Source: an uncultured Gemmatimonadota bacterium (GTDB taxonomy: Bacteria > Blakebacterota > Blakebacteria > Blakebacterales > Blakebacteraceae). From it: a stretch of 64,000 nt of DNA. The stretch lies in NCBI GenBank assembly GCA_964576115.1, contig CAZNUA010000006.1:1-64000 (forward strand). The letters are read 5' to 3'. The notes beneath the pieces were generated by a model, which saw nothing but the letters and a program-made list of their open reading frames with translations, was not told the origin of the DNA and searched no databases. This document shows, piece after piece, positions 1 through 64,000 of this stretch. A program made the position numbers and the translations under genes. Within the stretch, counting starts at the first letter, position 1. Each line of letters starts with the position of its first letter.

Positions 1-945
1 GGTCAACAAATCGCGTCTCATCCGGGCAATCTCGCGATCTATCCCGCTGCTCTCGCGAACACGACGCTTCGCCTCATCGATCAGCCAGCGTCGTTCCCGT
101 GCCGGGACTGATTCAGGCGGCTGATCGAGTTCCATGCGTCCGAGATACCGCCAGGTGGCATCATAGCGGTGAATGACGGGGTGTCTGCCGTCACTGAGCA
201 GAATGCCCTGCTCGAGCGAGTACGCGGAACACGGGTACCCCGGGAAACGAACCAACCAACCATGCCGGCGGTTCGGCTCACTGGAGATATAGCCCGCGAT
301 CGAGATCGTCACCTGATCGGTCGTGGTGTGAAACAGCGTGTCACAGTCGGCGTTCACGATTGTCGCAGCGGCACACTGGGTGCCGTATTTCGGGTCCTGG
401 TCGTTGAGATGGTTGAGGAGCAGCTGACTGCCACCGCTCAGTCGGAATCGATCGGGAACATCCATCCCGTGGGGGCGGGGTCTTGTCAGGACCTCGATGA
501 CAGAACCGTCGAGGTGCAGGCGGGTGGTGCGACGCATCAGGACATCCTGGATGTGCAGGACATCGTCATGCAGGCCCTGGAAGCCCAGGTGACGGTAGGC
601 CCCCGGACCTCCGCCCTCGCTGCCGAAGCTGCGCACGTACTCGCCCTGGTCGTTGAATACCGCCACCCGGTGGTTCCCCGAGTCGATCACGTAGTAATTG
701 CCATCCGATCCCCGCGTGAACTGCCCCGGTCGGTGGAGGAGTGACTCGGCCTTGGACGGATCCTGATTCAGGCGGAGGACTTCCCGGTACTCGAACAGCG
801 GCTCGAGGTATCCGGGCCCGCCTCTGGTGAGCGCAATACTCAGGCCGTCTTCCTGTACGATGCTGAAGGAATGCTGAGGATTGCCCTGAGGTGCAGGTTG
901 TGCAAAGAAGGTACAGAAAACGAGAAACACGATCGTATCGAGCAT
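1..945 (-). CDS. 6-bladed beta-propeller (NHL-like) secreted protein, 3' end runs off the window
   Basis: Absent from the ORF track because there is no stop in the window. Manual translation from ATG 945 gives MLDTIVFLVFCTFFAQ...TRGGPGYLEPLFEY...DGNYYVIDSGNHRVAVFNDQGEYVRSFGSEGGGPGAY. GGAG precedes the start. It is clearly paralogous to 6794-8047. Confidence 0.8.
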   Translation of the reverse strand, partial: MLDTIVFLVFCTFFAQPAPQGNPQHSFSIVQEDGLSIALTRGGPGYLEPLFEYREVLRLNQDPSKAESLLHRPGQFTRGSDGNYYVIDSGNHRVAVFNDQGEYVRSFGSEGGGPGAYRHLGFQGLHDDVLHIQDVLMRRTTRLHLDGSVIEVLTRPRPHGMDVPDRFRLSGGSQLLLNHLNDQDPKYGTQCAAATIVNADCDTLFHTTTDQVTISIAGYISSEPNRRHGWLVRFPGYPCSAYSLEQGILLSDGRHPVIHRYDATWRYLGRMELDQPPESVPARERRWLIDEAKRRVRESSGIDREIARMRRDLLT

Positions 946-1057
946 GGCACTCTCCCCGGGGAACGACGAATAGAGGCAGGCTCTTGTTTATCTCGGGGGC
1001 ACATGCTTTTGCATGATTATCCGGGTATTGGAGGTGATCGTCCGCCGGCCGGCTGGA

Positions 1058-2104
1058 TCAGGACCGCGGCATCAGTTTCACGATGTGCGGGTAGGGCTGG
1101 TTCCAGAGCATCCAGACGACAAGAGTGCCGTTCTCGAGCCCGACCGTGAATTTGATCGGAGAGGGATACTGCACCTCCGGTGGGGTGGGAAACGAATAGC
1201 TGTGCACGATGTATCCTCTTGTGTCAATTTCAACGAGGCGTTGTCCGACGAGTCTGGTCAAGAGGACAAACAAACGGTCTCCGAGAAACATCGACTGCCG
1301 GGTGATGTTGTAGGGGGGCGGCCGGTCATCGTCGTCGGTCGGCCAGTCCCGCGCCTTGTCCCGGTTCTCGCGGTCGGCCCTGATCACGTCTCTGTCCCGG
1401 ATATGAATGACGCTCTGAGATGTGGGCGTAATGAGCAGAACATCGTTGAACACGCTGTAGGTGTAGCAGCCGATCAATGCGCCCTCTGATCCCACGGTAA
1501 TATGCATGGATCCAAGCCTGTGGATCCTCCTGCCAGCGGGGCCGACCTCTCGATCCGGATGCTCGCCGAATGAAAAGAGCAGTTCACCCTGCGCATTGAA
1601 GGCATGGATGATCTCAGGCCGATGCTCGTCGAACGTAGCCATGTAGAGCGTGTCGTGTATGGCCTGCAGGTGAACTCCCCGGATCACATCTCGGATGAAA
1701 CCATGAGAATACGACCAATTTTCCTGGTCAAAAGCCTGCAGCTTGTTTCGATCCCTCACCCATAAGAGGTGCGTACTCTCATCGAAAGCCGCTTCATCAG
1801 GAAAGGAGAATTCACCCGGACCCTGGCCTTGCCGGCCGACCTGAGCGACCAGTTCTCCTTCCTCATCCACGATCCAGACGACATGCTGCATCCAGTCGAC
1901 GATGGCGACTCTCTGATCGGGCAGTAATTCGAAATCGTTCGGAGTGGCCAGGTAATAGTCGGGATCGTCGCTATCGGGCGGGGGGAATCGCAGGACCTGT
2001 TCCAGTACGATGTCATTGGCCGGCCTGGAGCACGATACAGAGCCTCCCAGGAGACCGGATGCGATCAGGAGACAGACCGGGATGCGAGGAATCGGTGAAC
2101 GCAA
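1058..2104 (-). CDS. 6-bladed beta-propeller protein, probable lipoprotein
   Basis: 348 aa ORF with a TTG start after GAGG, a hydrophobic N-terminus ending SVSC, and the motif GELVAQVGRQGQGPGEF. Confidence 0.8.
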   Translation of the reverse strand: MRSPIPRIPVCLLIASGLLGGSVSCSRPANDIVLEQVLRFPPPDSDDPDYYLATPNDFELLPDQRVAIVDWMQHVVWIVDEEGELVAQVGRQGQGPGEFSFPDEAAFDESTHLLWVRDRNKLQAFDQENWSYSHGFIRDVIRGVHLQAIHDTLYMATFDEHRPEIIHAFNAQGELLFSFGEHPDREVGPAGRRIHRLGSMHITVGSEGALIGCYTYSVFNDVLLITPTSQSVIHIRDRDVIRADRENRDKARDWPTDDDDRPPPYNITRQSMFLGDRLFVLLTRLVGQRLVEIDTRGYIVHSYSFPTPPEVQYPSPIKFTVGLENGTLVVWMLWNQPYPHIVKLMPRS

Positions 2105-2203
2105 TACACGCCTCGTGGGTCATATCCGACAATGGTGGAGCCAGCGGTGACAATACCCGTGAAAACGCCGCTCATCAAGGGCTTCGCGGCTTCGTTCAGA
2201 CCA

Positions 2204-2212
2204 TGCTATACT
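2204..2212 (+). promoter_or_regulatory. Putative extended -10 promoter for the FG-GAP gene
   Basis: TG-c-TATACT lies ~50 nt upstream of ATG 2265. A GGAGG RBS sits at 2255-2259. Confidence 0.45.
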
Positions 2213-2264
2213 AATTGCCGGTACTATTCCGCCTCCCCGCTCTATTCAGCCCCTGGAGGTCGCC

Positions 2265-3590
2265 ATGTTATCCACGGCTGTTCTTCTGCTCGTTGCAACC
2301 TGTTCGACGCCCCTGCCCCAGGCACCCGACACCTCCCTTTTCGCCGAACCCTTCCAGCTGATCGTGCAGGGTTCGCCCCTCGAGGCCGAGCAGGGCTATC
2401 CCGCTCCCCTGCCGGTCGACTTCGACGGCGACGGACTCTTCGACCTGCTGCTGGGCCAGCGCAGCCCGCGCGGTGGCGAACTGCTCATCCATCTCAACCA
2501 GGGTACGCCGGAGCAGCCGGTCTTTTCAGAATCATCACTCTTCGAGGCCGCCGGAGCGCCGGTGCGCATTCCGGTCGGGTGAAACGAGGGCGGATTCGCG
2601 CCACAGTTTGTGGACGCCAACGCTGACGGACGTATAGATATCGTTGCCGGAGTCATCGACGGTATCCAGGTCTGGCCGCAGCTCGAGACCGGCGAGTTCG
2701 GCTATCCCTATCTGTTGATCGATACTTCCTACCTCAATTTCGAGACCTATCAGGTCGAGGATCCCTTCAGAAATCTTAGCGACGGCGGCATCGCCGGTTC
2801 GGTCCGTCCCTGGCTGGCCGACTGGAACAGGGACGGCATTCTGGATGTTCTCTTCGGAGATACGGTCGGGCACGTCTATTTCTATCCCGGCACGGGCGTG
2901 AGTGACGGTCAGCTCAGATTCGGCACCCCTGAACGGCTGACGGTCGCCGGCGAGGAAATCTGCGCCGAGCACGGCATGTCCTCGCCCTGCGTGAACGACT
3001 GGGACGGAGATGGCCGGGATGACCTGCTGCTGGGCTCGCATGTCGGCAGCGTGCTCTTTTTCCGGAACACGAGTGCTGACGGCGTGCCTGTGCTGGCCGA
3101 ACCGGTCGTTCTTGTCCCCAGCGCCGGCGCCCACAGGATCGATCCGCGGCACTTTGAACCGGGTCTGGACCGGGGCCGGAACATCTGGGTCAGCGTCGTC
3201 GATTACAACGGCGACGGCTTATCGGACCTGCTCCTGGGCGCTCATCATGTCACCGAGGCCGAGGAGCGGGAGCTGACCCTGGTGGATCAGGCCCGCCGGG
3301 ACCTGGCCTGGGACCACTACGGCAGGATCGACCTGGAATTCTGGGAACGATACCGTCAGCTGTTCCATCGCGTTCTGCGCCGCCTCAAACTGCCCCGGGA
3401 TGACTGGGGCGAGGACAGGGTCATGGCCCACCATGCCATGGATGAACTCATGCTCGCCGCTCGCGGCGACAGAAAGATGCAGGCCATACTCGAACGCCTG
3501 CGCGATGCGGCTCTGCCCCTGCGGGAATTCAGGGCGTATGGCACCTGGTACGGCCGGGTGTGGGTCTATCTGCGCCGGCCCGGCTCATGA
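2265..3590 (+). CDS. Secreted FG-GAP/VCBS-repeat protein with an in-frame TGA at 2580-2582 (candidate selenoprotein)
   Basis: ORFs 2265-2582 and 2610-3590 are in the same frame, reading ...RIPVG-TGA-NEGGFAPQFVDANADGRID. There is an N-terminal signal/lipobox-like segment (LLLVATC). Five DxDGDG-type repeats are present: DFDGDGLFD, DANADGRID, DWNRDGILD, DWDGDGRDD, DYNGDGLSD. Confidence 0.75.
2598..2617 (+). promoter_or_regulatory. Putative bacterial SECIS hairpin
   Basis: GCG-CCACA-(GTT)-TGTGG-a-CGC forms an 8-bp stem with one bulged A. The loop G is 24 nt after the TGA. Confidence 0.5.
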
Positions 3591-6500
3591 ACCGGGCGGC
3601 GGTCGTTCCAGACGGGCGTTTGTCACGTACGGTTCCAGGCGGATTGCGCGCCGGATGGTCCTGTCCGCCGTCAGATCGGTGACTTCGATCGCGATCAGGT
3701 AGGCTTCGGCCGGTTCGTAGGCCTCAAAGAGAATCCGGTTCTCCTCGGTCGCCCGGGTGCCGATCCCGTCACGCTCGAAAATCAGGCGTACGCTCCCCTC
3801 CTGGCGCTCGGTCCCGATCAGCCGTCCCAGCGCTTCGATGACCGGCGAGGGTGTTTCTCCTCCCACAGCGGTCGTCTCGATGGCCAGCCGGTAGTGATGG
3901 GCGCGGTAGTCGTCGAGCTCGAGACCGTAGATCTCGAGATAGAGATAGAGCGGAGCGTCGTAGTGGAACCGGTCACTGAGAGCCGGGATGATGGTCCGCT
4001 CCCCGCGGGTCAGATAGGTACCCGGAAGCATGTCCCCGCTCTCTTCTCGGGCTCTGATCTCTTCGGCCGCTACCAGGCTCGACAGACGCAGCGGCCCTTC
4101 AACGGCCAGGTCGATGGTATCCCGGCCGGCATAAGCCGGTCCGGCCCCGGGGGGCAGGACTTCCATGGCTCCGAAGAGATGTTCGCCGGTGATCCACTCC
4201 GGTTCGAGTCGAAAGGGTTCGGTGATCAGCGGCAGGGAGCGGTCGGCCATGAACAGCCAGGCGGGCAGAACCAGTTCGCGCCGGGTCAGGGGATTCCAGG
4301 AGTCATCGAGAATGGTCATCTGGGCCGAATAGCCGGTCATGGTATCGCCGAGGGCACCGATGAGGCGCGGTTTGGGAAACTGGGCGTGCAGGTAGAGTTC
4401 GGTCTGGCCGGCCCGGTTTTCGAACCGGTACCAGCGCAGGCCCAGATCGAGTTCCGCGGTATCGATGACCTCGCGGGCTCCGGTCACCCGCGGTGATTCG
4501 GGGACGACTTCGATCAACTCCCGGAAGGACTGCTTGTAGGGCAGGATCCGGTTGCCGGTGAGCATGCCGATCATGAGCGGAATGCGGAAGCCGTCGTAGT
4601 ACCAGTACTCCATCTGCACCAGACCGAAGGAAGACGCCTGGCCATGGATCGAGAACTCGTCCGGGACATCCTGTTCCTCGTACCGGCGGAATAGCCGGCG
4701 GCGTTCGACCTCTTCGGTTGAGAGCGGTTCGCCGAAACGCATGTAGATCCGCCCCCGATCGGTGTCCCAGCCGGCCAGACCGAGCTGGGGGACGGCGTAA
4801 TACCAGGTCACGTGCGCAAAGCGCCGGTACTGTTCCATCAGGCGTTCGTTCAGGTCGGTTCCGAAGAGCGGATCGCGCGAGCGCCAGAAGGTTTCTGGAT
4901 CGACAGCGCGCTCGGTCTGGATCGAGACCCCCCCGGTGAGTTCGAAACCGCCCTCGGACAGCGGCAGGGTCCAGCGGGGATCCCGGGCGATGACACGCAC
5001 CCGGTCGGTCAGACGGGCGATTCCCTGCTCATAATCGGCCATGGCCGCCTCGAGCCAGCCGATGTTCTGATAGGCCAGACCGCGGCCCAGGTAGGCTTCG
5101 GCCGGATGGGCGCCATGCGCGACGAGATAGTCCATGATACGGATCACCTCGACCCACCGGCCGGTCAGCATGTGGTGCAGCCCCAGCCACCAGGTGGCGA
5201 AGGCGTTATCGGGATCGAGCAGCAGGGCGCTGTTCAGATAGGCCAGAGCCTCGGTTTCCTGTTCGGATCTGGAACCGGTCATGCCGGCCAGGGGGGTGCC
5301 CCACCCTCCGGCGCGCCAGCCCAGGTGCCAGATGATCTCGAGGCGCAGTTTGCCTTTCAGGGCGTGGGCATCGGCCACCGATGCCGTTTCGGCCAGGATG
5401 CGGTCCAGGGCACGGTTGCCGTAGCGGTCGAAGGTGCGCTGGAACTGGACTTCGGCCAGGGTGAGAAGATAGCGCAGGTTGTCGGGGTCGAGCCGCAGGG
5501 CGGTGCGGATACTCGTTTCGGCCATCTCTCGTCCGCCCGGCTCGCCCGACTGCATCAGGGCCCGGGCATCCAGATTCCAGGCCTCGCTGTTGGCCCGGTA
5601 CTCCGAGCGCAAGAGCGGCTGCAGGAACTCATGGGCCGCCAGGGGCTCGTCGGCTTCGATCAGAGCCCGGGCGTCAGCCAGCGGTCCGGTATAGATTGAA
5701 TCGGCCGCCTCGGCGGTGAGCCAGCCCCGTCCGGCAAGGAGTTCCGCATCCCCTTCGGCCGACTGCTGCAGTTCCTCGACGATCTCGGCCGGAAGAGTCG
5801 CAGCGGGATCGTAGGGGATGGCGATCTGGTGGGTCAGGTAGAGTGAATCGGCGGCCCCGGCATACATCTTCCGGTCCAGAGCCAGCGCCCGGACCCGCTC
5901 CCGGAAACGCTGGCCGTATCCATACTCGGCCCGCATCCTCGAGGAATCCACCTCGGCCGCAACCAGGTCGAACTCCCCGTTCTCGTCGGCTTCGGTCACT
6001 GTCAGGGGACAGATGGCGGCTGCCAGGCTCTGCCGGATACGGGGTTCGGCCGCTCCGCCGGCACCGAGCAGGGCCTGCAGGGCGTGATGGCCGGGATCGG
6101 CCCGCAGGCGCCAGATGCAGGCAAGGCGCAGTTCGGTGGAGGCGTTCTCGTCGGCGACCCGGGTCGCGAGTTCGGCGCAGTCGGCCGGCGTCAGGTGAGG
6201 CAGGGGTGGGAAGGGATTCGGGCTTTCGTCGTCGAAGACGTGATGCCCCCACCGGTTGCGGGTGAAGATGAAGCAGTAGGCCAACTCGTCCAGCAGGGGG
6301 TGGCCGGAGATTTCGTCGGTGAGGGGAAAGGGAGGTTCATAGAACCAGAGCACCTGGGCGTCTTGCTGCCCCAGCGGGATCTCGCTCGTACGCGTCGGCG
6401 AGCCGTGGAAGACGCGGGGGATGACCCGGTAGTCGGGAGTGATCGTCCACCCCGAGAGCAGCGAATCCCAGACCGCCGTCAGACGGGCTTCGATCAGGTT

Positions 6501-6797
6501 GCGGTATTCGTTCACCCCGTTGCCGGGAAGCGGATCGCGCTCGATCAGGAACGAATCGAGGAGGCTGCGGACCGAGTCCGCCCCCATATGCCAGAATTGA
6601 CTGTAATCATACGCCGGTATCTCGGGATCGGCGTAGTGCAGCAGGGCGCAGAGGCGTCGTTCGTACTCGGGCACGTAGGAGCCGGGCGGAGCCCGGTAGC
6701 GCAGAGTGCAGGCCGTCGATCCCGCAGCTGTGAGCAGCCCGAGCACCAGCAGTGTCCGGCGCCCGCAGGAGTATCTCTGCCGCCGGACCGGGTTCAC
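3585..6797 (-). CDS. GWxTD-domain protein with TPR-like repeats, probable lipoprotein
   Basis: Contains FWRSRDPLFGTDLNE...GWDTDRGRIYMRFGEP and TPR-like helices (ALRLDPDN, ALLLDPDN, AYLGRGLAY). The likely start is GTG 6797, overlapping the upstream TGA, followed by LLVLGLLTAAGSTAC. Confidence 0.8.
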   Translation of the reverse strand: MNPVRRQRYSCGRRTLLVLGLLTAAGSTACTLRYRAPPGSYVPEYERRLCALLHYADPEIPAYDYSQFWHMGADSVRSLLDSFLIERDPLPGNGVNEYRNLIEARLTAVWDSLLSGWTITPDYRVIPRVFHGSPTRTSEIPLGQQDAQVLWFYEPPFPLTDEISGHPLLDELAYCFIFTRNRWGHHVFDDESPNPFPPLPHLTPADCAELATRVADENASTELRLACIWRLRADPGHHALQALLGAGGAAEPRIRQSLAAAICPLTVTEADENGEFDLVAAEVDSSRMRAEYGYGQRFRERVRALALDRKMYAGAADSLYLTHQIAIPYDPAATLPAEIVEELQQSAEGDAELLAGRGWLTAEAADSIYTGPLADARALIEADEPLAAHEFLQPLLRSEYRANSEAWNLDARALMQSGEPGGREMAETSIRTALRLDPDNLRYLLTLAEVQFQRTFDRYGNRALDRILAETASVADAHALKGKLRLEIIWHLGWRAGGWGTPLAGMTGSRSEQETEALAYLNSALLLDPDNAFATWWLGLHHMLTGRWVEVIRIMDYLVAHGAHPAEAYLGRGLAYQNIGWLEAAMADYEQGIARLTDRVRVIARDPRWTLPLSEGGFELTGGVSIQTERAVDPETFWRSRDPLFGTDLNERLMEQYRRFAHVTWYYAVPQLGLAGWDTDRGRIYMRFGEPLSTEEVERRRLFRRYEEQDVPDEFSIHGQASSFGLVQMEYWYYDGFRIPLMIGMLTGNRILPYKQSFRELIEVVPESPRVTGAREVIDTAELDLGLRWYRFENRAGQTELYLHAQFPKPRLIGALGDTMTGYSAQMTILDDSWNPLTRRELVLPAWLFMADRSLPLITEPFRLEPEWITGEHLFGAMEVLPPGAGPAYAGRDTIDLAVEGPLRLSSLVAAEEIRAREESGDMLPGTYLTRGERTIIPALSDRFHYDAPLYLYLEIYGLELDDYRAHHYRLAIETTAVGGETPSPVIEALGRLIGTERQEGSVRLIFERDGIGTRATEENRILFEAYEPAEAYLIAIEVTDLTADRTIRRAIRLEPYVTNARLERPPPGS

Positions 6798-8047
6798 GGG
6801 TAGGTCCAGCCTTCGATTGCAGAAGCGATCGCAAAGGCGACCGGGGCTGAGTCGCCGGTGGCCTGATCGTAGGTGATCAGACAGAGCTTGCCGCCCGACA
6901 GGCGCATTGATCTGTAGAGACCGGTCGGGACCCTGGCAGTGCCCAGGTACTCCCCCTCCGGGGACAGGATGTGGAACCGGCACTGCCCGGTGATCGCTTC
7001 AGTCGTAAAGGAATACACGTCCTGCAGCCAGATGTAGCCGAAATCATCGACCAGGGCCTCGTTCCAGAATCCGATCTCGTCGACGAAAAAGTACAGGGAG
7101 CGATCGATGTCGACGGGTGTTTCTATTCCATGCCGTTCATAGGCCAGCCGCAGACCCGCCTCCAGATCCCGCCAGTAGGCCGCTTTGACCTCCGCGGTCA
7201 CGGGCAGAAGCGGCAGGTCGAGCACGATGTGCAGGGTCAGATCCCCGGAGGTGTCGTGCCAGGTCAGTTCGGGCCGGCGGCCTGAGGTGATCAGGATTCC
7301 CCGGCCGGGAACCGGGAGGGCAATCGCGGAAGGGGAGAAACGCAGCTCCGTGATCCGGCGCCGGTTGTCATCCAGATAGGTGACCTTCGCCTCGGTGACC
7401 CGTTCGGTCATCAGGCAGGATATGGTGTCCCGGGTACCACGTCTGCCGATGAGCACTTCGCGCCAGCGTTGCCGGTACTCGGGCCCGGTGTCCGCGGTCT
7501 GCCGGACGTAGCCGACCAGATCGCCGTCGAGCGGCAGCATCAGCTCCGCCCGCCAGCCGGCCATGCTCCGGCACAGATCGGTCATGGTTCCGTCCGGGTC
7601 GAAAGCGATCGTCCGCTGCGTATCCCGGTCGAAGAGAACCAGTCGACCGTCGATGAAGCCGTGAAGTTCAGCCATCGAGGAGAGTTCGCCCGGTCCCTGC
7701 CCTTCCCGGCTGAAACTGCGCCGGTAGTCACCCCCGGATCCGAAGACCATGATCCGGCAGTGACCGGAGTCGTAGAGGAAGTACTCCCCTTCGGGGCTCT
7801 GGACGAAAGCCCGGGGACTGTAGAAGAGCGATTCCTCCCGCTCCGGATCTTCTTTCAGGGTATCGAGAGGCGTGAAGGTGAGGATGTCGCCGGCATATTT
7901 CGGTCCCCCCCGGGTTTCGGCGACGGGAACCCCCTCCTGACGGGTGACGCGGAAGGTGTGCCCCGGTTCGCCGTCGGGGCGGCTCTGACAGGCCGGCAGG
8001 ACGAGCAGGAGAACAACGGCCGGGATTGCAGGCAGACGGTACGGCAT
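6794..8047 (-). CDS. 6-bladed beta-propeller lipoprotein
   Basis: Lipobox LPAC, the motif YRRSFSREGQGPGEL, C-terminal VDDFGYIW...ILSPEGEYLG, and a GGAGG RBS. Confidence 0.8.
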   Translation of the reverse strand: MPYRLPAIPAVVLLLVLPACQSRPDGEPGHTFRVTRQEGVPVAETRGGPKYAGDILTFTPLDTLKEDPEREESLFYSPRAFVQSPEGEYFLYDSGHCRIMVFGSGGDYRRSFSREGQGPGELSSMAELHGFIDGRLVLFDRDTQRTIAFDPDGTMTDLCRSMAGWRAELMLPLDGDLVGYVRQTADTGPEYRQRWREVLIGRRGTRDTISCLMTERVTEAKVTYLDDNRRRITELRFSPSAIALPVPGRGILITSGRRPELTWHDTSGDLTLHIVLDLPLLPVTAEVKAAYWRDLEAGLRLAYERHGIETPVDIDRSLYFFVDEIGFWNEALVDDFGYIWLQDVYSFTTEAITGQCRFHILSPEGEYLGTARVPTGLYRSMRLSGGKLCLITYDQATGDSAPVAFAIASAIEGWTYP

Positions 8048-8172
8048 AGCGGGTGCCTCCCGATTATAGCGACGGTGCGGTCCGGGATCGTCACGGCATC
8101 AGATCGGGGTGTTGTCTGAATACAGAACGGATGATACCCGCCGGCGTGCAGCCAATTCAACTCCGGTCGGTT

Positions 8173-9150
8173 TCAGGGAATGATACGGGCGGTGCCGCTG
8201 CCGGTTCCGATCCCGACGGTGAGTCCTCCCGTGCCCCGTACGAACGTCTTCTGGCGGTACTCCTGCCCGCTCCGGGTGACGATCTCGGAGTGATCGGCGT
8301 TCCAGGGACAGACGATCCGGCCGTTCGAGAACAGGCAGAACATCGTGAAGGTGCCGGTCGGATCGTTCCCGTTCAGATCGAGCACGGCGTCGCCGCTGCC
8401 CGACGAGAGCGAGAGCGAATACTGCTCACCCGTCGGCAGGTCGACCGTCACATTTCCCGAACCCGATGTGAACGATCCCCCCGCCCAGACAGTGACCTCA
8501 CTGGCGCTGACATTGCCGCTGCCCGAGGTGACGGAGAAGTTGCCCTGCGTTGATTTGACGTTGATCCGGCCGCTGCCCGTTTCGAGCGCGAACTCACCGC
8601 TTGACGATCCGACCGTGATGAGGCCGCTGCCCGACTGAAGAGCGAAGCTGCCCGATGACGAGGCGATCTCGATCCGGCCCGATCCGCTGGCGCCTCTGAA
8701 GGTGCCGCCGGCGTTGTCGATAACGATCTCTCCCGACCCGGACGCACACACGGCCGAAACCGAAACCCTCTCGAAACTGATGTCGCCGCTGCCGGAACTG
8801 ATGAGCAGATCGGGCGAACCGGGCACGGCGATCGTCCAGCGGGACCACCAGCCGGACGTGTTGCGGGTATCGGCGATGAGTTCGCGGATGATCAGGCTCG
8901 AGCCGGTATCGTCGAAATCCGTCGCGAACATCTCGGGGTCGACTTCGCCGACGACCTCGATGTGAATCGAATCACCCGAACCCTGAACGATCTGAACCTC
9001 CCCGATGATCGTTTCGATCTGCAGGCCGTTGCGCAAGGGCAGCGAGTGGGTCATCGCAATCGGTTCGACATCCTTCGGTTGGGTGGGAAAGATGCAGGAT
9101 GAGAGCAGAACGAGGCCGGCAACGGGAAAAATGGGAATAATCTTTCTCAC
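8173..9150 (-). CDS. DUF4097 family beta-strand repeat lipoprotein
   Basis: About 9 repeats of (S/T)GSGxI/V. The likely start is GTG 9150 after AGGAG, followed by lipobox LLSSC. Confidence 0.8.
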   Translation of the reverse strand: MRKIIPIFPVAGLVLLSSCIFPTQPKDVEPIAMTHSLPLRNGLQIETIIGEVQIVQGSGDSIHIEVVGEVDPEMFATDFDDTGSSLIIRELIADTRNTSGWWSRWTIAVPGSPDLLISSGSGDISFERVSVSAVCASGSGEIVIDNAGGTFRGASGSGRIEIASSSGSFALQSGSGLITVGSSSGEFALETGSGRINVKSTQGNFSVTSGSGNVSASEVTVWAGGSFTSGSGNVTVDLPTGEQYSLSLSSGSGDAVLDLNGNDPTGTFTMFCLFSNGRIVCPWNADHSEIVTRSGQEYRQKTFVRGTGGLTVGIGTGSGTARIIP

Positions 9151-9312
9151 GGCACGATCTCCTGTCAGGCGGCGATACGTTTGCTGCGACACGCGGATCC
9201 GGTCGTGTGGAAACCGGTCCTGACCTGCGATACGCACAACGGCGGAACGGAGTTCCAACAATATTGTCATTATGACAGTATTATTGCATCAGGTCACTGC
9301 AGGGATCGTTGC

Positions 9313-10239
9313 TCAGGGTCTGATGAAGCGGTGCAGCAGGGGCATCAGATCGTCACCGGCCCGGCCGATATCGCGGATGACGGTGAAGTGGTCGTCGTCG
9401 AGTTCATGAAACGTGGAGGGCACCCCTGACCGGCGAAGAGCCTCGTGGAACTGCTCGGCCTGTCCCGGCGCCCACCAGTCGTCGCGTGCCGCTTCGATGA
9501 CGAGGAAGGGCGGCGCATCGGGGCGGATATGTGTGAGGGGCGAGTAGCCGGGCCAGCGCTGCGGATCGGTACCGAAGGTGTTCTGCCGGCCGGAATCGAC
9601 GACCGCGAACTGCCCGCAGATCGGGATGACTCCCCGCACCCCGGCCGGGGTGTGTCCCAGGGCGGCGAGGAAGCGTGTATCCAGAATCACCGCCGCGGCC
9701 AGAAATCCCCCGGCCGAGTGTCCGCTGACCCAGATCCGGTCGGGATCGCCCCCGTATTCGGAACTATGATCGATCGTCCAGGCCAGGGCCGCCGCCACGT
9801 CTTCGGCGTGGGCCGGATAGAAGACTCGCGGGGTCAGACGGTAGTTGGGCGCGATGACGACCAGCCCCTGCCCCGCCAGGGTCCGGTAGATCCGTTCGGG
9901 GTAGTACTCGGGATCGCGCTTGTCGCTCATCCAGAAGGCCCCGCCGTGGATGAAGACAAAGACCGGCAGGAGGCCGCCCTCCTCGTTTCGGACGGGGAAG
10001 TAGAGATCGAGGACCTGAAAGGAGTCGTCGGAGGCCTCACCCCGGTAGGGAATGTCGAAACGGGTCTGGACCGCCTGTGAGCCCCGGTATCCAGGCACAT
10101 GCGAGGCCTCGGGAGACACGTTCATCGGATCATGCGGAACGGCCGTGAACCCGGCGCCGAGCAAGAGCCCTCCCGCGGCCAGGAGCAGGAGGGTCGGTCC
10201 CCATCGCCTGTGCGAATCACTCTCTCGTCCCGGCGCCAC
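9313..10239 (-). CDS. Secreted alpha/beta hydrolase (HSL/BD-FAE-like carboxylesterase)
   Basis: HGGAF oxyanion motif, GHSAGG nucleophile elbow, NYRL, C-terminal His (DDH), and an N-terminal hydrophobic signal. Confidence 0.85.
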   Translation of the reverse strand: MAPGRESDSHRRWGPTLLLLAAGGLLLGAGFTAVPHDPMNVSPEASHVPGYRGSQAVQTRFDIPYRGEASDDSFQVLDLYFPVRNEEGGLLPVFVFIHGGAFWMSDKRDPEYYPERIYRTLAGQGLVVIAPNYRLTPRVFYPAHAEDVAAALAWTIDHSSEYGGDPDRIWVSGHSAGGFLAAAVILDTRFLAALGHTPAGVRGVIPICGQFAVVDSGRQNTFGTDPQRWPGYSPLTHIRPDAPPFLVIEAARDDWWAPGQAEQFHEALRRSGVPSTFHELDDDHFTVIRDIGRAGDDLMPLLHRFIRP

Positions 10240-10248
10240 GGCGTATCC

Positions 10249-11802
10249 CTAGCGGAAGAAACGGTTGGAGCCGCCGCCTCGGCTGAAACCCGAGCCCTTC
10301 GTGACCGCGTCCAGATCGATCAGGGCCCGGCGCCAGTCCAGATAGGCGTTCAGGAAGTTGGCCCGGGCGTCGGTGAGCCGGTCCTGGGTCAGGAGCAGGT
10401 CCTGCACGCTGATCTCACCCTGCTGAAAACCGGCGTAATTGAGTTGATAGGAGCGGTCGGCGGCTTCGAGGCTGCGATCGAGCAGACCCAGGCGGTTCTG
10501 GGCTTCCAGAACCCGTTCGGCGGTGGCCGTGACCTCGCGCCGGATGGTCTTGAGATCTTCCTCGTTTTCCCGTTCGAGTTTGCGGATCGAGGTCAGCTGG
10601 GCTTCGACCCGGGCCTTGTTGTGGCCCCAGTCCCAGATCGGCAGGTGGAATTCGATGGCCGCCCCCCTGGCCTGGTCGGGGTCGAGGATGGCGTCGTAGA
10701 AGCGGCTCATGGTCTCGTCGCGTCCCTCCAACCCCATGGTCAGGCTGATCTCCCCGGTCAGGCGTCCCTCCGAACGCCGTTCCTCGAGTTCCATCTGGTT
10801 CGATTCCATCCACATCTGGTTGCGGCGCAGATCGGAACGCTGCTCGATGGCACGATCGATGTAGTCCTGGATGTCGATCTGGACCGGAGCGAACTCAAGG
10901 TTCATTTCGACAGCGATCGGTTCCTCGAGACTCAGCCCGATGAACTGTTTGAAGGCCGCTTCCTCGCGGGCCAGCTCACCGGCCGCTGAGGAAGCCCGGT
11001 CGCGGCAGGCGGCCAGATCGACCTCGAGCTGCAGCAGATCGGCTTCGGGCATCCGGCCGGCCGCAAAGCGCTCCTGCCCCGTGGCGTAGAGCTCTTCGAG
11101 CCGCTGGCACTCGGCCCGGGCCAGAGAATCGAGGTAGGTTTTCTCGTACAGCTCGAAGAAGTCCTGGGAAACCTGGGTCACGATCCGGATCTGCTCGTCG
11201 TTATAGGAAAGCTGGGTCCCTTCGAGCTGCAGTTCGGCCCGGCGGATGTTGTTGCGGATGCGGTTGGGCTGCAGGATCGGCTGTTCGTAGCGCAGGAAGA
11301 GCCGGCCGTAGTAGGTCTTCTTGCCCGGAGTGTAGGTGAAGAGCTCGTCCTGGGTGCGGTAGAGAACGCCGTTGAGCGAAACCTCGCCGTTGGTGGGCAG
11401 GGGCTGTCGGATCGAGAGAGCCCCCGAGTAACGGGCCGCCCGGGTGCTCAGGACCTTCGGATCGCCGGTCGAGGGATCGATGATTTCCTTGATCGACTGG
11501 TCGAAGTCGGGGATCACCAGATCGAAACTGGCGTTGGAACGCAGCCGGGCCCGGCTGGAGACCAGGTTGAACTGGTCGCGTTCCAGATCGAGCTGGACGC
11601 CCTCTATGCGCCACGAGCGTTCCAGAGCCAGAGTAATGGCGCTCTCGAGGTCGAGAACGGTCGGTCTCACGTCGCCGGAATCGAACGTGGCAGGACGCCA
11701 GGCGGGCTGGGCCCGGGCTCCCGCGATTGGCACGGCGCTCAGCAGGGCTGTCAGAACCAGGGCAAGGATGTACGTCGGACTCAGGTGAAAGCGTCGAACC
11801 AT
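10249..11802 (-). CDS. TolC family outer membrane protein
   Basis: Signal peptide from M at 11802, LDLESAITLAL, two OEP-like repeats, LPIWDWG, and YAGFQQGEISVQDLL. Confidence 0.85.
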   Translation of the reverse strand: MVRRFHLSPTYILALVLTALLSAVPIAGARAQPAWRPATFDSGDVRPTVLDLESAITLALERSWRIEGVQLDLERDQFNLVSSRARLRSNASFDLVIPDFDQSIKEIIDPSTGDPKVLSTRAARYSGALSIRQPLPTNGEVSLNGVLYRTQDELFTYTPGKKTYYGRLFLRYEQPILQPNRIRNNIRRAELQLEGTQLSYNDEQIRIVTQVSQDFFELYEKTYLDSLARAECQRLEELYATGQERFAAGRMPEADLLQLEVDLAACRDRASSAAGELAREEAAFKQFIGLSLEEPIAVEMNLEFAPVQIDIQDYIDRAIEQRSDLRRNQMWMESNQMELEERRSEGRLTGEISLTMGLEGRDETMSRFYDAILDPDQARGAAIEFHLPIWDWGHNKARVEAQLTSIRKLERENEEDLKTIRREVTATAERVLEAQNRLGLLDRSLEAADRSYQLNYAGFQQGEISVQDLLLTQDRLTDARANFLNAYLDWRRALIDLDAVTKGSGFSRGGGSNRFFR

Positions 11803-11924
11803 CAGAATGATCTCCCGGATCTTCAGAGGTTTGTGTGAGGGGCCGTCAGCGGCGTTCGGGTCCTGCGACTGAAACTGATACACCGTGGGGACGATCGTTA
11901 TTCAGGCCTCACAACCCTGTACGC

Positions 11925-13805
11925 TCAGGGCAGGTTCTTGTACCCGGTCAGTTTCGACTGCCGGCTGGGATGCTTGAGTTTGCGCAGGGCCTGGGCCTCG
12001 ATCTGCCGGATCCTCTCGCGCGTGACGTTGAAGATGTTCCCGACCTCCTCCAGGGTCCGGGGCTGGCCGTCGCCCAGACCGAACCTGAGTCTGATGACCC
12101 GCTCCTCGCGGGCGGTCAGGGTCGAGAGAACCTTGTTCATCTGTTCCTGCAGCATGTAGGCCGCAGCCTTCTGCGCCGGTGAATCGGCCTTGGGATCCTC
12201 GATGAAGTCGACCATCTGGGAGCCCTCGTCGTCGCCGACCGGCTTATCGAGACTGATCGGATTGTGCGCCACCTTGAGCACGGTGCGCAGTTTGCCGATC
12301 GGCATGTCGAGCCGCTCGGCCAGCTCGGGCGGAGTCGGCTCGCGGCCATCCTCCTGAACCATGGTCCGGCTGGCCCGCAGGATCTTGTTGATGGCTTCGA
12401 TGGTGTGGACCGGAACCCGGATGGTGCGGGCCTGATCGGCAATGGCGCGGGTGATTGCCTGGCGGATCCACCAGGTGGCGTAGGTCGAGAACTTATACCC
12501 TTTCTTGTAGTCGAATTTTTCGACCGCCCGCATCAGACCGGCGTTGCCTTCCTGGATCAGGTCGAGGAACTCCAGGCCCCGATTGGTGTATTTCTTGGCG
12601 ATCGAAATGACCAATCGCACGTTGGCCTCGACCATTTCCTCTTTGGCCCGTTCCCGCTCGCGCTCGAGCTTGCGGATGCGGCGCAGATCGTGGGCCAGAC
12701 GGTCCATGTCGGAACCGACGTTCTGCTCCAGACGCCGGATGCGTCGCTGGATGTTGGCGATGTCACGGTCGAAGGCGCCCAGGGTGTTCGGGGTATGACC
12801 GGTCTCCTTCTGGACCGTGGCGGCAGACATCTTCTTGCCCGAGCCACGCACGTATTCCCTGATCCGGCCGGCGTCCAGGCCGGCGTCCTTTTCGATGGCG
12901 CGGACCTCGATGGCGGTCTCCGCCATCTGTTCGAAGACCGTTTCCATGTCCTCGACCATGCATTCCATCCAACTGGGGTGGATGTTCATCTGGTTGAAGA
13001 CCTGCCAGCTCTTCTCGCAGGCCTGCGCGAAAGACACCTCGAGTTCTTCGCGCGTCGACCGGGAGCGGCAGCGGCGGATTTCCTGGCGCAGGGCATCGAT
13101 CTTCTTCTCCCTGCTGTTCATATCGTCTACCAGCGCGAGGAACCGCTCGCGGGCCGGACCGCTGCAGGCATCGCGCAGTTCGCCGTCCACGACTTCGTCG
13201 ACGCGCAGAGATCCTGCCTGAATCCGCCGTCCGAAGCTCGAAATCTGGCTGAACGCAGGCCGCGATCGCATCAGGGCTTTCTCGATGCCGTGCTGGGCCG
13301 CTTCGATGCGACGGGCGATACGGATCTCACCCTTGCGATCGAGCAGAGGAACCCGTCCCATTTCACGCATGTAGATCCAGACCGGGTCGTCGTACTTGAC
13401 CCTCCCGAGCGGTTCCTGGGTGCCCTTTTCACGGCGGCTTTTCCACTCCTTGTCGAGGCTGTCATCCTCCCAATCGGAATCCTCGTCTTCGAGGATATCC
13501 CCGAGGGTGTCGTCCTCATCCTCTTCACCCTCAGCCTCGTCGCCGGTCTCTTCGTCGTCGGCCTGTTCCTCCGATTGGGCCCGCTGGGCGTCGTATTCCT
13601 CCAGAGCCTGTCGTCCTTTCTCGGAATCCTCCTCGACGATCTCTACGCCCACGGCCCTGATGGCCTCGTAGATATCGTCCAGTTGACAGGGATCTTCCAT
13701 GTCGTCGGGCAGCAGATCGTTCACCATCTGGTAGGTGAGGATCCGGGCGCTCTTGATGCGCGCGATGAGTTCTTCGAAGCCCTTCCGATTCAGCAGGTCG
13801 CTCAC
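11925..13805 (-). CDS. rpoD: RNA polymerase primary sigma factor (sigma-70)
   Basis: [57 protein letters not shown]...[10 protein letters not shown]. Confidence 0.98.
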
Positions 13806-15547
13806 TATCTCAGCTCCTGATACTCTTTCAGCAGTCGGGCGAGAGTGTCTTCATCCCCGGCCCGTTTCGCCTGTTCTATCGCTGTTCTGAGCCGTTTGCG
13901 TTTCGACTTCAGGCGGCGGCTCTCCAGACCCGCCTTGATTTCGGCTGCCAGTTCGACATCCCGGTCTTCCCGCTCGCCGGCGTCGTCGGCCAGGATCGAG
14001 GCCAGCAGGTTGCGGGCCCGGGCCGGCGCCTGTTCGATCAGGTGATCGATCCCGGCCGCACCGGGCTCGGAGGCGATCAACGTGAAAAGAGCCCGGGTGC
14101 GTTGGTCGTGAAAATCGTTCTCTTCGAGACCGTCCATCAGCTCGGGGCGCAGATCGGCCCGGGTGATCAACAGACGGATGAGTTCTGTCTCTAGCCGTCC
14201 GGGCGCAGGGGCCGCCCGCTCGGTTCCCGTCTCGTCGGGACGCTGCTCCCAGGCCGATTCCCGGGCTGCGATGGTCTCCAGTTCCCGTTTCAGAGTGTTC
14301 TCGTCCAGGCCGATCCGCACCGAGAGTTGCTGCAGACTCAGGGCCCGCCGCAGTTCGTCGCTGTCGTACCGCAGCAGTTCGAGCAGCCCGCGGGCGGCCT
14401 GGGCCCGCCCCCCGACGTCACGCTCCTCGAGGGTGGGCGAGAGCTGGGCCAGGTAGAAGGGAACGATCGTCTCGGCGTGCCGCAGCCTCGAGCGGAAGGC
14501 TTCGGCTCCCTCGGAGCGGATCAGGGTGTCGGGGTCATCGCCCGAGGGCATTCCCAGAAAGGCCACCTCGAGTCCCTCGTGCACCAGGCTCGTATACGAT
14601 CCCAGCGCGGCTTTGATGCCGGCCGGGTCGGCGTCGAAGAGGAGCAGGACCTTTTTGACAAGTCGTTTCAGGATCAAAGCCTGATCGTGGGTGAAAGCGG
14701 TGCCGCTGGCGGCGATGACGGCTTCGATCCCGGCCTGATGCAGGCTCATGACGTCGAAGTAGCCTTCGACCAGCAGGGCCCGTTCTTCCTTGAGCAGGGC
14801 CTTCACTGCCTGGGGCAGGCCGTAGAGGACTTTGCCTTTCGAGTAGAGCGGTGTCTCGGGGCTGTTGAGGTATTTCGGGCCGTCTTCCTCCTCGCCCAGG
14901 AGCCGCCCCCCGAACCCGATGACTCGTCCCCGGCGGTCCATGAAGGGAAAGACGATACGGTTACGGAAGGTGTCATAGTACCCCCCGCCCTCGCGCCGCT
15001 TCACCAGACCGGCTTCGGCCATGAGGGTATCCGGTACGCCTTTGGCATTCAGGTGGCTATGGAGTCCGTCCCATCCCGGGGGGGCGAAGCCGATCCGGAA
15101 TGTCCGGGCCGTCACGCCGGTGATTCCCCGTTCTTTCAGATAGTCGACCGCCGGGCGGCCCTGGGGAGCTTTCAGATTGGCGGCGAACCAGTCGGCGCTC
15201 TCTTCAAGAACCCCGCGCAGCCGGTCGGTGCGGTCGGTGCCGGGCTCGGCGCTGCGCCGGGGCATGGGTATCCCCGCCCGCCGGGCCAGCTCTTCGACAG
15301 CCTGCGGGAAACTCATGCCCTCCCGTTCGGTCAGGAAGGTGATCGCATTTCCCCCCGCGCCGCATCCGAAGCAGTAATACATGCCCCGCTCCCGGTTCAC
15401 GCTGAAGGAGGGGGTCTTCTCATTATGAAAGGGACAGAGCCCGAACCAGTTCTTCCCTTTTTTCTTCAGTTTCACGTAGGGCGAGATCAGCTCGACGATA
15501 TCGGTAGCCGTACGCACCTCTTCGAGGAAATGTTCGTCGAACTTCAC
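13805..15547 (-). CDS. dnaG: DNA primase
   Basis: [11 protein letters not shown]...CFGC zinc finger, KYLNSPET, and TOPRIM motifs EGYFD and FDADPAG. Confidence 0.98.
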
Positions 15548-17904
15548 GATTCATCCCCCGTCAGTTTCACCTCGGTCACACCGACTCCCCCGGGACGTCC
15601 CTGCTCGAGGGCGAAACTGGCCACTTCGGGATGCTCGCGGAGCACTTCGGCCACGACCCGGCGCAGCACACCCGCCCCCGAACCGTGAATGATCCGCACC
15701 CGCCCGAGCCCGGCCAGTAGGGCGTCGTCGAGGTACTTCTCGACCCGGCGGCGGGCCTCGTCGGCCCGCAGACCGATGATCTCCAGCCGGTCGGGAACCG
15801 TTTTGAGCGGGGTGCGGACTCCGCTGCGTGGGACCGCAGTCGGTTCGTCGGGGAGCGGATCGATCTCGGCCCGATCCACGTCCAGAGAAAGGGAACCGGC
15901 CTGGACTCTGATGCGTTCGGCTCCGGTCGAGAGCACCGTTGCCGGCCGCTGCAGGTTGCGAAGCATGACCCGATCGCCTTCGCGCAGTTCACCCTGCCGC
16001 TGGGGCCGATCACCGGCGGCCTGATCGGAAGCGATCGCCCCGACTTCCGCCTCGATCCGGCCGACCTCGGCGTGAGCCTGTTTGATGGCTTCCCGCTCGG
16101 CGGATCGTTCCCGGATCTCACGGACCGCGGTCTCGATACGGCGCCGGGCGCCCTCGATGATGGCGCGGGCTTCCTCGGCGGCCCGGTGGCGCTCCAGCCG
16201 GGCGTTCTCGTCCAGTTCGGCGCGCAGGGTCTCGTAGCGCTCTCGTTCGGTCCGGGCCAGACGGGCGTTCCGTTCGGCCGACAGGGTGTGAGTGCGCAGC
16301 TCCTCGCGCAGAGCCTCGGTTTCCTTCAGCACCTCCTCGAGACTTCGTTCTTCGGGGCCCAGCCAATCCCGGGCCCTTTCGATGATCGGATCGGGCAGGC
16401 CGGATCGGGCGGCAATCTCGAAGGCGAAACTCCGTCCCGGTTCGCCGGCCAGAAACTCGTAGGTCGGGGTCAGGGCGGTATCGGAGAAGACCATCCGGCC
16501 GTTGCCCATGCCCGGGGTGCGAGCGGCATGATTCTTGATGCGTCCGTCGTGCGTGATGCAGACCGTCCAGGCTCCGGCGTGCGTGAGGGCCTCGAGGATG
16601 GCGATCGCCAGAGCCGCGCCCTGAGCCGGGTCGGTTCCCGAACCCGCTTCGTCGATCAGGCAGAGCTGGCCCTCGCTCATGTCGGCCAGCATCTCCCGCA
16701 GGCGTCTGAGGCGGCCGGTGAAGGTCGAGAGGTCGGCCTCGAGCGACTGTTCGTCGCCGATATCGATGTGGAGCCGATGGATCCAGGGAATCCGGCTCGG
16801 TTCGGCGGCCGGAATCGGCAGACCGCACAACCCCAGGGCGGTACAGAAACCGATCGTCTGCAGAGCGACCGTCTTTCCCCCCGCATTCGGTCCCGAAATC
16901 ACCAGGGTTCGCTCCCGGGGAGTCAGCGACAGGGTCAGCGGTACGACCTCGTCGGTTCCATGAACGGACGCCAGCAGCGGGTGACGGGCTTCGATCAGGT
17001 CGAGTCCCCCGCTCTCGCTCACAAGCGGCAGAACGAGCGGTCCGGAGGCGGTGTACAGAGCCGCGGCCCGGGCCGCATCGAGCACGGCCAGGCGGTCGAG
17101 ATCGGTCTCGAGGTCCTCTCTCCGTTCGGCGCACCGGCTCGTGAGTTCGGACCTGATTCGTTCTTCTTCCTGTTCGGCGTCGCGGCGAAGTTCCCGCAAT
17201 TCGAGGGCGGCGTCGGCGAGTTCGTCCGGTTCGATGAAAAGCGTCTGGCCGCTGCGTGACCGGTCCAGGGCGGCGCCGCTCAGGCGACGGCGCTGTTCGG
17301 CGGGGACGGCAATCGCGAAGCGCCCCTCGCGCAGAACCGGTTCCGGTTCGGCGGCCACTCCTTCGCGGTGCAGCCGTTCGGCCAGGGTGTGGGCGGTGGC
17401 GCGAAGTCGTTCTTCGGCCCGGTTGACGGCGCGTCGCAACCGGGCCAGCTCGGGACTGGCGTCGTCGCGCAGTTCCCCGCCCGGTTCGAGCGCCCCGTCG
17501 AGGGCCTCGAATTCGGTTTGGTACGACGCTATCCGGCCGTACCGCTCCAGCCAGGTCGGTAGAGCCCCGGTTCCGCCCCCCTGCAGGTACCGGTTCATTG
17601 CTTCCAGGGCGCCGGTCACGAGCCTCAGATCCCACAGCCCGGCGCCGTCGAGTCGCACGCCGGCGACCTGCAGGCGCTCCAGGCAGTCGTCGATGTCGGG
17701 TAGAGGTTCGAAGGGCGGCCGCACGTCGGCGGTCAGACTGCGTTCGAGTTCGGTGTGAAGTCGCTGGTGGCGCTCGAGTTCGGTCAGGTCGGTGAAGGGT
17801 TGCACCTCGAGCAGGCGTATCCGCCCGCGCGGGGTACAGGCTCCTTCGGCGATCTTCTCGATCAGATCATCGAAGGCCAGACGATCCAGATCGAATTGTC
17901 TCAA
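15544..17904 (-). CDS. mutS2: MutS2 (MutS ATPase + Smr domain)
   Basis: SGPNAGGKT, DIGDEQSLEADLSTF, DEAGSGTDP, and a C-terminal Smr motif IIHGSGAGVL. Confidence 0.95.
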   Translation of the reverse strand: MRQFDLDRLAFDDLIEKIAEGACTPRGRIRLLEVQPFTDLTELERHQRLHTELERSLTADVRPPFEPLPDIDDCLERLQVAGVRLDGAGLWDLRLVTGALEAMNRYLQGGGTGALPTWLERYGRIASYQTEFEALDGALEPGGELRDDASPELARLRRAVNRAEERLRATAHTLAERLHREGVAAEPEPVLREGRFAIAVPAEQRRRLSGAALDRSRSGQTLFIEPDELADAALELRELRRDAEQEEERIRSELTSRCAERREDLETDLDRLAVLDAARAAALYTASGPLVLPLVSESGGLDLIEARHPLLASVHGTDEVVPLTLSLTPRERTLVISGPNAGGKTVALQTIGFCTALGLCGLPIPAAEPSRIPWIHRLHIDIGDEQSLEADLSTFTGRLRRLREMLADMSEGQLCLIDEAGSGTDPAQGAALAIAILEALTHAGAWTVCITHDGRIKNHAARTPGMGNGRMVFSDTALTPTYEFLAGEPGRSFAFEIAARSGLPDPIIERARDWLGPEERSLEEVLKETEALREELRTHTLSAERNARLARTERERYETLRAELDENARLERHRAAEEARAIIEGARRRIETAVREIRERSAEREAIKQAHAEVGRIEAEVGAIASDQAAGDRPQRQGELREGDRVMLRNLQRPATVLSTGAERIRVQAGSLSLDVDRAEIDPLPDEPTAVPRSGVRTPLKTVPDRLEIIGLRADEARRRVEKYLDDALLAGLGRVRIIHGSGAGVLRRVVAEVLREHPEVASFALEQGRPGGVGVTEVKLTGDES

Positions 17905-18359
17905 TCGGCAATCCGCTGTAGTTCGTCACGGGCCAGTTCGCTCACGACCCGACCCTCGGCCTGGCCCTGCAGACGTTCCATGCTCGCCTTCATGAGACAT
18001 CCCATATCCTCCGGTCCTCTCAGACCCTCGGCGGCGATGATGTCACGCAGCACGTCGCGGATTCCGGCTTCCTCCATCTGCTCGGGCAGGTAGCTCTCGA
18101 TCAGGTCGAGTTCGTAGGTCTCTTTTTCGACCAGATCGGCTCGATCCCCGCTCGCGAACGCTTCGATCGATTCCCGCCGGCCCCGGGCCTGGCGGGTCAG
18201 AACAGCGATCACATCGTCATCGCTCAGGTCCGCCTGCTTCTCTTTCTGCGCGTACTGGATCTGAGAGATGATGAAGCGCAGAGCCCCGACCCTGGCTCTA
18301 TCGCCCCCCTTGAGAGCGTTCGTGAGATCGTTCTGGATAGTGTTGAGAAGACTGGACAT
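17901..18359 (-). CDS. yqeY: GatB/YqeY domain protein
   Basis: From MSSLL after a GGGAG RBS: RRESIEAF...GDRADLVEKE...YLPEQM...DMGCLMK. Confidence 0.92.
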   Translation of the reverse strand: MSSLLNTIQNDLTNALKGGDRARVGALRFIISQIQYAQKEKQADLSDDDVIAVLTRQARGRRESIEAFASGDRADLVEKETYELDLIESYLPEQMEEAGIRDVLRDIIAAEGLRGPEDMGCLMKASMERLQGQAEGRVVSELARDELQRIAD

Positions 18360-18475
18360 CGACACTCCCGGGCGCAGGTCGAACGGGCGGGCACGAGACG
18401 CAAAATGAGCGTCCGGACAATCTCCGCAAGGTAAAACCACACCTGCGGCGCAACTGCGGCTCCTTTTCTTGTCCG

Positions 18476-18505
18476 ACTATAAGGTATAATGACGCTTTTC
18501 TACAA
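18476..18505 (-). promoter_or_regulatory. Putative sigma-70 promoter for yqeY-mutS2-dnaG-rpoD
   Basis: TTGTAG-N18-TATAGT on the minus strand within a strongly AT-rich patch. Confidence 0.45.
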
Positions 18506-18515
18506 GTATTTAATA

Positions 18516-19244
18516 TTATTTATCTTCACAGAGTAATATGGAAAGAGCAGCAACCGCAGCTGTTTCACTTCTCAACCGCCGGGCGCCACAATGAACGATC
18601 CGGGCTCCGGCTGCCTCGGCGTCATCCCGCTCGGCCCGACTCAATCCTCCTTCGGGACCGATGAGCAGACCGAGGTCATCGACGCCGCGCGCGCGCAGCT
18701 CCCGGCCCACATCGCCCAGGCTTTGATAGCCGTCGTCGTCGGCGACCAGAAGCGGAAAGCGGACCGCTTCGGGAAGAAAAACGGACCAGGGTCGGGGCTC
18801 GGACACGCTCGGAATCAAACCGCGGCCGCACTGTTTGGCGGCTTCGGCGGCGATCCTCTCGAGCCGGCCGGTTCTGACCCGGCCTCGTTCGACCCTTTCG
18901 GTCAGAACCGGGACGAACGCCGCGAGACCGAGGGCTGTCCCTCCGGACAGGGCCTGCTCGAGAGCCGCCGGTCGGATCTGCGCCTGATAAAGCGTGATGC
19001 GGACCGGCGGTTCACGCCACTGCTCCACGATCTCGCGAACCCGCACGCGGGCTCCGTCGGGACCGGTTTCGAGTTCGCATCGCAGACCTCGACCGTCACC
19101 TACCACCGCCCAGACCTCTTCTCCCTCACGAACCCGGCGAACCCGTATCAGATGGTGACTTTCGTCGGGCTCGAGGGCCACGCTCAGGCCCGGTTCGGGA
19201 TCCGGGGCCCCGTCGGGCCAGAGAACGCAGTGCAGTTCGCTCAT
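18516..19244 (-). CDS. rsmE: 16S rRNA m3U1498 methyltransferase
   Basis: HHLIRVRR, EAAKQCGR, LLIGPEGGLS, LRSETAA. Confidence 0.95.
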   Translation of the reverse strand: MSELHCVLWPDGAPDPEPGLSVALEPDESHHLIRVRRVREGEEVWAVVGDGRGLRCELETGPDGARVRVREIVEQWREPPVRITLYQAQIRPAALEQALSGGTALGLAAFVPVLTERVERGRVRTGRLERIAAEAAKQCGRGLIPSVSEPRPWSVFLPEAVRFPLLVADDDGYQSLGDVGRELRARGVDDLGLLIGPEGGLSRAERDDAEAAGARIVHCGARRLRSETAAVAALSILLCEDK

Positions 19245-20131
19245 GACCGCAGCGCCGTGACCGCGACCCAGCCCCCCGCCCCATCGGTCACCTCGGCCTC
19301 GAAGCCGTGGGCGCGCAGCAGGTCGAGAATCGAATCGCTCTCGGTCTCCTGCAATCCCGAGGCCAGCAACACCCCTCCGGAAGCGGTCGCCTCGGCCAGG
19401 GCCTGGATCTGCTGTTGAAAAAAGGTAAAATAGACATTGGCCAGCACGAGCCGGAAGGGACCGGTTTCGGGCCGGTCGGGGAAACGGGCGACCGAAATAT
19501 CGATCCGGTCCTCGAGTTCATTAAGGGCCACGTTTTCCCGGGCGCTGGTTACGGCCTCACTGTCCTGGTCGATACCGACCGCCCGTTCGGCTCCCAGCCG
19601 GACGGCCGCCAGCGAGAGAATCCCCGAGCCGCAACCTATGTCGAGAACCGTTCCGCGTTCGTCCAGGTCGGGCAGGTCCTGCAGCCGTTCGACGATCATG
19701 GCCGTGGTGGGATGGTGCCCGGTTCCGAAAGCCATGCCGGGCTGGAGCAGAATGACGGTTCTATCTCCGGAATCGTATGTGCGTTCCCAGGGGGGGAGGA
19801 CGAGCAGGCGTTCGCCGAGGGGCAGAGGCGGGAAATGATGCTGCCACTGACGGGCCCAGTCCACCTCGGACGCCGGTTCAGGCGTTCCCAGGGTGAAGGG
19901 TTCGGCCTGTTGTCCCAACGAGGTGAGGAAAGCCGAAAGACGGCCCCGGGCATCGTCGACGGCGTCGGTGTCGAAAAAAATGATCAGGGTACACGATCCC
20001 GGCGGGGTGTCGGACCGCTCATCGTCGAGGATCTGCACTCCGGGTGAACCCCACTCGACGACCTCGGCGCTGACCCAGTCCACGAACGAGACCGGCAGGG
20101 TCAGTTCCAGCTGCGACCAGAACCGGCTCAT
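19241..20131 (-). CDS. prmA: Ribosomal protein L11 methyltransferase
   Basis: PGMAFGTGHHPTT and VLDIGCGSGIL, in dnaJ-prmA-rsmE synteny. Confidence 0.95.
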   Translation of the reverse strand: MSRFWSQLELTLPVSFVDWVSAEVVEWGSPGVQILDDERSDTPPGSCTLIIFFDTDAVDDARGRLSAFLTSLGQQAEPFTLGTPEPASEVDWARQWQHHFPPLPLGERLLVLPPWERTYDSGDRTVILLQPGMAFGTGHHPTTAMIVERLQDLPDLDERGTVLDIGCGSGILSLAAVRLGAERAVGIDQDSEAVTSARENVALNELEDRIDISVARFPDRPETGPFRLVLANVYFTFFQQQIQALAEATASGGVLLASGLQETESDSILDLLRAHGFEAEVTDGAGGWVAVTALRS

Positions 20132-20150
20132 CGTCCTGCCGGATTCTGTC

Positions 20151-21317
20151 TCATCGCCGACGCCGTGCCTTCTGGAGGGTCTGCTGATCGGACTCGGTCG
20201 GTTCGAAGAGCCCTTCCTCGGCCATTTCGTCCAGGAGCTTCTTTTCTTTTCCCGAGGTCTTCTGCGGGGTCCAGATCACGATTTCGACCAACAGATCCCC
20301 TGTGCCGTATCCATTGAGATGCGGCAGGCCTTCTCCTCGCATGCGCAGGATTTTCCCCGACTGCGTCCGGGCCGGTACTTTCAGACGGGCCGACCCGGTG
20401 ATGGTCGGGACGTTGATGGTGCCCCCCCGGGCGGCGACGGCAAAGGATACCGGCTGCAGGCGGTAGAGATCGTCACCCTCGCGTTCGAAGGCAGAATGCG
20501 GTTTCTCCTCGATGAAAACGATGACGTCCCCCGCCGGGCCCCCTCGCAGGCCGACGTTGCCCTCCCCGCTTATGGTCAGGTAGTTCCCCTCGGCCACCCC
20601 CGGCGGAACCTTCACGGCCAGCGTTGTCTGCTGGCGCACGCGCCCGGTCCCCGAACAGGTGCTGCAGGGTTCGGCGATGACGGTGCCCTCGCCCTGGCAG
20701 GTCGGACAGGTGGTGATGTTCATCATCTGTCCGAACAGAGAGCGGCTTACCTGCTGGACCTGTCCGGCGCCGTTGCAGGTCGAGCAGGTGACCGGCTCCG
20801 AGCCCTCGGCCGCGCCGCTTCCACCGCAGGCGTCGCAGCGTTCCCAGCGGCGTACCCGGACTTTCTTGCTCACGCCGGCGGCGATCTCCTTGAGAGTCAG
20901 CGGTAGCCTGACCTCGATATTGCCGCCGCGCCGGACGGTCCGCCGCCGCCGTCCCGTCCCCCGCATGCCGCCCCCGAAGAGGTCTTCGAAGCCGCCTCCG
21001 AATCCGCCTCCGAAAGCACTCATGAAGGCGTTCAGGGCCTCTTCGACGGTCGTGAATCCGGTGAAGCCCCCGAAACCGGGACCGGCTCCCGGCGGAGCCT
21101 GGTGACCGAAGCGGTCGTACTGCGTTCGTTTGTCCGGATCGCGGAGGACTTCGTAGGCCTCGGTGGCCTCCTTGAACTTCTCTTCGGCGCCGGTGTCCCC
21201 CGGATTGCGGTCGGGGTGATATTTCAGAGCCAGCTGCCGGTAAGCTTTCTTGATCTGGTCGAGATCGGCCTCCCGATCCACACCGAGAACCTCGTAGTAG
21301 TCACGCTTGGCGGCCAT
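20151..21317 (-). CDS. dnaJ: Chaperone DnaJ
   Basis: J domain with HPD, a G/F-rich region, and four CxxCxGxG repeats. Confidence 0.98.
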
Positions 21318-21319
21318 CG

Positions 21320-21970
21320 TCAGAGGGTGCTTTCCCCGGCGGTGGTCTCATCCTGTTCCCCTGCCCCGGACGTCTCCTCGTCCGGTTCCTGGGTGACCAG
21401 AACCCGCGGTGCCCGGATCACCCGCTCGTGCATCAGGTAACCCGGTTCCAGAACTTCGGCGATATGTCCGGGCTCGAGCGCGGAATCGGGGATGACCCCG
21501 ACCGCCTCGTGGGTGTGGGGGTCGAAAGCCTCACCCACCGGTTCGATCCGCTCCACGCCATGGCGGCGCATCACCTCGCGGAATTGTGCGAGGATCATCA
21601 CGATACCGTCGTGAAAGGGATCGTATTCGCGCGTCTGCTCGCTGGACTGGATGGCTCGCTCGAAGGAGTCGAGGACGGGCAGCAGGTCGCGCGCCAGCGA
21701 TTCATACCCGTAGCGGAGAAGGTCCTCGGTCTCGCGCTGACGGCGCTTCTTGTAGTTCTCGAATTCGGCTGCGATCCGCAGCAGCCGATCTTCGAGCTGC
21801 CCGACGGTTACGGCTTCCCCGTCGGCCGGTTCCGCCGGGGGCGGCTGATCGCCCGCGCTTTGCGATTCGGCCTCCGGGGCCATCACCGGTTGCTCTTCCG
21901 GCGGTGTGTCGGAATCGTTCGGCCGGTTCCGTTCTGTCTTCTCTGCCCGTTCGTCCCGCTCTGTACTCAC
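21320..21970 (-). CDS. grpE: Nucleotide exchange factor GrpE
   Basis: [31 protein letters not shown]...RVIR. Confidence 0.96.
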
Positions 21971-23064
21971 GCCCGTTCTTCCTCTTCCCCGATGTCTTCA
22001 GTCTGTGCTCCGGCCTCTTCATCGAAAGCTTCGCTGACGAGCCGGGCGGTATAATCGACGATGCTGACCAGTTTCGAGTACTCCATCCGGGTAGGTCCGA
22101 GAATGCCCAGGGAGCCCGACACTTCACCGGCCGTATAGGGCGAAGCGACAATGGAACAGAAGGTGATCTCGCCGTCTTCGTTTTCTTCTCCGATGGTGAT
22201 CGTCAGGCCTTCGTCCTCGCGCTTGCGGCCCATCACCCGCACGATGATGTCCTTCTCTTCCAGGGCCTGCATCAGAGACACCAGACGGGTGCGGTCGGCG
22301 AATTCGGGCTGAGCCAGGATATTCGGCGTTCCCCAGTAGTGGATTCCCTCCCCCCCCGCGTCGGTCTGGAAAAGATCCTCGGCATTGTTGAGGATCAACT
22401 GGAGGATTTTCGGATCGCCGAAGCTGACATCACTGACCCGTTCGCGCACAGACTCCCTGATCACTCCAAGCGGCAGGCCCGAAAGCCGTTCGTTCAACAG
22501 GTTGGCGGTTTCGTGCAACAGGTTGCGGTCGACCACGGCATCGAGTTCGAGAACCACCGTACGCAGGAATCCCTTCGAAATCGTCAGCACGGCCAGGACC
22601 TTGCGGTCGCCCAGAGTGACGAGCTCGATCTTCTCGAATATGCCTTCCTCCAGGCGGGGTTCGAGACTCACCGCCAGCAGGCTCGAGATGCTGCCCAGGG
22701 CCTGCATCGTCTGGTCGAGGATGGCCGCCGCATCCTGGGTCCTGCCCCGGCAGACATGCCCCGCCACGGCATCCCTGATCAGGGCCCGTTCCCGCGCGCT
22801 CATCCGCTTGGGGGACATCAGCTGGTCGACGTAAAAACGATAGCCGAGATTGGTGGGGATCCGGCCGGCGCTGGTATGCGGCTGTTCGAGCAGGCCCGCT
22901 TCTTCGAGATCGTTCATGGTGTTGCGGATGGTGGCCGGCGAGAGATCCAGCCCGTACCGCCGCACCAGGGTGCGTGAGCCCACCGGTACGGCATCGTGCA
23001 CGTAGGCCTGCACCACCAGGCTCAGAACCGCCCGTTCCCGTTCTGTGAGTTCTCGTTTTGTCAT
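21967..23064 (-). CDS. hrcA: Heat-inducible transcription repressor
   Basis: PVGSRTL, SPATIRNTMNDLE, QPHTSAGRIPT, GILGPTRMEY. Confidence 0.97.
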   Translation of the reverse strand: MTKRELTERERAVLSLVVQAYVHDAVPVGSRTLVRRYGLDLSPATIRNTMNDLEEAGLLEQPHTSAGRIPTNLGYRFYVDQLMSPKRMSARERALIRDAVAGHVCRGRTQDAAAILDQTMQALGSISSLLAVSLEPRLEEGIFEKIELVTLGDRKVLAVLTISKGFLRTVVLELDAVVDRNLLHETANLLNERLSGLPLGVIRESVRERVSDVSFGDPKILQLILNNAEDLFQTDAGGEGIHYWGTPNILAQPEFADRTRLVSLMQALEEKDIIVRVMGRKREDEGLTITIGEENEDGEITFCSIVASPYTAGEVSGSLGILGPTRMEYSKLVSIVDYTARLVSEAFDEEAGAQTEDIGEEEERA

Positions 23065-23094
23065 TGCGGCAGCCGTTGGATTACAGAGTGCCTT

Positions 23095-23121
23095 TTAGCA
23101 CTCTCTTCGTGAGAGTGCTAA
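23095..23121. promoter_or_regulatory. CIRCE element (HrcA operator)
   Basis: Exact consensus TTAGCACTC-N9(tcttcgtga)-GAGTGCTAA, 30 nt upstream of the hrcA ATG. Confidence 0.97.
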
Positions 23122-23128
23122 CATACAC

Positions 23129-23157
23129 AAGATAGGCGGCCCGGCGACGGCGGTCAA
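23129..23157 (-). promoter_or_regulatory. Sigma-70 promoter of the hrcA operon
   Basis: TTGACC-N17-TATCTT on the minus strand. The predicted TSS (~23122) abuts the CIRCE. Confidence 0.75.
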
Positions 23158-23279
23158 CCAGTCCTGTCGGCGGACGAACGCCGTTCTTCGCTCTTGATGG
23201 CTGAGCGGAGCATCCAGGCGAAACCGCCCCACAGACCGCCCAGGATGATAACCATGGCGATGATGCTGCCGGTCGTCAT
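23154..23279 (-). CDS. MetS-family small subunit of an NSS transporter (41 aa)
   Basis: MTTGSIIAMVIILGGLWGGFAWMLRSAIKSEE..., a single TM helix. It overlaps the NSS stop by ATGA and has a GGAGG RBS. Confidence 0.8.
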   Translation of the reverse strand: MTTGSIIAMVIILGGLWGGFAWMLRSAIKSEERRSSADRTG

Positions 23280-24778
23280 AACCGGCCTCCTTCCGGCAGG
23301 GCCGTTCCCGGAGGGCCGAGCGTCCGGTTGCTCAACCACCGGTTCAGAGCCAGCAGAACGATGACGGCCAGCCCCCATTGGAACAGACATGTGCCCAGGT
23401 TGGCGACCGCGAAGGGATTCCACCAGGCCTCGCCCCAGCCGAAGGATTGCACGCTCCACCAGATCAGCATGGCGCCGAACTCAACCGGAACCAGAACTCC
23501 CAGCAGGCCGTTGAACCACGGTCCCAGCGTGATCTCGTTGCCGGGCAGGTTGATCAGGTCGGCCCGCAGGCGGGTCAGACCGTATTTGATGGCGGCAAAG
23601 GCGAACAGGCCGCCGCTGACCATCAGGCCCAGGCCCCAGGCCCAGTCCTGATTGTTGAAATAATTCAGGCTCAGGGCGCTGGGTACCCCGCCCGCGAAGC
23701 CGGCTGCGAAGACGATCCCGATGGCCCGTTTGCGCTGCAGCCCCAGATCGATCAGGATCCGGGTGATGAGCTCGATCATGGCGATCAGGCTCGACAGCGC
23801 AGCGGCGGTCAGGGCCAGGAAGAAAATGGCGCTGAAAATGCTGCCGAGGGGAATCTTCTGGAACAGGATCGGGATCCAGACGAAGGTCAGCCCGGTTGCG
23901 GCCGGGCCGCTGTACGTGGCCACCTCGAAGGCTTCCTGAAAAGTCGGGAAAGAGGCGAATACGGTGGGCAGGACGGCCAGGGCGGCCAGCAGACTCATGC
24001 TGTTGTTCCCCAGACCGATCACCAGACTGTTGCGCACACAGTCGCTTCGCTCCCGGCTGTACACGGCGTAGGTCAGCAGAAGTCCCCACCCCGCCCCGGT
24101 GCTCCAGGCCGACTGGGTCAGACCCTCGAGCCAGATGCGGTAGTCCCCCAGTCGGCTCCAATCGATGTCGAACATGAAATGCAGACCGCGTTCGGCGCCC
24201 GGCAGGGTCAGGGCCCGGACCGCCGCCACCATCAGCAGGAGAGCCAGCAGGGGTATCAGAATTTTATTGGCCAGCTCGATGCCCCGCACCACGCCGCGCC
24301 AGATGACCCACGCTCCCAGACCGAAGGCCAGCAGGTGGAAGGGCAGCGCCCAGCCCGAGGTGGCGAAGTGTTCGAAGGCCTGCTGGGCCGCCTCGGCGTC
24401 GGTCAGCCGCGCCAGCCCCCCGCTGAGGGCGGTGAAGAAGTAGCGCAGACACCACCCGGCCACGACCGAGTAGTAGAAGGTGATCATGGTCGTCACCGCC
24501 GCCACGAAGCCGCCCATCCAGGAATAGCGGCGTCCGATCAGCTTCCCGAAGGCACCGACCAGACCCATGCGGGTCTTCTTGCCCATGCCCAGCTCGAGGA
24601 TCAGCAGCGGGATCGACCAGGCGAAGAGAAAGAAGAGCCAGGGGATGAGAAAGGCTCCTCCTTCGTTGGTGGCGAAGATACGGGGGAAGCGCCAGACGTT
24701 GCCGGTGCCGACCGCCATGCCGAGAGCGGCCAGGATCAGACCCCAGCGGGAGGTGAACTGCTCGCGTTGCTCGCTCAT
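23276..24778 (-). CDS. Sodium-dependent transporter, NSS/SLC6 family
   Basis: REQFTSRWG, GMAVGTGNVWRFP, GGAFLIP, YYSVVAGW, and multiple TM helices. Confidence 0.93.
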   Translation of the reverse strand: MSEQREQFTSRWGLILAALGMAVGTGNVWRFPRIFATNEGGAFLIPWLFFLFAWSIPLLILELGMGKKTRMGLVGAFGKLIGRRYSWMGGFVAAVTTMITFYYSVVAGWCLRYFFTALSGGLARLTDAEAAQQAFEHFATSGWALPFHLLAFGLGAWVIWRGVVRGIELANKILIPLLALLLMVAAVRALTLPGAERGLHFMFDIDWSRLGDYRIWLEGLTQSAWSTGAGWGLLLTYAVYSRERSDCVRNSLVIGLGNNSMSLLAALAVLPTVFASFPTFQEAFEVATYSGPAATGLTFVWIPILFQKIPLGSIFSAIFFLALTAAALSSLIAMIELITRILIDLGLQRKRAIGIVFAAGFAGGVPSALSLNYFNNQDWAWGLGLMVSGGLFAFAAIKYGLTRLRADLINLPGNEITLGPWFNGLLGVLVPVEFGAMLIWWSVQSFGWGEAWWNPFAVANLGTCLFQWGLAVIVLLALNRWLSNRTLGPPGTALPEGGRL

Positions 24779-24800
24779 GACCTTTCCTTGGCTCTTCGCT

Positions 24801-25589
24801 TCAGACGATGATGAAACCCACTGCCGCGACCGTCCAGCAGTACCAGGCGAAGGGAACCAGACCGTGTCTTTTCAGAACCGCCAGCAGACCGGCGATGGCG
24901 GCATAGCCCGACACCAGAGCGGCGGCGAAACCGAGCAGCAGCGGACCCGCAGCCGGAATCCCGGCCGGGGCCGACCCCGAGACGAGTTCGGCCCCGATCA
25001 GCACGGCCGCACCGGCGATGGCGGGGATGCTCAGCAGGAAGGAAAACTCTGCTGCTTCGCTGCGCTCGACCCCGCTCCACAACCCGGCGGCAATGGTGGT
25101 TCCCGAGCGCGATATGCCCGGCAGAATGGAGAGCGCCTGACCCAGTCCCATGACCAGGGCCGCCCCCGAAAGAGCCGAACGGTTGTGCGGACGGCTCCAG
25201 CGGCTGGTAAAAAGGATCGCCCCGGTCACGACGAGCCCGGCCAGAGCGACCGTCGGAGATTCGAAGACCCGTTCGATACCGCTCCGGAAACCCAGGCCGA
25301 CCGCGACCGCCGGCAGGGTGCCGGCCGCCAGCCAGCCCAGCCAGCGACGGGCTCGACGGCCCTCCTCGCCGCGGACCGGGAAGGAACGGATGAGCCAGGC
25401 TATCCGCGTGCGGAAGTAGATGATCACCGCCAGCAGGGTTCCCAGGTGCAGGGTGACCTCGACCAGCAGGCCCCCTTCGTGCATGCCCATGACCGCTTCA
25501 CTGAGGACCAGGTGGCCGCTGGAGGAAATGGGCAGGAATTCGGTCGCTCCCTGAACAATCCCGAGGATGAGGGACTCGAGCAGGCTCAT
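24801..25589 (-). CDS. uppP: Undecaprenyl-diphosphate phosphatase
   Basis: QGATEFLPISSSGHL, PGISRSGTTI, EFSFLLSIP. Confidence 0.96.
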   Translation of the reverse strand: MSLLESLILGIVQGATEFLPISSSGHLVLSEAVMGMHEGGLLVEVTLHLGTLLAVIIYFRTRIAWLIRSFPVRGEEGRRARRWLGWLAAGTLPAVAVGLGFRSGIERVFESPTVALAGLVVTGAILFTSRWSRPHNRSALSGAALVMGLGQALSILPGISRSGTTIAAGLWSGVERSEAAEFSFLLSIPAIAGAAVLIGAELVSGSAPAGIPAAGPLLLGFAAALVSGYAAIAGLLAVLKRHGLVPFAWYCWTVAAVGFIIV

Positions 25590-26344
25590 CGCGCCGGCCC
25601 CTTCACGATAAAGGCGAGGTTGCGTGCCGGTCCCCCCGCTGAACCGCGATAGCTGTGAAAGCTCAACCCCCCAGGGGCGTCCCGGTTGCAGAGGGTGCAG
25701 ACGGCCCGGCTGCGGTCTATGCGGTCCGTGCGCAGGCCGGCCGTTTCCAGATGTAGGGCTATCGCCCCCGGCAGGTCAAGCAGAAGCCTGCCCGCTTCGG
25801 ACCGGACCAGGCGGGCGGGAAAGTCGGCCGCCACCTCGGGACCGACTTCAAAGCAACACGGCCCCAGCGCCGGCCCGATGGCGGCCCACAGCTCGCCGGG
25901 ACCACAACCCGTCAGCGTGCAGAGAGCGGCCACAGCCGCCCCCGGAGCATCGGCCCGTGCCCCCCGCCACCCGGCGTGAACGATACCGATTCCCCGGCCG
26001 TCGGCGGTCGTCAGGACGACCGGAGCGCAGTCGGCCACACGCACGCAGATAGCCACCCCACTGTCGAGCGTGATCAGAGCATCGCCGGCGGTGTGCGCCA
26101 CCAGAGGCGAAGCGTCGACAGTGCGCACCGTGGCACCGTGGACCTGGCGCAGCTGGTGGACCGCCTCGGGGTGCAGGCCGCTGCACCCGCTGACGAGGGA
26201 TGGAGCCCGGCTGCGGTCCGAGGCATCGGCGGGACGGGCGGTCACGGCGCTGTGCACACCCGCGACCGGAAGCGGCAGGGTCAGACAGGGCACGTTCGGG
26301 AACCCGGGATCGTCCGGCGCTGAGGAAGAGGGCGGCCGGTTCAC
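25586..26344 (-). CDS. pgeF: PgeF/YfiH (laccase-domain/purine nucleoside phosphorylase-like) protein
   Basis: QVHG, VADCAP, HAGWRG, IGPALGPCCFEVG, FHSYR. Confidence 0.9.
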   Translation of the reverse strand: MNRPPSSSAPDDPGFPNVPCLTLPLPVAGVHSAVTARPADASDRSRAPSLVSGCSGLHPEAVHQLRQVHGATVRTVDASPLVAHTAGDALITLDSGVAICVRVADCAPVVLTTADGRGIGIVHAGWRGARADAPGAAVAALCTLTGCGPGELWAAIGPALGPCCFEVGPEVAADFPARLVRSEAGRLLLDLPGAIALHLETAGLRTDRIDRSRAVCTLCNRDAPGGLSFHSYRGSAGGPARNLAFIVKGPAR

Positions 26345-28515
26345 GGGTTCTCGATACCTCCGGTGATCCGTTCGACCCGCTCCACGCCCTTGACCCGGCG
26401 CAGGTTCTTGAGAACCCGCTGCAGCTGCTGCAGGTTGCGCACGCTGATCACAAAGCGCCCGGTGGCCTCATCACCCACGGCATCCATGGTGGCGCTGCGG
26501 ATGTTCGAACCGACCGAGCTGATGGCCCGTCCCAGATCGCCGAGCAGGGTGTTTCGGTCGCGGGCCAGAACGCTCACCCCGGCGATGAAGGATTGATCCT
26601 TGTCGGCATCCCAGGCAACATCCACGATGCGGTCCTCTTCCTTGAGCATGTGGACCACATTGGGGCAGTCGCGGCGATGAACCGTCACACCCCGTCCCCG
26701 GGTGATGTAGCCGACGATCTTGTCACCGGGGATCGGCTGGCAGCAGCGGGCGAAGGAGATCATCAGGTTGCCCTCCCCCTGTACGCTGACGCCCCGCACG
26801 GTCGAACGGGCCCGCTCCACCAGTTTCTGGATGAAACCGTCCGTGATCTCTTCTTCGGAGGGAGGATGGAGCTTGCGTACAGCCGACGCGGTCTTGAGCG
26901 AACCGCGGCCGATGGCCTCGTAGAATTCATCGGCCGACTCGTACCCCAGCGACTGCGCCAGATCGATGAGCTCCTCCTTGCGGGGCATTTTCTGACGGGC
27001 CTTCTTCAACTCCCGTTCGAAGAGTTCGCTTCCCAGCCGGATCGACTGCTCGCTTTCCTGATCGCGCAGGTAGCGGCGGATCCGGGTGCGGGCCCGGGCG
27101 GTCTTGACCAGCCGGAGCCAGTTCTGGCTCGGCCAGCGGTTGGGGGAGGTGATGACCTCGACCGTATCGCCCGAGTGCAGGCGGGTCTGCAGGGGCACGA
27201 TCCGGCCGTTGATCTTGACCCCCTGGCAGTGCAGGCCCACGTCGGTGTGCACCGCGAAGGCGAAATCGAGAACGGTGGCTTCACCGGGCAGCCGGATGAC
27301 ATCCCCCTTCGGGGTGAAGACGTAGACCTCGTTTTCGAACAGCTCGAGCTTGACGTGCTCCAGGAACTCGACCGGATCGGCTTCTCCGGTCTGCAGGTCG
27401 ATCACCTCGCGGACCCATTTGACCTGTTCGTCCCAGGGCGTGTCCTTGCCGGCCGTCGTTCCCTCCTTGTACTTCCAGTGGGCAGCGATCCCCTCCTCGG
27501 CGATGCGGTGCATTTCCCGGGTGCGGATCTGGATTTCCACAGGCTCGCCGTTGGGCCCCACCACGGTGGTGTGGATGGACTGGTACATGTTCGCTTTCGG
27601 GTGGGCCACGAAATCCTTGAATCGGGTCGGGATCGGTACGAAGAGAGAGTGCACGATTCCCAGGGCGTGGTAGCATTTGGCCTTGTCGCCGGTGAGAATA
27701 CGCAGGGCCATGATGTCGTAGATTTCTTCGAGTCCGACCCCGCGGTGCTGCATTTTCTGGTAGATGCTGTTGTACGATTTCAGACGCCACGATATCTCGG
27801 CCGGCACGCCGGCCTGCTTCAGTTCCCGCGCGATCGCCTTGCGCACACCGCCCAGGGCTTTCATCCGTTTGCGTTTGTCGGTTTCGAGCGTCTCGGACAG
27901 TTCGGCGAACACCTCCGGATAGAGTACCGCGAAGGCCCGGTCTTCGAGCTCGGTCTTGATGCGGTTGAGACCGAAACGATGAGCCAGCGGGACGTAGATG
28001 TCGATCGTCTCGCGGGCGATCCGTTCGGCCTTGCGGTGGTCGAGATGGCCGAGAGTGCGCATATTGTGCAGGCGGTCGGCGAGCTTGATCAGAATGACCC
28101 GCAGATCCTGAGCCATCGAGATGAGCATTTTCCGGAAGTTCTCGGCCTGGGCCGCTTCCCGGGAAGCGAACTCGAGACCCGAGATCTTGGTGACCCCCTC
28201 GACCAGAAAACCGATTTCGGGGCCGAACTCTTCGTCGAGCTGAACCCTGTTGACGGCCGTGTCTTCGAGGATGTCGTGCAGCAGGCCGGCGGCCACGGTG
28301 GTAGTGTCCAGCCGCATTCCGGCCAGTTCGAGCGCCACGGCCATGGGATGGGTCAGGTAGACCTGTCCCGATTCGCGCTCCTGCTCGCGATGAGCCTGTT
28401 CGGAGAAACGATAGGCGTGGGAGAGATAATCGAGATCGAGCCGGCGGCCGACCCGGCGGACCTTGCCCAGCCATTCCTTGAGGACAGGTGACGGGGCGGT
28501 CGCGGTCATGACCAA
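26341..28515 (-). CDS. rel: Bifunctional (p)ppGpp synthetase/hydrolase (long RSH)
   Basis: Intact HD motif (LLHDILED), KLADRLHNMRTL, YQSIHT, EIQIRT, plus TGS and ACT domains. The exact start is uncertain by a few codons. Confidence 0.95.
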   Translation of the reverse strand: MVMTATAPSPVLKEWLGKVRRVGRRLDLDYLSHAYRFSEQAHREQERESGQVYLTHPMAVALELAGMRLDTTTVAAGLLHDILEDTAVNRVQLDEEFGPEIGFLVEGVTKISGLEFASREAAQAENFRKMLISMAQDLRVILIKLADRLHNMRTLGHLDHRKAERIARETIDIYVPLAHRFGLNRIKTELEDRAFAVLYPEVFAELSETLETDKRKRMKALGGVRKAIARELKQAGVPAEISWRLKSYNSIYQKMQHRGVGLEEIYDIMALRILTGDKAKCYHALGIVHSLFVPIPTRFKDFVAHPKANMYQSIHTTVVGPNGEPVEIQIRTREMHRIAEEGIAAHWKYKEGTTAGKDTPWDEQVKWVREVIDLQTGEADPVEFLEHVKLELFENEVYVFTPKGDVIRLPGEATVLDFAFAVHTDVGLHCQGVKINGRIVPLQTRLHSGDTVEVITSPNRWPSQNWLRLVKTARARTRIRRYLRDQESEQSIRLGSELFERELKKARQKMPRKEELIDLAQSLGYESADEFYEAIGRGSLKTASAVRKLHPPSEEEITDGFIQKLVERARSTVRGVSVQGEGNLMISFARCCQPIPGDKIVGYITRGRGVTVHRRDCPNVVHMLKEEDRIVDVAWDADKDQSFIAGVSVLARDRNTLLGDLGRAISSVGSNIRSATMDAVGDEATGRFVISVRNLQQLQRVLKNLRRVKGVERVERITGGIENP

Positions 28516-28546
28516 TCCGGTGGCGTTCTCTGACTCGATCCGCCGT

Positions 28547-28960
28547 TCAGGAGGCGTCCGATCGTGAAGCGTGCCACTGCTGGATGTAGGCCACGATATC
28601 CGTGGTATCGGTGCCGGGGCCGAAAAGGCGTCCGGTGCCCAGGGCTTCCAGTTCAGCCATGTCCGCTTCGGGGATGATGCCTCCCCCCGTCAGCAGGATA
28701 TCTTCCATACCCTTCTCGCGCATCAGTTCGAGGACTCTCGGGAAGTGGGTCATGTGGGCTCCGGAGAGGATGCTCAGGGCGATGACGTCGGCGTCCTCCT
28801 GCAGGGCCGCCTCGACGATCATCTCCGGTGTCTGGCGCAAGCCGGTGTAAATCACCTCCATGCCGGCGTCGCGCAGGGCGGCGGCGACGACCTTGGCTCC
28901 CCGGTCGTGACCGTCCAGGCCGGGCTTGGCCACGATGATCCGGATGCGTTCTGTTTCCAT
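28547..28960 (-). CDS. Cobalamin-binding small subunit of an acyl-CoA mutase
   Basis: [13 protein letters not shown] (DxHxxG), [14 protein letters not shown]. Start METER follows GGAGGAG. Confidence 0.93.
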
Positions 28961-28986
28961 TTCTTCTCCTCCATGCCCCGGCTGAT

Positions 28987-30651
28987 TCAGAACATCGCCG
29001 GTTCGGTGTACGTCCCGAAGACCTCCCGCATGACATCCACGATCTCGCCCAGCGTGCACCAGGCTTTGGCGGCTTCGATGAGGGCGGGCATGACGTTCTC
29101 GCCCTCCCTGCAGACCCGGTCGATCTCTTCGAGGGCCCGTCCGGCGGCGTTGTCGTCACGCCGGGCACGTAGAGCCCGCAGCCGTGCGATCTGTCGATCC
29201 TGCATCTCGTCGGTGATCTCGAGGATGGGGATCTCTATCTTCTCCCCGGGATCGACGAAGTCGTTCACCCCCACGATGGTCCGCTGCCGCTGTTCGATCT
29301 CCCGCTGGTAGCGGTACGCCGCCCGGGCGATTTCCTGCTGGAAGAACCCCTTTTCGATGGCGGGGATCACCCCACCCAGTTCGTCGATACGGTCGAAGTA
29401 CGCTTCGGCTTCGGTCTCCATCCGATCGGTCAGCGATTCCAGCAGATAGGATCCGGCCAGAGGATCGATCGAATTGGTGACGCCCGATTCGTGGGCGATG
29501 ATCTGCTGGGTGCGCAGGGCGATCTTGACTGCTTTATCGCTGGGCAGAGCCAGGGTTTCGTCCATCGAGTTGGTGTGCAGGGACTGGGTGCCGCCGAGAA
29601 CTCCGGCCAGAGCCTGGATGGCCACCCGGACGATATTGTTCTCGGGCTGCTGAGCGGTCAGCGAGCAACCCGCGGTCTGGGTGTGAAAGCGCATCAGCAG
29701 ACTGCGTTCGTTCCGGGCCCCGTACTTCTCGCGCATGCGGCGGGCGTAGATGCGCCGGGCGGCGCGGTACTTGGCAATTTCCTCGAAGAAATCATTGTGC
29801 GCGTTGAAGAAAAACGACAGCCGGGGAGCGAACTCGTCCACAGCCAGTCCCCGCTCCAGCGCCGCTTCGACATAGGCGAAACCGTCGGCCAGGGTAAAGG
29901 CCAGCTCCTGAGCCGCGGTCGAACCCGCCTCGCGGATGTGATAGCCCGAGATCGAGATGGGATGCCAGCGAGGCATGTGGCGGGTGCAGTATTCGACGGT
30001 GTCGGTGATCAACCGCATTGACGGTTCGGGGGGAAAGATGAACTCCTTCTGGGCGATGTACTCCTTGAGGATATCGTTCTGGGTCGTGCCCGAGAGCTTT
30101 TCCGGCCCGACTCCCTGCCGCTCGGCGGCAGCGACGTAAAAGGCCAGCAGTACCGCCGCCGGGCTGTTGATCGTCATCGAGGTCGAGACCGAACCGAGGT
30201 CGATACGGTCGAAGAGAATCTCCATGTCCTCGAGACTGCTCACGGCCACCCCGCAGCGGCCGACCTCGCCGGTTGAAAATTCATGGTCGGAATCGTACCC
30301 GTAGAGGGTCGGCAGGTCGAAGGCGGTGCTCAGGCCGGTCTGCCCGCGTTCGAGCAGATAGTGGAAACGGGCGTTGGTGTCCTCGGCGGTGCCGAAACCG
30401 GCGAACATCCGCATCGTCCAGAGCCGGCCGCGATAGAGATTGGTATAGACGCCGCGGGTGAAGGGATAGGAGCCGGGGAAACCGAGATCGCGGTGGTAAT
30501 CGTGATCGTCGAGGTCCAGAGGGGTATAGAGCGGTTCGATCGGCTCGCTCGAGGTCGTGAACCAGTGGTCTTTCCATTCGCTCTGTGCTGCGGCCTTCTC
30601 GGCCCAGGCGTCACGCTCGGCCTGTATTTTCCCGTCGTCTTGTGCGCTCAT
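28987..30651 (-). CDS. B12-dependent acyl-CoA mutase large subunit (isobutyryl-CoA mutase-like)
   Basis: [48 protein letters not shown]. Start MSAQ follows AGGAG. Confidence 0.92.
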
Positions 30652-30685
30652 CGTCTCCTGCCGTCCCGTAGGTGTCGGTTTCGCT

Positions 30686-31663
30686 TCAGCGTTCTCCCCC
30701 TGCCCTGTCTTCATTCAATCCGCCCGAACTCATGATGTGGCGGGCGACGGCGAAGGGATCGGTTTCGCCGGCGATGATCCGATCGAGTTCGGCGTCCAGT
30801 GACAGCTCGATACTCTCCTCGTCCCAGAGCCGTTCCATGATCGTTTCCTGAACGATTTCTTTGACATAGGCGGCCACCCGGCGCCGGCGCCGCCGCTGTC
30901 CCTCGCCGCTTGCCTCGAGCCAGGCCCGGTGTTCGGTGATGGCTCCGGCCAGTTCCTCGATCCCTTCACCCCGGTTGGCGATCGTCGTCAGCACGGCCGG
31001 CTGGCGGTCCCGGCCCTGGCGCAGGGCCAGGATCGACTCGAGTTCGAGTCTGAGTCCGGCCGCCCCGTCACGGTCGGCCTTGTTGATGACGAAGATGTCG
31101 CCGATCTCCATCAGACCGGCCTTCATGGCCTGGATGCCGTCGCCCGATTCGGGAACCAGGACGACGACCGTGGTGTCGGCGGCTTCGGCGATGTCGAGTT
31201 CGATCTGGCCCACCCCGACGGTCTCCACGATGACCCGGTCGACTCCGGTCGCGCCCAGGATGGTGATAACCTCCCGGGCCGCCCGGGCCAGACCGCCCCG
31301 GCTTCCCCGGGTAGCCATCGAACGAATGAACACCCCCGGGTCGGTGGCGATCGAACGCAGGCGGATCCGGTCGCCGAGCAGAGCCCCGCCGCTGAAGGGG
31401 CTGGAAGGGTCGACGCAGATCACACCGAGCTGTTCGTCGCGTTCGCGGGCGTGATGGGCCAACTGATCCACCAGGGTGCTCTTGCCCGCCCCCGATGGGC
31501 CGGTAATGCCGCAGATGAAAGCTCCATTGCCGGCTCCGAAGAGAGATGCAATGAGTTCCGCCTTGCCCGGCCGGGCATCCTCGACGATCGAAATCGCCCT
31601 GGCAGTAGCCCGCCGGTCGCCCGTTCTGATTCCGGTGATGATGTCCGCAATGATCGCCGGCAT
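30686..31663 (-). CDS. meaB: Mutase-associated GTPase chaperone MeaB/ArgK
   Basis: [41 protein letters not shown]. Confidence 0.95.
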
Positions 31664-31666
31664 GTC

Positions 31667-32434
31667 CTACCTGCTCTGCTGGTGATGCAGTTGGCGCAGT
31701 TTGGCGTACTTCACAAAGACGTATGCCCCCGACAGAGTCGCAAGCACGAGTCCGGGTACGCCGTCGACAAATCCGGCCCGGAACAGGTACATCTTCAGAA
31801 ATGTCCAGGGGGGGCGAAAGAGCAGATCGGCGAGTCGTGCCCGCCGGCCGCTCAGGCACAGATCCTGGGCGGCCAGGGTGGTGTAGCGATTGAACTTGTC
31901 CAGGTAGTGCGCCAGGGTGGGATCGGTGAGATGCAGCAATTCTCCCTCGAGCCGGGCCACCCGGCCGGTTACCTCGACACTCTCGTGGACCCGTTTCTCG
32001 ATCACCCGGTAGGCGCTGCGGCGGAACAGTCGCAGCACGCTGTCACGCCCCCAGCCGCCCCCGCGCATCCAGCGGCCGAGAAAATTGGCCCGCCGGTCGA
32101 CCAGGTAGCCGGCGGGTCCGTCACCGGCTGCTACCGCTTCGGCGACGGCTGCCCACAATCGCGGCGTGACTCTCTCGTCGGCGTCGAGCCAGAAGATCCA
32201 TTCTTTTTCCGCCTGCGCGAAGGCCGCCCGACGGGTCGGGCCGAAGCCCTCCCAGGGCAGGGCTATCACCCGGGCGCCGGCCTCCGCAGCCCGCGTCACG
32301 GTATCGTCCCGCGAACCGGTATCGGCCACGATGATTTCGCCGGCACCGGGGACCGAGCCGAGACAATCCGCGATATCGGACGCGGCTTCGCGGGTCATGA
32401 CGATCACACTGATTCGGGCGTGTGCGTCTGGCAT
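31667..32434 (-). CDS. Glycosyltransferase family 2 (WaaE/KdtX-like)
   Basis: DTGSRDDT, WEGFG, WIFWLDADE, VHE, KFNRYTTL, GFVDG. Confidence 0.9.
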   Translation of the reverse strand: MPDAHARISVIVMTREAASDIADCLGSVPGAGEIIVADTGSRDDTVTRAAEAGARVIALPWEGFGPTRRAAFAQAEKEWIFWLDADERVTPRLWAAVAEAVAAGDGPAGYLVDRRANFLGRWMRGGGWGRDSVLRLFRRSAYRVIEKRVHESVEVTGRVARLEGELLHLTDPTLAHYLDKFNRYTTLAAQDLCLSGRRARLADLLFRPPWTFLKMYLFRAGFVDGVPGLVLATLSGAYVFVKYAKLRQLHHQQSR

Positions 32435-32466
32435 CGGGCCTCCTGATAGGCAATATCCCTCGGGTT

Positions 32467-32496
32467 AAGATACGTCTGCGGCCGGCTCCGGTTCAA
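32467..32496 (-). promoter_or_regulatory. Putative sigma-70 promoter upstream of the GT2-meaB-mutase genes
   Basis: TTGAAC-N18-TATCTT in a 130-nt intergenic gap. Confidence 0.4.
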
Positions 32497-32564
32497 TGAC
32501 TGCCTCCGGGCGCCGGGGGCGCGATGCAGGTTGCCGGCGTCCCGATCCTGAAGACCGGAACCAA

Positions 32565-33686
32565 TCAGCGGCCGGCGATCTGCTCCAGGGCGTATTCGAA
32601 ACGTTCGACCGCCCGCACGGGATCGAATCGGGCGCCGAGCCGTTCGGTTGCGGCCTGGCTGAGCCGCTCGCGCAGTCCGGATACGGCCAGCAGGCGACCG
32701 ATGGCGCCGGCCAGGGCATCGGGCTCGCCGGGGGGGACCAGCAGGCCGCTCTCGTTATCCTGGAGAACTTCATCTAAAGCACCTATCCGTGTGGCTGCGA
32801 TGGGGATGGCTTCAGCCATGTACTCCAGGGCTACCCGGCAGACAGCCTCGCTCCCGGCGGAATGAATGACCCCGATATCAGCCGCCGACACCAACGCCCG
32901 GCCCGTGTCGAGCCGCTCATCCCATATCGTGACTCGACCGTCGAGTGCGCGATATCGGGACGCCAGCGACCTGATCCGGTCGGTTGTGTATTCGGCCGGA
33001 TAGCCGGCGGCCAGAAAGTGGACGTCACCGAAACGCTCGGCCACGGCAGCCGCGGCGGCGAAGAAGGTAGGATGATCTTTCTGCGGTGCGAAGCGGGCGA
33101 TAGAGGCGACCAGAAGTGTGGTGGGATCGATACCGCAGACAGCGCGGATCGCGGGGTCCCCGGCAGGCTGGTTCCGCCAACCGGTCGGATCGAAACCGGG
33201 AGGCAGGCGCCAGACGCGTCCGGGTTCGACTCTGCAGCGGCGGACATAGTCGCGGCGCTGGTGCTCGTTGGCCACGATGAAGGCCGACGTGGCCCATTGG
33301 TTGAGCCAGAGAGCGAACGGATGCCGGGCCGGCGGGCGGGGGTCGTGAGAGCGCACCCGCACCAGCGGCGGCCCCGAACGCTCCCCCGCCAGAGCCCACC
33401 AGAGCTGATCGGGACCGGCATGGGCCAGGATCAGGTCGGGTTCGATCCCGGCGGCGAGACGGCGAAGCCCGGTCGCGACGGCGCGCAGGCGCCGGGGCGA
33501 GAACCGGCGCAGGTCGGGTTCGGTCCGGACCTCGAAGCCTTCACTCCGGGCCCGATCGGCGGTGCGACCGTCGGGGACGAGGAAAAAGACATCGTGCCCC
33601 CGTTCCGCCAGGCCCCGCATCATCTCGAGGGCATACCAGGACGCCGCGCTCCAACCGTGCAGACAGGTGCTGTTCAGGATTTTCAC
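32565..33686 (-). CDS. Glycosyltransferase family 4
   Basis: ARFAPQKDH, SEAVCRVALEYMA, SGLLVPPGEPDALA. The GTG start overlaps the GT9 stop (GTGA). Confidence 0.88.
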   Translation of the reverse strand: MKILNSTCLHGWSAASWYALEMMRGLAERGHDVFFLVPDGRTADRARSEGFEVRTEPDLRRFSPRRLRAVATGLRRLAAGIEPDLILAHAGPDQLWWALAGERSGPPLVRVRSHDPRPPARHPFALWLNQWATSAFIVANEHQRRDYVRRCRVEPGRVWRLPPGFDPTGWRNQPAGDPAIRAVCGIDPTTLLVASIARFAPQKDHPTFFAAAAAVAERFGDVHFLAAGYPAEYTTDRIRSLASRYRALDGRVTIWDERLDTGRALVSAADIGVIHSAGSEAVCRVALEYMAEAIPIAATRIGALDEVLQDNESGLLVPPGEPDALAGAIGRLLAVSGLRERLSQAATERLGARFDPVRAVERFEYALEQIAGR

Positions 33687-34804
33687 GGCTGCCCGGGATC
33701 CCCCCCCTCCCCGACTGCGCCCTCTTCCCGGAACCGTTCCGCGACCTGACCGGCGAAAGCTTCCACAACCCGTTCCTCGCCGTTGACCGGGGTGACGAGA
33801 ACGATGCGGTGTTCCGGACCGCGGGGGCCGTAGCGTACCCAGGTTTTTTCCAGAAAGACCGCCGTGGTCGGAATCCCGAGGGCCGCCGCGACATGCAGCG
33901 GGCCGGTGTCGGGGCTGATGAAAAAATCGCAGTGCGCCACCAGAGCCATCATCGAACGCAGGTCGAGGTCGTCGAAGAGGGCTATGCGTGGGCCCAGGTT
34001 CGTCCGCAGGTACTCCGCCTCGGCTTCCTCGCCCGGACCACAGAGAACCGCCAGCCCCACCTCGTAGAGTTCCAGAATGGTGGCGATCACCCGTTCCCAC
34101 CGTTCGATCGGCCAGCGCTTGCGCCCCCGCCCCCCGATATGGATGCCGACCACGACTCCCTCTCCGCCGGGGATCCGGCCGTAGCGCAGATCGCGCCCCC
34201 CGGCCCGTTCCTCCTCACTGAGGTGCAGCCGCAGCTCAGCGTCGGGCAGCTCTGGGGTGAAGGGGCGCAGCAGGTTGAGCAGAATGTCGGCTTCGTGATG
34301 TTCGGCCCGAAGCGGTTCGACGAGCAGGTTGCAGAACGCACCGGCGTTTTCGCGGTCGTAGGCCACCCGGATCGGGGCGGCCGAGAAATGCGCCAGCCCG
34401 GCTCCGGTCAGGCTGAAGGAGTGCATGTGGGACGCGTCGACGGCCAGATCGAAACGATGCCGTCTCAAGGCGCGCACGAACCGGAACAGGAGCCAGGGAT
34501 TGCGGAGGATCCGGCGCTTTTCGAGGATCCAGAGCCGGTCGACCTCCGGTTCCTCCTGGTAAAGCGCGGCGAATTTCGGTCCCAGCAGGACGCTTATTTC
34601 AGTTTCGGGCCAGAGCCTGCGGATGCCAGCCAGAAGAGGTTTCATGAGCACCAGGTTGCCGATCCGGTCGTCGGCCCGGATGACCAGAACCCGCTCGGGA
34701 TCCCGGTCCATTGCTTCCCAGGCTTCTCCTCCGCGCGCCGGCAGCAGCCGGCAGACCAGCGCGGTCAGCAGTCGGCGGCCGGCGAGTTCGAAGCCCCCGG
34801 CCAT
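33683..34804 (-). CDS. Glycosyltransferase family 9 (heptosyltransferase-like)
   Basis: VLVIRADDRIGNLV, KRWP, FISPDTGPLHVAAALGIPT. Confidence 0.92.
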   Translation of the reverse strand: MAGGFELAGRRLLTALVCRLLPARGGEAWEAMDRDPERVLVIRADDRIGNLVLMKPLLAGIRRLWPETEISVLLGPKFAALYQEEPEVDRLWILEKRRILRNPWLLFRFVRALRRHRFDLAVDASHMHSFSLTGAGLAHFSAAPIRVAYDRENAGAFCNLLVEPLRAEHHEADILLNLLRPFTPELPDAELRLHLSEEERAGGRDLRYGRIPGGEGVVVGIHIGGRGRKRWPIERWERVIATILELYEVGLAVLCGPGEEAEAEYLRTNLGPRIALFDDLDLRSMMALVAHCDFFISPDTGPLHVAAALGIPTTAVFLEKTWVRYGPRGPEHRIVLVTPVNGEERVVEAFAGQVAERFREEGAVGEGGDPGQP

Positions 34805-36690
34805 CAGTCCCGGTGCTGGAACTGCAAGGTGTACAGGCGGTGATAAAGACCCTCTTCGTCAGTCATCAGTTCGTCGTGACTGCCCTCCTGGATAATCCGC
34901 CCGGCGTCGAGAACCACGATCCGATCGGACCGCTTGACGGTCGAAAGGCGGTGGGCGATCACCAGAGTGGTCCGCTCGCTCATGAGGCGTTCGAGAGCTT
35001 CCTGCACCAGCATCTCGCTCTCGGTATCCAGGCTCGAGGTAGCCTCGTCGAAGATCAGGATCGGCGGATTCTTCATGACGGCCCGGGCGATCGCCAGGCG
35101 CTGGCGCTGACCGCCCGAGAGCCGTACGCCCCGGTCCCCCAGCAGGGTGTCGTACCCGTCGGGCAGAGCGGTGATGAAATCGTGGGCGTTGGCGGTCCGG
35201 GCGGCGGATTCGACCTCCTCGAGCCGGTAGTCCTCGAGACCGTAGGCGATATTGGCCGCCGCGGTGTCGTTGAAGAGGATCGTCTCCTGGGTCACCACGC
35301 CGATCAGCTGGCGCAGGCTCTCGACCGTGATCAGACGCAGATCCCGTCCGTCGAGCAGGATCCGGCCTTCGACCGGATCGAAGAACCGGGGCAGCAGGTC
35401 GGCCATGGTGCTCTTGCCAACCCCGCTCGGCCCCACCAGGGCCACCACTTCGCCCCGGCGCAGGGTCAGGGAGATGTCCTGCAGAACCGGAACATCCGGT
35501 TCGTACGCGAATCCGACCCCGCGGTATTCGATCTGATCGGTGAAAGCGGCAACCGGACGGGCGGCGGGACTATCGGTGATCCCCGGCGGGGTGTCCATGA
35601 CCTCGAAGACGCGTTCGGCCGCCGCCAGCCCCTTCTGCAGTTTGCCGTAGGCTTTGCCGATCTCGCGCAGGGGGTGGAACATGCTGAAGAGAACCAGCAG
35701 GAAGGTCAGGAATTCGTCGGCCGAAAGGACCGCCGAGCCGCCCAGAACCTCCATCCCGCCCAGATAGAGTATCCCCACCCCGACAAAGGTGGCGGCCAGT
35801 TCGCTGGCCGGAGCGGCCATCTTGCTCACCCGGGCCAGCCGCAGAGCCCGCTGGAAATAGGCTCGGGCCGCGTCGGCGAACCGGCCGGTCTCGAAATCCT
35901 CCATGGCGAAAGCCTTGACGACCCTGATTCCGCCGAGGGTCTCGTTCAGAACCGCGGTCAGGTTTCCCATCTCGGTCTGCAGGCGGCCGGTCCGCCGGAA
36001 CAGGCTCTGTCCGATCCGGGCGATGACATACGCGGTCAGCGGCAGCACCAGCAGGCTCACCAGAGTCAGCCAGGGACTGATCACCAGGGCCATGGCGAGG
36101 AAGACCAGGACCGACAGGGGATGCTTGAGCATGTCGACCAGAACCGATGTGGCCGATTGATTGACCAGTTCGACATCGCTCGTCACCCGGGCCATGAGCA
36201 CGCCGGTCCGGCTGGTGTGAAAGAAACCGAGCGAGAGCCGGCACATCCGTCGGAACAGATCGACCCGCAGGTCGCGGATCAGGCCGTGCTGGGCGACCGC
36301 CATCATGTAACCCTGCAGGTAGGCGAAGACGTTCTTGGCGATGACGATCAACAGGTAGATCAGGCAGAGTCTGATGAGAGTTCCGCGCCGGGTGGGAGCC
36401 GCGATGAGATTTCGGGTGGCGGCTTTGAGTCGATCTTTCAGGAGCTCGACCGATTCGGTCCCCTGCAGTGCTTCCGTGAGTTCGCCGGCTGGTAAGGCGG
36501 CCGTCTCTGAAGCCCCGGCCGAAGCCCCGGCGATGACCTGCTCGGGTTCGAAGAGGGTCTCGAGGGTGGGCATGAGCATCCACACCATGAGCCCGGAGAA
36601 GAGGGTGAAGAAGAGGGTGCAGACGACCGAAGCGCCCAGGTAGGTCTGGTAGGGCCGCAGATAACTCAGGACGCGCCGGAAGGTGCGCAC
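34804..36690 (-). CDS. ABC transporter permease/ATPase, MsbA-like
   Basis: TM domain plus GPSGVGKST, LSGGQRQR, FDEATSSLD, IAHRLST. The likely start is GTG 36690. It lies next to LPS-type glycosyltransferases. Confidence 0.9.
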   Translation of the reverse strand: MRTFRRVLSYLRPYQTYLGASVVCTLFFTLFSGLMVWMLMPTLETLFEPEQVIAGASAGASETAALPAGELTEALQGTESVELLKDRLKAATRNLIAAPTRRGTLIRLCLIYLLIVIAKNVFAYLQGYMMAVAQHGLIRDLRVDLFRRMCRLSLGFFHTSRTGVLMARVTSDVELVNQSATSVLVDMLKHPLSVLVFLAMALVISPWLTLVSLLVLPLTAYVIARIGQSLFRRTGRLQTEMGNLTAVLNETLGGIRVVKAFAMEDFETGRFADAARAYFQRALRLARVSKMAAPASELAATFVGVGILYLGGMEVLGGSAVLSADEFLTFLLVLFSMFHPLREIGKAYGKLQKGLAAAERVFEVMDTPPGITDSPAARPVAAFTDQIEYRGVGFAYEPDVPVLQDISLTLRRGEVVALVGPSGVGKSTMADLLPRFFDPVEGRILLDGRDLRLITVESLRQLIGVVTQETILFNDTAAANIAYGLEDYRLEEVESAARTANAHDFITALPDGYDTLLGDRGVRLSGGQRQRLAIARAVMKNPPILIFDEATSSLDTESEMLVQEALERLMSERTTLVIAHRLSTVKRSDRIVVLDAGRIIQEGSHDELMTDEEGLYHRLYTLQFQHRD

Positions 36691-36754
36691 GCGGGTTCCT
36701 TTCGGTTCGGTGAGAACGACCCGGTTACTACGACAGGCTCCTGGTGTCCTGTCA

Positions 36755-37744
36755 CTAGTGCCTGCGTTCGAGAATGAACTCCATGATCTGCTCGACGGCG
36801 TCCCGGGTCTGACCCCGCGGGAGCAAATCGAGGTGCTGCCGGGCTCGCTCGATATGCCGACGGGCGGCTTCGACGGCATATTCGATGCCGCCGTAGCGGT
36901 GCACGAACTCGAGAATCTCGGGCCAGGTGCGGTCCACGTCCCCCTCGGTAAGCAGGATCGAGAGACGCTCCCGGTCGGCCCCTTCAGCCATCCGCTGGGC
37001 ATAGATGATCGGCAGGGTGATCTTACCCTCACGCAGATCGAATCCGCCAGTGGGTTTGCCGGTTACATCGGATTGCCCCTCGTAATCGAGCAGGTCGTCG
37101 GTGAGCTGGAAGGCGGTACCGATCGCCTCGCCGAAGCGTCGGTATCGTTCCGCGGTGGTGTCGGCCGCACCGCAGAGTACGCCGGCGATCTCGGTCGTGG
37201 CCGCGAAGAGACTGGAGGTCTTGCCCCGGATGATCTGGAAATAGAGTTCTTCGTTTGTGGCCGGCTGGTGACGTACGTCGATCCCGAGCAGTTCGCCCTG
37301 GCTCAGGCGGTCGATCGCCACCGCGAAGATCGGAGTCAGGCGGGGATTCCCGGTCTCGAGCAACAGATTGAGAGCCCGGGCGAAAATGAAATCCCCCATC
37401 AGCACCGAGGTGTTTTCGCCCCAGACGGCGTTGAGGGTTTCCACCCCTCGGCGCAGGTCGGAATCGTCGATAACGTCGTCGTGCACAAGGCTGGCGGTGT
37501 GCAGCATCTCGATGGCTGCGGCGGCGTAGATAGGGGCCGGGCCCGAACAGCGGTGCGCCCGGCAGATCATCAGCAACAAAGCCGGGCGGATGCGCTTGCC
37601 GCGCATCTGATGCAGGTGGGTCGCCATCATCTTCACCAGCGGCACTTCGCTGGCGAGCGATCGCTCGAGATGGGCATCGACCTGCGCCAGGCGGTCTTCT
37701 ATCGGTGCGAGCAGCGATTCGGCTGTGGTTCGGTCGGCGGGCAT
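36755..37744 (-). CDS. Polyprenyl diphosphate synthase (IspB/HepT-like)
   Basis: GKRIRP, SLVHDDVIDDSDLRRG, FQLTDDLLD, GKITLP. Confidence 0.94.
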   Translation of the reverse strand: MPADRTTAESLLAPIEDRLAQVDAHLERSLASEVPLVKMMATHLHQMRGKRIRPALLLMICRAHRCSGPAPIYAAAAIEMLHTASLVHDDVIDDSDLRRGVETLNAVWGENTSVLMGDFIFARALNLLLETGNPRLTPIFAVAIDRLSQGELLGIDVRHQPATNEELYFQIIRGKTSSLFAATTEIAGVLCGAADTTAERYRRFGEAIGTAFQLTDDLLDYEGQSDVTGKPTGGFDLREGKITLPIIYAQRMAEGADRERLSILLTEGDVDRTWPEILEFVHRYGGIEYAVEAARRHIERARQHLDLLPRGQTRDAVEQIMEFILERRH

Positions 37745-37876
37745 GATCTCTCGGATCGGGACGTCTCAGCAGGCACTGGTGCCCATCCGGCGTTTCCGGA
37801 TGGCCACTAATGAGGGCCACCGCCGGCATTGTGTCAACTGCAAGCGGCCCGCCGGGGATCCGCTGGGCAGACCGTC

Positions 37877-38647
37877 TCAGGTCGCGGTCAGGGCGGTACT
37901 CTTCCGCTTGCCCATCCCGGCCACGAAAATGCTGATCTCGTACAGCAGCACCAGGGGCAGGAGGAGCATGATCATGGTGGCCGGATCGGGGGGGGTGATG
38001 GCGGCCGAGAGAGCGGCGATGATAAAGATGGCATACGGACGGGACCGGCGCATCAGGGCCGGAGTAACGACTCCGATCCGGGCCAGGAAGAACGAGATGA
38101 CCGGCAGTTCGAAGACCACCCCGAAAGCGAGGATCATCCGCATCGCAAAAGCCAGGTATTCCTTGATCTCGAGCTGGGGACGGGCCATCTCCGAGCCGAA
38201 GGTCAGAAAGAACCGCAGAGCATAAGGCAGGACCACGAAGTAGGCCATGGCGGTCCCGGCCAGGAAACAGAGAACGGTGATACCCAGCAGGGCGGGAATC
38301 ATCCGCCGCTCCTTGTGGAACAGACCGGGAATGACGAAACGCCAGATCTCGAAGGCGATATAGGGCAGAGCCAACAGCACCGCCGACCAGAGACTGACCG
38401 TGACCATGGCCATGAAATTGCCGGCGGGTTTGAGATAGATCAGCTCGAGCTGGGGAAACTGGGTGTGCAGGGGACGGATCAGGATCTCCTCGAAAATCCA
38501 GCCCGAGATGGGGAAGATGGCAATGGCTGCGATACCCAGAGCGGCCAGCGAGCGAATCAGAACCCAACGGAACTCCTCGAGGTGATCGAGAAAGCCCATC
38601 TCCTTCGGGTCGTATTCGGCGCCCTTCTTCTTTCGTTTGCCAATCAC
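37877..38647 (-). CDS. tatC: Twin-arginine translocase subunit TatC
   Basis: EMGFLDHLEEFR, WRFVIPGL, FELPV, ITPPD, LYEISI. The GTG start overlaps the holA stop. Confidence 0.95.
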   Translation of the reverse strand: MIGKRKKKGAEYDPKEMGFLDHLEEFRWVLIRSLAALGIAAIAIFPISGWIFEEILIRPLHTQFPQLELIYLKPAGNFMAMVTVSLWSAVLLALPYIAFEIWRFVIPGLFHKERRMIPALLGITVLCFLAGTAMAYFVVLPYALRFFLTFGSEMARPQLEIKEYLAFAMRMILAFGVVFELPVISFFLARIGVVTPALMRRSRPYAIFIIAALSAAITPPDPATMIMLLLPLVLLYEISIFVAGMGKRKSTALTAT

Positions 38648-39657
38648 TCTCCGGTACCGTCTCCGCGATCGCGCTGCTGCTCCAGAGCCAGGGTGACGAG
38701 CAGCTGTTCGAGAAGCAGTTTCTGCTGCCGCGACCGGCTCTTGAGACCGCGATCGCACTCCTTGAGAGCCCCCAGCATCCGCGGGAAGGCATCGAGCGGT
38801 ATCCGCCGGGCGGCGGCAAAAGTCTCTCTGGCGGCGAACTTCCTGATTCCCACCTCCTGGATGACGGCTTTCTCGGCCCTGCCGGCGTCGAGCAACAGGG
38901 CTACCTGCCAGACCTCCAGACAATAGCGTGTCAGAACCGAAACGAGGAAGACCGGATTCTCACCCGCCGTCAGGAGCCTCTCGAGCAACACCTGGGCAGC
39001 GGCGGTGTCGCCCCCGAGCAGACGGCGCGGCAGATCCCAGGGCGACTCTCCCCGGCGTCGGCCCACCATGGCTTCGATCTGATCCGCCGTCACCGTCACG
39101 CCGGGCCCCACATACAGGGACAGCTTGACCAGTTCGCTGTCCAACTGGCCCAGATCGTCGCCGACGAGTTCGACCAGGGCGACGGCGGCCTGCCGGTGGA
39201 TATCGATCCCCTTCTGACCGGCCCGATCCACGATCCAGCCGTCGATCTCCCACGGTCGGGGAGCGGGGAACTCGAGCACCTGACCGGAGGGTTCGTCGTC
39301 GAGAGCTCTGAGAAGCTTGTACGGTTTCCGGCGCCGGTCCAGACCGGGCGCGACGAGTGCCAGGGTAGTCAGGCCGTCCTTGAGTCGGGCCAGCCGCAGA
39401 GCGGCGGCGGCGATTTCTTCCTGCTGGTCGGGAGAAAATCCGCCCATGTCGCGCACCACAACGACACGGCGGCCCTCCCCGAGAGGGTTGCGCCGGGCGG
39501 CTTCTTCGATCTCAGCCGGAGCGGCGTCGCCGGGCGAGAACTGATCGAGGTTGAAGTCGCGGAAGGCTTCGGGTACGGCCTCGCCGATGAGGTCCCCGAC
39601 CCGGGACCGCATCGTCACCTCGTCCTCTCCGAGGAAGGCATAGACGGCTTTGAACAT
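38644..39657 (-). CDS. holA: DNA polymerase III subunit delta
   Basis: VYAFLGED, DFNLDQF, RRVVVVR, LVELVGDDL...ELVKLSLY, DRGLKS. Confidence 0.88.
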   Translation of the reverse strand: MFKAVYAFLGEDEVTMRSRVGDLIGEAVPEAFRDFNLDQFSPGDAAPAEIEEAARRNPLGEGRRVVVVRDMGGFSPDQQEEIAAAALRLARLKDGLTTLALVAPGLDRRRKPYKLLRALDDEPSGQVLEFPAPRPWEIDGWIVDRAGQKGIDIHRQAAVALVELVGDDLGQLDSELVKLSLYVGPGVTVTADQIEAMVGRRRGESPWDLPRRLLGGDTAAAQVLLERLLTAGENPVFLVSVLTRYCLEVWQVALLLDAGRAEKAVIQEVGIRKFAARETFAAARRIPLDAFPRMLGALKECDRGLKSRSRQQKLLLEQLLVTLALEQQRDRGDGTGE

Positions 39658-39664
39658 GGGCGCC

Positions 39665-39693
39665 AAACTAGCCTGCGCCGCCGGGGGTGTCAA
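39665..39693 (-). promoter_or_regulatory. Sigma-70 promoter of holA (probably leaderless)
   Basis: TTGACA-N17-TAGTTT, then 7 nt, then the ATG. No SD sequence is present. Confidence 0.65.
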
Positions 39694-39780
39694 CGTACCG
39701 GATGGCTCCTCGTCTTCTGCCCCAACGGTTACAGGTTCGGTGTTGTTCTCCCCGCCCCCGGTGGATAGGCTGTCGACACC

Positions 39781-40914
39781 ATGCCCCTGATCCTGATCAT
39801 ATCCGGTCTGCTGTACGCCCTGGCTGTCTTTCGCCTGATGAACGGTCTCGAGCGGGCCCGTCTGGTCTTCGAGACCGCCCGGTCGGCCGGGGCCGGCGGT
39901 GCGCTCCCCGAACTGGGGATCGTCATCGCCGCCCGCAACGAAGCGGATTCGCTGCCGGCCCTGCTGGCCGCCCTCGAGGCCCAGGATTATCCCGCCGGCC
40001 GTCTCACGATCGTCCTGGTCGACGACGGCAGCAGCGACGGCACCTCCGACACGGCGGACCGTCTGGCCCCGACCCGGCATGGCTTCCGCTGCCTTCGGGT
40101 TGATCTCGATCCCGAGCAGGGATCGCCCAAAAAAGCCGCGCTGGCAGCCGGTATCGACGCCGTGCAGGCCCCGTTTGTTCTGCTCACCGATGCCGACACG
40201 GTCCCGCCCCCCGGCTGGGCCCGGGGCATGGCCGCCGCCCTGGCCGGCGGCTGTCCGGTCGTGGCCGGCTATTCACCGGGTGCGCCCCGGCGCGGTCTCG
40301 TCGGTTGGATCGCCGGCGCCTGGGATCTGGGGACCGCCATTCTGGCCGGCGGTTTCGTCGGTTCGGGGCAGGTCGTGCATCTGACCGGACGGAACTGGGG
40401 TTTCGCGCGGTCTCTGTACGCCGCTGCCGGCGGGTATGACGGTCTGGAGCGCGCCCTGAGCGGCGACGACACCCTGCTGGCCCAGAAATTCGCCCGTCAC
40501 GCCCCACCCCGTTTCTGGGGCTTCACCCTCGCACCCGAGCTGCAGGTTCCGACCCGCCCCCCCGCCGGAATGAAGCAATTTCTGTCCGGTCAGCTGCGAC
40601 ATGTCGCCACCGGTATCCGCTTCACCCCGCGGGCATTGAGCCTGGCCGCCGGGGCTTTCGTTCTCTTCTCCCTGCTCTGGCTGGCACTGGTCACCCTGCC
40701 CTGGAGTCCCTGGGGAGCCGCGGGAGGAATCGCCGTCGGGCTCAAGCTCGTGACCGATACCGTCGCCTTCGCCGTCGGATCGGCAGCGGCCGGGCAGCGC
40801 CCGGCCCCGATTTCAAGCCCGGTCTTCAGCCTGCTCCACCTGCTCTGTTTTCCCCTGCTGCAGCTGGCGGGCATCCTGTTGCCCTTCAACTGGAAGGGGC
40901 GGCGCAGTCGATGA
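39781..40914 (+). CDS. Membrane-bound glycosyltransferase family 2
   Basis: IAARNEA, VDDGSSDGT, KKAAL, TDADT, SGDD, QLRH, with N- and C-terminal TM helices. Confidence 0.9.
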   Translation: MPLILIISGLLYALAVFRLMNGLERARLVFETARSAGAGGALPELGIVIAARNEADSLPALLAALEAQDYPAGRLTIVLVDDGSSDGTSDTADRLAPTRHGFRCLRVDLDPEQGSPKKAALAAGIDAVQAPFVLLTDADTVPPPGWARGMAAALAGGCPVVAGYSPGAPRRGLVGWIAGAWDLGTAILAGGFVGSGQVVHLTGRNWGFARSLYAAAGGYDGLERALSGDDTLLAQKFARHAPPRFWGFTLAPELQVPTRPPAGMKQFLSGQLRHVATGIRFTPRALSLAAGAFVLFSLLWLALVTLPWSPWGAAGGIAVGLKLVTDTVAFAVGSAAAGQRPAPISSPVFSLLHLLCFPLLQLAGILLPFNWKGRRSR

Positions 40915-41867
40915 AAGCTCCGGGGGAACCCCGCCGCTACCTTGCGGTCCGGCTGGCTCTGACGGCCGTGCTGATCGTCTTCGTCTTGACCCGGATCGAA
41001 CCGGAACAGGCGGCCGAAGCGATCGGGAGCAGTCTGCCCTGGGGGCCCCTGTGGGTGCTGGCTCTGCTGCCGCTCAACCTGGGTCTGCAGTGGCTGCGCT
41101 GGTATGTGCTGATTCGCGCCGCCAACCTGCCGATTGCGCCCGGAGCGGCCCTGGAAATGATGTTCTGCGGCTTCGGGCTCGGGTTTCCCACCCCCGGCCG
41201 GCTGGGCGAGCTGGGTCGCGGATCTCTGCACCGGGGGGAGCACGATGCCGTCGCCGTGGCCGGTCTGACGGTCGTGGAACGTTCTCTGGCACTGGTGGGA
41301 GGGGTTGGCGTGGCGGCGTTGGCCATGGTCCTGAGCGGGTACGGAAACTGGTGGAAATGGGGTCTCATTATCATCCTCTACAGCGGCGCCGCCTGGCTGG
41401 CCCTGCATCCGCCTCTGGTCGTCGACCTGCTCCGCCGGACCTCCCCCCTGCTCCCCGGGCGTATCCGCGACCGCGTGACCGATCGGGCCCGGCGTTTCGT
41501 CCAGGGCTGGCACCTGGCCGGACGGCGAGCCACGTTGAGTGCTCTGACCCTGTCGGTCATGCAGGTCGCGGTCGTGCTGACCCAGCTGACCGGAGCCTAT
41601 CTGGCGATCGGTGTGCCGGGTGCGACACTGAAGGTGCTGGGAGCGTGGGCGTTGGTGATGGGGGCCAAGTACTTTCTGCCGGTGGCGATCGGAGATATAG
41701 GGGTTCGCGAGAGCCTGGCGATCCTGGTCTTCACCGACCGGAACCTGCCCCCGGCGGCGGCGGTGGGAGCCGCACTAGTCATCTACCTCGCCAACGTTCT
41801 CCTGCCGGCTCTCATCGGAGCTTTCATCATCAGCGGCACCGGGCGCCGGAACCGACGATCACCGTAG
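40911..41867 (+). CDS. Lysylphosphatidylglycerol synthase TM-domain (flippase-like) membrane protein
   Basis: RW...TPGRLGELGR...ER...LPVAIGDIGVRE, polytopic, with an ATGA overlap to the GT2 gene. Confidence 0.85.
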   Translation: MKAPGEPRRYLAVRLALTAVLIVFVLTRIEPEQAAEAIGSSLPWGPLWVLALLPLNLGLQWLRWYVLIRAANLPIAPGAALEMMFCGFGLGFPTPGRLGELGRGSLHRGEHDAVAVAGLTVVERSLALVGGVGVAALAMVLSGYGNWWKWGLIIILYSGAAWLALHPPLVVDLLRRTSPLLPGRIRDRVTDRARRFVQGWHLAGRRATLSALTLSVMQVAVVLTQLTGAYLAIGVPGATLKVLGAWALVMGAKYFLPVAIGDIGVRESLAILVFTDRNLPPAAAVGAALVIYLANVLLPALIGAFIISGTGRRNRRSP

Positions 41868-41877
41868 TCTCAAGCCG

Positions 41878-42693
41878 TCACAGCCAGTCGGCGTAGAGCT
41901 CGGGACGGCGGTCGCGCAGAAAAAGCGTGCGGCCGTGCGAGGCGGGCACCTCGGTCAGATCCAGATCGGCCATGAGAATGGCTTCGGCCAGCTGCGGTGC
42001 GCGGGCGATGACGGTCCCGTCGGGAGCGCAGACGAACGACTCCCCGGCGAACGTCAGGTGCTCTTCGGCTCCGACCCGGTTGCAGAGCGCGGTGTAGTAC
42101 CCGTTCTGGAAAGCCGCCACCTGCATCTCGGCTTCGTAGAGGCCCTCGGGCCACTCCCCCAGTGCCCCGGCCTGCGGCACGACCACCACCTCGGCTCCGG
42201 CCAGGGCCAGGGCGCGCATGTATTCGGGATAGTGCCGGTCGTAACAGATGGCTACCCCCACTGCTCCCGCCGCAGTCAGGTAGACCGGGGCTGCGGTATC
42301 TCCCGGGGCGTAGTAATCCTGCTCGTAGAAGTGCTCGTACTGGGTGATGTGAACCATGCGGGTGCGCCCCAGCAGGGTGCCGTCGGCGTCGATCACCGGA
42401 GAGGTATCGTAGCAGTGCTCCCCGTCGCGCTCGAAGAGGTTGAGAACGGTGACGACTCCCAGATCGGACGCGCGGGCCTGAAAGGCCTCCACGGTCGGCC
42501 CGGGAACAGGTTCGGCCAGCTCGCGGACATCGCCGGTCGGTCTCACCTGAGGATGGAAGGGCTCGAAAGCCAGTTCGGCGAAGACGACCAGATCGGCTCC
42601 CTCTCCCGCCGCCTTTTCCAGGGCTTCGAGTCCCCGGCGCACATTCCGGCTCCGATCGTGACCCGCTTCCTGCTGGACACATGCGATCCGCAT
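41878..42693 (-). CDS. Carbon-nitrogen hydrolase (nitrilase superfamily; N-carbamoyl amidohydrolase-like)
   Basis: VVFAELAF, HI...FYEQDYY, AICYDRHYPE, CNRVG. Confidence 0.9.
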   Translation of the reverse strand: MRIACVQQEAGHDRSRNVRRGLEALEKAAGEGADLVVFAELAFEPFHPQVRPTGDVRELAEPVPGPTVEAFQARASDLGVVTVLNLFERDGEHCYDTSPVIDADGTLLGRTRMVHITQYEHFYEQDYYAPGDTAAPVYLTAAGAVGVAICYDRHYPEYMRALALAGAEVVVVPQAGALGEWPEGLYEAEMQVAAFQNGYYTALCNRVGAEEHLTFAGESFVCAPDGTVIARAPQLAEAILMADLDLTEVPASHGRTLFLRDRRPELYADWL

Positions 42694-42818
42694 TCTTCCC
42701 GCTCCCCGGTTCGGGTTGGAACACCGGACTCAATGACTGGACAAGACCCGTCACAATACACAGATTGTCTTTCCCTTTGCGCAACCGCGTATCGATCGTC
42801 TTCCGTGAGGGTCCGTCT

Positions 42819-44255
42819 ATGCCGTCCGACACCATACCCAGCGATCCCGCCGTCACGCCTCCCGTTCCCAAGGGTCAGGTCGAACGCCTGATCGGCAAAC
42901 CGGAGCCGGAATGGACGGTCGATGACATGCTAGACCTGGTCGCCGAACAGGGCATCCGGGTCGTGGCCCTGATGCACGTAGGTGGCGACGGCTGGTTGAA
43001 AACCCTCGATTTCACTCCCCGCTGCACCTCTCACCTGCGTGACATCATCGAGGGGGGTGAGCGGGCCGACGGATCGAGCCTTTTTACGGGCAGTGGTATC
43101 CGGCCCGACGCCTCCGACGTGGTCCTGCGGCCCCGGCTCCAGTCGGCCTTTCTCGATCCCTTCAGCCCCCACCCCACCCTGGGCTTTCTCTGCAGCCACT
43201 ACGGCCGGGAGGGCGAACTGCTGCCCCAGTCGCCCGACACCATCCTGCGCCGGGCTCACGAGCGGGTGCTGACCGAGACCGGACTGGACCTGCACGCCCT
43301 GGGCGAGCCGGAGTACTTTCTCGGCAAGACCGCCGAGCCTGGAGACAGCTACGGCGCCGACGACAAGGGCTATCACGCCACCTCGCCTTTCGTATTCGGC
43401 GAGAAACTGCGCCGCGAGGCCATGGCCCTGCTCAGCGACATGGGGGTGCCGATCAAATACGGGCACAGCGAGGTGGGGTACGTGCCGGCCACGGCGCGGG
43501 ACGAGACGATCTGGGAGCAGCACGAGATCGAACTGCTTCTCACTCCTCTGCCCGAAGCCGCCGAGGCGGTCGTTCTGGTGCAGTGGGTCCTGCGTAACCT
43601 GGCGCACCGCGACGCTATGCGTTGCTCATTCGATCCCATCATCCGGCGTGGTCATGCCGGCAGCGGTCAGCACTACCACATCTCGGCTCTACGGGACGGC
43701 GAGCATCTCTTCGCAACCGGTCCCGAGGGCGAGATGGGCGAGGAGGGCCGCTGGCTGATCGGCGGGCTGGTGCAGCTGGGCGGCGCCCTGATGGCCTTCG
43801 GGAACCGCGACAAGGGTTCCTTCACCCGCCTGCTGCAGGGCAAGGAAGCGCCCAATACCGTCACCTGGGGGGCCTTCAATCGCAAAGCCCTGATCCGCCT
43901 GCCCATCCAGGCCCGCACCGGAGAAGGCCGGATCGTCACCCCGCCCACGATCGAGTTCCGCCTGCCCGACGGTTCGGCCCACCCCTACCTGGTCCTGGCC
44001 GGCACCGCCCAGGCCCTGATGCTCGGCCGACAGACCGACGATCTGCCAACCCTGCTGGATCAGACCTCGGCCGGCTACACCCTGGCCGACATGAGCGGGG
44101 CCACGCCGGTGCCGCACAACTTCGACGAGGTCGCGGTGGCTCTCAAGCAGTACCAGCCGGTCCTGGAAGAAGGCGGAGTTTTTCCGGCGGATTACATCGA
44201 CGCCGTCGTCGATCACCTGGGCTCGATCCGCAATCCCGAGCCGGCCGCGGTCTGA
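42819..44255 (+). CDS. Glutamine synthetase family protein
   Basis: DGSS, EPEYF, HSEVG, EQHEIE, GSGQHYH, RL...EAP, NRKALIR, IEFRLPD. Start MPSD follows GAGG. Confidence 0.9.
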   Translation: MPSDTIPSDPAVTPPVPKGQVERLIGKPEPEWTVDDMLDLVAEQGIRVVALMHVGGDGWLKTLDFTPRCTSHLRDIIEGGERADGSSLFTGSGIRPDASDVVLRPRLQSAFLDPFSPHPTLGFLCSHYGREGELLPQSPDTILRRAHERVLTETGLDLHALGEPEYFLGKTAEPGDSYGADDKGYHATSPFVFGEKLRREAMALLSDMGVPIKYGHSEVGYVPATARDETIWEQHEIELLLTPLPEAAEAVVLVQWVLRNLAHRDAMRCSFDPIIRRGHAGSGQHYHISALRDGEHLFATGPEGEMGEEGRWLIGGLVQLGGALMAFGNRDKGSFTRLLQGKEAPNTVTWGAFNRKALIRLPIQARTGEGRIVTPPTIEFRLPDGSAHPYLVLAGTAQALMLGRQTDDLPTLLDQTSAGYTLADMSGATPVPHNFDEVAVALKQYQPVLEEGGVFPADYIDAVVDHLGSIRNPEPAAV

Positions 44256-44982
44256 AGGGCGCCGACCGCTATTCCGTTACCGTTCAGATTATCCATGAAG
44301 CAGAGGGCGATACGATCGCCCGCCAGCGCCACATCGATGCAGGTACCCGGCACACTCGGGCCTAAATCACAACCCTGCTGTATCCTTCCCTCTCGGTCGA
44401 TCCTGATCAGGATGCCCCCATTGCCGATCCAGTAGTCGTCGCCGTCATGAGTACTGATATGCGGGGAATACGGACGCCCCCAGTGAGGCAGATCATTGCT
44501 GGTGAACATGCCCCGTTCCAGGCGCTGGGCGGCTCTCTCGAGCGGGTAGTTCCGCCGATCGGCCATGATGGTCTCGTACACGTCGCCGGCACGTTCATCG
44601 CCCGGGGTGAGGGTCAGATCGATGAGTCTTTCCTCACAGCCCTCGGAGTCGTAGAAACGAACCCTCGTCCAGGCCACGCCGAGTACGGCGATAGTACCGT
44701 TCCGCAGGACCTCGATGCGGGTCTCGAGCGCCCGGTCCAGATTTCCCCGACGAGAATCTGACTGCTGCCGCTGTCCAGAACGTAGAGAGTGCCCGCAGAA
44801 TCTATGGCACAGGCGACGGGACTGATAAGAATACCGTCGAAGTCAGAGACGTTCGAATCCAGCGTACGGTACGTTGTCATCTCGGGCACGATCGTATCGA
44901 CCGCTTTGCGATCGACAGAATCCGTTGAGGTACAGGCGTACAGGATGAGTACTGCAAGCAGTACGGAAAGACAGTGTCTCAC
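44213..44982 (-). pseudogene. Degenerate beta-propeller lipoprotein (frameshift and probable deletion/truncation)
   Basis: GTG 44982 (overlapping the CocE stop) gives VRHCLSVLLAVLILYAC...AIDSAGTLYVLDSGSSQILVGEI. The plausible continuation RIEVLRNGTIAVLG...RVRFYDSEG is in another frame and runs into the GS 3' end. Confidence 0.6.
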
Positions 44983-46904
44983 CGCTTCCACCCTGCGGGC
45001 ATGACGCCCACTTCGATACGGCTGGCATGAGGAGCGGTGCAGTACACCCGGTGGGTAGCGGTCCGGAAGTCCGCCTCGTCGGCATAGTAGATGTTCTCGA
45101 CGAAGGTCTGCGGGTTGCAGTCCACCAGCGGGAACCAGGTGCTCTGGACCTGGATCATGATCCGGTGCCCGGCCCGGAAGGTGTGCAGGATATCCTGCAG
45201 GGGCAGACGTACCCGGGTCGGCACGCCCGGTTCGAAGGGCTCGGGCCGGGCCGGATCGTTGCGGAAGCGGCCGCGGATGACCTCGCTGCGGACCATCATC
45301 TGATACCCCCCGGTGTGCCGGCCCGGCGGCAGATCGGGCCAGTCCTCGGCCTCGAGGGGATAGACATCGATCAGTTTGACGACCCAGTCGGCGTCGGTCA
45401 CCGAGGTCGATACCCACAGGTCTGCGATGACCGGGCCGGCCAGGGTGACGTCAGCCTCCAGGACCGGAGTCTGATAGACGAGGACGTCCGGTCGGCGGGC
45501 AGCGAAGCGCTGATCGTCGGTCATGTACGGCCGGGTCATGCCGGTTGCGATCTCCTCGGTGAAGGGCACCGGTTTGTCGGGATCGCTGATGAATTCGGCA
45601 TACCCTTCGGTGCTGCGGGCGGGAAGATCGGCAGCGAGCGCGCCGTCGGAATGCAGGTAGAAGGTGCCGGCTTCGGCCTGCGACGGCGGCCAGTCGGGGA
45701 AGGTGTGCCACTGATCGGCGCCGGTTTCGTATACCCACGCTTCGGGGAAGTTCGGCTCGCCCCGGTCCTTGAGGTAGTAGTTGAAGAAAGGCCACTCGAT
45801 GTTCTGCTGGTAATACACCGACGGCTCGCCGGCAAAGGGGACGTTGCCCAGACGCTCTCCTGTGCCCCTGGCCCACCCTCCATGCGGCCACGGTCCCATG
45901 ACCAGGAAATTGGTGATCCCGGGATTCTTTTCTTCGATCGAACGATAGATGTTGAGCGGCCCGTACAGGTCTTCGGCATCGAACCAGCCACCGACCGTCA
46001 TCACCGCCGGGGCCACGTCATGCAGGTGGGGCAGGATATTCCGGGCCTGCCAGAAAGCGTCGTAGTTGGGATGGTCCATCATCGCGTTCCAGAAAGCGAT
46101 ACGGCCTTTGAAATATCGTTCGTCGGCATTCTTCAGCGGTCCCAGATCCATGTAGTAGGCGTAGCCGTCGGGGGTCCAGAAATCGGTCACCGGGGGCTTG
46201 CGCTCGGTGGTGGGCTCGGGACGGGCCTGCCCGAAACCCCGTTCGAAACCGTAGGCATGAGCCAGGAAGAACGCGCCGTGATGGTGGAAATCGTCATACC
46301 ACCAGTCGGCGATCGGAGCCTGGGGGCTGACTGCTTTGAGGGCCGGGTGGGCGTCGATCATACTGGCCGCGGCATAGAAACCGGGATAGGAGATGCCCCA
46401 CAGACCGACCCGCCCGTTGTGGCCGTCGAGATTGTTGATGAGCCATTCGATGGTGTCCCAGGTGTCGGTGCTCTCGTCGATGTCCTCCCGCCCCTGCTTG
46501 TCGGCCACATGAGGGGTCATGTTCACGAATTCCCCCTCGCTCATCCAGCAGCCCCGCACATCCTGGTAGATGATGATATACCCGTCCCGGGCGTAGTCGG
46601 GGTTGGGTCCGATCGAGTAGGGATATTCATCCGCGCCGTACGGGGAACAGCTGTACGGGGTGCGGCGCATCAGGATCGGATAGCTGCTCTCACCTGTCAT
46701 CCGACGCGGCGAATAAATGGAGGTGAACAGGCTCACCCCGTCCCGCATGGGGATCATGACTTCCTGCTTGGCGTAATTTTCCTGCAGCCAGCGGCGGGGA
46801 TCCTGTCTGTCCGCGGGGGTATCGAGGACAGCCAGGGCGATCCCGCCTGCGGGCAGAAGGACGAGCAGGGCGACGGCGAGGCTGTATCGGATACGGTTCT
46901 TCAT
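44979..46904 (-). CDS. CocE/NonD family hydrolase (alpha-amino acid ester hydrolase-like), secreted
   Basis: IPMRDGV, RTPY, QDVRG, WGISYPGF, MGPWPHG, with a signal peptide from MKNR. Confidence 0.93.
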   Translation of the reverse strand: MKNRIRYSLAVALLVLLPAGGIALAVLDTPADRQDPRRWLQENYAKQEVMIPMRDGVSLFTSIYSPRRMTGESSYPILMRRTPYSCSPYGADEYPYSIGPNPDYARDGYIIIYQDVRGCWMSEGEFVNMTPHVADKQGREDIDESTDTWDTIEWLINNLDGHNGRVGLWGISYPGFYAAASMIDAHPALKAVSPQAPIADWWYDDFHHHGAFFLAHAYGFERGFGQARPEPTTERKPPVTDFWTPDGYAYYMDLGPLKNADERYFKGRIAFWNAMMDHPNYDAFWQARNILPHLHDVAPAVMTVGGWFDAEDLYGPLNIYRSIEEKNPGITNFLVMGPWPHGGWARGTGERLGNVPFAGEPSVYYQQNIEWPFFNYYLKDRGEPNFPEAWVYETGADQWHTFPDWPPSQAEAGTFYLHSDGALAADLPARSTEGYAEFISDPDKPVPFTEEIATGMTRPYMTDDQRFAARRPDVLVYQTPVLEADVTLAGPVIADLWVSTSVTDADWVVKLIDVYPLEAEDWPDLPPGRHTGGYQMMVRSEVIRGRFRNDPARPEPFEPGVPTRVRLPLQDILHTFRAGHRIMIQVQSTWFPLVDCNPQTFVENIYYADEADFRTATHRVYCTAPHASRIEVGVMPAGWKR

Positions 46905-47093
46905 GTCGAATCTCCCGATCGGGGGGACACACTGTGTGCACGATTCCCGGCCTGCGGCAGAAGTACACGGGAAGGAATCGCTCCCGGTCATTGTATTTAG
47001 GGTGAACCGGGTACTCAATCTACTATATTGGATGCGGCTTTGCGTCCTGCCCGCAACCGAGACCCTGAGCTTTCAACGGGAGAACCGGTCCCC

Positions 47094-49457
47094 ATGGAAA
47101 ACGTAACTTTCAGCAAGCTGGCGCTCGGTCCGCGTCGCGGCCTCTACCTCGATATCGCTTCCGAGCTCGATTCCTTCCCCATTGCGGCCGAAGAGCTGAA
47201 GCTCTTCGAGGATTACGATCTGCTCTATCGGGCCCTGTGCGGAATTCTCTACAACTTCGTCCCCAAATCGGGGCATCCCGGCGGGAGCATATCATCGGGC
47301 CGCATCGTGGCCTCGCTCCTGTTCGATACAATGGATTACGACATCGGCGATCCCGAACGCCTGGACGCCGACCTGCTTTCCTATGCCGCCGGTCACAAGG
47401 CCATGGGACTGTACGCCATGTGGGCCCTGCGCAACGAGGTGGTCCGCCTGGTGCATCCCGAGCTGCTGCCGGCCGACGAGAAATTCCAACTCCGGCTGGA
47501 GGATCTGCTCGGCTTCCGGCGCAATCCCACCCAGGAGACACCCCTCTTCGCCAAATACAAGGCCAAGCCGCTCGACGGCCACCCCACTCCGCTGACCCCC
47601 TTCGTGAAACTCTCGACCGGGGCCTCGGGAGTCGGTGTGCCCGCGAGTTTCGGACTCGCTTTCGGTGCCATGGATACCTACGGTGCCGATGCCCCCCTGG
47701 TGAACGTTCTCGAAGGCGAGGGCGGCATGACCGCCGGACGGGTGTCAGAAGCCCTGGCAACCATGTCGGCGGCCCAGATATGGAACGCCAAACTCCACGT
47801 CGACTGGAACCAGGCCTCGATCGATTCCGACCTGGTCTGCCGCGACGGCGAGGTCCCCGGCGACTACGTCCAGTGGGATCCGGCCGAGTTCTGCTTCGTA
47901 CACGACTGGAACGTCATCTACTGCGATGACGGCCACGATTTTCACCGTGTTCTGGCCGCTCAGCGACTGGCCAGGGAAAAGCTCAACGACCAGCCCACCG
48001 CCGTCGTCTACCGCACCGTCAAGGGTTGGTGCTACGGCATCGAGGGCCGTAAGTCTCACGGCGCCGGTCATGACTATTGCTGCGACGACTACTTCGACAT
48101 GCTCGATCCGGTCACCGATCGTTTCGGAGTCGAGTTCCCCCAGCCGGGCGAGAACGCCGATGCCGTGACCAACGAGCAGTGTTACTTCGACACCCTGATG
48201 GTCATCCGGTCTGTCCTCGAAGACAATCGCGAGATAGCCGACTTCATGGCCGGCCGGATCGCAGCCGCTAAAGACCGTCTCGACGCAGCCGATCGTAAGA
48301 AGCGCGACGGGGTGGCCGATCTGGGCGCGCTGTACACCGACGGCGTCACCGTCGAGAAGGTACCCGATACCTGCCAGTGGGAGCCGGGCTCCAAGCAGAC
48401 CCTGCGGGCCGCCCTGGGCGAGACCCTGCGGGCGATCAACGCCACCACCGGGGGGGCTGTCATGGGGGCCTCGGCCGACCTGCTCGATTCCACCTCGATC
48501 TCGAAACTGGCGGCCGATTTCCCAGCCGGGCTCTACAACGCCGTCAGCAATCCCGATTCCCGGCTCATCGCCGTGGGCGGGATCTGCGAGGACAACATGG
48601 GCGCCTTCATGGCCGGGATGTCGAGCTACGGTAACAACATCGGCGCCGGTTCGAGTTACGGGGCCTTCATTGCCGCTCTGCAGCACATCTCCGCGCGTCT
48701 GCACGGGATCGGACAGCAGGCCCGCGCCGAACTGACCGGCGATCCCTACCGGACCTGGATTCTGGTCTGCGCTCACGCCGGTCTGAAGACCGGCGAGGAC
48801 GGACCGACCCACGCCGACCCGCAGCCGCTGCAGCTGCTGCAGGAGAACTTCCCGGCCGGGATCCTGATAACGCTCACCCCCTGGGATCCGAACGAGATGT
48901 GGCCGATGGTGGTGGCGGGACTGCAAGCACGCCCGGCCGTTCTGGCCCCCTTCGTGACCCGTCCGAACGAGAAGATCTTCGATCGGGAAGCACTCGGCCT
49001 GCCGCCGGTCTCCGAAGCTGTCAGAGGTCTGTACCGGATGCGCACCGCCGACCGCTCGGTCAAGCCCTATCACGGCACGATCATTCTGCAGGGCAGCGGC
49101 ATCACCAACACCTTCGTCGAGGAGGTTCTGCCGCGGATCGACGAGGCGGGTTACAACCTGAATATCTTCTATGTGACCAGCGCCGAACTCTTCTCGCAGC
49201 TCGCCCCCGAGGAACAGGACGCCCTGTACCCCGACGAACTGGCCAACGAGGCGATGGGCGTCACCGGCTTCACCCTGCCGACCCTTTACCGCTGGGTGAC
49301 CTCTCGCGAGGGCCGGCGCCGTTCTATCCACGCCTTCAGAGAGGGGCATTTCCTGGGCAGCGGCCAGGCCCACAAGGTGCTCGAGGAAGCCCGTCTGCAC
49401 GGCGAGGGACAGTGGGAAGCCATCAAGGAGTACGCCGAGTGGATGGCGTCGATGTAG
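47094..49457 (+). CDS. Transketolase-like ThDP-dependent enzyme (divergent)
   Basis: SGHPGG, AGHK, DGHP, STGASG, KSHG, GASADL, GICED, GEDGPTH. Confidence 0.85.
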   Translation: MENVTFSKLALGPRRGLYLDIASELDSFPIAAEELKLFEDYDLLYRALCGILYNFVPKSGHPGGSISSGRIVASLLFDTMDYDIGDPERLDADLLSYAAGHKAMGLYAMWALRNEVVRLVHPELLPADEKFQLRLEDLLGFRRNPTQETPLFAKYKAKPLDGHPTPLTPFVKLSTGASGVGVPASFGLAFGAMDTYGADAPLVNVLEGEGGMTAGRVSEALATMSAAQIWNAKLHVDWNQASIDSDLVCRDGEVPGDYVQWDPAEFCFVHDWNVIYCDDGHDFHRVLAAQRLAREKLNDQPTAVVYRTVKGWCYGIEGRKSHGAGHDYCCDDYFDMLDPVTDRFGVEFPQPGENADAVTNEQCYFDTLMVIRSVLEDNREIADFMAGRIAAAKDRLDAADRKKRDGVADLGALYTDGVTVEKVPDTCQWEPGSKQTLRAALGETLRAINATTGGAVMGASADLLDSTSISKLAADFPAGLYNAVSNPDSRLIAVGGICEDNMGAFMAGMSSYGNNIGAGSSYGAFIAALQHISARLHGIGQQARAELTGDPYRTWILVCAHAGLKTGEDGPTHADPQPLQLLQENFPAGILITLTPWDPNEMWPMVVAGLQARPAVLAPFVTRPNEKIFDREALGLPPVSEAVRGLYRMRTADRSVKPYHGTIILQGSGITNTFVEEVLPRIDEAGYNLNIFYVTSAELFSQLAPEEQDALYPDELANEAMGVTGFTLPTLYRWVTSREGRRRSIHAFREGHFLGSGQAHKVLEEARLHGEGQWEAIKEYAEWMASM

Positions 49458-49500
49458 AACCGGGTCGAGTAGCGATGATCCGGACCAGGCACGATTGATC

Positions 49501-49530
49501 AGGGGGAGCGCTCCGGCGCTCCCCTTCTGT
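49501..49530 (+). terminator. Putative intrinsic terminator hairpin
   Basis: GGGGAGCGC-tccg-GCGCTCCCC followed by TTCTGT, 44 nt after the transketolase stop. The U-tract is weak. Confidence 0.55.
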
Positions 49531-49550
49531 ATCCGTCAAGGAGTCAGTCA

Positions 49551-51257
49551 ATGCTCTCACGCCCAGATACTTCACCCCCACCGCGCAACCGGATCGGGTC
49601 CGGTCATCGGCGATACGCGTGGCCCACGCTCCTGCCTGTTCTGCTGCTGCCCCTGCTCGTCGGTGCCTGCAGCGAGCCTCCGGGAGGAACCCGGCTGCGC
49701 TTCGAAGTCTCCTTCCCCGAAACCCTGCGTTCCGAGGCGCTGACCGGCCGGGTATTCGTCATGATATCCGATTCGGACCGGCGCGAACCCCGCCTGCAGG
49801 TCAGCCGGCGCGGTACACCCTTTTTCGGAGTCGATGTCGAGGGGCTCGAACCGGGCCACACGGCCGTCATCGACGGTTCGACCCTCGGTGCACCGGTCGA
49901 GCAGCTGGCCGACATACCGCCGGGCGAGTACTACGTTCAGGCCCTGATCAACATCTACACGAAGTTCGAGCGGGCCGACGGGCACACCGTCTGGATGCAC
50001 AACGATCAGTGGGAGGGCCAGAACTGGCGGCGTTCGCCGGGTAATCTGGTGAGCGAGGTGCAGCAGGTCACGATCGATCCCGGCCGGGGGGGGACCATCA
50101 GACTCGAGGCTTCCAGCTCCCTGCCCGAGTATCCCTTTCCCGAGGACACCGAGTGGGTCAAACGCTTCCGTATCCGTAGCGAACTGCTCTCGCAGTTCTG
50201 GGGGGTACCGATGTACATCGGGGCCACCGTCCAGCTCCCCATGGGCTATGACGAGCGTCCGGAGGTGCACTACCCCGTGGTCTACAATCAGGGCCACTTC
50301 TCGACCCGGGCGCCGCTGCGCTTCGAGACCACTCCCGAGAACCCCGAACGCAACCGGTACTACCGCGACTGGATCGCCCCCGATTTTCCGCGGATGCTGG
50401 TGGTGACCTTCCAGCACCCCTGCCCCTATTTCGACGATTCCTACGCCGTCAACTCGGTCAATGTAGGCCCGTACGGCGACGCCATCATGACCGAGCTGAT
50501 CCCCGAGATCGAACGCCGCTTCCGGACCATCGCCGAGCCATGGGCGCGGGTGCTGACCGGAGGCTCGACCGGGGGCTGGGAATCGCTGGCCCTGCAGGTC
50601 TGGCATCCCGACTTCTTCGGCGGTACCTGGTCCTTTGCGCCCGACCCCGTTGATTTCCGCAACGTCGAGGGGATCAACATCTACGAGGACGAAAACGCCT
50701 ACTACAAAACCCACCGCTGGGACACGGTCCCGACCTCCAACTCGCGTAATACCCTGGGGGAAATGGCGTTTACGAGCCAGCAGCGGAACTGGTTCGAACT
50801 GGTCTGCGGCACGAAGGGCCGCTCGGGAGAGCAGCTCGACATCTGGAGTGCTGTTTTCGGTCCCCTCGGTGAAGACGGCTACTTTGAACCGCTTTTCGAC
50901 AAGCGTACCGGCGAGATCAACCCCGAGGTGGCCGAATACTGGCGCGACAACTACGACATCCGGCACTACCTGGAGTCCAACTGGGCCGAGGTGGGGCCGA
51001 AACTGGTCGGCAAGATCCACGTCATCGCCGGCGACATGGACAACTACTACCTGAACGTGGGATGCTACTACCTGGAGGCGTTCCTGGAGAGCACCACCGA
51101 TCCGTACTACGCCGGGTCGTTCACCTTCGGAGCCCGGGGCGGACACGGCTGGCGTCCAGCAGAGCTTTCGGGAACACGCCTGTACCGGGTCATGGCCGAT
51201 CACATCACGCGACACGCCCCGCGCGGGGCCGACACACGTAGCTGGAAGTACCGCTGA
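49551..51257 (+). CDS. Alpha/beta-fold esterase family lipoprotein (enterochelin-esterase-like fold)
   Basis: Lipobox LVGAC, LPMGY...YPVVY, ELIPEIERRFR, GGSTGG, GDMD, GGHGW. Confidence 0.8.
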   Translation: MLSRPDTSPPPRNRIGSGHRRYAWPTLLPVLLLPLLVGACSEPPGGTRLRFEVSFPETLRSEALTGRVFVMISDSDRREPRLQVSRRGTPFFGVDVEGLEPGHTAVIDGSTLGAPVEQLADIPPGEYYVQALINIYTKFERADGHTVWMHNDQWEGQNWRRSPGNLVSEVQQVTIDPGRGGTIRLEASSSLPEYPFPEDTEWVKRFRIRSELLSQFWGVPMYIGATVQLPMGYDERPEVHYPVVYNQGHFSTRAPLRFETTPENPERNRYYRDWIAPDFPRMLVVTFQHPCPYFDDSYAVNSVNVGPYGDAIMTELIPEIERRFRTIAEPWARVLTGGSTGGWESLALQVWHPDFFGGTWSFAPDPVDFRNVEGINIYEDENAYYKTHRWDTVPTSNSRNTLGEMAFTSQQRNWFELVCGTKGRSGEQLDIWSAVFGPLGEDGYFEPLFDKRTGEINPEVAEYWRDNYDIRHYLESNWAEVGPKLVGKIHVIAGDMDNYYLNVGCYYLEAFLESTTDPYYAGSFTFGARGGHGWRPAELSGTRLYRVMADHITRHAPRGADTRSWKYR

Positions 51258-51323
51258 AACAGGCAGCACCGACGGACGGCCTTCAGTCGTCCGGCGAGAC
51301 GGACACCAAGCGAGAGGACAGTC

Positions 51324-51752
51324 ATGAAAGTCGGTATCATCATTTGCGATCGTTACCGCACCTGCGGAGGGGGCAAGTGCCTGCGCTCGATGCGCGAGCG
51401 TGCCGGGGGCTTCTCGATCTACCCCGCGGATGAACCCCTCGAACTGGTCGGCTACGGGACCTGCGCGGGCTGTCCGGGGGGCAATATCGAGTACCTCCCC
51501 GAGGAGATGATCAAGAACGGGGCCGAGGCGATCCACCTCGCCACCGGTCTGGTGGTCGGGTACCCGCCCTGCCCCCGTCTGGATTACTTCAAGGCATTCA
51601 TCGAGGAGCGGTACGGGATTCCGGTCGTGATCGGCACCCACCCGATCCCGGAGAAATACGTCAAGGTACACAAGAACCTGAATTCCTGGCCGATACTGGA
51701 GCGCGAAGAGGCGCTGATGGCCACCGAAGAGGTGCGGCTGGACTACGATTGA
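51324..51752 (+). CDS. CGGC domain metal-binding protein
   Basis: MKVGIIICD...CGGGKC...CAGCPG...IHLATG...PPCP...VVIGTH, with a GAGGA RBS. Confidence 0.9.
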   Translation: MKVGIIICDRYRTCGGGKCLRSMRERAGGFSIYPADEPLELVGYGTCAGCPGGNIEYLPEEMIKNGAEAIHLATGLVVGYPPCPRLDYFKAFIEERYGIPVVIGTHPIPEKYVKVHKNLNSWPILEREEALMATEEVRLDYD

Positions 51753-51823
51753 GCCTGAAGTCGCGCCAGGACACATTCGGACGACAGGGGTCTGTCGGCA
51801 GACAAATCCCGAGGGGGAGGATC

Positions 51824-52564
51824 ATGATCGTGCGAGCGACAGCCGCCCTGCTGGCGGCGGGACTGCTTCTGGCCGGGTGTTCGGCAGCCCGGTCCCAGGA
51901 ATTCGAAGCGGATACCTTCGAGACCTCGATGGGGGAACTCGAAATCATCTTCATCGGTCACGGGACGCTGATGTTCAGTCTCGCCGGCCGGGTGATCCAC
52001 ATCGATCCGGTCGGCCGTTACGCCGATTACGCGACCCTGCCCGACGCCGACCTGATCCTGATCACGCACGAGCACGGCGATCATCTCGATACAGACGCCA
52101 TCGGTCAGATCGCCACCGAAGGCACTCGTCTGATCTGCACGGCAGCCTGCGGCGAACCGCTCGAGGGCAGTGTCATCATGGGCAACGGGGACACCCGTGA
52201 GGAATTCGGCTTCGGTATCGAGGCCGTCCCGGCCTACAACATCGTGCACATGCGCAGCGGCGATACGCCCTATCATCCCCGGGGCTCCGGCAACGGCTAC
52301 GTGCTCACCTTCGGCGATACCCGGGTCTATGTGGCCGGAGACACCGAGAACACTCCGGAGATGAAGGCCCTGCGCGACATCGACATCGCCTTTCTGCCGA
52401 TGAACCTGCCCTACACCATGACACCCGAGATGGTGGCCGACGCCGCCCGCGCCTTCCACCCGCATATCCTCTATCCCTATCACTACGGCAACACCGATCC
52501 GCAGGAGCTGGTCGAGCTGCTGGCCGACACCGATATCGAGGTGCGCATCCGGGCTCTGAGATAG
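51824..52564 (+). CDS. MBL-fold metallo-hydrolase, probable lipoprotein
   Basis: THEHGDHLD, YVAGDT, YPYHY, lipobox LAGC, and a GGAGG RBS. Confidence 0.9.
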   Translation: MIVRATAALLAAGLLLAGCSAARSQEFEADTFETSMGELEIIFIGHGTLMFSLAGRVIHIDPVGRYADYATLPDADLILITHEHGDHLDTDAIGQIATEGTRLICTAACGEPLEGSVIMGNGDTREEFGFGIEAVPAYNIVHMRSGDTPYHPRGSGNGYVLTFGDTRVYVAGDTENTPEMKALRDIDIAFLPMNLPYTMTPEMVADAARAFHPHILYPYHYGNTDPQELVELLADTDIEVRIRALR

Positions 52565-52606
52565 GGAACGTGTTCTGACTCCGGACCGGCAGGAGGTGTC
52601 GTACCC

Positions 52607-55600
52607 ATGCTGTCCCAGGCCCTGGCTCTCTTTCTGATCTTCGCCGAGCCCGGTTTCCCCGCCTCCGGGCTCGACCTGCCCCTGCCCTTTCCGCTGACCG
52701 AGCATGTCATCGTGGCCCGGAGCACCGAGGAACTGATCGACGAACTCGATCCCGGGCGGGTTCTGGTCTGGCGGCACGGGGGCGCCTTTCCGGCCGAGGC
52801 GTGGCCGGCCCTGGTCGAGTTCCTCGAAGCCGGTGGACGGTTGCTGCACCTGGGCGGTGAAGCCTTCACCCGCCCGGTCATAGGCCCGCCAGGCGACCGG
52901 ATCGTCCAGCCCCCGACTGTTTCACTGCTCAAAGAACTCAATCTCAACCGCATCTATGTCCGTAATGCCGGCGGCGCCCGCCACCACTGGCTCGAGCGTG
53001 AGTGGCCGACTCCGGCCGATATGGTTCTGCCTGCCGGTGCCCGGGTGGCGATTCTCGAGCCGCGTCTGAGCGAGACGAAGCGGGTGGGCACTGAAGACGG
53101 CTCCGACGGTCCCCGCGAAGGGATCGTCCGGCCTCTCTCTTTCGTTCATCTGGACGGTGAGGACGAGCGGTTTCCGGCCGCAGCGGGGGCTTTCGCCATC
53201 GACCGTCTTGAGGGTCGTTTTGCCGGTGGGCGCTGGGTCTTCCGGCTGCTCTCAACCCCGGCGAGTTCAGATGAACTCGAGTTGCTCATGATCGAGGCTC
53301 TGGCACCGGTCACCGACTCCCGTCTCGATCCCCTGTACGGCTGCTTTCACGAGGGCGAACAGCCCGAGGTGACCCTGCGTCTGTTCGATCCCGGAGCCGA
53401 AGGCGAGATCCCGGTCAACGTCCGGTTGACCCTGATCGAACCAGACGGCCGGGAGCGTCGCCTGAGGGGCTTCACCCTGCCCGCCGGACGGCAGAGTGCC
53501 TCGGCCGTGCCCCTGCCCCGTCTCACCCGGCCCGGCCTCTATCGCCTGCGGGCCCGCATCGACCGCTTCCAGCCCGCCGAGACCGGTTTCTGGATCATGG
53601 ATGAAGCTCTCTTTACTTCCGGCGATGCTTTATCTTTCGATCGTTATACACTGTTACGCAACGGAATACCTGATCCTGTCGTCGGTTCAACAGTCATGAG
53701 TTCCACCGTGCACCGGCAGTATCTGTTCGAGCCGAACGCGGCTGTCTGGGACGACACCTTCCGGGAGATAGCCGCCCTGGGCATGACTCTCACCCGCACC
53801 GGGGTCTGGACCGGTTTCGAGCGGATCATGAGCGCCGATGGTGAAGTCGATGAAGCCTGGCTGCGGGCCCTGGAAGCCTATTACCTGAGTGCCCGCCGGC
53901 ACGGTGTGGCGGTCATTTTCACCTTCTTCGCCTTCACTCCACCGGCCTGGGGGGGCGCGAGCCCCTATTTCGATCCGGTCTCGCTCTCGGCACAGAAACG
54001 GTATGTCGGGGCTGTTGCGGACAGGTTCGCGCCTGCCGGGGAGATGATCTGGGACCTCATCAACGAGCCCAGCTTCGCCAATCCGCGCCGTCTCTGGGTC
54101 TGTCGCCCAAACGGGGACGAACACGAGACGTCCGCCTTCCTGACCTGGCTGCGCTCCCGGTACGGCGGCGATCAACAGGATCACGGGGATATGACCTGGC
54201 AGGAGCGCGTGCGGGCGCGCTGGCGCCTGCTTCCCGGTGAGACCATCGACCTGCCCCGGGAGAGCGATTTTTCAGAGCGTTATTACATGGAAGAGTCCCG
54301 TCCCTGGCGAGCGAAAGACTACCTGCACTTCGCCCAGGATGCGTTCGAGGACTGGGTTCACGCGATGACCGGAGCGATCCGGTCGGCAGGTTCGGGCGCC
54401 GCCGTCACGGTCGGACAGGACGAGGGGGGGCTGGTCGAACGCCCCTCTCCCCTCTTTCACGGCCGGGCGGTCGATTTCACCTCCATGCACACCTGGTGGC
54501 ACAACGACGCCCAGCTCTGGGACTCACTCATGGCCCGCTGGGGGGGCAAACCCCTGCTGGTGAGCGAAACCGGGATCATGCAGCGCGAACTACTCTCGGG
54601 GGAGTCCCTGCGAAACCTCGACGATTGTGCCGATCTGCTCTCACGCAAGCTGGCGGCCGCCTTCGCGGCCGGGGCCTGGGGCGCGATCGAATGGGTCTAC
54701 GACGTCAATCCCTACATGCCGTCCGATAACGAGGTGGCCATCGGTCTGCGCCGGCCCGACGGCAGTTACAAACCCGAACACCGGATTCTGCGCGACTTCT
54801 CTGCCTTCATCGACCGTCACGGGCATCTCTTCCGCGATCCCGTCGCACCCGAAGTGGCTGTAGTGGTGCCCTTTTCGGGTCTCTTCGGACCCCGCGACCT
54901 GCAGACCGGGGCCACCCGGGCGCTGGTGCGCAATCTGATGGAGATCGGGCAGGTCCCGATCCGCATGGTGAGCGAGTATAGAACCGGCGAGCAGCTCACC
55001 CGGCCCGCACCTCCCGATCTGATCGTTCTGCCCTCCTGTTCGGGAATCAGCGACAGGGCCTGGCGCGATATCCTCGCGGCGGTTGAACAGGGCGCCATCC
55101 TGCACTGTTCGGGTTTTTTCGAGGCCGATGACGCCGGCCTGCCGGCCGAACGCCTGGGTACGATCCGACGCCCGCTCGGGCTCGTTGAGACGATCGCCGA
55201 GGTGCCCGGAACCGAAAGCGAGCCCTGCCTGCGCTTTCCCCTCGAGGCGGTCGAATCGGGTTATGCCGCCGCTCACGGGGCCATGCCGAAGGTCACCGAC
55301 TACGGCGCCGGCCGGATCCGGCACTATGCCCTGCCCCTGGAGTGGGCCGAGCCCGGCGATCTACAGCGCGCCTGTCACGACCTCTCGCTCCACGCTGCCG
55401 GGGCGGCCTACCCGAATCGCTTCCGGGCCCGTACCCCCGAGGGGCTCGGGATCTATTTCCGGGATTTCGAAGCGCACACCCTCGTCATTGCCATCAACGA
55501 GACCGCCGCCGGGCAGGAGTTCGTGATCGTCCCGCCGGCTGGAACCGCAGGCGGGAACGGCCGTGAGGTCTTTCGGGGCGAGGTCCAGGCCGGAACGGGG

Positions 55601-55663
55601 GCTCTTTTCCTGCTCACCGCCGAAGGTGAGTTCGTCGACTCGACCCCGACCTTCGATCGCTGA
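52607..55663 (+). CDS. Large clan GH-A glycoside hydrolase (GH5/GH42-like), probably secreted
   Basis: WDLINEP (acid/base-like), VDFTSMHTW, LLVSETG (nucleophile-like), and a C-terminal trimerisation-like region (VAVVVP...LIVLPS). Confidence 0.7.
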   Translation: MLSQALALFLIFAEPGFPASGLDLPLPFPLTEHVIVARSTEELIDELDPGRVLVWRHGGAFPAEAWPALVEFLEAGGRLLHLGGEAFTRPVIGPPGDRIVQPPTVSLLKELNLNRIYVRNAGGARHHWLEREWPTPADMVLPAGARVAILEPRLSETKRVGTEDGSDGPREGIVRPLSFVHLDGEDERFPAAAGAFAIDRLEGRFAGGRWVFRLLSTPASSDELELLMIEALAPVTDSRLDPLYGCFHEGEQPEVTLRLFDPGAEGEIPVNVRLTLIEPDGRERRLRGFTLPAGRQSASAVPLPRLTRPGLYRLRARIDRFQPAETGFWIMDEALFTSGDALSFDRYTLLRNGIPDPVVGSTVMSSTVHRQYLFEPNAAVWDDTFREIAALGMTLTRTGVWTGFERIMSADGEVDEAWLRALEAYYLSARRHGVAVIFTFFAFTPPAWGGASPYFDPVSLSAQKRYVGAVADRFAPAGEMIWDLINEPSFANPRRLWVCRPNGDEHETSAFLTWLRSRYGGDQQDHGDMTWQERVRARWRLLPGETIDLPRESDFSERYYMEESRPWRAKDYLHFAQDAFEDWVHAMTGAIRSAGSGAAVTVGQDEGGLVERPSPLFHGRAVDFTSMHTWWHNDAQLWDSLMARWGGKPLLVSETGIMQRELLSGESLRNLDDCADLLSRKLAAAFAAGAWGAIEWVYDVNPYMPSDNEVAIGLRRPDGSYKPEHRILRDFSAFIDRHGHLFRDPVAPEVAVVVPFSGLFGPRDLQTGATRALVRNLMEIGQVPIRMVSEYRTGEQLTRPAPPDLIVLPSCSGISDRAWRDILAAVEQGAILHCSGFFEADDAGLPAERLGTIRRPLGLVETIAEVPGTESEPCLRFPLEAVESGYAAAHGAMPKVTDYGAGRIRHYALPLEWAEPGDLQRACHDLSLHAAGAAYPNRFRARTPEGLGIYFRDFEAHTLVIAINETAAGQEFVIVPPAGTAGGNGREVFRGEVQAGTGALFLLTAEGEFVDSTPTFDR

Positions 55664-55881
55664 TACCGTCTGATATTCGAACCGGAGCTCAATCGCGGCA
55701 TGCCCGGCGTGAACAGATCGACCTCCCGGCCTGTACCAGGTGAGGGAAGAGACCCCTCGGGACGGAGATTCCGTTCCACACCGGTCTCATGAGCAGAGGG
55801 ATCCTGTCAGAGCCACTGTCTATGATCTGACTCCCCTGCCGTCACACCCCCCGCGCAGCATCATCGGTCCTGTCAAAGGAC

Positions 55882-55909
55882 TTGAATTTTACACATATAA
55901 GTGTAGTAT
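55882..55909 (+). promoter_or_regulatory. hicAB promoter with palindromic operator
   Basis: TTGAAT-N16-TAGTAT, with the inverted repeat TACAC-N6-GTGTA at 55890-55905. Confidence 0.65.
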
Positions 55910-55913
55910 TGTC

Positions 55914-56093
55914 ATGAAACGCAAAGACCTCGAGAAATGCCTGCGTACTCACGGCTGGTGGTTCGCCAGGCATGGACGTCGACATGATATCTGGACCGAT
56001 GGTGAGAGGGAACTGGCTGTGCCGAGACATAAGGAACTGAATGAGTATACGGCCATGGCCATTCTGAAAGAGGCGAAGGGAGAGAAGAGATGA
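55914..56093 (+). CDS. hicA: Type II TA toxin, HicA family (59 aa)
   Basis: MKRKDLEKCLRTHGWWFARHGRRHDIW...VPRHKELNEYTAMAILK. Confidence 0.92.
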   Translation: MKRKDLEKCLRTHGWWFARHGRRHDIWTDGERELAVPRHKELNEYTAMAILKEAKGEKR

Positions 56094-56509
56094 GATTCTC
56101 CGGTCGGGTCTTCCCATCCGGACGCTACTGGGCGATCGAAGTCCCCATCCTCGGTGTCTACACGCAGGGATATTCGCGGGAGGACGCCTTCGCTATGATC
56201 GCAGATGCCGTCGAATTACTCGTCGATCGGGACGGTTTCTCCGTCCAGGTCTATCCCGGCCAGGGTGACTATTTCGAACTGGGTGCCAGTGATCAATCAC
56301 GTCTGACGGCCCTGCTCCTGCGACGGGCCCGTCTGCGGGCCGGTCTGAGCCTGGCCGAGGTCGCCGCTCGTCTGGGCGCGAAGTCTCTGAATGCCTATGC
56401 CCGGTATGAGCAGGGTCGGGCCGTCCCGACCCTTACGAAGCTGACCGAACTCTATGCCGCCGTCGCGCCCCGGGGAGATTTCGTCCTGAGCGAGTGCCGA
56501 ACCGGTTGA
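56090..56509 (+). CDS. hicB: Type II TA antitoxin, HicB family with C-terminal XRE HTH
   Basis: YTQGYSREDAFAMIADAV and GLSLAEVAARLG...YARYEQG, with an ATGA overlap to hicA. Confidence 0.9.
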   Translation: MRFSGRVFPSGRYWAIEVPILGVYTQGYSREDAFAMIADAVELLVDRDGFSVQVYPGQGDYFELGASDQSRLTALLLRRARLRAGLSLAEVAARLGAKSLNAYARYEQGRAVPTLTKLTELYAAVAPRGDFVLSECRTG

Positions 56510-56542
56510 TAACGAGTCGCCGACAGAACACGATTGCACGAA

Positions 56543-57526
56543 TTAATGCCCAAAGATGTCGCTCAGGGGAAACAGGGCCAGCTGCATCGTATCCCGTTCG
56601 ATCCCGAACACATATCCCGCCGGACCGGCGTAGAACTGCCGGTAGCCCTCCGGCCAGGGGGCACGGCCCAGAACCTCACCGGCCGAGGTGACCCGCACCA
56701 GTTCGCTGCCGACCGAGACCAGCAGGGTGCCGTCATCAGCCAAGCAGAAGCTGAACAGCGCGATCGAAATCATGCCGCCGATATTGCCCGAGAGGTTCCG
56801 GTTCTCTTCGCGCATTTCCTTGATCAATCGTTCGACTGTTTCACTGGGGACCGTGAAGCGGCGTATGACCTCGGTGCCCCTGACGACTTCGATGCCGGCA
56901 TCGATCTGATAGCAGATAAAGAGCAGTTCCCTGTCCGGATCCCAGTCGAGGAACGCCTTGCTGACCAGGGTATCCCGCGTTTTCCCGGTAATGGGTTCGG
57001 GATCGCGCCATTCGGTGACGGCGGTTCGACTCTCCTCTTCGGGTTCGATCATCACAACCGGACCATCTTCTCCCATCCGAGCTGCAACGAAAAGGAGACG
57101 CTCATTGGCGACCTCGAGATCCCACGGAATAATGCCCCGGATCCAGCTCAGATACTCGAACTCGTTCGTATAGGTCACGATCCGGCTGTTCCCGGCGATA
57201 TGAATCGTGCCTTCCGGTCCCCAGCGAACCGCCGTGAGTTCTTCGTACTCGCCCGGACCCTGCCCCCTCCGGCACAGGGAGTCCACCCGGCCGTCGGTTC
57301 TAATCCGCCAGACAGTGCGCGTGCCCTCATCGGCGATCAGCAGCCCGTAGGCGGGGTGATAGTCCAGATTGGCGATCCGGCTCAGCAGCAGGCGGTTAAC
57401 CCGCTCCAGGTACATTTCTGGATCGACCTGCCCGTGGGCTGAAGAGGTGATGCAGACGGTAGCGATCACGCCGATCAGGAGTCCCCGACAGGTTCGTCTG
57501 AATGGCAGAACAGGCATGAGATACAC
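56543..57526 (-). CDS. 6-bladed beta-propeller secreted protein
   Basis: Signal peptide ending SSAHG and the motif SLCRRGQGPGEY. Confidence 0.75.
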   Translation of the reverse strand: MYLMPVLPFRRTCRGLLIGVIATVCITSSAHGQVDPEMYLERVNRLLLSRIANLDYHPAYGLLIADEGTRTVWRIRTDGRVDSLCRRGQGPGEYEELTAVRWGPEGTIHIAGNSRIVTYTNEFEYLSWIRGIIPWDLEVANERLLFVAARMGEDGPVVMIEPEEESRTAVTEWRDPEPITGKTRDTLVSKAFLDWDPDRELLFICYQIDAGIEVVRGTEVIRRFTVPSETVERLIKEMREENRNLSGNIGGMISIALFSFCLADDGTLLVSVGSELVRVTSAGEVLGRAPWPEGYRQFYAGPAGYVFGIERDTMQLALFPLSDIFGH

Positions 57527-57551
57527 CTCCTGAGTGATAACAGGTGCCCTT

Positions 57552-58829
57552 CTATTCTCTATCGTCCTTCCACTTGAACCCCGGTGCCAGAGGTTTCAGG
57601 CGGAAACGCTGGATACGCGGGCCTTCGTCTTCAACCAGGGCGCCCCGGTGATAGACGCAGCCGCCGCCGATGACGGCCGGGTAGAAATCGAATTCCTGCA
57701 CTCCCAACCAGACCCCCTCGGAACTGAAAACATCGTATTTCAGATACCGGTCGGTTCTGCCGGCCGGAGTGGGGCCCAGAACGTACTCGACCCAGATCCG
57801 TCCCTCGGCATCGGGAAAAGCCCGGGAAAACGCGGGATAGCGGTCCGGGAAGGGGATCCGTTTGGCGATCCGGCGCAGATAGGCCTGATCGTTCTCGGTG
57901 TAGTACCGGCGGGCTTCCTCCCGATCGGCGGACGAAACCCGGGGACGCTCCCACTCCCGCTCGATGTGCAGCTGCGGCTCGCCTTCAGACGACATGACCG
58001 TCAGGCGTCCGGCCTCGGGGTCGAAAAGAAGCAGCTTCCCGTCAGGGAACGGGACGATATCGGGCCATCGGGCAAAGGGGATCGGAGCGCCGGTGTACTC
58101 GGAGGTGGCGAAATCGGATTCATAACGAAGTTCCATGAACTCCCTGATGACGGTGAATTCTTCATCGAGGAAACAGTACGTTTTTTGCGTTTCATGGGGC
58201 CTGGCAGTGACCCCGGAACGTGCGGCGTCCATGTCATAGCCGAGGTAGCTGCCGTTGCCCTGTGGCAGGAAGTACCGCCACGCGCGGTCCGACACCAGAC
58301 CATAGTTCACGGTGTCGAGCACTTCGCCCGTCAGCGACAGCCGCGTAGCCCGGTTCAGGGCTCGGTCGTCGATCAGGACGACCTCCCCGGTGACATCCCA
58401 GTACGTGAACCACGGCTGCCGATACTCCCCCGGCCCCGAGCCGGAACCGCCGGTGCGGACCAGTAATTCTCCTTGAGGCGAGAGGATGTAGACCTCGCAA
58501 CGGCGAGGTTCGATCAGGACCATCCGCCCGTCGGGGGCCACAAGAATATCGGGACTGGCCCAGAAGATCTGCCATTCGGGTTCCCCGCTCTCGCGACCTA
58601 TCACCAGATCGAGCTCAACCTCGAAAAGCGGCCCCGTGTGCTGCGGAGCCCCCTCGGTACGCACCAGGGGCACACCGTCGATCTCAGAGCGTATGACGTG
58701 ATGTTCGGCCCCACTCTGAGCACCTGCCGGTGACCAGGGGGCGCCGAGCAGGCCGAACAGAAGCTGAAGGAGACTCATCCTGAGAACGACGGTGATCTTT
58801 TTCCGGGACATGTCTTGATAGCAGGACAT
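57552..58829 (-). CDS. 6-bladed beta-propeller secreted protein
   Basis: Signal peptide, TGGSGSGPGEY, PDAEGRIWV...YDVFSSEGVWLG. The start is uncertain (58829 or 58811). Confidence 0.78.
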   Translation of the reverse strand: MSCYQDMSRKKITVVLRMSLLQLLFGLLGAPWSPAGAQSGAEHHVIRSEIDGVPLVRTEGAPQHTGPLFEVELDLVIGRESGEPEWQIFWASPDILVAPDGRMVLIEPRRCEVYILSPQGELLVRTGGSGSGPGEYRQPWFTYWDVTGEVVLIDDRALNRATRLSLTGEVLDTVNYGLVSDRAWRYFLPQGNGSYLGYDMDAARSGVTARPHETQKTYCFLDEEFTVIREFMELRYESDFATSEYTGAPIPFARWPDIVPFPDGKLLLFDPEAGRLTVMSSEGEPQLHIEREWERPRVSSADREEARRYYTENDQAYLRRIAKRIPFPDRYPAFSRAFPDAEGRIWVEYVLGPTPAGRTDRYLKYDVFSSEGVWLGVQEFDFYPAVIGGGCVYHRGALVEDEGPRIQRFRLKPLAPGFKWKDDRE

Positions 58830-61201
58830 CAGCGCAGCCTCAGTACCCGGGCCTGCAGGATCTCACGGGTGCTGTCGTCCTGCACAAAGGCCACCAGGAC
58901 CAGCTCATCCCGGTCGATTTCGTGCCGGCGGGCGGGGAAATCATACCCCTGTTCGGTTTCGAACGTCGTCAGGTAATCGAGCAACTCGGCCTGCAGCTCG
59001 CCGATGTCGATCCAGTTCACGATTGATCGCTGCTTCCCGGCGTCGATGGCAAAGCCCTCGGGACCGCCGATCATCTGCCGGACCACCATCGGGTGTTCAC
59101 TCACGCCGTTACTGCCTTCATGGTGGATTGGACCTTCGGCCAGGGCGATGCGCAGGCGCAGGTTCTCGCTCGTCTGCAGGTCAGGATCGGTTACCTGGTA
59201 CGAGGCGATGACCTGGAGCCGGTCTCCCTCCCAGCGGCCGTCGACCACGACCTCGACTCCCGCCGGTCGGGCGAGCTGGTTCTCGATCGACCAGGAGTAG
59301 CGCTGGAAGCGGGCCCGGGCGATGTTCGCTCCGCCCCCTCCCCCTATGACATCCCGGCCGTTGATGATGGCGGTCGGCACCCCGCCGATGAGCCGCTCCT
59401 CGGCATTGTAGTAGTCGCGGCGGGCTTCGGAGTCGGGATTGGTCATCGGATCGGGCGCGGGGATGTGCTGATGATAGACGAGTAAGCCCAGAACCTGATC
59501 GGGGTAGTAGAGGAGCAGGTTGTCGAAGGCCAGATCGGCCCCCAGACAGGGCGGGCATTCCGAACCGGTGAAGAGTTCGGCCAGCACCACCCGCCCCGAC
59601 CAGTCGTCGGGGACGGCGAAAGTGCCCTCGATGTGCCAATCTTCCAGCTCGGCCTGCAACTGCTCCAGGGCGGCCTGCAGGTCCCGCTCGGCCCCGTAGG
59701 TCTCCTCCCACAGCTCCTGGAGTGGACGCATGATGTTGGGATGGGCGTAAACAGCCGCAGCATCGAGATACTCCTGCAGGGCTTCTTCGGTGCGCCCCAG
59801 GGCCGTGAGCGCCGCACCCCGGGTGGTATGAAAGTTGAATTCATACGGTGCGGCCAGTGGCAGAGCCGGCTCCAGGGCCGCCAGCACGTCTTCCCAGTTC
59901 TCGCTGCCCTGCTCGAGCTGGGCCAGGAGCACCCGGGCTGCCACGAAGGCATCCGGCCCGGCCTCGAGTGTCATCCGGTCCACAACTTCACCGGCCAGTT
60001 GCCGGGTCAGGTCGGGCAGTAATTCCATGTCATGCAGGGAGTTGGCTATTTGCTGCCTGGTCGCCAGATTGTCTGGGACCCGGTCCAGAATCCGCTCCAC
60101 CCCCTGTTCGAAGAGTCGGTCGCGGTAAGCATCCCAATCTTCATCTCCGCCCGACCTGATCTGGGCCAGGCGGTCGAAGGCCGCCTGAGCCCGCCGGTCG
60201 CGTGGCGTGAGGAGCCGGGCTTCGACCAGGTATCCTTCGGCTTCAGCCCAGGCTTCCTGCTCGACCAGCAGGGCTCCGAGAATCCCTTTGAGAGCCGTTT
60301 CATCGGGATCGCGGGCCAGGGCCTCGCGGGCATAAGCCACGGCGGTGTCGGGCAGAAGTTCCAGTTCGTACAGAACCGCCGCCAGCTCTCCCTTGACCCG
60401 GGCCGGTTCTTCGGCCCCTGCCAGGCTGCGTTCGAGTCCGCGCTCGAGGGCCGCCGACTTCCAGTCGACAAGGGCCTCTTCGCTCTGGGCCCCTTCGGCG
60501 GCCAGTTCCTCGAACCGGGCCAGCCCGTCTGCGTGACGCGGATTCCGGAGAATGGCGTCCACCACGATCCCGGTGGCTTCCTCATCCCGTTCGTCAGCCA
60601 TCAGGAAGGTGGCAAGATTGACCATGTAGTCGGGATTGTTCCCCGTCAGTTCGACGGCTTCACGCTGCAGGTCGATGGCCCGCTCGGTCTGGCCCCGGGC
60701 ATGGGCGATATTGGTCACCGTATCCAGAACCATGCCGCGGTTGTTGCGTCCGGCCGGGCTCTCATCATAGGCCGGGAACCCGGCGATGGCGATATCGGCC
60801 CAGACCGCAGCCGTGTCCAAGTGGGCGCTGGCCTCGAAGAGCGCCCAGGCGGCATTATTGAACGCCATCGGTGTTTCGCCCTCGCCGCGGCGCAGCAGGC
60901 GGGCGTACTCGAGAATGCGGAGCGAGGTGACGTCATGCCGGGCCACATAGGGAATCATCTGCCGCATCAGGGTCGGGATGCCTGCTGACTGCGGGTAGGC
61001 GGTCAACCATTCCTCGCATTGCTGGATGACCTCCTCGAACTCACCCGACCGCATCAGGGTCAGCAGGGCCCGGTAGCCGTCGATTTCGGCCTGGGTGGCC
61101 TGCTGGGCCCGGACTGCAGGCGGGGACAACATCAGCGCCAGCATCAGCGTGACGGCCAGAGACGGAACAGTCGCAAAGGAGAACGAGCGTTGTCGCGTCA
61201 T
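58829..61201 (-). CDS. Secreted TPR-repeat protein with a C-terminal thioredoxin-like CxxC (Omp28-like) domain
   Basis: Signal peptide (AVRA-Q), many TPR-like helices, VLAELFTGSECPPC, YHQHIPAPDPM, GVPTAIING, LVAFVQD. Confidence 0.8.
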   Translation of the reverse strand: MTRQRSFSFATVPSLAVTLMLALMLSPPAVRAQQATQAEIDGYRALLTLMRSGEFEEVIQQCEEWLTAYPQSAGIPTLMRQMIPYVARHDVTSLRILEYARLLRRGEGETPMAFNNAAWALFEASAHLDTAAVWADIAIAGFPAYDESPAGRNNRGMVLDTVTNIAHARGQTERAIDLQREAVELTGNNPDYMVNLATFLMADERDEEATGIVVDAILRNPRHADGLARFEELAAEGAQSEEALVDWKSAALERGLERSLAGAEEPARVKGELAAVLYELELLPDTAVAYAREALARDPDETALKGILGALLVEQEAWAEAEGYLVEARLLTPRDRRAQAAFDRLAQIRSGGDEDWDAYRDRLFEQGVERILDRVPDNLATRQQIANSLHDMELLPDLTRQLAGEVVDRMTLEAGPDAFVAARVLLAQLEQGSENWEDVLAALEPALPLAAPYEFNFHTTRGAALTALGRTEEALQEYLDAAAVYAHPNIMRPLQELWEETYGAERDLQAALEQLQAELEDWHIEGTFAVPDDWSGRVVLAELFTGSECPPCLGADLAFDNLLLYYPDQVLGLLVYHQHIPAPDPMTNPDSEARRDYYNAEERLIGGVPTAIINGRDVIGGGGGANIARARFQRYSWSIENQLARPAGVEVVVDGRWEGDRLQVIASYQVTDPDLQTSENLRLRIALAEGPIHHEGSNGVSEHPMVVRQMIGGPEGFAIDAGKQRSIVNWIDIGELQAELLDYLTTFETEQGYDFPARRHEIDRDELVLVAFVQDDSTREILQARVLRLR

Positions 61202-61383
61202 ACTTTCCCCCCGGGATCTGAAGAAAACCGGCCGGCTGCCCGGTCAAAGGCGGGTGCGGGAGATGCGATAACGCAGCCGTCACCGGAAAACGTCACAGTC
61301 AATCCTGCCATGGCACCAATACACCGGTTGCCGTAGACAGTCTACCATCGGGACGTATGCCAATGCAGGTAGTTTAGTTCACC

Positions 61384-61413
61384 TTGACTGATGTATATGT
61401 GTACTATATACAT
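61384..61413 (+). promoter_or_regulatory. brnTA promoter with palindromic operator
   Basis: TTGACT-N17-TATACA, with the inverted repeat ATGTATAT-N7-ATATACAT at 61391-61413. Confidence 0.65.
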
Positions 61414-61418
61414 AAAAC

Positions 61419-61736
61419 ATGTCCGAGATCCTCAACAGGCTGGCTGCATGTACCGGTTTTCAATGGAATGCCGGTAATGAAGGGAAGAACTGGGAGCAGC
61501 ATCGGGTCAGCCGCGGGGAATGCGAACAGGTCTTTTTCAACCGCCCGATACGGGTGGCGGATGATCGAAAGCACTCGACGCCGGATGAGCGTCGCTACGC
61601 GGCTATGGGCCAGACCAGTTCAGGGCGTCTGCTGACCCTGGTCTTTACCATCCGGGATGACCGGATCAGGATCATCTCGGCCCGTCCCATGAGCCAGCGG
61701 GAACGGAGTCTGTATGAGTCCGAAGAAACCGGATAG
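61419..61736 (+). CDS. brnT: Type II TA toxin, BrnT family
   Basis: FQWNAGNEGKNWEQHRVS...EQVF...ERRY...FTIRDDRIRIISARPM. Confidence 0.92.
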   Translation: MSEILNRLAACTGFQWNAGNEGKNWEQHRVSRGECEQVFFNRPIRVADDRKHSTPDERRYAAMGQTSSGRLLTLVFTIRDDRIRIISARPMSQRERSLYESEETG

Positions 61737-62037
61737 AGAGCCCCTGCCCCCCTTCGAGAACGAAGGCGAGGAACAGCAGTTCTGGGCCGTTCATGATGTA
61801 GTTGATTATTTCGACTGGGAGAAAGCCGAAGAGGGTTCTTTCCCGGCCCTGAAACCATCGACGGCAACGATCTCGCTCCGCCTGCCCGAAGCCATGCTGG
61901 AGGAACTCAAGGTCCTGGCCGCCGAACAGGACATCCCCTATCAGTCACTGATCAAAATGTACCTGGCCGAACGTATCGCACGCGAACGCGAGCAGCGCTA
62001 CCGCGCCCGCGGTTCCTACCTGATCAGGGAGAGCTGA
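61714..62037 (+). CDS. brnA: Type II TA antitoxin, BrnA/CopG (RHH) family
   Basis: PPFENEGEEQQFW...HD...ISLRLP...LKVLA...IPYQSLIKMYL. Confidence 0.88.
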   Translation: MSPKKPDREPLPPFENEGEEQQFWAVHDVVDYFDWEKAEEGSFPALKPSTATISLRLPEAMLEELKVLAAEQDIPYQSLIKMYLAERIAREREQRYRARGSYLIRES

Positions 62038-62090
62038 AACCCGGTCTTCCATGCTGTTGTTCGCAGAGAACGAACGAGCTGGGTATCGTA

Positions 62091-62882
62091 TCATTCCGGG
62101 AACCGGAATCCGGCCACCGCCGGTTCGATACGATACAGGACGACATTGATGTCCCATGTTTCTGTGTCTTCCTGCAGGGCGATGAAGTGCCCCCGGGAAA
62201 AGGAACCAGGAGCCGGCACCTTCGTGATACCCAGATATTCTCCCTCGGGGCTGAATACCCGGAACAGCCCTTTGTTGGCTCCGGATCTATCCGGATCAAA
62301 GAAGTTGAAAGTATCATATGGTAACGAAGCCCAGAGATACCCGTTCTCATCAACCATCAGTTCATCCCAGAAGGCTTTCGGATCACAGAACACATCGTGA
62401 TCGAGCGCCACCCTGGCCCTGGCCCTCCACCTCTCGGAAGGGGCCTCGTCCGCCATCAACCGAAGAGCAGCCCTGACGGTCCGGCGCTCCTGACGGCTGA
62501 CCGGCTCCGGTGGAATTCCGGCTTCGATGATCTGGACGATGCGACCCGAATAGTCACGAACGGTGATGGTCGATTCGATCCCGGTCGTCGTATAGATCCC
62601 CCGTTCGGGATGGATTGCGACGCTCGGTGAACCATTGAACACACGCCAGATGATGTACCCGCGTTCGGAAACATACGGCCCCTGTACGGGTCCGATCTCG
62701 ACGGTGTTCAGGGTATCCAGTTCGTCGCCGATGATGGTCACCAGCAGCGATTCGTCCCTGTGATTCTCGACAGTCCGCAAGGTCGGAAAAGGGATGAGCA
62801 GGAATCCCCCGTCAGGTCTGGGCCAGGCGTACTGGAATCGTCGCGCGGCATGGAGAGTGATCGTTTCGATCAGGCTGCCGTC
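62091..62882 (-). CDS. C-terminal part of a beta-propeller family protein (5' end lost in the gap)
   Basis: KAFWDELMVDENGYLW...FRVFSPEGEYLG closely resembles the C-terminus of 6794-8047. Confidence 0.7.
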   Translation of the reverse strand, partial: DGSLIETITLHAARRFQYAWPRPDGGFLLIPFPTLRTVENHRDESLLVTIIGDELDTLNTVEIGPVQGPYVSERGYIIWRVFNGSPSVAIHPERGIYTTTGIESTITVRDYSGRIVQIIEAGIPPEPVSRQERRTVRAALRLMADEAPSERWRARARVALDHDVFCDPKAFWDELMVDENGYLWASLPYDTFNFFDPDRSGANKGLFRVFSPEGEYLGITKVPAPGSFSRGHFIALQEDTETWDINVVLYRIEPAVAGFRFPE

Positions 62883-62982
62883 NNNNNNNNNNNNNNNNNN
62901 NNNNNNNNNNNNNNNNNNNNNNNNNNNNNNNNNNNNNNNNNNNNNNNNNNNNNNNNNNNNNNNNNNNNNNNNNNNNNNNNNN
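62883..62982. other. Assembly/scaffold gap (100 N)
   Basis: A run of exactly 100 N, the conventional placeholder for a gap of unknown length. Confidence 0.95.
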
Positions 62983-63623
62983 CCGAACTGTTCGGAGCGG
63001 AAGGGGTTGATTCGGCCCCGCCCGAACCAGGGCATGTCGAGCTCGAGATCGCGTATCTGCTCGCCGGAAGGCGAGAAGACAAGCATCCGGGGCTGGTACC
63101 CGTAGATGAAGGCGAAATTCCCGTCGGGCCGGCGGTACAGGCCACCGCCGTTCATGGTGATCTGCAGCATGCGGGGTCGGCCGTATCTTTCCATAGGATC
63201 GAATTCCCCGAAGATCCCAAGCACCTCACCGCGGGCGTTGAAATGGGCGAAGAGCCCCTCTCCGAAGTGAGACATCGGGACGTCATTGGTCCAGAACGTG
63301 CCGTCTTCTTCCCAGAGCGGATGGATGCTCCAGACGAAGACAGCCATGGTTCGCTGGTCAACGTATTCGAGCCCCGGCAGGGTGTAACGTATGTATCGCG
63401 GACCGTTCTGTACGATCAGATAACGGTCGGCATACGGCTCGATCAGGACCGCATGTCCGAAATACATCTCCTCTCCCTCGGGGGTGACGAAACGGTACGG
63501 GCGGTACTCACCTTCGCACTCTGTCTGAGCCGTGACGATAACAGGAGCGCAGAACAGAAGGAGCAGCGGGAAGATCAGTGACAGGATCCCGGAAAACCGG
63601 CAACGCAACCTCGTTGATTCCAT
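62983..63623 (-). CDS. N-terminal part of a secreted protein, probably beta-propeller-like (3' end lost in the gap)
   Basis: Start MESTR follows GGGAG. It has a signal peptide (VTA-Q) and the motifs AHFNARGEVLGIFG and LVFSPSGEQIR. Confidence 0.6.
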
Positions 63624-63705
63624 ATCCGAACTCCCGCGCTGGCGATAAGCGGAGCAACGGTCTGTTGTTCTCCGGACGAACCGGCCGGCGGGATGTTCAG
63701 ACCGA

Positions 63706-64000
63706 TTACCGTCCCGGCCGGACCGGCTGGATCCAGGCGCGTTCCACTTCTCCGGGGGTGTTGGGTAACGGATGCGGTTTCGAAGACAGGATTGTGGCCC
63801 GCACGTAGAGTTCATCGCCCGAGAACCGGTAGACGGCCGGATTGGCCGAGGTTTCGAGCAATACGACCGGTTCGGGCAGGCCGTCTTCGGCCGGCCGGGC
63901 GCCGATGAAGCGCACCGTATACGCGATCCCGGCCTCTTCGGCAACCCGGAGGGTCACTTTCCGGCCGGTCACCTGCAGATCCTCGAGCAGGACTCCCGTT
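63706..64000 (-). CDS. C-terminal fragment of a gene starting beyond the window (possibly PHP/histidinol-phosphatase-like)
   Basis: The frame is open to the window edge. The C-terminus YRFSGDELYVRATI...AWIQPV resembles the termini of secreted PHP-domain metallohydrolases. Confidence 0.5.
   Translation of the reverse strand, partial: TGVLLEDLQVTGRKVTLRVAEEAGIAYTVRFIGARPAEDGLPEPVVLLETSANPAVYRFSGDELYVRATILSSKPHPLPNTPGEVERAWIQPVRPGR

Follow-up and report, generated by a model that had tools for sequence, protein, structure and literature searches.

A probable selenoprotein family of exported FG-GAP propellers with a conserved in-frame UGA

Positions 2265-3590 of the window, the whole stretch of 64,000 nucleotides analyzed here, with high probability form a single gene for an extracytoplasmic FG-GAP/VCBS propeller, a member of a large family, in which an internal UGA specifies selenocysteine by way of the stem-loop at 2598-2617. 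Judged from sequence comparison, the in-frame TGA at 2580-2582 very probably encodes selenocysteine (Sec): it would be decoded by the SelA, SelB, SelD and tRNA-Sec of the organism, and the stem-loop, located inside the codons of a conserved PQFVD strand, would direct this decoding. The case for selenocysteine is supported by comparison of homologues, not by the folding energy of the hairpin. In the portions of the bacterial selenoprotein catalogues that were checked, this selenoprotein family of secreted calcium-type beta-propellers is not listed.

One reading frame across an internal TGA

The forward strand carries a single frame from ATG 2265 to TGA 3588-3590, which is broken at TGA 2580-2582 alone. 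The preliminary description had joined the two open reading frames of 105 aa and 326 aa across this codon, and the 441-aa read-through product (residues around the stop: RIPVG-U-NEGGFAPQFVDANADG) is confirmed. Homologues align across residues 1-441, and the gene at 2265..3590 is recovered as one self-match with '1 TGA'. The 326-aa frame was also said to begin in mid-repeat; its start, GTG 2610, indeed falls within the DxDxDG motif of FG-GAP repeat 2. Contigs from four public runs belonging to three studies span 2494-2773 or 2200-2773 with zero letter differences there, although strain variants occur at 2297-2493 and 2774-2852. Because these independent assemblies carry the TGA, it is not an assembly slip, an explanation that had been raised for checking. 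The features of the locus are as follows.

2255..2259, + strand: Shine-Dalgarno-like GGAGG, 5 nt upstream of the ATG, from direct reading of the sequence
2265..3590, + strand: complete gene of the predicted selenoprotein, 441 codons plus TGA terminator, with the UGA for Sec as codon 106
2265..2303, + strand: hydrophobic N-terminus MLSTAVLLLVATC, probably a signal peptide, Cys13 being a possible lipobox residue, judged by eye
2418..2435, + strand: DxDxDG loop of FG-GAP repeat 1 (DFDGDG); D52 and D56 invariant in the alignment
2580..2582, + strand: UGA, very probably read as selenocysteine (U106); TGA or Cys at the same column in homologues, no variant in four runs
2598..2617, + strand: SECIS-like hairpin GCGCCACA-GUU-UGUGGACGC, overlapping codons A112-D117, from RNAfold; the homologous stem covaries
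2613..2639, + strand: DxDxDGxxD loop of FG-GAP repeat 2 (DANADGRID), immediately following the Sec loop; D121 and D125 invariant, D117 nearly so
2820..2846, + strand: DxDxDG loop of repeat 3 (DWNRDGILD); D186 and D194 invariant, best FG-GAP_3 stretch at 186-255
2997..3023, + strand: DxDxDG loop of repeat 4 (DWDGDGRDD); D245, D249, G250 and D253 invariant
3201..3227, + strand: DxDxDG loop of repeat 5 (DYNGDGLSD); D313, D317 and D321 invariant, Pfam FG-GAP at 308-327
3279..3527, + strand: long helical hairpin before the last strand, residues 339-421 (AlphaFold2 helices 339-373, 385-401 and 403-421)
3546..3569, + strand: C-terminal strand YGRVWVYL, corresponding to the family motif HG-x-VW-x-x-LR; model strand 428-435, W433 nearly invariant

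The read-through product matches the FG-GAP/VCBS profiles of Pfam (PF13517, PF01839), with E-values of 5.5e-20 for FG-GAP_3 (72.2 bits, cut-off 26.9) and 3.5e-8 for FG-GAP (33.6 bits, cut-off 22.1). The AlphaFold2 model (pLDDT 86.7, pTM 0.82) unites residues from both sides of the UGA in one domain, and together with the Foldseek search it indicates a propeller fold: the probability of similarity to FG-GAP propellers is 1.0 at TM-scores of only 0.28-0.35. The proteins so matched (lectins, integrins, CRTAC1, Tc and Umb components) are binding modules and not oxidoreductases. The long helical hairpin is missing from short paralogues, for example L033-L035. No thioredoxin-type domain is matched in Pfam or NCBIfam, and the CxxU and UxxC motifs are absent (the family has U-C, the window copy U-N-E-G). 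Placement of the protein outside any thioredoxin fold, as originally proposed, is thus borne out by the Pfam scan, the model and the Foldseek neighbours. The Sec loop would lie immediately ahead of the first strand in blade two; the surface position once ascribed to it is a predicted, not a measured, one, derived from the secondary structure of the model and general propeller topology. The DxDxDG motifs expected of a Ca-binding protein are present, and it is on these motifs that the putative Ca-binding role is based.

The protein had also been described as secreted or lipid-anchored. Signal peptides and lipoboxes occur across the family, with clear lipoboxes in paralogues (LAGC in L033, LAAC in L035) and a Por_Secre_tail in L036 and L068, the T9SS sorting domain of L068 being the only NCBIfam match above cut-off among the query and seven typical members. 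These signals agree with export for the family, and for the window copy export is a reading by eye of the N-terminus, which has no basic n-region and a pLDDT of 49-59 across residues 1-20. A resemblance of the C-terminal domain of L023 to the window ORF at 1058-2104 on the minus strand was rejected as not significant (E 0.11).

The UGA column and the hairpin behind it

Of 98 distinct homologous loci, drawn from several phyla, 59 have a TGA at the same alignment column; the sample is biased, as it comprises the best 80 of 331 matches to a profile built largely from TGA forms. The hmmalign alignment has 100 locus rows, from which the 98 loci are obtained by removing the overlapping rows L038 and L039; the residues at the UGA column are U 60, M 12, G 6, A 5, gap 5, C 2 and others 10. 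Loci with the TGA are 24-38% identical to the query. Relatives and one paralogue from the same genome have exactly one in-frame TGA each, in the same motif column, and the usual family motif is VP-x-G-U-C-[IV]-G-F-x-P-Q-F-V-D, with Cys directly after Sec in 54 of the 59 TGA loci. The alternation of TGA and Cys at this column, which had been proposed as a check, is present. Two adjacent cysteines occupy the site in P0007 (NCCVGF), P0048 (SCCMGF), P0024 (YCCIGS) and L116 (FCCVAA), and a single Cys in P0012 (GCYVGF); some of the Cys-Cys homologues are full-length. Other homologues have Gly, Val or Met at the column, so that the wider FG-GAP superfamily does not have the site throughout. The window copy itself is atypical, with the sequence U-N-E-G-G, a one-residue insertion and no Cys beside U. 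Neither of its remaining cysteines, C227 and C240, is kept in the close relatives P0003 and P0004. Lacking a neighbouring Cys or one conserved in its closest relatives, its Sec would work by itself or together with an external thiol.

The GU-led hairpin described at 2598-2617 is reproduced by RNAfold, with G19-C38 paired (numbering from the U of the UGA), A35 bulged, a GUU/AGUUU loop and G27 located 24 nt past the UGA. It proves to be the homologue of a covarying stem-loop that is specific to TGA forms. The fold energy of -17.8 kcal/mol compares with -16.4 +/- 2.6 in shuffled sequences, 55 of 200 of which fold equally well; at z = -0.53, the stability of the hairpin is not evidence either way. 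No Rfam family is matched by positions 2480-2720 at E <= 10. Across the family, the hairpin has a 6-bp stem 13 nt past the UGA, and typical members have a loop G at +24 and a loop U at +25, counting from the first base of the UGA. RNAalifold finds compensatory changes at three of four pairs of the stem. In the 6-bp stem 90.1% of cells are paired; sliding the partner lowers this to 30.7-46.3%. Cells with double changes number 20, against 4.5 +/- 1.8 in shuffles, none of 500 of which reaches 20. Pair 33-41 has the counts AU 41, GC 11, GU 3 and CG 1; here the third, synonymous position of the Pro codon varies in step with the middle base of the codon three positions further on.

The hairpin sits in codons of a conserved peptide, and part of its conservation is protein constraint, which the comparisons with other repeats and with non-TGA homologues address but do not remove. 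All four inner pairs are present in 85% of post-UGA repeats. The remaining FG-GAP repeats of these genes, 379 in number, show them in only 6%, and for the 131 of the 379 that begin with Pro the proportion is 10%. Between loci, 53 of 59 with the TGA (90%) have all four pairs, compared with 2 of 38 non-TGA homologues (5%).

The genome, with a completeness of 93.7%, contains the full Sec machinery that had been marked for a search: tRNA-Sec with anticodon TCA (66.2 bits, cut-off 47), selB (320 bits), selA (479 bits) and selD (330 bits), all above curated cut-offs. selA also exceeds its cut-off in all eight other TGA-form genomes tested (G001, G002, G008, G043 and G061-G064) and has no match in G065, the one Cys-Cys-form genome tested, which hosts L116. 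An alternative genetic code was considered and rejected: TGA is the terminator of this gene, right after the conserved C-terminal motif, and ends 1696 of the 2512 open frames of at least 400 codons in the genome, and selA, selB and selD have no internal stops.

DsbD fusions, a possible redox role and other readings

A lead to the function of the family comes from fused domains. Pfam DsbD_N scores above cut-off at the C-terminus of L054, L056, L058 and L069 and at the N-terminus of L073, which makes 5 of the 59 TGA loci, none from the lineage of this organism, and it is fused to the Cys form P0024 as well. The C-x4-C pair is kept in the DsbD_N domains of all these fusions. nDsbD-like ORFs adjoin L059 and L116, and DsbD_N is found in 57% of the members of an ESM Atlas cluster of FG-GAP proteins. 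The gene in the window and its flanks have no DsbD_N. For each of the 59 TGA loci we took the longest ORF on either flank, 106 ORFs altogether, and compared them with Pfam; the commonest family occurs in four of them, which indicates no operon partner.

The fusions suggest, from domain composition, a Sec-Cys redox centre fed by DsbD. The Sec-Cys dyad would cycle between the selenol/thiol state and a vicinal selenenylsulfide, a DsbD-type electron relay would keep it reduced, and the dyad would act on an oxidised substrate bound on the propeller. We put this mechanism forward tentatively, with somewhat less than even confidence. Selenocysteine insertion itself, the redox chemistry, the substrate and the place of the loop on the propeller are what we infer.

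The same selenoprotein may instead use Sec, with the adjacent Cys, as a ligand of soft metals or metalloids, for extracytoplasmic binding, sensing or sequestering of Hg, Cu, Cd, As or Se species and not as a catalytic redox pair. Cys-Sec and Sec-Cys dipeptides recur in metal-related bacterial selenoproteins of Table 1 in PMC13188914, where the entries with adjacent Cys and Sec include the MerB-like SaoL (CU), HgcA (CU), MbdU (CU) and the CopZ family (GxUC, CU). The Sec of the window copy without a resolving Cys, and a fold whose structural neighbours are binding modules, are both in keeping with a ligand. Against it, electron transfer is suggested by the repeated fusion to DsbD_N domains with a retained Cys pair, and the 106 flanking ORFs show no recurring gene for metal resistance or transport. 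We regard the metal-ligand role as unlikely, and note that it is not mutually exclusive with the redox role, as the two can coexist.

Readings without selenium fare considerably worse. If TGA 2580-2582 were a true stop, the locus would consist of two genes of 105 aa and 326 aa, or of one gene killed by a nonsense mutation, in agreement with the way gene callers split it and with the presence in the database of only C-terminal pieces of its closest relatives. A nonsense mutation, however, would not recur at one column in 59 loci that are this distant from the query, nor is a covarying hairpin after the TGA, absent from non-TGA homologues, expected of it. The second ORF would start inside a DxDxDG loop without an export signal, and one AlphaFold2 model folds both sides of the codon into one domain, all of which makes a true stop very improbable. 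Insertion of Trp, Cys or Gly, whether through a near-cognate or suppressor tRNA or through an alternative code, would likewise keep the frame open, and Gly is found at the column in six homologues and Cys in a few. Such decoding is nevertheless hardly credible, given that UGA is the stop codon of this gene and of most long frames in the genome, that selA, selB and selD are free of internal stops, that the full Sec machinery is present, with selA tracking the TGA forms in the nine genomes tested, and that a structured element is specifically conserved at SECIS distance. Each of the observations that the preliminary description had named as able to refute selenocysteine turned out in its favour.

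Distribution and comparison with known systems

The hosts of the family are mostly Planctomycetota and Verrucomicrobiota, along with WOR-3, Aegiribacteria and the lineage of this organism. A survey of 121 Planctomycetota genomes gave 55 matches with E <= 1.8e-51, of which 54 hold one TGA (any column counted), and 29 genomes, about a quarter, have at least one match at this threshold. One genome holds about 22 to 23 paralogues, with the TGA counted at any column. We tentatively propose, at a little short of an even chance, that exported propeller selenoproteins with vicinal Sec-Cys form a very large uncatalogued family with members in about one in four of the Planctomycetota sampled.

Splitting of such genes by annotation, as had been anticipated, is evident from the closest database relatives: P0002 (326 aa), P0003 (327 aa) and P0004 (328 aa) are C-terminal pieces that each cover 73-74% of the read-through. 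An ESM Atlas search with the Cys form P0007 gives no cluster names other than 'FG-GAP repeat', and DsbD_N in one cluster; clusters of 254-316 aa that align from residue 113 or 91 on are probably fragments of TGA forms. A profile of N-terminal fragments, tried as a means of counting UGA-truncated ORFs, was rejected, its best 150 matches all being giant multi-repeat FG-GAP proteins of 568-6941 aa, which top the ranking because scores sum over repeats; the 70370 matches at E <= 0.001 to this profile represent FG-GAP repeats in general and not the selenoprotein family. Standard gene calling cuts each gene of this kind into two ORFs, and as a consequence the genome annotations, selenoproteome counts and estimated selenium demand of Planctomycetota, Verrucomicrobiota and several candidate phyla would be too low. 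If the proposal is true, some Planctomycetota are among the most selenoprotein-rich bacteria.

The closest parallel is offered by bacterial SelB/SECIS genes, of which fdhF is the archetype. Shared with them are the in-frame UGA, a stem-loop in the coding sequence, G and U at +24/+25 in typical members, Cys homologues, and tRNA-Sec, SelA, SelB and SelD in the genome. The corresponding loop positions of the E. coli fdhF SECIS are G23/U24. The propeller family differs in its host protein, which is not a redox enzyme of known type, in the lack of a match to an Rfam model, and in its short stem of 6 bp, which doubles as the PQFVD codons. A 6-bp hairpin within a conserved peptide motif would be a compact natural candidate SECIS, usable for recoding trials.

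Mammalian thioredoxin reductase ends in Gly-Cys-Sec-Gly, and the propeller of methanol dehydrogenase, which binds Ca2+, has a Cys-Cys disulfide ring beside PQQ. Both resemble the Sec-Cys dyad in having two adjacent redox-capable residues, and the methanol dehydrogenase pair is also on a propeller. The order here is Sec-Cys, however, with no flavin or PQQ domain and no sequence kinship, and the likeness is one of analogy only. As for the fold, integrin alpha, Psathyrella velutina lectin, CRTAC1, the UmbA4 lectin module and the TcB propeller share the FG-GAP profiles, the DxDxDG loops and the top Foldseek probability. The present family departs from these FG-GAP/integrin-alpha-type propellers in its low TM-scores, five DxDxDG repeats, helical hairpin and closing C-terminal strand, and we know of none among them with Sec or a catalytic Cys pair.

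According to the consulted parts of the review PMC13188914, most catalogued prokaryotic selenoproteins have a thioredoxin-like fold, and most known bacterial ones are thioredoxin-fold or metal-cofactor redox enzymes. With the entries of this catalogue the propellers share one Sec per protein, Sec/Cys pairs in homologues and, as in the 'CU'/'GxUC' entries SaoL, HgcA, SaoC, MbdU and CopZ-like, an adjacent Cys. By contrast, its Table 1 (Zhang et al. 2026, PMC13188914) lists 119 families or subfamilies, none with a domain of the FG-GAP, VCBS or beta-propeller kind (PF13517, PF01839), and no FG-GAP family is among them. No FG-GAP selenoprotein family was found in NCBIfam or the literature searched, where the supplementary candidate lists of surveys could contain one, and the query and seven typical members match no curated NCBIfam selenoprotein family above cut-off. 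The propellers are further set apart by being exported and by their number of paralogues in one genome. An exported integrin-type Ca-loop propeller family that reaches about 22 to 23 copies in one genome would widen the known uses of selenocysteine.

Substrates of DsbD-type reductases in the cell envelope include DsbC, DsbG, CcmG and envelope peroxiredoxins. Unlike these, the propeller is not of thioredoxin fold, and the fusion is found in 5 of 59 TGA loci and not in the window gene. A likeness of the propeller family to such substrates is suggested by the extracytoplasmic location and by the physical fusion, in those members, to a DsbD_N that keeps its Cys pair, and the fusions make the chemistry directly testable. 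If the redox proposal is true, it would reveal selenium-based, DsbD-fed redox chemistry on a non-thioredoxin scaffold at the bacterial cell surface.

Reading frame and in-frame UGA of the window gene

The preliminary description treated the neighbouring 105-aa and 326-aa ORFs of the listing as one gene, and the frame bears this out, with only one codon interrupting it.

2255-2259 (+): Shine-Dalgarno-like GGAGG upstream of ATG 2265
2265-3590 (+): single open frame from ATG 2265 to TGA 3588-3590, 441-aa read-through protein (P0001); sole break TGA 2580-2582 (residue U106)

The 326-aa ORF has its start codon (GTG 2610) within the Asp-rich loop of one FG-GAP repeat, the mid-repeat start that had been expected of it. 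The read-through exceeds the Pfam cut-offs for FG-GAP_3 (5.5e-20) and FG-GAP (3.5e-8). Its closest database proteins, P0002 (94% identity), P0003 (45%) and P0004 (39%), are 326-328 aa long and cover 73-74% of the query, the post-stop part only, which hints at the same split in their genes; standard annotation does divide the gene, as foreseen. As to an assembly error, TGA 2580-2582 is invariant in contigs from four public runs, drawn from three studies (two runs possibly the source of the assembly, two not marked as such), while strain variants occur elsewhere in the same gene. A convergent 1132-aa ORF at 3585-6983 (-) shares the last 6 nt of the gene; it carries TPR repeats and a weak GWxTD-domain match (E 0.0039, below cut-off).

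The UGA and its hairpin across the family

When 61 related genomes were searched in six frames, one-TGA homologues came up in G001 (three), G002, G008 (two) and G043, and so did a second copy in the genome of the window itself. In all those whose sequence was retrieved, the TGA lies within VP-x-G-U-C-[IM]-G-F-x-P-Q-F-V-D-L-N-G-D-G. The second copy carries the motif HPS-U-C-I-G-F-T-P-Q-F-V-D, has an LAGC lipobox and is devoid of the helical insertion.

Contig C36 of the window's genome (G000), 25873-26820 (-), equal to 1468-2502 of locus L033: second, typical family member, 345 aa

Scanning one genome per species with the family profile added 80 loci, the best 80 of 331 confirmed matches. When 100 locus rows, each in its best frame, were aligned to this profile, the Sec column held U in 60 rows and M in 12; G (6) and A (5) were less frequent, 5 rows had a gap, and C (2) and other residues (10) made up the rest. 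Two rows (L038 and L039) overlap others (L025 and L028), so U occupies the column in 59 of 98 distinct loci, a sample that is not neutral because it takes the best matches to a profile made largely from TGA forms. Carriers are mostly Planctomycetota (Gemmataceae, Pirellulales, Phycisphaerales, Sedimentisphaerales, Brocadiaceae/Kuenenia), with others in Verrucomicrobiota, WOR-3 and Aegiribacteria. Several sub-motifs surround U (G-U-C-[IV]-G-F, N-W-U-C-I-G-M, V-W-U-C-T-S-S, Y-G-U-C-T-G-A), and Cys follows it directly in 54 of the 59 TGA loci, the exceptions being the window gene (L021), L041, L044, L101 and L104. An even sample of Planctomycetota yielded matches at E <= 1e-20 in 43 of 121 genomes: one TGA, anywhere in the match, is present in 54 of 55 matches at E <= 1.8e-51 (29 genomes) and in none of the 22 weaker ones. 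The planctomycetotal genome G061, host of L043, has 24 matches at E <= 1e-30, 23 with one TGA anywhere in the match; two neighbouring pieces resemble one gene in two frames. If all these TGAs were read as Sec, about 22 to 23 selenoproteins there would come from one family.

The SECIS-like hairpin that had been described is present, with its loop G in place.

2598-2617 (+): hairpin; 8-bp stem containing a single bulged A, GUU loop with its G 24 nt past the UGA

At -17.8 kcal/mol the hairpin folds no more stably than dinucleotide-shuffled sequences (z = -0.53; 55 of 200 shuffles do as well), so that single-sequence stability does not speak for it, whereas covariation in the family does. Typical members have this element as the 17-nt G-U-C-C-A-C-A-G-U-U-C-G-U-G-G-A-C, which starts 13 nt past the UGA and places the loop G and U at +24 and +25; the window hairpin is this family element displaced by a one-codon insertion. 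RNAalifold, run on the nucleotide alignment of 59 TGA sites, predicts the inner four pairs, three with compensatory changes. Pairing in the 6-bp stem reaches 90.1% of cells and falls to 30.7-46.3% when the 3' side is displaced by 1-3 columns. Double-side changes affect 20 cells against 4.5 +/- 1.8 in shuffled alignments, and the covariation score is 0.208 against 0.125; each value was reached in 0 of 500 shuffles. The most telling pair, 33-41, is AU in 41 sites, GC in 11, GU in 3 and CG in 1. Position 33, a synonymous third base in a Pro codon, tracks the codon three further on: A with GUG (Val), G with GCG (Ala), C with GGG (Gly). The stem is kept despite other residues: over Leu-Gln-Phe-Ala as GUCUGC/GCAGAC (L087, L093), over Ile-Ala-Val-Cys (L070) and over Pro-Cys-Val-Met (L051). 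Two controls, other repeats of the same genes and non-TGA relatives, help to separate RNA from protein constraint. The four inner pairs form in 85% of 60 post-UGA motif matches (the search pattern matched 57 of the 59 loci) and in 6% of 379 other FG-GAP repeats of the same 59 genes (10% of the 131 Pro-initial ones); they form in 53 of 59 TGA loci versus 2 of 38 non-TGA loci at the homologous repeat (L077, L116). No Rfam model matched the hairpin region.

Relatives lacking the UGA, and selenocysteine machinery

Full-length, stop-free database proteins carry Cys at the Sec column, often as a Cys-Cys pair, the alternation that had been sought.

P0007, Cys form: TNCCVGFTPQLVD
P0048, Cys form: ASCCMGFGPQLVD
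P0012, Cys form: IGCYVGFIPQLVD
P0024, Cys-Cys form: IYCCIGSSPQFFD
L116, Cys-Cys form, Kordiimonas gwangyangensis DSM 19435, NZ_AQXF01000005.1: NFCCVAAGPRMVD

Three other relatives (P0018, P0075, P0115) lack Cys altogether. Five loci (L024, L060, L079, L095, L103) show Gly-Cys from the Sec column on (G-G-C-L-G and similar) and have no hairpin; in these, loss of Sec seems to have left the dyad's second residue in place. L116 retains the four inner hairpin pairs, has an nDsbD-like ORF directly downstream and lies in a genome (G065) where no selA match was found; it may be a recent Sec-to-Cys conversion.

The window's genome (3.96 Mb, 144 contigs, 93.7% complete) encodes tRNA-Sec (66.2 bits, cut-off 47; ARAGORN anticodon TCA), selB (320 bits), selA (479 bits) and selD (330 bits). 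The selD match (L017; G000:C45:1973-2665, +) covers profile positions 1-234 of 311 within a 918-aa open frame, which may encode a fusion protein. Above-cut-off selA was also found in all eight other TGA-form genomes tested (G001, G002, G008, G043, G061-G064), and in G058, whose relatives are non-TGA only. Elsewhere in the window's genome UGA is a stop: selA, selB and selD have no internal stops, TGA closes 1696 of the 2512 open frames that are 400 codons or longer, and the window gene itself terminates in TGA immediately past the conserved C-terminal motif. The observation in the preliminary description is confirmed, and the TGA column, the covarying hairpin and the Sec machinery support its interpretation: UGA 2580-2582 very probably encodes Sec.

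Fold, possible function and known selenoproteins

The AlphaFold2 model of the read-through (56-sequence alignment; pLDDT 86.7, pTM 0.82) has beta-strand blades round five DxDxDG loops, a long helical hairpin at 339-421 and a final strand at 428-435 bearing the family motif HG-x-VW-x-x-LR. U106 lies in the modelled loop 101-113, directly before strand 114-116 (residues 101-110, mean pLDDT 81); from integrin-type propeller topology, we take this loop to join strand 4 to strand 1 of the next blade, presumably on the face opposite the Ca loops. Foldseek returned FG-GAP propellers at probability 1.0 but TM 0.28-0.35 (UmbA4 module, CRTAC1, TcB propeller, fungal GlcNAc lectins, integrin alpha). The proposed secretion or lipid anchoring agrees with signal peptides and lipoboxes in family members (LAGC in L033, LAAC in L035) and T9SS sorting domains in some (L036, L068); for the window protein it depends on the N-terminus MLSTAVLLLVATC, which by eye resembles a short peptide of the signal or lipoprotein type.

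Round the window gene lie DUF5128-like ORFs of six-bladed propeller type.

1-945 (-): DUF5128-like propeller-type ORF
1058-2104 (-): DUF5128-like propeller-type ORF
6794-8047 (-): DUF5128-like propeller-type ORF

In a genome of the same order, an FG-GAP TGA gene (L023; G008:C189, locus 799-3171; 791 aa) continues in frame into a 374-aa domain homologous to ORF 6794-8047 over its full length (BLASTP E 2e-32, 28% identity). A functional link between the FG-GAP selenoprotein gene and such ORFs is possible.

Domain fusions tell more about function than gene neighbourhoods; no conserved neighbourhood was found, the commonest Pfam family occurring in 4 of 106 flanking ORFs. In the disulfide reductase DsbD, DsbD_N serves as the periplasmic carrier domain. 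Above cut-off, this domain (PF11412) is C-terminal in L054, L056, L058 and L069, N-terminal in L073, and also fused to the Cys-Cys protein P0024; all six fused copies retain a C-x4-C pair with PP or a similar sequence after it. Using a local profile of the fused domains, we found an nDsbD-like ORF adjoining L059 as well. DsbD_N occurs in 57% of the members of one ESM Atlas FG-GAP cluster. The fusions fall in different sub-motif groups and at either protein end, which suggests repeated events.

The reading that we tentatively prefer is that the Sec-Cys dyad would serve as a redox centre that a DsbD-type relay recycles. The main rival, which we consider rather unlikely, would make Sec-Cys a soft-metal site, the analogy being with CU-dipeptide selenoproteins that Table 1 of a 2026 review (PMC13188914) lists for metal and organometal pathways. 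The window copy has neither the adjacent Cys nor any Cys conserved with P0003 or P0004, so its chemistry may differ from that of the typical members.

A full-text search of non-subscription literature turned up no paper on an FG-GAP or VCBS selenoprotein, and search listings indicated no relevant selenoprotein work on Planctomycetes/Planctomycetota or beta-propellers. Table 1 of PMC13188914 comprises 119 prokaryotic selenoprotein families and subfamilies, none of whose entries has an FG-GAP, VCBS or propeller domain. Term searches for these domains gave no mention in that review, deep-Sep (PMC12013277), Haft's preprint (10.1101/2022.07.06.499078), the GOS study (PMC2398784) or Peng et al. 2016 (PMC5029168), and no NCBIfam model represents the query or any of seven typical members. 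Earlier mention in supplements or subscription journals is possible. The mechanism of Sec insertion is the ordinary bacterial one; the novelty lies in the protein family itself, in its fold and location, and in its scale.
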